Shown here piece by piece: positions 1 to 32,441 of a stretch of 32,441 nucleotides of DNA. The stretch lies in the NCBI RefSeq assembly GCF_000315625.1, contig NW_005434645.1, positions 110,602 to 143,042 on the forward strand, written 5' to 3'. A program made the translations under genes and the position numbers. Every line of letters begins with the position of its first letter. Within the stretch, counting starts at the first letter, position 1. The stretch comes from Guillardia theta CCMP2712. Lineage: Eukaryota; Protista; Cryptophyta. Below the pieces are notes generated by a model. The model had not been told where the DNA came from. It did not search any database and saw only the letters and a program-made list of their open reading frames with translations.

Positions 1-480
1 ATTATAGGGGTACTTCTCGTGAACCATTTTTTTTACTTACAAACGATTAAAAACGGGGGTGGGGACGTGCCAAGTGTAAATGTCAGGGGGGGGGGTAGGG
101 GTTGGGCAACAATGGGTGCTGATATCGTTGTGACAGGGGGTAGTAGATAATTGTCCTAGTCTAGAAGGGGTAGGGTAAAAATGAAGAGCGGTGATGCTGG
201 ATATGGTTGGGGTACTTGAAGGAGATATCAGGGGTGAGGTGAAATTTACAAAGTGATATATTATGTGAGGGGGTGGGGTGATCAAATGGATGGGGGCTGG
301 GGTCATTATTGTGTAGTAGTTGGCCAAAGGGGTAGGGTAGTAAGGTAGTCGGGGTACTATGAATGCCAAGGACAAGAGGAAAGGACGAGATGGGAGGAGA
401 GGAGTGAGAAGGATGGACGAGAGGTTGTTGTTGCGATGGAGTTGCGGCCAGAGGGAGCCGGAAGGTATGTTGGTAGGTGT
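1..480 (+). repeat. G-rich (GGGGTA/GGGT) low-complexity non-coding block upstream of the Sec14 gene
   Basis: Many G4-G9 runs followed by TA/TG (e.g. aaggggtagggtaaaa ~165, aaaggggtagggtag ~326). The overlapping ORFs are only Pro/Thr-rich antisense translations. Similar blocks occur at 7430-8100 and 20110-20390. Confidence 0.6.
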
Positions 481-715
481 CAAGACCTGGCTTCCATGTC
501 TGACAGGCAGTTCCGGGCGGAACAGCACTAGTAAAGCGATGCTGCTGATTTAGAGGTACACAGTCGGAACAGCGAGGCAAGAGACATGTACATTGTTTTC
601 TCATGATCAATGATGCAAAGCGTATATATTCATGTTCCAAACGAGTATTGTGGCTGATTTCAAACCGACAATCTCTCTAATCTTTGAGGTTCCTTGCCAG
701 GTTCGTGACAGAATC

Positions 716-2191
716 ATGGCGAACAACATTCCGATTGACCCGGGATTCCCCGGGAATACAAGTCCACAACAAAACAAATGCATGGATGAGGTAAATCCCT
801 CTGATCTTTGACAGAAAAATCCTCAACTGAATGATGTGTTTAGCTTCTTGCGTCCATTCAGGATCAGATAACAACTCCAGTGGGCGAAAAGTTGGTAGCG
901 AAAATGGGGGGCAAAGATTATTTTCTATGTCGCTTGCTGAGAGCGAGGAACTGGGATGTTGCGGCGTCGACCAAGCTATGCCAGGAAATAGTCAGCTACA
1001 GGTCGCAGCACAAGCTTGATTTCATCTTGGAGAAGGTCATTGGCGACCAGCCCCTTCAAGATGGGAAAGACTTGAACTGGCGTCCAGAGATCTATGACGA
1101 GGGAGTGAAGCGAGTGCTTCCTTACATCCCATGCGGAAAGGCATGGCTACACCTCGATGGGACAGCCTATCGAGATATGGAGGATCAACAGGCTCAGCCC
1201 AGCGACATTCTACACAAGTGCTCGTCGGAGGACATCTGGCATTGGTGGCACTTCCACCTGGAGGCGGGGATGAAGGCCACGCTGGATGGAGCCGCTCTTT
1301 ACAACGCGCCCTTGAAGGGTGCCATCCTTGTGTTCGACCTCAAGGGCTTCGGTGCCCGCCATCTCAACACGACTTGCATCAGGCTCCTGGCACAGCTCTT
1401 CAGCATCGGCCAGTCGAAATTCCCCGAGAGCCTGAGCAGGATCTTCGTCCTCAATGCCCCGACGCTGTTCTCTGGTGTGTGGAATTCCGTGAAGGGCGTC
1501 TTGAACGAGCGAACTCGAAAGAAGGTGGTGATGACGAACAAGGGGATGCATGATGACCTCAAGGCCATAATCCCATCCGACATCATGCCAGATTTTCTTG
1601 GGGGCACATGCCCGTGTAACGTCGGAGAGCGCATTGGATCTGGTGGATTGGCATTCACTGCGGTGAATGTAGCTGCAAGGAACGTTCACAAGGTTGCTGT
1701 GCAGGTTCCGCAGGGAGGTTACCTTGGTTGGGAGTTTTACACAGAAGGCAAAGACATCAAGTTTGGTGTGTTCTACTTCCAACCCAACACATACAAGGAC
1801 AACACGACCAATTTCACGTCCGGAGAGGTGGTGAAGGAGCTGTCTAAGTCCGAAAACAAGGGGGATTGCGTCATGGACACTTTGGCAGACTTGAAGGCTG
1901 GTACGTACGTCTTGGTATTTGACAACAGCTACTCGATGATGACCTCCAAAGAATTGAGGTGAACCCCTCTTGCAATTTTATTGTTTGCCTATGACGCTTG
2001 TGTCAAACAGGTACTGTATTGATTCAGGAGCTGCTAGTGAAGATATGACGGTAAGCTTGCTATTCCCGTGTCCATCCTTGTGAAATTTTTGATGGTAGAT
2101 CCCTGGCAACCCTCAATCTGGAAGGGCGATAGGAGAGTCAGTGGTGACAGGAATTCCCACCCCTCCACAGACGCCCACAGCAGCCCAATAA
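716..2191 (+). CDS. Sec14-like CRAL-TRIO lipid-binding protein with C-terminal GOLD domain
   Basis: Exons 716-790, 844-1958, 2011-2050, 2099-2191, joined in frame through GT-AG introns of 53, 52 and 48 nt. The last intron is less certain; if retained, the frame stops near 2083. Motifs: N-terminal DPGFPGNTSPQQ, CRAL-TRIO-N RLLRARNWDV, CRAL-TRIO VFDLKG...FPESLSRIFVLNAPTLFSGVWNSVKGVLNERTRKKV...PDFLGG, and GOLD WEFYTEGKDIKFGVF...GTYVLVFDNSYSMMTSKELRY. Confidence 0.9.
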
Positions 2192-2455
2192 GATAGATCG
2201 AACACGTGTACTTTCTTGTTTCTAGTCTTCGCTACCTTGTTAATAACAGGAAGACAAAGGAAAAACCATTGATTCTCCAGGTAGGCTGCACACAAATTGG
2301 AGAACAAAGATGTGAAACAGTCACGTGACCCGTGCTCTATTCAACAATGCTTCAATCTAGATAACAGTCTTGCTCAAAAGAATCTCATTCTTTCTTGTTA
2401 TTTGCGGCCCTTTGTTTCCGAGAGTTCCATCCGATCAATATAACAATACAAAGGC

Positions 2456-3292
2456 TCAGGAACAACAAACCAGCGCTACCAGCGGGTTGGCGAGCAAGAA
2501 TCGAAAGAAGCGCGTTCCAATATCTACTCTCTCTTCAAGGGACCAGCCGTACACGCTCCATCGGATCTTGTTGGCTGTGACTGGAGTAACAAGGTGCCAT
2601 CTCGGAACTTTGAACGTCACCAGCGAGTTCCAGGATGGGGAGTACGTAGGGTGATTCTTGTCCTCCTCATCCATGAAGAGACCCCCGTCCTCAGCAGACC
2701 ACTCCTCGTTCAGGTAGAGGATGAAAGCTCTCTTCCTGTCGTACCTGTCGTTCCCATCCAGGGTCACCACGCCTCCATCGGTATGGGAAGTTACGAAGGA
2801 GCCCTGGGAGTACTTCCCCACGAAGAGAGACAGCTTCTGGCCTTCTCCTTGAAAGAGATCAGTGAAATAAGGCTCCAACTGTTGCCTCAGCCACACCAAC
2901 TCTTTGCCTTGCAGGTCAAGCATCTTGTAATCCATCTCAACTGTAGCCCTCTTCGTGACGTTGTGTTTGCCGAACACCCTGGCTCTCTTGTTGTCTATCT
3001 GTACCCATTGATTATCTGGGATCTTACGAATCGTGGACACAATCAGTCTTGCTTCTTCATCTTTGAGGTAGTTCTTGATGACTGACATTTCTTCGTTCTC
3101 GATCCCTTCCCTGGTCGCCATGCCGTCCCACCTTCCGCACATTCCTCTCCCGCACTGCCACTGTACTTCTTCTTTACCGAGCTTAGCGTTCTTGATCTGC
3201 TTAGTCACATCCACCTTCGCTTCTCTTCCCTCCCCTGATACCATCCAGCCCCCTACCGTCACCATACACACCAGCACCGATACCCTCCCCAT
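2456..3292 (-). CDS. 2OG-Fe(II)-dependent oxygenase (prolyl-hydroxylase-like), with N-terminal signal peptide and C-terminal hydrophobic tail
   Basis: Intronless 278-aa ORF. Iron-binding HxD (SHTD), AFILYLNEEWSAEDGGLF, distal His (WHLVTPV) and 2OG-binding RxS (RWSVYGW). Hydrophobic N-terminus MGRVSVLVCMVTVGGWMVSG. Confidence 0.85.
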   Translation of the reverse strand: MGRVSVLVCMVTVGGWMVSGEGREAKVDVTKQIKNAKLGKEEVQWQCGRGMCGRWDGMATREGIENEEMSVIKNYLKDEEARLIVSTIRKIPDNQWVQIDNKRARVFGKHNVTKRATVEMDYKMLDLQGKELVWLRQQLEPYFTDLFQGEGQKLSLFVGKYSQGSFVTSHTDGGVVTLDGNDRYDRKRAFILYLNEEWSAEDGGLFMDEEDKNHPTYSPSWNSLVTFKVPRWHLVTPVTANKIRWSVYGWSLEERVDIGTRFFRFLLANPLVALVCCS

Positions 3293-3559
3293 TGCGGCTC
3301 CTTGAACCTATCCTAGCACGAGGACAGCAAACGAAAGATCAGTCCGAAAATTGCTGTCTTTTCAAACGGATATTTATCTGAGGCGGGCTTGATAGCGGCC
3401 AGTCGCAGTTGTCTCCGGCCCTACCCCGGTAGTATTCGTACCACTACCCCCCTTCCTTCCTTCTACCACCCCCTCCCGCTGTTGCTTCGTGAGGTCCGTT
3501 TTCTGAGCTAGGAACTCGCGGATGTATCAGGCTTTACATCGTCGCCGCACTGCCGCTCC

Positions 3560-4558
3560 ATGCTCTTTGCTGCCTTGCTGCTCTCCCTCCTGCTCTCCCT
3601 ACTGGCCCCACCCTCCTCGCAGGCTTCCTCGTGGCAACTTGCCTGCAAGCTCACCTGGCACGAGGGAGGCCTGACCAACTTCAGCACGTTCTTTGATGGC
3701 AACATTCCCCTATCGTTCCAGCAGCTTGGAGTCTTCTATGCATCACTTACATCAACGGGTGTTCCTTCCTACACCCTGAGAAACAGGAATGGCGTGTTTG
3801 TCTCCTCCTTCCAGGCCAGCTGGTACTTTTCTAATCCGTACCAAATTCAATTCGGCTGCTCAGCGGAGTATACTTACTTGATAGGAATGGCTGCAAACTT
3901 CGATTCATCTGCAGAGTGGCAGCTTCTCTACGAGGGTATCATCGAGACTGACTTCGCTGTTGACAGCAGAAACACCTCCAAAGTCTATTCCTTCCAGATG
4001 CCGAAGGAGTGCGAATGGCGGTCAGAGAGCTCTGGGTCGTCCCAAGAAGGAACTCTGAATCGAGACTTGTACGATGCCTTGACGTCTGGGAATGTCGACG
4101 CAACCATCTCGAGCATGAAGGCTGCTACTCCTAGAAACTTCTACTACAGTCAAGTCCCAGCCATGTATGTCTCACCGTTCTCTGTCGTTGGAAGCTCGCA
4201 TGTGCCATGTTTTGACTGCCCGTGCTCTCCTGATCCACGCCAGCAGCAGGTTACTGCAGACTCGGGCAGATGTGTCATACAGGCCTGCAACGTGAGCCAG
4301 TGCAAGCGCGTTTACTCGGATGCCTTGGCGTCATGCGTGCCTAACGACCTGAACGTCTCGGAGCTTTCCCGGGTTTACTCGCCTCCTCCTCAACCAGCAT
4401 CAACCGCGCAGCCTCAGTCCTCTGCCAACCAAGATGCTACGGTAGCGAAGCCGTCTGCTTCATCCTCGTCGGCGTGTGGAGTGCATGAGGTCTCGTGGAT
4501 GGCTCGTTCAGTCATGGCGATATCTCTCGTCGTGTCCTTGTTCACTTGCCGGGCGTAG
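3560..4558 (+). CDS. Secreted Cys-rich hypothetical protein, probably GPI-anchored or with a C-terminal membrane anchor
   Basis: Intronless 332-aa ORF. Strong signal peptide MLFAALLLSLLLSLLAPPSSQA, Cys cluster (CFDCPC...C...C...C...C), Ser/Pro/Ala-rich stalk, then SSSSSA and a hydrophobic C-terminus VMAISLVVSLF. Confidence 0.75.
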   Translation: MLFAALLLSLLLSLLAPPSSQASSWQLACKLTWHEGGLTNFSTFFDGNIPLSFQQLGVFYASLTSTGVPSYTLRNRNGVFVSSFQASWYFSNPYQIQFGCSAEYTYLIGMAANFDSSAEWQLLYEGIIETDFAVDSRNTSKVYSFQMPKECEWRSESSGSSQEGTLNRDLYDALTSGNVDATISSMKAATPRNFYYSQVPAMYVSPFSVVGSSHVPCFDCPCSPDPRQQQVTADSGRCVIQACNVSQCKRVYSDALASCVPNDLNVSELSRVYSPPPQPASTAQPQSSANQDATVAKPSASSSSACGVHEVSWMARSVMAISLVVSLFTCRA

Positions 4559-4763
4559 TCACTCTCGCTGACCGACCCTCGTCATCCGTCACGTAGCTCG
4601 TGTGAGTGCTCTGACTTGAAACCTTCGAGTCTTGCTTCATGTTCACGTCATTGTAATTCGACGGCAATAAGATATAAATCCTCTTACAACAGCGACTTCC
4701 GCATGCGGCAGTTGCCTCACTTGCTCATTCAACTTGCTTACTTTACTCAAGACCTCAACAGCG

Positions 4764-6767
4764 CTACCGCTCCGAGTGCGCTTGCACGAAGCTGGCGAGG
4801 TCCATCCTGCCTCCTCCCATGTAGATCTCTGCCAGCTGACTTCGGACATCGTCCCATCCCTGTGAGGGACGAAAAGTCACCCCGAGCACGTCGCCGAGCA
4901 CGTGGCTTACCTTGTATGTTCCCAAACAGACTTCATTCATGATCTAGCCAAAGTTCACATCAGCGATTGGGTTGTTCTCTGTTGTTCAGCTCACATCATC
5001 AGCCCGCTCCAACATCGCCTCCTCTTTCGCCTTTTCCAACGGGTGGCCCTGGCGCTACAGGATCAGGCAGGCAGCAGCGGCGGTACATGGCATGCCTGGC
5101 TCATCTCGATTGTTCTCGTGCTCTTGGACATCTCCGCAATCTTCTGCTTGAAGGCCTTCACATCTGCCTCGCCCGCCTTGGCCCCAGTCACGCACAGGCG
5201 GCAGAGGAAGGGAGCAGATCCACCTGCCGTGACACCTCCTCCACTTGCTCTCCCAGAGTCCTGCAGCTTGTCAGCTCTAGAGCCACAGCCCAGCAAGCTT
5301 CTCAACCACAACGGCATCATCAGCGCCAGCTTCGCAGCATCTTTCGCCTCCTTCTCTCTCCCCAGCTGCACGGGCTGGCTCAGCTGAGCTCTACTGGAGC
5401 TCGACGAGGCATACCTTTGTGTACAGCAGAGCCTGGAAACGATACCCGCTTCCCCAGCTGACACCAGACAGCATGTCACATGCGCACGGAGCTAGGTAAG
5501 GCCCAGCGGCAGGAGCACCCATGTTGAATCTTCGCAGAGCGTTCTGCAGCCACCAGCGCTGCCGTCTGATCACCGCGCTCGAGGTGGTGAAGCGCGAGTT
5601 CCTCGTAGAGGTCTGGGAATGCTCCAACCTGCTGCATGCTCAGGGACGCGACGCCCTGTGACAGCACAGACAGGAACCTTGGACAAGATGTACTTGGTCA
5701 ACCTGCCTAGCACGTCAGGTCGCTACTCCGCATGAGACGTGATAGGCTTACGACAGGCTGGGGGATTTTTCTTTCTTTTCGCCCCTCTGCATTGCCGACA
5801 GGTTGGAGAAGATACGGGATCGAGTGAGATAGAGATACCTTGTACAGCTCTCCCGCGCTGTTCGCTGCCTCGATCACCGCTGACTTCTTCCCTTCATCTG
5901 CACGCGCGTCATCGATCCCAGTCACACCCCAATCTTGCGAACATCACCCGCAGACTCGTCTGCTTCCACCGCGAGTCTCATGAGGTACTGCGGAGCTCCT
6001 TCAGCCGTTCGCACAGGACAGCAGGACGTTAAGACCGATCGTGTGTTCGGAGCCACCAGTCTCAGCCCGGTCTGCCCGGTTGTCTCCACGATAGGAAGCA
6101 TGTCCCCCTGCAAGGAGGATAAGGAGGACGCTCGGCGTCAGAGCAAGTAGGGACGAGAGGGTGAGATGCACCTTGGAGGCGCTGGGCATCCGGAGCATGC
6201 AAGTATGAGATCCTGATGTCGGGCTGACAGCTACGGGAATGACGAGGGGATGCAGATGTCTCCGGTCCTGCCAGCGAGGCAGGAGGAGCCGTCAGAAGCA
6301 GCAGGTCCTGCACGGCAGCCTCTCTCACCATGGGGTCCACCCGCCTCATCCCGTGTAACTCAAGAGTCTGGACGAAAGCTGAGAGGTGCGCGCATCGTGT
6401 CACGTTCGCACTGGACTCAAGGAAAGCCTTTCAGCAGCAAGTGAGGGAAAGCATTGCGAGACCGCAAGGTTGCCTGTAGCTCCTCCTGACTCCCAGAGCA
6501 CATCCTCCGCCGTGTCTGCATCAGAGCTGTTCATCGGATTCTTAGCAGACATCCTGAGAGGCACAGGAGAAAGACCTCTCCAAGACCTGATCCTTGGCAC
6601 GATACATCTCGCCGACATGGCAAGTGCCTCCTGTGAACATCCACAGCGTCATCGCCATGCCCAAGGCAAGACAGGAGGGACTCTGGTCCTGATGTGAAAC
6701 CGCATCCTCTACTGTAACTGCTCCCACAAGCATGAGAGCTGAACTTCTCTTGCATACAACACACCAT
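4764..6767 (-). CDS. PAB: Homolog of PAB (protein in chloroplast ATPase biogenesis), multi-exon; 5' end uncertain
   Basis: Spliced translation contains AFLESSANVTRCAHLSAFVQTLELHG, RHLHPLVIPVA...CMLRMP, MLPIVETTGQTGLRLVAPN, QYLMRLAVEADE, NSAGELYK, DKYILSKVGAFPDLYEELALHHLERGDQTAALVAAE, LGREKEAKDAAKLALMMPLWTLG and GWDDVRSQLAEIY...LASFV, with stop TAG at 4764-4766. These match plant PAB motifs as recalled (YLLKKVGLFPD; EAKDAARGALKSPWWTLG). The start codon is not resolved. Confidence 0.8.
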
Positions 6768-7256
6768 GCCCGCCCTACCCTGCCCCCTACAAGGATCCTC
6801 CATTGCGATCCTACTACCCCACCCCCCGATTTCCCCAGAGTTCGCACCCTCCCTCATATTAACTGATTTTTCAATTTCTGCGAGGTGCCGATGAGCAAGA
6901 CTACACTCGCATGTGTTTCATCCAAATGGCAGGTTTACTTTCTTCAATGGACGTGCTCAAAACCTTTATCGAGTGATTGACTGTAGTACAAGAACTTGCC
7001 ATGATCGTATATGTCATTACTAATAGGCCCATGATGATGTCGGAAGTGAACACACGGCAAGACGACGAGATTCAGACATGGTGCTATCACTCCTGTTGCA
7101 GGTGACGGGAGGATAGTTGAACTAACAACATCCAAGTGATTGACTTGTGAAGAAAGGAAGCAGAGTATCGCAGGTCACAATGGTCAGGGAAGGAAACTAA
7201 GTGTTGAAGTTTGCAGTTGAGGCCAGAGGGAGGTCGGCCAGCCGGGAGATAAAGAG

Positions 7257-7315
7257 CTCCTCCTCCTCCTCCTCCTCCTCCTCCTCCTCCTCCTCCTCCT
7301 CCTCCTCCTCCTCCT
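7257..7315 (+). repeat. (TCC)n microsatellite, about 19 units
   Basis: Perfect ctcctcctcc... run seen directly. Confidence 0.95.
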
Positions 7316-7429
7316 ACGCTATCCTCTGCCCTGGCACCATGTGCCGCCACAAGGGCATGAGTGTGAAGAACAACGCCATTGTCCTACGACTGGCCGAGAG
7401 GGGGAAAGTACCCCTACCCCATCATTACT

Positions 7430-8100
7430 ATCTAAAGTGAAGAGACTCAGTGGTGGGGTGAACCGAGATAGCAGGGTGGGTCGTTGAAGATGGCCAATTT
7501 ATGTAGTAGGTTGACCACACCCACCCCCCAAAAGTACCTTACATATGCTGAATGGAAGGGGTAGTTTTAGAATTGGGGTGTTCACACGAAGGGGTGGGGT
7601 GGTTGAAATTGGAGGAGATCACTGCAAAGATTTGACAAGGGAGGTTCCTTTCGCCGTGGAGTACCAGGGGTGGGGTATTTTTACTTAGGGTGATAGGGGT
7701 AGTCCGAGGTGCAAAAGGTATAGGGCGGGTGGGTACAAAGATAGGTGGGTGGGGGAAAAGCAGGCCTTATCATTAGGGGGGTAGGTACATCAGTGATAGT
7801 GAGTGGGGGAGGAGCTTGCAAAGGGGTAGGGTTGCATTTGGGGACTGTATAAATGGTAGGTGGGTGGCACTCAAAAGGTGGGGTGGGGGTTGCTCGTTGA
7901 GACTATTTCTAATCAAAGGTAGGGTGGTTTTACTATAAGCACAGGGTCTCTATCTCTTGAGAAGTTTGAGGGTGGGTCCCGAATATCCGGGGGTCCTGCC
8001 CTCCACCAAGAAGTTTTACTTCGAGAGGGTGGGTGGTGGAGAAAGGGAATGTAGGGGTGGGTTGTTTGTTGGGGTATTGAGGGTCAGTTGTTCGATGAGA
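7430..8100 (+). repeat. G-rich (GGGGTA/GGGTGGG) non-coding block upstream of the channel gene
   Basis: Dense G-runs of the same style as 1-480 and 20110-20390, with no credible coding frame. Confidence 0.6.
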
Positions 8101-8579
8101 TGTATGGCAGGAATGGCGGAGAGGAAGGGAGGGGGAGAGAGAGTGATGGTGGAGAGGAGAGGAGCTGGAGGGTGCAAGAAGGATCGGACAGTCGATGAGT
8201 CAGTGGTAAGGATGGTTCAGGAGGGAGAGGGGGATCAGCAACTCGCCAGGGGAGAGTCAACCGACTCGGAATAGAGTACTTTTTGGCAATGCTTCTGAAC
8301 GTCTTTTGCTCCAGGTCGATCTTACACGGTTTGGCATCTGTCCTTTCATTCGGAAGATGAGGTGGACCAAGATGCGCGCAGTGATCTCGTTATGTACATT
8401 GTAGTATCCAAACGCCGTGAAGACGATTGAGTCCATGGCTTCGCGCCTACTTGTGTAAGTAGTTGAAATGACTCTGTACCTTTCGATCCGACCACGCAGG
8501 CTTGCAGTTCCAATAATATTCTCACAACAAGCACAACGATGAGAGAAGATTTGCAAACAACTCCATCTTCTACTGAGAG

Positions 8580-11500
8580 ATGATAATGGACAAGAGCGAG
8601 ATCCACGACACTCTCGAAGAATTAATCGGAGATGAAAATAGCCATGACCTTGATGTTACAGTCCTGAGCGAACGCCATGAGAACGGTAATGGTTATCATG
8701 AGGATGGTAATGGTTGTCATGAGAACAGAAATGGTTATCATGTCGATCCTGGTCTCGCCGATGATCAACCTGGCCCTTCGTTCCCAGCCATTGACGAAGA
8801 TGATGAAGAGCAGCCGCACAGAAGCGTTGGGATACCTCCACAGTTGTGTTTTTGCACTGCCCAGCCTTATGGTTTGGCATACAAGTTACGCCAAGTCTGC
8901 ATCCAGCTGGACAGCAGCTTTGCATGGAGTTTTTTCGTTTTTTCCATGTCCATGCTAAATTGTTTGGGAGTTACGATCATGGCAGAACTGTACACGGGAG
9001 ATTACAGGAACAGTGCAGTATTCCACACCCTGTACATTTTTGATGATCTCTGTGTTGGAATACAAGGGATTGAAGTTTTTGTGGGAATATCTGCCAAAGG
9101 TTTCAAGACCTGGATCAAGGATGTGTACAACAAGCTGGAGCTCTCTCTACTGTCCACAGCTCTTCTCGGTTTCTGCCTCACTTCTCTTGGGTGGAGATCA
9201 TTGCTTGTCGAATGTTTCTTAGACTGACTAGCCTCACAGATGGAAGGTCTTTGTATTGCGATCGTTCAGGCTGCTGCGGCTCTTCAAGCTCCTTTCCCGC
9301 TTCCAGGCTCTCTCGTACGTCAAGCACATCGTGACGACCTTGGAAGTCGCACTGGTCCAGATGTTCACCGTCTGCTCCATTCTGTTCTTCTTCATGTTGA
9401 CATACAGGTAGGACGCTCCTCGTCCTCTATGTTGAACTTTTTGTTTATTCTCTACCTTTGACAGCTTGCTCGGCATGTCTGTCTATCAGAGTTCCTTCAA
9501 GCGAAGGTGTGTCTCAATGGAGTACCTTAGCCAACCTTGTCAGTCCTACAGCTCACCATGGTCGTCTTCTTGTTCGCTGCCATTCCAATGGGAAAGAGAT
9601 CCGCTGAGATCGAGCTGGAACGTGTCAGTACCAGGAGGATATCCCTACTTCGAGCTGTGCGATATCATTTCGTTCGACAGCGAGGACTTTCCAAAAGATT
9701 ACCTAGGTCGACGACACACGTGCCAGGTGCAAATGATCCTTTTCTCTCTCTTTCTTGCCGCGTGACAAGATGCCGTTAAGCTCGCAAGGCACAGAAGAGG
9801 CGAGCAAGTAAAGCAGATGTGCACGATCGTGGGATACCCGCCGGTGAGTTCAGCGGGCAGAGAGTCATGCTTGTGGGTTAGAAGCAGCGCTCACGCGAGC
9901 GTTCTTGCAGAATCAGTTCGGATACGCGCACTTTGACAACGTCGGATCCGCACTCCTGGCGGTTCTCCAATGGGTGATCGCAGACTCAGCCTATGACATC
10001 ATGTGGTTCAGCTACGAGAGCGAGTACTATGTCAGGTTCTTGACGTTCCTGCTGTATCCGGCCATCACCATCACCTGCTCTTGGATGCTTCTCGGGATGT
10101 TCATCGCGATCGTGACGGGAACCTTCCAGCGAGTCAGAGAAGAAGAGAAGACAAGAACGTCCCAAGTTGCCCCAGAGTAAGAAAACCCCTGCATGTGTGA
10201 CCTTCTACTGACAGCGAGACTCCGCAGACAGATACTTGAGAAGGTGGTGGACGGGCCTCAGTCCGACAAGAATTTTCTTCAGGAAAGCCTCCCCGCAACT
10301 ACTGAGACAGCCCAGATGACGATATCCGTTGAGTCGCCCAAGGCGCAGATCCCTATCTCTGAACAGAGGGTGGACATCAAGCAAGAAGCCTGCTGTTCAA
10401 CTCCGGGGTGGAATGTCTTCAAAGATCGGGCTCTGCTCTTGCAGCAGAGCTCTTACTACCAGCTCTTCTTGTCCTCTATCATCGCTCTACAGACCATCTT
10501 CCTTGCGATGGACGACGAGACCTCTCTCTCGAAGATGCCGTTGTCGTTTGTGGTGATCTATTCGACATGCCAGGCAGTCTATGTCTTTGATGTCTTCTTC
10601 CAAGCTTTCGTGATGAACCGAATGATGGGGGAGAGTGAAGTAGCCATCATCATCGTCCTCGTTTCCGAGGCTCTCCTTTCACTCCTTGGGATCATCGGCC
10701 TGGGGGCGAACTGGAATTTTCTGATCCGCTTGCAATGCATTCGCATCTTCCGCCTGTACAGATACGTCCCTGTGCTACAGGGGCTCATCAACTCAGCAGT
10801 GAAGGGAGTTCCTGCAGTGATCAACCTCTGCATCTTCTGCTTCATCTGGATCCTCTGCTTCACTGTGACAGGAAGGTTTCTATTCCGCGACTCCATGAAC
10901 GATATCACCCGATCAAACTTCTCCTCCTTCGAGATCGGCTTCCTTACAGTCTTCCAGATCTTCACGGGGGACTCTTGGTCCGGCGTGCTGTACAGCGCAA
11001 TGGCGTCCAAGGATGGTTTCGCAGGGAAGTTTGCAGCAGCGATATTCTTCATTGTCCTGCTGCTCATGAGCAACATAGTTCTCGTGAACCTCTTTGTCTC
11101 CGTCGTCATCGAGAACTTCAACTTTGCCGAGACCATCTCGAGCATCGAGGACGGGAAGAACCTTCAGTGGATGAGGAAGCAGTTTGCCAACTATCAGTCG
11201 AACCTCCAGGAGTCGCTCAAGGCCATGCAGCCTCGGGTGTCTGCGAGCAACCTGACTCGAACGGACTCGCACGCCTCCTTCCTGCTGACAAACATCTTCG
11301 CCAAGGCGAACTTGGCAGACAAGGGGGACAAGGAGTTGAAGGAGAAGGCGAAGGAGAAGAAGTCTTCAGGGGGGAGCGAGGCATCCGCGGCAATGCTCAA
11401 GACGGGCTTGTCCACTCGCATTCTTATCAATATGGCGTCCCTGGCGAACCCAAAGGTGCACCTCAAAGACCAGAAGTACGCAGATCGCGTCCTCTTCCTC

Positions 11501-14423
11501 CTCTCCTCGGATTGGACCGTGAGGAAATTTTCATCAGGTTCGGCAACTCCTTCATCTTTGACTGGATCGTGTACCTCACCATCGTTGTGAGCTGCGTGCT
11601 GCTCTGCCTGACGCCGCCCTACGACGACATCCCACACGAGACAGTTCTGATCTCGCCGAAGACGATGAGCATGCTGAACCTGGCGACAACCATTGTTTTC
11701 ACGCTTGAGTTTGTCGTGCGGATCATGGTGTCCGGGCTGCTGCTCGAGAGCAATGCGTATCTGAGATCGGGCTGGAACCTCGTTGACCTGCTCGTGCTCC
11801 TCCTCTCGTGGATGGACGACCTTGCAAGCATGTCGTCGATGAACTCGGCGAAGTCTCTGAGGATCATGCGTATCCTCCGCCCCCTCCGCCTTGTGAAAAA
11901 GAACAGAGGGATGAGAACGATCACAAATGCTCTCCTCTCTGCTCTTATCCCGACCTTCTACGTCCTCATCTTCCTCTGCACCATCCTGTTCAGCTTCGGA
12001 GTGATCGGGAGAGGGCTGTTCGGCAACCGATTCTACTCCTGCAACGCCTACGACGTGAGCTACCCGGCAGGGAAGGCAGAGTGTAGCGGGATGATACTGA
12101 ACAAGGACCAGTTGTTTCTCCAACCTCGGGCCTGGGTCAACTACCAGCACAACTTCGACAGCATCGCGTCCGCCATGATCTCTCTGTTCAAGGTCACAAC
12201 CCTCAAGTACACCGGAACCCTCCAGGCCAGTATGGACGTCACGACCCGTGACCAGAGCCCGAGCACGAACAACTCGACCTACTACGGGCTATACTACGAA
12301 GTCTACGTCCTCGTCGGCTCCTTCTTCATCTGGAACCTCTTCGTTGGCTTCGTCGTCGACGGCTTTTACGCCAACAGAGGGTCTGACAAGGTGGACAGCA
12401 TCTTCCGCCGCTGCCATCGGCTCGTGAGCGAGAGGAAGACCAAGGTCATCGCTGCCCTCCTTCCCCGAGAGCCCTGGAGGGTCATGATCTACGACCTGCT
12501 GCGGTCCAAGTGGTACAAGACTTTCTCCATCTCCTGCATCGCCATCAACGTCGTCTTCATGTCAACGCAGCATGCCGACTCGTCTCCTTCCTTCAACCGC
12601 ATGATGGCCACACAGAACCTCTTCTTCTACGTCCAACTCCTCGTCGAGGTCCTCCTCTCCTTCCTCGGCTTCGGCTTCCGCCACTTCTTCCACGACATCT
12701 TCCGCGTCTTCGACCTCATCGTCACCCTCGGCCTCAGCATCGGCTACGCGTCGGGGAGCAGAGAATTCATGGAGTTCGGCAAGTCGTTCCGCCTCCTCCG
12801 CATCATCCAGGTCATGTGCATCCTCGGACCCGTCGATCAGATCCTGCAGACTCTGTTGAAGTCGCTCCCTCAGCTCGCCAGCATCTCCGCCCTCATCTTC
12901 CTCATCCTAGTCATGTTCGCCTCCCTCGGCGTCCAGCTCTTCGGCATCACCCGAGCTGGTCGCCGACTGGGCCCGACCGCAAACTTCGAGAGCTTCCCCC
13001 AGGCTCTGATGACCTGCCTGCAGATCCTGCGAGGGGACGAGTGGCAGGAGCTGCTGGAGGACTCCAAGGTCCAGGCTCCCTCCTGCACCCCGATCTTCGA
13101 CTCGGCCCACGTCTACGGCTACGAGGGGAAGGACCTGTCCTTCGGGGACTGCGGAGCTTCCGCATGGCTGTCGGACTTGTTCTACATCGGCTTCAAGCTG
13201 GTATGCGAGGCTTCGCTCCTCAACCTCATCATCGGAATGATCCTCCAGAACTTCTCTTACATTACTGAGGACGCGTCACATGTGGAGGATGCGGAGTGGT
13301 CTACGGGACCTTCCGTGCGGCAGGTGGGACCATTTCGACCACCCGCTCTCTCCTCTCCTCTCCTCTCCTCTCCTCTCCTCTCCTCTCCTCTCCTCTCCTC
13401 TCCTCTCCTCTCCTCTCCTCTCCTCTCCTCTCCTCTCCTCTCCTCTCCTCTCCTCTCCTCTCCTCTCCTCTCCTCTCCTCTCCTCTCCTCTCCTCTCCTC
13501 TCCTCTCCTCGCTTGTTTTTCGGCATGAGCGTGATCCTGCGGCAGGTGGAGGAGCTTCACGAGATTTTCCTCAGGTTCAGCAACGCTGACGAGATGTTCG
13601 ACCCCGAGGACACGCTTGTGCTCATGAAGGCCTTTCCTCGTCCTCTCGGATTCCGGACGTCGCAGGAGGGAGATGCAAAGTTTGGGAGGCTGGACAAAGC
13701 AGCAGCGAGGCTGGTCCGGGCAGAGTTCAACCTGCTGCTGCGAGAGAGGAGGGGGGACAGGGAGTTCAGAGACAAGAGTGCCATCCCTCTCAGCCGCATC
13801 GGCCTCTTCGTCTCCAAGGTCCGGACTTGGTTCGATGGCAGGGATGATTGCACTGAAGGTAGCTCCTCCTCTCCTTCCCTCTCCTCCTCCACTTCCTGCC
13901 TGCCTGCCTTCCTCATTCTCATCCTCTTTCCCGTTCTGTCGCTTTTTCTCCTGCTCTACTCCATTGCCTTTCGTATGATCCTGCTCACCCCGTTTGCACC
14001 TCTCCCGCATCCTCTCTTCTCCTTTGCAGTCTTTCCCTCTCCCCCCTCCTCCTCTACCGTCTTTCCCTCTCCCCCCTCCTGCTCTACCGTCTTTCCCTCT
14101 CCCCCCTCCTCCTCTACCGTCTTTCCCTCTCCCCCCTCCTCCTCTACCGTCTTCCCCTCTCCCCCCTCGTCCTCTACCGTATATCCTCCTTTCTTGACAC
14201 CGCTGCTTCTCCTTACCGCCTGTCCTCAGTCACGTTCGAGGATGTGGTCACCGTGATGCTCTTTTGGCGCCTCCCCTCGCTGATCCCCGACAATCTCAAA
14301 CGCGTTCACGCGCGGCGCGTGCAGGAGATTCAGTTCCTCCATCACGCGATCGCTATCAAAGATTTTCTCAGGCGGCAGGTAGCGAGGAGGAAGGAGATTC
14401 TCCGCAGGAGCCCCTCGCTGTAG
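8580..14423 (+). CDS. Four-domain voltage-gated-type cation channel alpha subunit, NALCN/Cch1-like; one-base frame break near 11528-11531
   Basis: Exons approximately 8580-9190, 9240-9407, 9465-9726, 9781-9843, 9911-10176, 10228-13323 (frame change near 11530), 13546-13858, 14230-14423. Four S4 helices: LRSFRLLRLFK, QCIRIFRLYR, KSLRIMRILRPLRLVK, KSFRLLRIIQ. Four pore loops: FDNVGSALLAVLQWVIAD, FQIFTGDSW, PRAWVNYQHNFDSIASAMISLFKVTTLK, ANFESFPQALMTCLQILRGDEW...VQAPSCTP...DCG. S6 segments VNLFVSVVIENF, NLFVGFVVDGF, NLIIGMILQNFSY. C-terminal VTFEDVV and an IQ-like AIAIKDFLRR. Confidence 0.9.
8677..8742 (+). repeat. 21-bp coding tandem repeat x3 (HENGNGY/HEDGNGC/HENRNGY) in the channel N-terminus
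   Basis: catgagaacggtaatggttat catgaggatggtaatggttgt catgagaacagaaatggttat. Confidence 0.9.
13346..13510 (+). repeat. (TCCTC)n pentanucleotide microsatellite, about 33 units, inside channel intron 13324-13545
   Basis: Perfect repeat seen directly. It accounts for the (LLSSP)n and (ERRGE)n translations in the ORF track. Confidence 0.95.
14027..14180 (+). repeat. 30-bp pyrimidine-rich minisatellite, about 5 copies, inside channel intron 13859-14229
   Basis: Unit gtctttccctctcccccctcctcctctacc repeated with single substitutions. Confidence 0.9.
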
Positions 14424-14639
14424 CGGCGAGAGGAGGGTCAATATTCTTTGAGGTTTTACACATGTGATGTTGTAGAGTTTTTCCTGTCGCTCTCCCTTCC
14501 CCCCTCCCTCCTCCCTCCTCCCTCCTCCAAAATCCACCCCAATCCTTCCACCTCTCCTCCTCCAGCACTTCTACATCCTCTTTTCACTTTCCCCCTCCTC
14601 ATCCCCATCTTCCTCCTCGTTCCCGATATCGCATCTCCC

Positions 14640-17600
14640 TCAGATCTTCTCCACGTAATTGTAAGGGAACCATCCCTCCTGTCCATGCAGCATCCTGCTA
14701 GGCACGTCAAGATCAGCGCTGCTTCCTGCTCTCTGCTCACCCCTTCCACCATCCCGTCTGATCCTCCTCCAACACTTCAATCTCGTCTCCCTGCCGCTCA
14801 GGTCAGCGCCAGCACAGCCTCTCCTCCTCTCCCCTGCCTTGTTGATCGTCAGCTCGCCCTCGCTCGATGCCTTGTAGGCATGCAAGACGCGCACGCGGTT
14901 GGACTTCTGCGGGGGGAGAGGAGGAGGTGTGCGCATGGGAGGAGCCGGAGGGATGGATCGAGGAGGAGCCACTTCCTGCGTCTGACCAGGCATCAGGGTG
15001 GAACAGCAAACCTTCCTGCTCACCGGGGCAGCGATGCGCGAGGGAGGAGCGACAGGAGCGACAGGCGTGCTATGATACCCCCCTGCGCGATGTTGAGAAG
15101 AGGAGAGGAGGACGAGGAGGCAGGACGAGATAGAAAGACAAGAGGGAGAGAGACGGGGAGGATGGAGGAGAGCGAGGCGAGAGGACGGAGGTGCGAGGGC
15201 GAGGAGGAGCAAGAGGTACCATGCGACCCTGCAGATGATGCTGCATGCTCCTGCAAGAGGTCAGCCATGACAGGGCACAACCGCAGCTCCTACCACATCC
15301 TGATCGCCGATCGCCGCCTTCACCATGGCGATGATCTGATGGGGAGCGACGGAGACATCAGCAGGAGAGGGAGGGAGTCCTCAGGACAGAGCAGGGGAGC
15401 ACTGAGGGAGGAGAAGGAAGAGGAAGAGGGACGGGGCGGGAAGCGGGGGCCAGAGGAGGGTACCGTTGCTTCATCATCGTCTCCGCCTCCTCCTGCTGTA
15501 AAAGTTCGTCACCGTCATTCATTAGACGCAAAAGTTGACTGACCAGCTGGCTGGAACGCCGGCGAGGTCGCGTATGACTGAGACTTCTCGAGAAACTTGA
15601 GATGATCCTATGGAGCCTTGAGGAGGAGGAGCAGGAAGAGAATGAGGGGGAGGAGGATGAGGATGAGCAGCAGCAGCAGCAGGAGCAGAGAAAGAGGAGA
15701 GAAAGAGGAGGAGGGGAAGAGAAGGAGAGGAAGAAGAGGAGGAGAAGAGGAGAAGAAGCGGAGAAGGAGTAGAAGAGGAGAGAGTAGGGGTTTAGGGTTG
15801 GCATTGAAGCCAAGTCAACCTGATTGACAGCGAGCGGGCGGAGCAAGGAAGGAATCTCGTAGGCGAGGCAATCATCCAATTTCTTGATCTGACTTGGTGG
15901 CTCAGCGGGGGCGTCGACACAGGGAGAGGGAGAGGGAGAGGGAGAGGAGAAAAGAGTGAAAGTGGCACAGAGAGGAGGGAGAGTTATAGAGATAGGAGGG
16001 AGGTGGGAACTGGCACAGCGAGGGAAGTGTGGTAGAGCCAGGCAGGAAGGAGCAGAGGACAGAACAGAAGGAGAGGAAGGGAGGAAGGAGCAGAGGACAG
16101 AACAGAAGGAGAGGAAGGGAGGACAGAACAAGGAGAGTAAGGGAGGACAGAACAAGGAGAGGAAGGGAGCCCAGGTGAAACGATGGAATCACCAGCTCTC
16201 GGTTTAACTTCGGGAGGTTCGCCAACGTCCTGCAGCAACAGATCAGCGCTGGCACGTGACTTCTTCGCCATGTCCTCCCCTCCTCCTTTCCCTATGATTT
16301 CCCCTGGTCCTGGTCCTGGTCCTGGTCCTGCCGCCCCCGCTCCTGCTCCTGCTCCTGCTCCTGCCCCTGCCCCTGCCCCTGCCCCTCCTGCTCCTGCTCC
16401 ATCTTCCTATTCTCGTCCTCACCTCCCTGTCCCCGTCCATCGCGTCAGACGCTCCCTGTAAACGTCCGCCTGCAGCAGGATAAGCGTCTGATCCCCGCAG
16501 CTGAGAGAACCTTGGGAAAGTCTCCTGGCGATATCCCATGCTCCTGAGCCACTGCCTGGAGGAGGGTGAGATCGGGAGGGAGAAGGAACGTCGATCCGGA
16601 GGGATGGGTGCGGTGGGAATGGATGCGATGAGAAGACCGGAAGCAGAGAGGAAGAGGGGAGGGAACAAGATGGTGCAAACGAGAGGAAGTTTGAATGAAC
16701 AGAAAGATAGCAGAGAGGAGATAGAAGGAAGGAGGGGTGAAGGAGGAAGGAGGGAGAGCGAGGAGAAACAAGGTAGGGGACAGGAGAGAGGAGAGAGGAG
16801 AGAGGGAGAGAGGAAGAGAGGGAGAGAGGGAGAGAGGAAGAGAGGAAGAGAAGAAAGTAGAGTAGAAGAGAGAGAGGAGACGGAAAAGGACGAAGGTAAT
16901 ACAGTTGCAACAGGCGTTGCCTTCCTACCTGGAAGATAATCTCGAGATTTCGGAGCAGCTCCTTCTGCCTTTTCTCCTGCAGGCAGAGGAGGTCAGGAGG
17001 TTTGAGCAGCAAGAGACTTGAAGGAGCACAACAAATGGACGCAAGGAGGGAAGAGGAGAGCAGAAAAACATTGACGTTAGACAACAAAGGCAGCAAGAGA
17101 GGAAAAATGTGAGATGCTCGAAGCGCTAAGCGCTTCCATTTTCCTTCAATCACCTCCTCTCCCCCATACCTTGCCAAACATTGCAGGCATCATCTGTGGA
17201 TTCAAAACAATCAGCAAACAGCCAGCCCGCGGCCAGGAATTGTTCTCCTCTTCCTCCTCCTCCTCACCTTGCGCAGGCAGGCACAAACGAGAGCGTGGAC
17301 CTTCGCCGTCCTCGCTCTCTTGACCAGCTCGTTCACTCTGGAGCAGGCACGTTCAGCTGAATTCCTGCTTGGCAAGCAGTGCTGACCTGCGGATGGCTGC
17401 GTTCTTTGGGATGTCCCGGAGGTCGCGGAAGAGATCTGCCTGCATGTAGAATTCAAAAACTGGTTCCTTCCTCCCTGCTTCTCTTCACCGTCTCCCTCTT
17501 CTAAACTCTCTTTCCCCCCCCTCCCTCACATGCTCCTCCTCTTACTCCCCCCCCCCCCACATCTCCTTCCTCCTTATGATTCACGGCAGGGTAGGGAATC

Positions 17601-19418
17601 GGAGAACTGAACCTTTTCGCGCTCGAACAGCGCTGCTGATTCCTTTCCAGCATCCTGCGCTTTCACCATCATTGCCATTCTGCAGCACGTCCTGACCACT
17701 CACAGCAAACGGCTTGTCCCAGAAGGTAGAGATGTAGACCTTTGGATCCAGTCAGCAGTTTTCTCTACCTCTTCCCCTTCCTCATCCTCGTCCTCATCCT
17801 CGTCCTCGTCTTCCTCTATCTCCTGCTCTCCCTCCTCCTCTTCCTCACTCTGGTAACTTCCGGCGTCCTGAAGACCTGCAGAGGCTTGTGAGAATTGACC
17901 CAGTTTCTCCTCCTCCCACTCCAACGCTCATGCCCATTGCCTCTTCCTTCCTCTTCTCCCTCTTCCCTCTCTCCTCCCCCTCCCCTCCGCACCTTTCCAA
18001 GGGACCACATGAGGGCTCCGTACACCCTCATCAGCTGTTGTGGGTTGACCTGCTCGAGTGAGGGGAGGCGGTAGCAGGTGATGACGTCACCTGATCCGCC
18101 TTGTTAAGGACGATGCGAATCTGCGGATACATCAGCAAGAATCGAGGGAGGAAGAGGAGGGGAGAGGCGAGGGTAAGGAGGAGGAGGATGGCAGGGGGGA
18201 GCAGGCGGATGGCAGGGATGAGGAGGAGGACAGAGTGGGAGGAGGATCCGAGGGAAGCCGGCGCACAAGGAGGAGTAGGATCGGGCGAGCAAGAGCTCCC
18301 ACCTTGTCGTCATTTCCTGACAGGCTCTCAATGACGATCTTCAACTCGTCGGATATGTCAAGCTGAGAACGCAAAGCTCGTCAATCTCCCCTCTACACAC
18401 CCCGCGGCCTCCTCAGTGCCTTGTGGGCATCGAAGAGGATGAGGATCAAGTCAGACCGATCTGCAAACCACCGGCAAACCTGCACGAGGGTTGAGCCTGA
18501 GAGCAGGGGGGAGGGGGAGCGAATGCAGCTTACCTCCGCCATGTCGTAGTTCCTCCCGATCCTCTGCTTCTCTCCTGACAGCACGCCAGGGGTGTCGCTG
18601 CAGCAAGGACAGGGTTGTCATTCAGCATCTCCAACATCACCATCGTACATGAGCGTCATCGACTCGAGGATCTCAGCGTTGGTCTCAGCACACTGGAACT
18701 TCTGCAGAAACGAATTCCCAAACGTCTGCAGCCCTCGGAAGGGTTTCCCAGGGCTCACAGCTACGGCGTTCCCTGCTCGGCACATCAGAGAGCAGCTGGT
18801 AAGGAGCCAGCTCAAGTGCCTGGAATGACCCTTTCCTCCTTCCCATGCATGATCGCCTTGGTCAGTCAGTCAGTCCCTTGCCCACACCTTGCCACACTGA
18901 CCATGAAGCGATCAGTGGTCGGCTCTGGCCCCACGTTGGATCCAGGATATCCGGTGGGAGGATTTCCGAGGAGGTGGTTGATGAATGTCGTCTTCCCGAC
19001 CGAGTACTGCCCGATCAGCAGCACGAACGGCTTTGCCTGCGCTACGATGAGGACGCGCTGTGATAATAACTCGGACAGCACGACCTCGATGTCTGTGTCG
19101 GACATGGAGGCCGAGAAGAAATCGGCGAAGCTGTAGTGTTCCTCGAGCGGAAGGAAGGACCTGATCATGGCATGAAGGCAACCGTTCAGTGAAGAATTTC
19201 ACAGAAGGGCCCGATAACCTCTTGTAGATGGACCTCAAACTCGCGTACAAGTGCTCCACGTTCTCCTGCACGCTCGAGTTGAGTCTGGCATTACCAGCTC
19301 CCTCTGCCCGCCTACCTGCATGTGCGCCCGCCCAGCACCTGCCGCCCTCCTTCCATTCGGCTCCTGGACCGAGGCATGCAGGTCAGGAAAGCGAAGGGTT
19401 GCATATCAAGGATACCAT
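14640..19418 (-). CDS. EHD: EHD/RME-1-family dynamin-like ATPase with proline-rich linker and C-terminal SH3 domain (no EH domain seen); more than 20 exons
   Basis: EHD hallmarks across exons: [58 protein letters not shown]...[141 protein letters not shown]-terminal SH3: [55 protein letters not shown], stop 14640-14642. The start (ATG 19418-19416 followed directly by an intron) is tentative. Confidence 0.9.
16025..16170 (+). repeat. Purine-rich intronic tandem repeats (aggagcagaggacagaacagaaggagaggaaggg x2; ggaggacagaacaaggagag x2)
   Basis: Direct duplications visible inside an EHD intron. Confidence 0.75.
16303..16400 (+). repeat. Compound hexamer repeat (CCTGGT)n-(CCTGCT)n-(CCTGCC)n in an EHD intron
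   Basis: Seen directly; translates as spurious GPGP/APAP. Confidence 0.85.
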
Positions 19419-20109
19419 CTTGAAGCTCTGCTTGCTGCGATGGAGTTCTTGCCCTCTGTGAGGCCTGGAAGATTCTTCAGAGCAGTTGATGACAGGATCT
19501 GTCGTGAACCAAACTATCCCACCATCTCCCATTTCCTACTGCCAAAACATCCCAACTCGATACAGATGGATGCAGACGTTGCCTGCACTTCGAGACAGCC
19601 TGGGAATGGAAGCACTCCTGTTCCTAATGGCGCAATCTTGTTGCGTCAAGTCTTATGAGATGTATGATTGATGCTCTTGCTCAATGTTTACCATGAAAGA
19701 TTCGCTTGAAGCGTTTGCCCTACTGTTCCCTTGCTACTTTACTTGGTCTACTTGCCCAGCTGGAAACTGTTCATGCAAACTCTGTGCCGTCCTTCCTGTT
19801 CTTCTCAGCATGCATCCTCTATTCCGCCATCTCCTTCCTGTAGTTTGCAGACTGCGCTACCTCACTCGTTGCCTGCAAGCTCATTCTACACTCATACGTC
19901 TATCGCTGGTCTGATCTAGAGCCCTGCTTGTACAATCTTCAACTGAACTCCAATCACAACGTCTTCAATGTCACTGAGGACATGTGGAGATGTGCACATG
20001 AGCATGTGTCTACGGTTGCTCTCCTACTACTCCTCCTACTCCTCCTCCTCCTCTGTCTCGCCATCGGCCGTCGCTACTGAAGCCACTTGCGATGCCATAC
20101 CAACACAAT

Positions 20110-20390
20110 CCGGTCTGTGTAGGGGTGGGGGAGGGTTCTGGGGGTAGGTATTGTGTTGAGAGGAACAGAAGGGGTATTTCAGAAGGCTCAGTAGGGGGTG
20201 GTCTGATCGTGTGAGCAGGTGTAGCGTGGTAAAATGGGGGGTAGGGTAGGAGGGAAAGGTGAGAGGGGGTACTAAATAACCCACCCCACAACTAGATCTT
20301 TACTCAAAGTTAAGTTAAAAATCAGTACGAGGGCTAGATAATCCGGGGAAGGTGGGTGGTCTTCCGAAGTATCCGGGGTTGTTGGCAGAC
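20110..20390 (+). repeat. G-rich (GGGGTA) block between the divergent EHD and monooxygenase genes
   Basis: aggggtggggg, ctgggggtaggta, aaatggggggtagggtagg and atccgggg motifs are shared in style with 1-480 and 7430-8100. Confidence 0.6.
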
Positions 20391-20416
20391 CGTTGTATGA
20401 GACATAAAGGCGGGCG

Positions 20417-22474
20417 ATGGTGTTCCGGTGGACAGTGTCGGCGCTGGTCGTGTCGCTCATCGCGAGCGGCTCAGATGGCTTCATGTTCTCCTCCTCTGTG
20501 CCAGGATCTCCTGCTCCTCTCATCAGATCCTCGTTGACTCCCAGGTCCTGGACGAGATCATGGAGTGCGCCTTCGGTCGCTCCTTCTCGAGCTCTTCGTG
20601 CACCCCTCCGGAGCTGGGCATGCTCTGCGACTGCTCCCGCTGCGGAGGGGAAGCAGGATGGAGCATCCGGAAACGAGGGACAAACAGCGATCATTGGAGC
20701 AGGTCCTACGGGTCTTGCCACTGCTATCATGCTGGCACAAAGGGGCTGGAAGGACATTCACGTCTACGACCGGCTGTCCCCCCCTCCGAACCCTGACGAC
20801 GACAACGTCTGGTCCGACACAGCCAAGTTCTACTTGATCGGGATCGGTGGAAGGGGGCAGAGAGCACTGAAGAACTTCGGGATCTGGGATGATGTGGACA
20901 AATACTGCACTACGGTAGTAGGGAGGATGGATTGGGCCCCTGGAGCAGGAGAAGATGAGGGGATTGAAAGGATCTTTACGGATAGGCCTTACCTGACGAA
21001 GGTGATCGCAAGAGATCGGCTCGTAGGAGTTCTCGAACGGATCGTGAAGGACAAGTTCGGTGGACAGGTGCACCTTCACTATGGGAACGAGCTTCGCACG
21101 GTGGAATGGAAGGACAAGCAAGGGAAGGGTGGCTGTGAGTTCGAGATCGAGGAGTTCGACGTCGAGAGCTTGTCAACGGTTCGCCCTCCAACTAGCACTG
21201 TCACCATCACATCGGGAGAGAAGGAGACAAAGGGAACGGGCAGGATGAAGAAGTTAAATGCCAAGCTCCTGATCGGTGCCGACGGGGCGGCAAGAACCCT
21301 TGCAAATGTCATGCAGGAAGAATCAGAAAAGTCGGAGCGCGGGATGTTCAAGAGACCCTTCAGAGTCATTCGATACCCTGACGAGTAAGATCTCCGCCTC
21401 CTCCACCACCACCACCACCACCTCGTCCTCCTCGTCCACCACCACCACCTCCTCCTCCTCCTCCTCCTCAGTTGTCTTTCGCTTACGCATTCTGGCAGCA
21501 ACCAGCGAATCTACAAGACCATCCCCCTCAAGCTCCCCAAGGGCTGGAGGAGCGACCTCAACTACTCCGCCCGCACCCAAGACGGGCGCATCAACATCGA
21601 CGCGCTCCCCGCTTCGCCTAACGGCGACTACTGCGCAGTCCTCCTCCTGAAAGCAAACGACCCCCTCGCTGCAGCCAACACAGACCCCAAGGAGCTGAGG
21701 GCGCTGCTGGACAAGAACCTACCGCAGTTCTCCAAGCTTATCGATGAGGAATCCTTGAAAGCCATCGCGGCGAAGCCGCCATCTCGTCTGCCATCTTTCC
21801 GCTACGTGGAGCCCTACCTTCACCGCGGGGACAGCACGGTCCTGCTGGGGGATGCAATCCACACGGTCAAGCCTTACTTCGGGCTCGGAGTGAACTCGGC
21901 GTTCGAGGACGTGCAGAAGCTGAGCGAGTGCCTTGACAAGCACGAGAGCTCGGCGGGGATGGAGGGAGCCCTGTCTCAGTTCTCTTCCATCAGAGCTGGG
22001 GAGGCTAAGGCGCTCGTGCAGATCTCGAGGGGCTTCGACAGGCCAGGGCTCAAGGGCTTCTTCTCCTTCATCCTCCCCATCATCCTGGACGGCATCTTCA
22101 ACAAGCTGGCGCCTCAGGTCTTCGGTCAGAACACCATATCTATGCTGCAGCAGGAGGGCATGACATTCCAGGGAGTCAGAGATCGGAAGAGGAGAGATCG
22201 AGTGCTTCAGGTCCTCGTCCTTGGAACCATCTTCTTCACGATCTTCAAGGTTGTCTCCGCTGTCGTGCAAGCTCTCCCCAAGGTCGTCCTCTTCGGCATC
22301 ACCTTCACCTTCCTCGGAGTCCTTGGTGGATTGCAGCTCAACAAGGTCCTGAAGCCTGGAATGTCCACCGCGGACGTTATCGCCAGCACTGAGAAGAAGT
22401 ATCTTTCCAAGAACAAGCAGCCGTCGAGCGGGACCGTCAACCCAACCTCCGATGGCGCGGCGAAGACTTCCTAA
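20417..22474 (+). CDS. FAD-dependent monooxygenase, kynurenine-3-monooxygenase-like, with bipartite plastid-targeting presequence
   Basis: Exons 20417-21384 and 21499-22474, separated by a GT-AG intron with CCA/CCT repeats. Motifs: Rossmann AIIGAGPTG, DG motif LIGADG, GD motif VLLGDAIHTVKPYFGLGVNSAFED. Signal peptide MVFRWTVSALVVSLIASGSDG followed by Phe and a Ser/Arg/Pro-rich transit peptide. Two C-terminal hydrophobic helices. Confidence 0.88.
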
Positions 22475-22574
22475 TGAATAGTTTATGTATCCCATCTCTA
22501 AGTTGCCGCCTCAGCCCTCAAGTCGTCGCTGTCGGAGGTGAATCAGTGACTACAGGCTCCTACTCGGATGGCAC

Positions 22575-22690
22575 TGGCCGGGTCACCGGGCCCGGTCCGG
22601 CCGGTGACCGGCGACCGTTCGATCCGGCAGCCGACCAGTCACTGGCCTGCCTGCCCGGGTGCCTGCCCGGCAGCCTGCCCGGCCCGAGAA
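22575..22690. repeat. GC/CCGG-rich intergenic element with inverted repeat and (GCCTGCCCGG)x3
   Basis: ggtcaccgg (22581-22589) is the reverse complement of ccggtgacc (22601-22609). An overlapping palindrome accgggcccggt is present. Tandem gcctgcccgg units lie at about 22650-22682. Confidence 0.7.
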
Positions 22691-22953
22691 TTTTTTAAGG
22701 GATCAGTGCGGGGATGGGGTCGGAACCTGGAGAAAGGAATGGAGCATGTGGAAAGAGCGGGGAAAGAGTGAAGGAGAGTCTGTGTAAGGAGGAAGAGGAG
22801 GAAGGGGAAGGGAGGAGGAGGAGGGAGGAGGGAGGAGGGAGGAGGGAGGAGGAGGAGGAGGAGGAGGGAGGAGCAGGGGGGAGGAGGGAGGAGGAGGAGG
22901 AGGTTGATGATCATCGGATAAGCAAGAGGGGTAAACAGAGGAGAAACTACAGC

Positions 22954-25900
22954 ATGTCGCCGGAAGAAATCTTGGCAGTGGCAGCCAATGCTGATGGGAA
23001 GCAGAAGCAGCCAGAGCTTTTCTTCATGGTGAGTTCATGATGCTTGCATGAAAAGTGTTTCCGCGCCTGAATCACGGTTGTATAGGAGATGCAGTCATTG
23101 GTGAAGGGAGGGAAAGCATACTTGAAGGAGTTGGGCTTCAGGGACAAGCTCATCCCACTCTTGCTCTCTTGTATGCGATGGGCCATGGGACCTTTGGCGC
23201 GCAATCACTTGGCCGAGTTGATGTGCCTGGTAGGGTCTGTGGAGGGTCGTGCGATTATTCCAATCATTGACGGCATACTGGAATTCTTCAACCCCAACCC
23301 AAACAAGCAGAGCAAGGACGAGATGACGCGGCTGAACGCGCTGATCTGCTTGCAAGAGATGGTCGAGAAGCATGGCATGTACATCTCCTCCAAGCTTGGG
23401 ACAGTCTTTGTGACCTGCAAGGGAGTGCTCAAAACAAGCGAGGATGAGCGTGTACGGTTGGCCGGCAGCGAAACACTGACGCTTGTCATCGACAAGCTAG
23501 GGCGGTTCGGGCGATCCTCGCATGAGGAAGCTTTCAAGATAGTGAAGTTGTTGTTGTTCCAGAAGCAAAGCAGCTTGCGGGTAGCAGGAGCACAGCTGCT
23601 GTATGCCCTCGCTGTGCACTGTGACAACTGTATCCCGGTGGAGAATCAGGTGGCGAACGTGTTGAAGGTGTTGAGCGATCCGGCATTGAGCCAGACAGTA
23701 GCGGTGAAGGAAATGTCACTGATCCTCGGAGACGTCCTGTACAAGATTTCTGGAAACAAGTCTGGGGGCAGCGAGGAGGGGAAGGGGCTGCGCGACAGGT
23801 TCGGCAAGCGGCGGGTTGTTGTGGGAGTGAAAGGCGTCCACGACTTCCTGTCAGCCATATTCTGGAAGGACAAGTGCCCACAATTTTTGCGGATCGCCAT
23901 CACGAGATCCTTCAAGAGGTTCTTCCAGGCGTTCGCTGCCTCAGAATCCTCCACCGAGACTGTACAGAGCGTCAAGTACGTCTTAGACCTCGCCTCCCCC
24001 CGGAGCGCCTCGAAGGGGATGGGAGAGGACTCACGGCTCAAGGCCGCGTGTGTCTCAGACGTCTTGCGGGGGGTGAGCACGTCCTTGTCGGAGGATGGCC
24101 GGGCCCTCCTCGTCAGCCTCCTCCTCAACGAAGTGATGAACAGAGGACACAGCCTCCTCGGCGAGCATCGGGACCTGTCGCAAGCCGTCGCAGTCACCTG
24201 TGCTCTGGGAGAGCTGGCGTACTTGTATAGTGAGATGGGAGGCGTCCAGCCTGCGGTGGAGGTGAAAGACTTCCTATTGAAGCTCTGCGCCGCTCCATGG
24301 ACTCCAACTCGCGTCGCTGCGGCTGAGGCGATCCGGGCGTACTGCTCCTGCGCACCTGAGTTGCTGCTCCCCACACTGCAGGAATGCCTCAACTTCCTCC
24401 ATATGGAAGTGGGCCTGACTCAGTCGGAGAGCTCTTCGCAGAAGATCCACGGTCTCTCCTGCTTCGTTGTCACGCTCATGGCGGCAGCTAAGGTGCAGGT
24501 ACACGGCCTCCCATGCGCTCTGCTGGACTCCGTCATGTCGCTGTCCAAGATGATGCTGAAGGAGGCATTTCGTGCCGCCAACGAGGGGAGCAGCTGGGGT
24601 ACGAGCAGGTGAGTGAAACAAACGCAGATGATAAGTCTTGAACTCTCCTGTCCTGCTTTTCCCTTCCACGTCAGCACGCTCCCTCCCCTCCTCCCTACTC
24701 TCTCTGCCTGCCTGCCTGCCTGTCTCCCACTTCCCTCCTCGTTCCTCATCTCCCTCTCCTCGCACCCTCTCCCAGTCGCTCTTCCCTCCGCCTTCTAGAC
24801 CCTGACGACTCTCCTCAGGGTTGAGGGAGCCTGGGCGATGATATGTGCCTGTCTCCGATCGGGCTACGACTGGATCGAGACTTACCTTCCGGTGTTGCCG
24901 CGGATGTGGGCAGAGCACATCACAGACGCGGCGTCTGGCGATTCGGCATACCGGGAGATGCTGTTGGAGTTCAGAATGATGAGCATGAGCGGAGCGCTGA
25001 CGAGCATCAGAGTCCTGCTGGCCGAGTGCCCGCAGGCCATCGAAGTCCCGCAGATAGCGCACTCGGTCAAGGTTTCAATCCAGCACGCCCTTCAGTCGGA
25101 CCTGATCACCAAGTCCCCCAAGCTCCTGCTGGAGTCCTCCAAGTCTCTCGACTTGCACGCCACCAGAGCAGATGGGCTGAAGCTGCGGCTCTTCCAGCTG
25201 CTGTGTGTCGCTCCTCTCAGCCTCGTCAAGCATGACGCGCACCTGAGTATCCTCAGAAGAACTTTCCAGGTCATGGGCAGGGCAGCGAGCAAGCGAGGAG
25301 CGGGGACGACGCTCGTTGCCGACTTCCTCAACCCGGACGACGACAGCCTCCTCCCTCACGAGATGGCCCGAGAGCCGCAGGCCTGTCCGCTTGATCACTG
25401 TGAGGGAAACTTGGGGAACTGGGACGACGATCCCGTGTGCGATGCGAAGATTGCGGAGCTGTGGGATGACGTCAGTCCGTCCGATGACAAGCTGAACTCA
25501 TCCCTCGTCAACGAGCTGGTGGACGCTGCGGTCAATGTCTTTGTCAGGATTTTCCCCAGCTCGAGCTGGGAGGATCAGAGCGTGCTGATTGTAGCTCTCT
25601 CTGAAAACGTCCTGAGCCTTCAGGATGCTAACCATCGCAACGTTGCCGTTCTCAACATCTGCGCCGGGCTGCTGGGGGCGCTGAAGAGCATGGCGGAGAA
25701 AGGATCTCTGCTGCCAAACTGCCCAGAGTGGAGGGAGACGATGCCTGCCATCCTCCAGACGTTGCTCTCGGAGGGGAACCTTTTGCTCAAGAGGATCGCA
25801 GGAGAGTCGATCGCCCTGGTGCTCCGGCTTTCTCCCGAGAAGCAGATGGAGAGTGCGGTGGCGATGCTGATGAGCCCTCCCAAGGCGCAGGAGGAGACGT

Positions 25901-28900
25901 TCGCTCTCGGTGCCTCGGGGAAGGCTTTCGCCCTTGGCTGCCTCTACCGATACGTTGGGGGCATGCGATGCAACAGGCACCTCAACCCAAAGTCGACCAT
26001 CGAGCAGCTGAGCAACTGGATGGGCTCCTCCTCCTCCTCCTCGAGTCTCTGCAAGGCCTGGACAGTCCACGGGATCAGCCTCATCATCGAGTACGCGACG
26101 GTAGCGACGGACAACCTCGCCTTCATGGCGCTGGATCTGGTCAAGTTGGAACTGAAGGAGGAGGAGGCCGAGCAGGAACTGGAAGAAGCCCTTCACCCCA
26201 CGTTCCTGATGTCCGCTGCTCGGCTGAGCAGCGCAGTCATCTCCACCATCGGGCCGGAGATCATGCCGGGGAGCGACATCCTGACTACCATCATGGCGAT
26301 CGTCGACCAACTCAAGAGGAGCAGGACGTGTGTCTGGAAGGCCTCTTGCCTCGAAGCCATCTCGCTGCTGCAGAAGCTGATCCTCTTCCTCCCCCGCGGC
26401 TCGATCCCCTCCGACTTCATCCTCCAGCTCATTCCCTTCCTCAACATGGAATCCACCCTCCTCCACCGCAAGGCGCTGACCTGCCTGCGGCAGACAGCCG
26501 ACCAGAACCTTCAGCACTTGAAGACGGCAAGGGGACTGGAGAAATGTCTCCTCCGCCTGGCTGACATGGACCAGGATGAGATCGTCCAGGCAGAGACCAA
26601 GGAGCTGATCCTGCTGCTCATGCTGCCTCCCTCCTCCGACATGGAGCCGATCGAGTCCTTCATAACGCTGCGGGATGTGGTCACGGGCAAGCATGACAAG
26701 ATCCTGTTCCACGACAGCTTCCCCCCCTCTTGGGTCCCCTCGTCCTCTCCCCAGCAAGAAACGCAGGAGAAGGTGAAGGAAGAGGAGGAATCCAAGGAGG
26801 ATCTCTTCGAACAGGAGGACGGGGAGGATGAACTTGAAGGCTCGGATAGCGTGGGAGCTCGCGTGTCCCATCCAGCCGGTGCGTCCTCCTCCTCCTCTTC
26901 CTACAGCCCTCGGTGGCAGACGAGGTTCCTTGCTCTCAACTGCCTCCACCTGCTGCTGCGGAACGTTCACGAGGGCGCGGCGGAGGGGCGAGGAGGAGCG
27001 GCGCACTTCGACCTCAAGCTTGCTCGAGCGTCTGCTGGGGGAGAGAAGAAGTTTCTCATCGCCCACATCAACTCCATCATATCCATGGCGTACAACGCGA
27101 TCTCCTCCTCCGTCAACCCGCTGCGGGTCGCTGGCATTACCCTGCTTGAGGTGGCGGTGCGGGTGTTTGCGGCCTCCAAGGACCCGGACGTCGAGGACGA
27201 TGCTCCCTTGCTAGAGCAGTTCCAGGCTCAGATCAATTCTGTGATCAAGTCAGCGCTCAACGGCACAGCCTCTCCCTCCGTCTCCGTGGGAGCATGCAAC
27301 GTGTGCTGGGAGCTTATCTCGAGGGATGTGTACAGGAACGAGCCGGACGGCATCCGCCGCATCCTGACCCTCCTCATGCAGTCTGTGGTCCGATCGGTGG
27401 CAGAGAGGAATGCCATGTACAGCGACATGGCGTATGCGACTGTGCAGATGACGTTGCTCACGACCCTTGCTCGCCTCCTCTCAGCCCAGTGCAAGGACAG
27501 AGCTCTTGTTTCCTCAGCCCTCGCTGAAGATGGGGAGGTGCTGTGCCGGCTGTGGGCGGCGGGGATCCGGCAGCAGGTCAGGGTGAGCATGGTTCCTGTG
27601 GAGCTTGCGAACCAGATCACCATCACGGAAGAGGAAGAGACTATCTCAGCTGGAGTGTTCCAGCATGCGATCCATCCTCTCCTCGCCTCCTGCGTCCCGA
27701 GCTACTTGCGTGCTGTGGCGACTTTCGTCTCCGACTCGCTCCTCAAGGATGCGCAGCGAGCCCACGAGCTCTGCTGCGAGGTTCTCCTCCTCACTATCGT
27801 CCTGCTAAGGTGGATGATCCAGGTCGACTCCAGCAGGCAGACCATCGTGGGCGACCCCGCCTCCATCTGCGCAATCGCTGCTTCCCTGCGGACGCTCTTG
27901 ACGAGGAGTGTCGTGGAGCGTCTGAAGGAAGGAGGGATCTTGAGGAGGGAGAGAGGAGAAGGGGGAGCTGGTCCGCCGCTCGATGCTGCCGAGTGCTGGC
28001 GCATGCTGCAAGGCGTGGCAGTGGCGATGGTTTGCACTCCCTCCCACCTGAGCGTGGCGGACGCCGGGATCGACCTCCTCCTGCACCTCGCCCGGGTCGT
28101 CCCGGAGCAGCAGCGTGAGGGGAGGATGGAGGAGGTGGTTGTGGGGACGCTGCTAGCTCCGGTCAACGAGATCTTCGTCGAGGAGGGGAACAGGGGCAGG
28201 CGATTGCTCCGCCTCTCCGCCAAGGGGCTGCGGGAGCCCGCAGCCATCTCGAGGAGCGCCAGGGCGTTTGCTGGGATCTCAAGGTAGAAATTTGTTTCCC
28301 TGCTGGGGTTCTGCTGAAATGCTCTCCCCTCCCCCCCCCCTGCTCCCCCCCATCCTCCTTCAATCAACTCTGCTCTCACCCTCTCCTCCTACTCCCGATT
28401 CTCCCTCCCTTTGCGTTGTGCTCCTCCTCGTTTTCCGCTCGTTCTCTCCGCTGCTCCTCCCTTGCTCACTTTGCGCCAGGTTCCTGCAGGAAGTCAGAGA
28501 CCCGAGCTGGAGGAGCTTGCGGCGGGTGATCCCTCCAACAGCACTCGCGGCGATCTCGCTGCTGCAGTACGAAACGAGGAAGGAGCTGGAGGCATGCGTT
28601 ATGACCGTCCTGACCTCGTGCTGCACGGGGCTGGACAGGCTGGAAGGGAAGCAGGACGATAAATCTAGGATGGGAACAGCAGAGGAGGAGGAGGAGAAGG
28701 AGGAGGCAGCGAAGGCTCGGCTGGAGCGGAGGAGGTGGAGAGAGTCGCTGGGAGAGTGCCTGCTGGCAGGGCTGTTCGAGATCGTGCAGCACAAGGGGAG
28801 GTTGGACAGTCATGTGCTCGAGGCGATCCTCTGCACCGTGACGCTGTCCGTCCCGGACGGGAAGGGAGAGGAGGAGGGGGCGAAGGACGACTTCCGTCCC

Positions 28901-29813
28901 CTGGAAGTTGCGGTGGTGAAGCTCATCGTATCGAAGCTGCCGGACATGTTTGTCCCCCCCGAGCTCGTTGAGGGAGCGAGGGGGACGGGGAGCAGCGGGA
29001 TTGCAACCCTCAGGAGGGTGATGCAGAACCTTCTGACCCACAGTACGCAGGTAGCCTCCCCCTCCCCCTCCCCCTCCCCCTCCCCCTCCCCCTCCTCCTT
29101 CTCCTTCTGCTGCTGCTTCTGCTGCTGCTACTGCTGCTGCTCGCTCTCCTCCTCCTTCGCCTCCTCTTCCTCCCTTTCCCTCTTCTTCCCCTTCCTCCTC
29201 CTTATGGTTATCAACTAACACATCCTTGTGCTCCTCCTCCTCCTCCTCCTCCTTACCCCTGTCTGATCTCTTTGTGCCAGGGCTCTGCTCGGAGGCAGCA
29301 CGGTGAGCGACTGTTGACAGCTCTTGCTCCTCATCTCATTCGCTACAGCCTCCATTCCAAGGTGAATTCTCCTCCGTTATCCTCCCCTCTCATATTGCTT
29401 CCTCCTCCCTCCCTCCTCACATGCTACAACCTCCCTCCCTCCTCCCTTGCTTCCTTCACGACTCCTATTCTCCTTTTCCTCCTCTCCTCCCCCCTCAACC
29501 CATTCGTCTCACCCTTGCTCACTCCGTCGCCCTCGTCTCGTTCAGGAGCGGATCGCAACCGAAGGGGAGGAGGATCCAGCAGCTGAAAGCATCAAACTCA
29601 TCGTCCTCTGCCATGCCAGCGTCTCCCCTGAGCGCAAACAGCAGGCGCTCAGCTCTATCCTCCCCCTCCTCCTCCTGTTCACTCCCGACCCGGAAAGACC
29701 AGGCGAATCCGAGCTACCCAACAGCCTACAAGACCTCGTCCTGAAGACGATTGTGGTAGGGAAGAGGGAGGAGTTTGGAGGAGAGCGGGAAGTGGTAGGG
29801 AGGAAAAGAGCTC

Positions 29814-29850
<37 letters not shown>

Positions 29851-30269
29851 ACTTTTGTAGGAGGGCAGAGAGAAGGGAAAGAGAGGAGGACCAGGAGCAG
29901 GAAGAGAAGGACGAGAAATGCTTGGTCACAACTGAAGTATATTCTCGCAGGCGCTCGCAAAGACGAATGCAGTTCCGTTTAAGGAGGAAGTGAGCAAAAT
30001 GTCAAGTCAGATGCAGAAACGATTGCAGGTTCTTCAACACTCCTCCTCCTCCTCCTCCTCCTCCTCCTTTTCTCCTCCTCCTCCTCCTCCTCTTCCTCCC
30101 TTTTCTCCTCCTCCTCCTCCTCTCCTAGCCCTCCTCTTCCTCTCCTGGCCCTCCTTTTCTCTCTACCTCCTTTCCCCTCCCCTTTCTCTTCCTCCTCCCG
30201 GTCTTCTAGAGCCTCCTGACTCTCCCCAACCAGCTCGCCATGCAGAAGGCTGTAGCCCTCGGGAGATAG
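22954..30269 (+). CDS. HEATR5: HEAT repeat-containing protein 5 family (HEATR5/Laa1/SWEETIE), AP-1 accessory factor
   Basis: Exons 22954-23028, 23086-24608, 24819-28283, 28480-29050, 29281-29361, 29546-29755, 29951-30028, 30234-30269, all phase-compatible GT-AG; the last exon is tentative. Family motifs: AFALGCLYRYVGGM, AWTVHGISLII, AVISTIGPE, PRWQTRFLA, HFDLKLAR, LIAHINSIISMAYNA...LRVAGITLL...FAASKDPD..LLEQFQAQINS. Confidence 0.9.
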
Positions 30270-30508
30270 AAAGCCGACAGCCATGAGAGCTCGAGGAGGA
30301 GAATGCTCGGGAGAAAGAGGAAGAGACTGGACGTTAGGAGAGAGCGCTGTTGAGAAGAGGAAGCAGCAACGAGGGGGAGGAAGATAGGGAGGCGAAAATG
30401 GAGGAAGAGAATGAGGAAAATTAAGGAGGGGAAGGAGGGGGAGGAGGAGGAAAGACGGGGAGCTGTTCTTAACTCCATTATTATTTTGTACATGAAGTCT
30501 GTCGTGTC

Positions 30509-31745
30509 TCATCTCACGACGTGGCGGAGGAAGGCGAACAGGTCGAGGTAGAACTCCTGCATCCAGCGAGCTGCAGTGAGGAGGAAGGAGCCAGATAGAA
30601 GGTGGAGCAGGGGCAGGGGCAGGGGCAGGGGCAGGGGCACAAGCAGGAGCAGTAGAAGGGGCAACAGCAGAACCTTCGCTTCCCATGTCCAGCTGGTCGG
30701 CAGGAGGCTTCCAACTCCAGCATAGCCGAAGTTCCAGCTGCACGGCAGATCACGAGGAGGAGGAGGAGGAGGAGGAGGAGGAGGAGGAGGAGGATTTTCA
30801 CACCCGATGCAGGCAAGGTGATCAAGATCTGTCATCTGACCCAGGTAGTTCCACACGCCTGAAGAAGAGGGAGAGAGGGAAAAGAGGAGGAGCATCAGGA
30901 TCAGGAGCAAGAGGAGGAGGAGGAGGAGAAGGAGCAAGAGGAGGAGGAGGAGGAGGAGGAGGAGGAGGAGGAGGAGGATCAGCAGCAGCAGCAAGAACGA
31001 AGAGATAGTGAGACGATCGATTCAGCGCTTCTGCTTGCCAACCTGCACGGATCTGGCAAGAAAACGAGAACTCCTTATCTCTCCACCACAGCAGACCCTT
31101 CGATCCGAACTTTGCGGCATCCTCTCCATTACAAACATCATCTACCTGCTGGGAGGTCAGGTGGAAGGAGGAGAGCAGCTCTCCTCGACCTCGGTAGCCC
31201 TCGAGCACAGCTGCCAGTCCGGGGAGGGGAGGGGATTGGAAGGGAGAACAATCGCCGTTTCGTCGCTACTCGACTTGTAGCAGAGAGACGGCCAACGCGT
31301 GGAGATGCTGAAGGAGACGACAACGAGGTGGAGAATTGGCAGAAAAGGAGGAAAGAAGAGGAGAAGTGGAGGAGGAAGAGAGGAGGAGAAGGGAAGACGA
31401 AGGAGGAACGAGGAGCAGAGCAACAAGGGCAAGAGAGATAATCAGGGAGGAGAAAACAGGTTGAACAAGAGGAGTCTCCTCACGTAGAGACAAGACCGTC
31501 GTTGCTTCTCCAGCCCTTGTCGATCCTTGGGCAGAGGCTGAGCAGGGAGAGGTCAGAGAGTCGCTGGATCTGTCAGCCTGCCGAGGTATCCCTACCGATC
31601 CCCAGCTCTTGATGCACATCCCAGCAGGGTCCCAGGCCCCACGAACATCTGAAGGAAGGTGAGAACTACTTGTGCCCGTTTCCCGTCCCATGGTCCCTCG
31701 CAGCCCAGCTCCTCCTCCTCCTGCTCCTGCTCTATTCCTTGGTAA

Positions 31746-31790
<45 letters not shown>

Positions 31791-31791
31791 A

Positions 31792-31834
<43 letters not shown>

Positions 31835-32441
31835 CCCAACAACATGCTGCCTTTTTTAACTCACAGGATTTGTCGACAGGAGGGGAAGGAAGGCTTCTCC
31901 GAAGGAAAACGGATCCAGGTATCTGCAGAGGAGGACGAGAGAGCAAAGAAATAGGAAGATGACAGCCAGAAGGAGGAAACATGTAAGGGAAGGGAAGGGA
32001 AGGGAAGGGAAGGGAAGGGAAGGGAAGGGAAGGGAAGGGAGGCAAGAGACGGAAGGGAGGAGAGAGAAGCAAAGCAGTATCAGCGCTCCCTGTTGCTATC
32101 GCGAGAACATCTCACGTTGTGCAGGAGGAGAGGGAGAAGTAGTAGACGGATGGAGACTCCTGGTGGTAGAGACGCTTCAGGGACTGGAGACGTGGGAACA
32201 ACCTTCTACTTGGATCCATGAATTGAGCTCCGCTGAAGAACAGTGTCAAACGTCAGGAGGGAAAGGGAGAGGAGGAGGAGATAGTCGAGGGGGGTAGGGG
32301 AGATCAGGTGAGATGGGACAGAGATCGGAGGGAGAGAGAAGGGAGGAGTGAAGAGAGGAGAGAAAGGAGAGGGGGGGAGGAAGGGGAGAGGAAGGGGAGA
32401 GGAAGGGAGAGAGAAGGAGGGGAGGAGTGGAAGAGGAGGAG
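30509..32441 (-). CDS. 3' portion of an unidentified multi-exon gene (continues beyond the window)
   Basis: Short non-repetitive segments lie between microsatellite-filled stretches, several with splice-like boundaries. They read ELNSWIQVEG, IPGSVFLRRSLPSPPVDKSCELKK, VDDVCNGEDAAKFGSKGLLWWRDKEFSF, GVWNYLGQMTDLDHL, WNFGYAGVGSLLPTSWTWEAK and WMQEFYLDLFAFLRHVVR*. No family recognised; exon structure not fully resolved. Confidence 0.5.
30753..30995 (+). repeat. (GAG/GGA)n microsatellite tracts (about 30753-30793 and 30885-30995) in introns of the last gene
   Basis: Seen directly. Confidence 0.9.
31747..31834 (+). repeat. (CCTGCT)n hexamer microsatellite
   Basis: Seen directly; gives spurious poly-L, (SC)n and (RS)n ORFs. 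Confidence 0.92.
31985..32040 (+). repeat. (AGGGA)n pentamer microsatellite
   Basis: Perfect agggaagggaaggga... run. Confidence 0.92.

Follow-up and report, generated by a model that had tools for sequence, protein, structure and literature searches.

What ions would pass a four-domain channel whose selectivity ring holds three aspartates and a lysine, and is the gene that encodes it, interrupted as assembled by a frameshift, still a working one? Both questions are raised by a locus of the cryptophyte alga Guillardia theta CCMP2712, in a window of 32,441 nt (the whole stretch of DNA that was analysed, contig C29:110602-143042), where the original prediction placed a channel resembling NALCN and Cch1, possibly of leak type. 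The best explanation, to which as a whole a probability of about 0.75 can be attached, is that a single-copy nuclear gene in the window encodes the pore-forming subunit of a cation channel with four domains (4 x 6TM), from a cryptist D/D/K/D family predicted to be voltage-gated and to admit Na+.

The gene is read through eight exons, none of which contains an in-frame stop, and is single-copy in the G. theta assembly (Table 1). All seven introns have GT-AG boundaries and lengths of 49-371 nt; the least certain splice site is the start of exon 6, at intron 5. Searches and folds were done exon by exon, on unjoined pieces. Pfam PF00520 (Ion_trans) matches DI (in three pieces), DII, DIII and DIV, giving four tandem repeats, and the top matches among solved structures, by HMMER and by Foldseek, are four-domain channels. 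In the two C-terminal exon pieces the Pfam search returned nothing at E <= 0.01, so that neither a GPHH nor a Ca_chan_IQ domain was detected; exon 8 contains an IQ-like stretch (14325-14375), judged by eye only. Two of the introns hold tandem repeats: a perfect (CTCTC)n microsatellite of 32.6 copies in intron 6 (window 13348-13510), which appears in translation as an 'SSPLL' run, and a 30-nt minisatellite of 5.1 copies in intron 7 (window 14029-14180).

The splicing is confirmed by an orthologous mRNA, both in tblastn of its protein (P0001, 85% identical to the window gene) and in blastn of the nucleotide sequence against the window. P0001 is encoded on a 5247-nt intronless contig (L017, JGI sample 3300017027), identified as an mRNA because it has untranslated sequence at both ends and no introns. 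P0001 had been called from an internal Met; the open frame runs about 115 codons further upstream (L017:1-628), and the upstream Met of this frame corresponds to the start codon of the gene at window position 8580. The window gene and its orthologue are 0.17 apart, as far as Guillardia and Hanusia are in other paralogue groups, so the probable source of the orthologue is Hanusia or a relative just as distant.

Table 1. Features of the channel gene, in window coordinates.
Feature	Position	Strand	Description	Basis
Whole gene	8580..14423	+	four-domain cation channel alpha subunit, ATG to TAG, ~1657 aa, eight exons	orthologue P0001 tblastn, mRNA L017 blastn, splice sites
Exon 1	8580..9190	+	N-terminus and DI S1-S3	orthologue mapping, splice sites, Pfam Ion_trans
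Exon 2	9240..9407	+	DI S4-S5	splice sites, Pfam, translation
DI S4	9256..9300	+	R, R, R, K in register, one R out of register	translation
Exon 3	9465..9726	+	DI extracellular turret	orthologue mapping, splice sites
Exon 4	9781..9843	+	remainder of DI turret	orthologue mapping, splice sites
Exon 5	9911..10176	+	DI pore loop and S6	HMMER, splice sites, Pfam
DI ring residue	9983..9985	+	Asp, GAC, VIA-D-SAY	translation, HMMER, alignment
Exon 6	10228..13323	+	I-II linker, DII, II-III linker, DIII, DIV	HMMER, orthologue mapping, Pfam
DII S4	10724..10762	+	three Arg in register, one out of register	translation
DII ring residue	10970..10972	+	Asp, GAC, FTG-D-SW; n+1 is Ser, no 'beacon' Asp	translation, HMMER
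Frameshift	11528..11529	+	one base; TT in AAATTTTC in place of a full orthologue codon, Ala757	comparison with orthologue
DIII S4	11851..11901	+	K, R, R, R, R, K, K	translation
DIII ring residue	12205..12207	+	Lys, AAG, TTL-K-YT; one residue fewer than in Cav and Nav directly after it	translation, HMMER, AlphaFold2
DIV S4	12781..12810	+	K, R, R, followed by Gln; of the four sensors the weakest	translation
DIV ring residue	13036..13038	+	Asp, GAC, LRG-D-EW; n+1 is Glu (GDEW)	translation, HMMER, AlphaFold2
Exon 7	13546..13858	+	proximal C-terminus, no Pfam match	orthologue mapping, splice sites
Exon 8	14230..14423	+	C-terminus, IQ-like stretch, then stop codon	orthologue mapping, splice sites

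The ring reads D/D/K/D at the four codons originally proposed, and each residue aligns with a Cav ring glutamate. In the HMMER alignments, the DI Asp lies opposite the E of ITLEGW in Cav3.1, the DII Asp opposite the E of LTQEDW, the DIII Lys opposite the E of STFEGW in Cav1.1, with a one-residue gap after the Lys, and the DIV Asp opposite the E of ATGEAW in Cav1.2. The original prediction had allowed that this gap might bring other residues to the ring; it falls after the Lys, whose position is set by the conserved P1 helix that precedes it (LF.V.T), and so cannot move it. The DIII-DIV exon piece was modelled with AlphaFold2 from a 27-row alignment (pLDDT 79.4, pTM 0.72). In the model both ring residues lie at the P1-P2 apex: K226 in a four-residue loop (224-227) between helices 212-223 and 228-235, and D503 in the corresponding DIV loop (502-504) between helices 489-501 and 505-511.

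The same ring, the deletion after the lysine and the GDSW (DII) and GDEW (DIV) contexts are found by MAFFT alignment in the orthologue, in GUITHDRAFT_132377 and GUITHDRAFT_166006, in two Hanusia phi proteins, in one MMETSP protein and in several environmental proteins. When paralogous loci are read directly, at least nine genes in the G. theta genome carry the DIII lysine. D/D/K/D is found at C29 (the window gene), C38, C104, C4 (GUITHDRAFT_132377), C89 (GUITHDRAFT_115870) and C3; C128 (GUITHDRAFT_166006) reads D/?/K/D, with DII outside the alignment, C87 reads ?/D/K/D, with DI unread, and C191 reads D/D/K/A. All four ring positions are carried by at least seven G. theta genes, as well as by the Hanusia phi and environmental relatives. 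The C191 paralogue (L008 + L018, about 83618-92934) is divergent and matches GUITHDRAFT_148154 in the FASTA file of a recent preprint (10.1101/2025.04.04.647097); its ring differs by a single conservative change from that of animal Nav1, DEKA, and it is absent from the 2018 survey of these channels.

Trees were built only from paralogue stretches open in one frame, in the DIII-DIV region. Thirteen crown sequences form one clade (support 100/98; 100/99 in a second tree), within which the window gene is monophyletic with GUITHDRAFT_132377 and GUITHDRAFT_166006; the window gene pairs with its orthologue (100/100), and the C38 group is the sister of this pair (98/94). Every member of the 13-sequence clade that aligns at four positions has D/D/K/D, and partial members agree where aligned. 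As judged from these alignments, the ring is not a product of chance: the same residues and the same post-Lys deletion occur in the orthologue and in every aligned member of the clade. Outside the crown clade the nearest relatives are two environmental proteins, with rings of ?/D/K/E (P0016) and D/D/N/E (P0112); the lysine is thus older than that clade, yet not universal among the sequences closest to it.

A ring of this type is already on record. The original prediction had regarded DDKD as new to characterised channels; D/D/K/D(G) was published in 2018 for Guillardia (WSC VIII) and oomycete (WSC VI) channels and likened to the EEKE of NALCN (PMC5824947), and DDKD is mentioned by Fux et al. 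2018, citing Verret 2010 (PMC6259924). The WSC VIII/VI channels share with the window gene the ring and the acidic DIV n+1 residue, and the Guillardia set comes from the same species; the window gene nests in the clade of GUITHDRAFT_132377 (Guillt7 in the survey's naming, PMC5824947), and GUITHDRAFT_115870 (Guillt6) has the same ring.

The comparison with NALCN itself holds up. The ring can be described as an aspartate counterpart of EEKE: like NALCN (7SX3, 6XIW), the window gene sets a DIII Lys among three acidic residues, has an acidic residue at DIV n+1 (GDEW) and lacks an Asp at DII n+1, and the two possibly belong to the same broad clade. In contrast to NALCN, its ring has Asp instead of Glu, DIV n+1 is Glu instead of Asp, and a residue is missing after the Lys. 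The Nav1 ring, DEKA, is absent, with only the DIII Lys in common: the window gene resembles Nav1 in the Lys at this position and in its four charged S4 segments and differs in having Asp rather than Ala in DIV and Asp rather than Glu in DII. Nav channels fall in a separate clade in published trees. Because a whole cryptist family has the DIII Lys in common, this residue is, as originally proposed, of an origin independent of the lysines of animal Nav and NALCN. Cav1 and Cav2, defined by an EEEE/EDEE ring with Asp at DII n+1, give the highest solved-structure score (335 bits) and have an alignable III-IV linker and DIV turret; unlike them, the window gene has D/D/K/D with Ser at DII n+1, and lacks the EEEE ring, the DII beacon Asp, GPHH and Ca_chan_IQ.

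By the rules derived from Nav, Cav and NALCN, including that of the DII n+1 'beacon' Asp (PMC10120453), the DIII lysine and the missing beacon would reduce the affinity for Ca2+ and allow Na+ (monovalent cations) to pass, and the acidic DIV n+1 residue may in addition cause Ca2+ block, as has been suggested for NALCN. Sodium permeability was proposed for the D/D/K/D(G) filter by Pozdnyakov et al. 2018 (PMC5824947), and the same suggestion in the original prediction stays a reasonable one. These rules may not carry over to a ring built of Asp instead of Glu with a deletion beside the Lys. The channel could, despite its lysine, be mainly Ca2+-permeable or a non-selective cation channel in which the ring gives no preference for Na+: three acidic ring residues and the DIV n+1 Glu are still there, Ca2+-permeable and non-selective channels with aspartate rings are known (PMC10120453), and the deletion could point the Lys side chain away from the pore. 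We nevertheless consider this outcome rather unlikely, given that a ring lysine in DII or DIII accompanies Na+ permeability in every characterised four-domain channel (PMC5824947, PMC10120453) and that the DII beacon Asp is absent.

Passage of Na+ through this pore would probably not be a leak. The S4 segments of NALCN and Cch are poor in Arg and Lys (PMC5824947). By contrast, those of the window gene have regularly spaced positive charges, numbering 4-5 in DI, 3-4 in DII, 5-6 in DIII and 3 in DIV. Since all four thus keep at least three, the channel is predicted to be voltage-gated, and the original 'leak-type' label finds no support; the DIV S4, with three charges only, is a point against the best explanation.

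A channel that functions in this way presupposes an intact gene, and the assembled copy is one base short. The frameshift lies between DII and DIII, within an A3T4 run in a conserved stretch just before DIII S1, where the window reads AGG AAA TT TTC ATC against six codons of the orthologue (R K A F I R). In the assembled sequence, translation would end about 20 codons past this site, after DII. In the orthologous mRNA the frame is open across it, and that mRNA encodes the same D/D/K/D ring. A very short intron that would bypass the frameshift was considered and rejected: the sole GT...AG pair, 11519-11537, spans 19 nt and has the wrong phase, against 49-371 nt for the real introns.

Taken at face value, the frameshift would make the CCMP2712 copy a recently inactivated pseudogene, truncated after DII. 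The lesion does stand in the assembly, the locus is single-copy, hence there is no intact second copy, and no database protein matches it: two word-index searches, covering proteins of 645-2053 aa and of 329-1046 aa (329-2053 aa together), returned nothing above 85% identity, and thus no G. theta protein, transcript or gene model for the locus. Against inactivation, no other lesion occurs in the coding sequence of about 4.9 kb, this one sits in the A3T4 run, all splice sites are intact, and selection has acted alike on both sides of it. The dN/dS ratio against the orthologue is about 0.1, with values of 0.06-0.21 in every region either side of the frameshift and about 0.11 downstream, and the window gene is under purifying selection. 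Only a very recent inactivation would leave such a pattern, and a pseudogene is accordingly unlikely; most probably the frameshift is an error of the draft assembly. It may, and probably does, explain why the protein database holds no entry for the locus.

Where the family belongs relative to NALCN, Cch1 and Nav rests on the tree file of the preprint 10.1101/2025.04.04.647097. In its Newick, GUITHDRAFT_166006, 132377, 115870, 107403 and 148154 form a D/D/K/D cryptophyte clade together with sequences from Geminigera, Baffinella and Cryptomonas. Goniomonas channels are the sister group of this clade, and channels of Palpitomonas and oomycetes branch next outside (10.1101/2025.04.04.647097); among the latter is Saprolegnia XP_008603782, also part of the 2018 data set (PMC5824947). 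This whole assemblage and a streptophyte/Rhodelphis group are together sister (76/78/0.999) to NALCN/Cch1 plus a proximal cryptist clade. That proximal lineage, adjoining NALCN/Cch1, comprises GUITHDRAFT_164211, 132907, 148910 and 101752, with the D/D/K/D clade one node further out (10.1101/2025.04.04.647097). Our own DIII-DIV tree, in which branches are long, is consistent with this within its sampling: the lysine family groups with GUITHDRAFT_164211 (90/91), apart from Cav1, Cav3 and green-algal channels.

The description 'NALCN/Cch1-like' consequently survives in part. The family sits in a broad clade with NALCN/Cch1, as the preprint tree has it, but four other G. theta genes are closer, so that within this species the window family is not the lineage closest to NALCN/Cch1. 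On the trees, the D/D/K/D family is a relative of NALCN/Cch1 in the broad sense and not an orthologue; this position and the charge-rich S4 segments also set it apart from NALCN. That the window gene is instead the cryptophyte NALCN/Cch1 orthologue, a voltage-insensitive leak channel working with Mid1/FAM155 and UNC79/80, is very improbable: its DIII Lys and acidic DIV n+1 residue do recall the NALCN pore class, the broad clade and the 90/91 grouping with a NALCN-proximal channel agree with it, and a G. theta Mid1 homologue, GUITHDRAFT_99496, is listed (10.1101/2025.04.04.647097), yet the lineage adjoining NALCN/Cch1 is formed by those four other genes, the node joining the D/D/K/D family to it has only 76/78 support, the S4 segments are rich in charge, and no UNC79/80 homologue has been reported from Cryptista.

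Similarity scores give a different impression, which proved misleading. By phmmer against solved structures, the window gene scores 335 bits with Cav1, 279-314 with Cav2 and Cav3, about 225 with Nav and 165 with NALCN, a ranking that would suggest 'Cav-like, not NALCN-like'. This reading was rejected because a control that adjoins NALCN/Cch1 in the preprint, GUITHDRAFT_164211, gives nearly the same order (Cav1.2 325, NALCN 141), so that such an order says nothing about phylogeny. A Foldseek comparison of the DIII-DIV model with the PDB does not discriminate either, with Cav, Nav and NALCN all at TM of about 0.7. In GUITHDRAFT_164211 (L012, C55:31460-35647) the DIII ring residue is Arg (ILRGL), and those of DII and DIV are Asp; among solved structures this protein matches Cav1.2 best, and NALCN is the lowest among four-domain channels. 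The caution is a general one, in that solved-structure similarity scores cannot place such channels relative to NALCN.

Returning to the gene as a predicted voltage-gated member of this cryptophyte family, it appears to be a paralogue missing from both the 2018 survey (PMC5824947) and the protein database. None of the ten G. theta sequences of that survey (Guillt1-10) matches it in the S4 segments, a mismatch that the frameshift may also explain. To a family already described, the window thus adds an apparently unannotated member, for which there are now a curated map of the exons and the cDNA of an orthologue, and a count of family size in one genome. Tentatively, and with the odds somewhat against so wide a claim, the DIII lysine and its adjacent deletion may mark an old voltage-gated, Na+-permeable four-domain family that expanded in cryptophytes and is possibly shared with Goniomonas, Palpitomonas and oomycetes.

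To our knowledge, sodium-selective four-domain channels have been shown only in animals. The algal lysine-bearing family is a candidate for a second, independent origin of sodium selectivity, an idea in print since 2018. If this is true, Na+-based fast electrical signalling through four-domain channels would have arisen outside animals as well, and its origin there would lie within the wider clade that also produced NALCN/Cch1.
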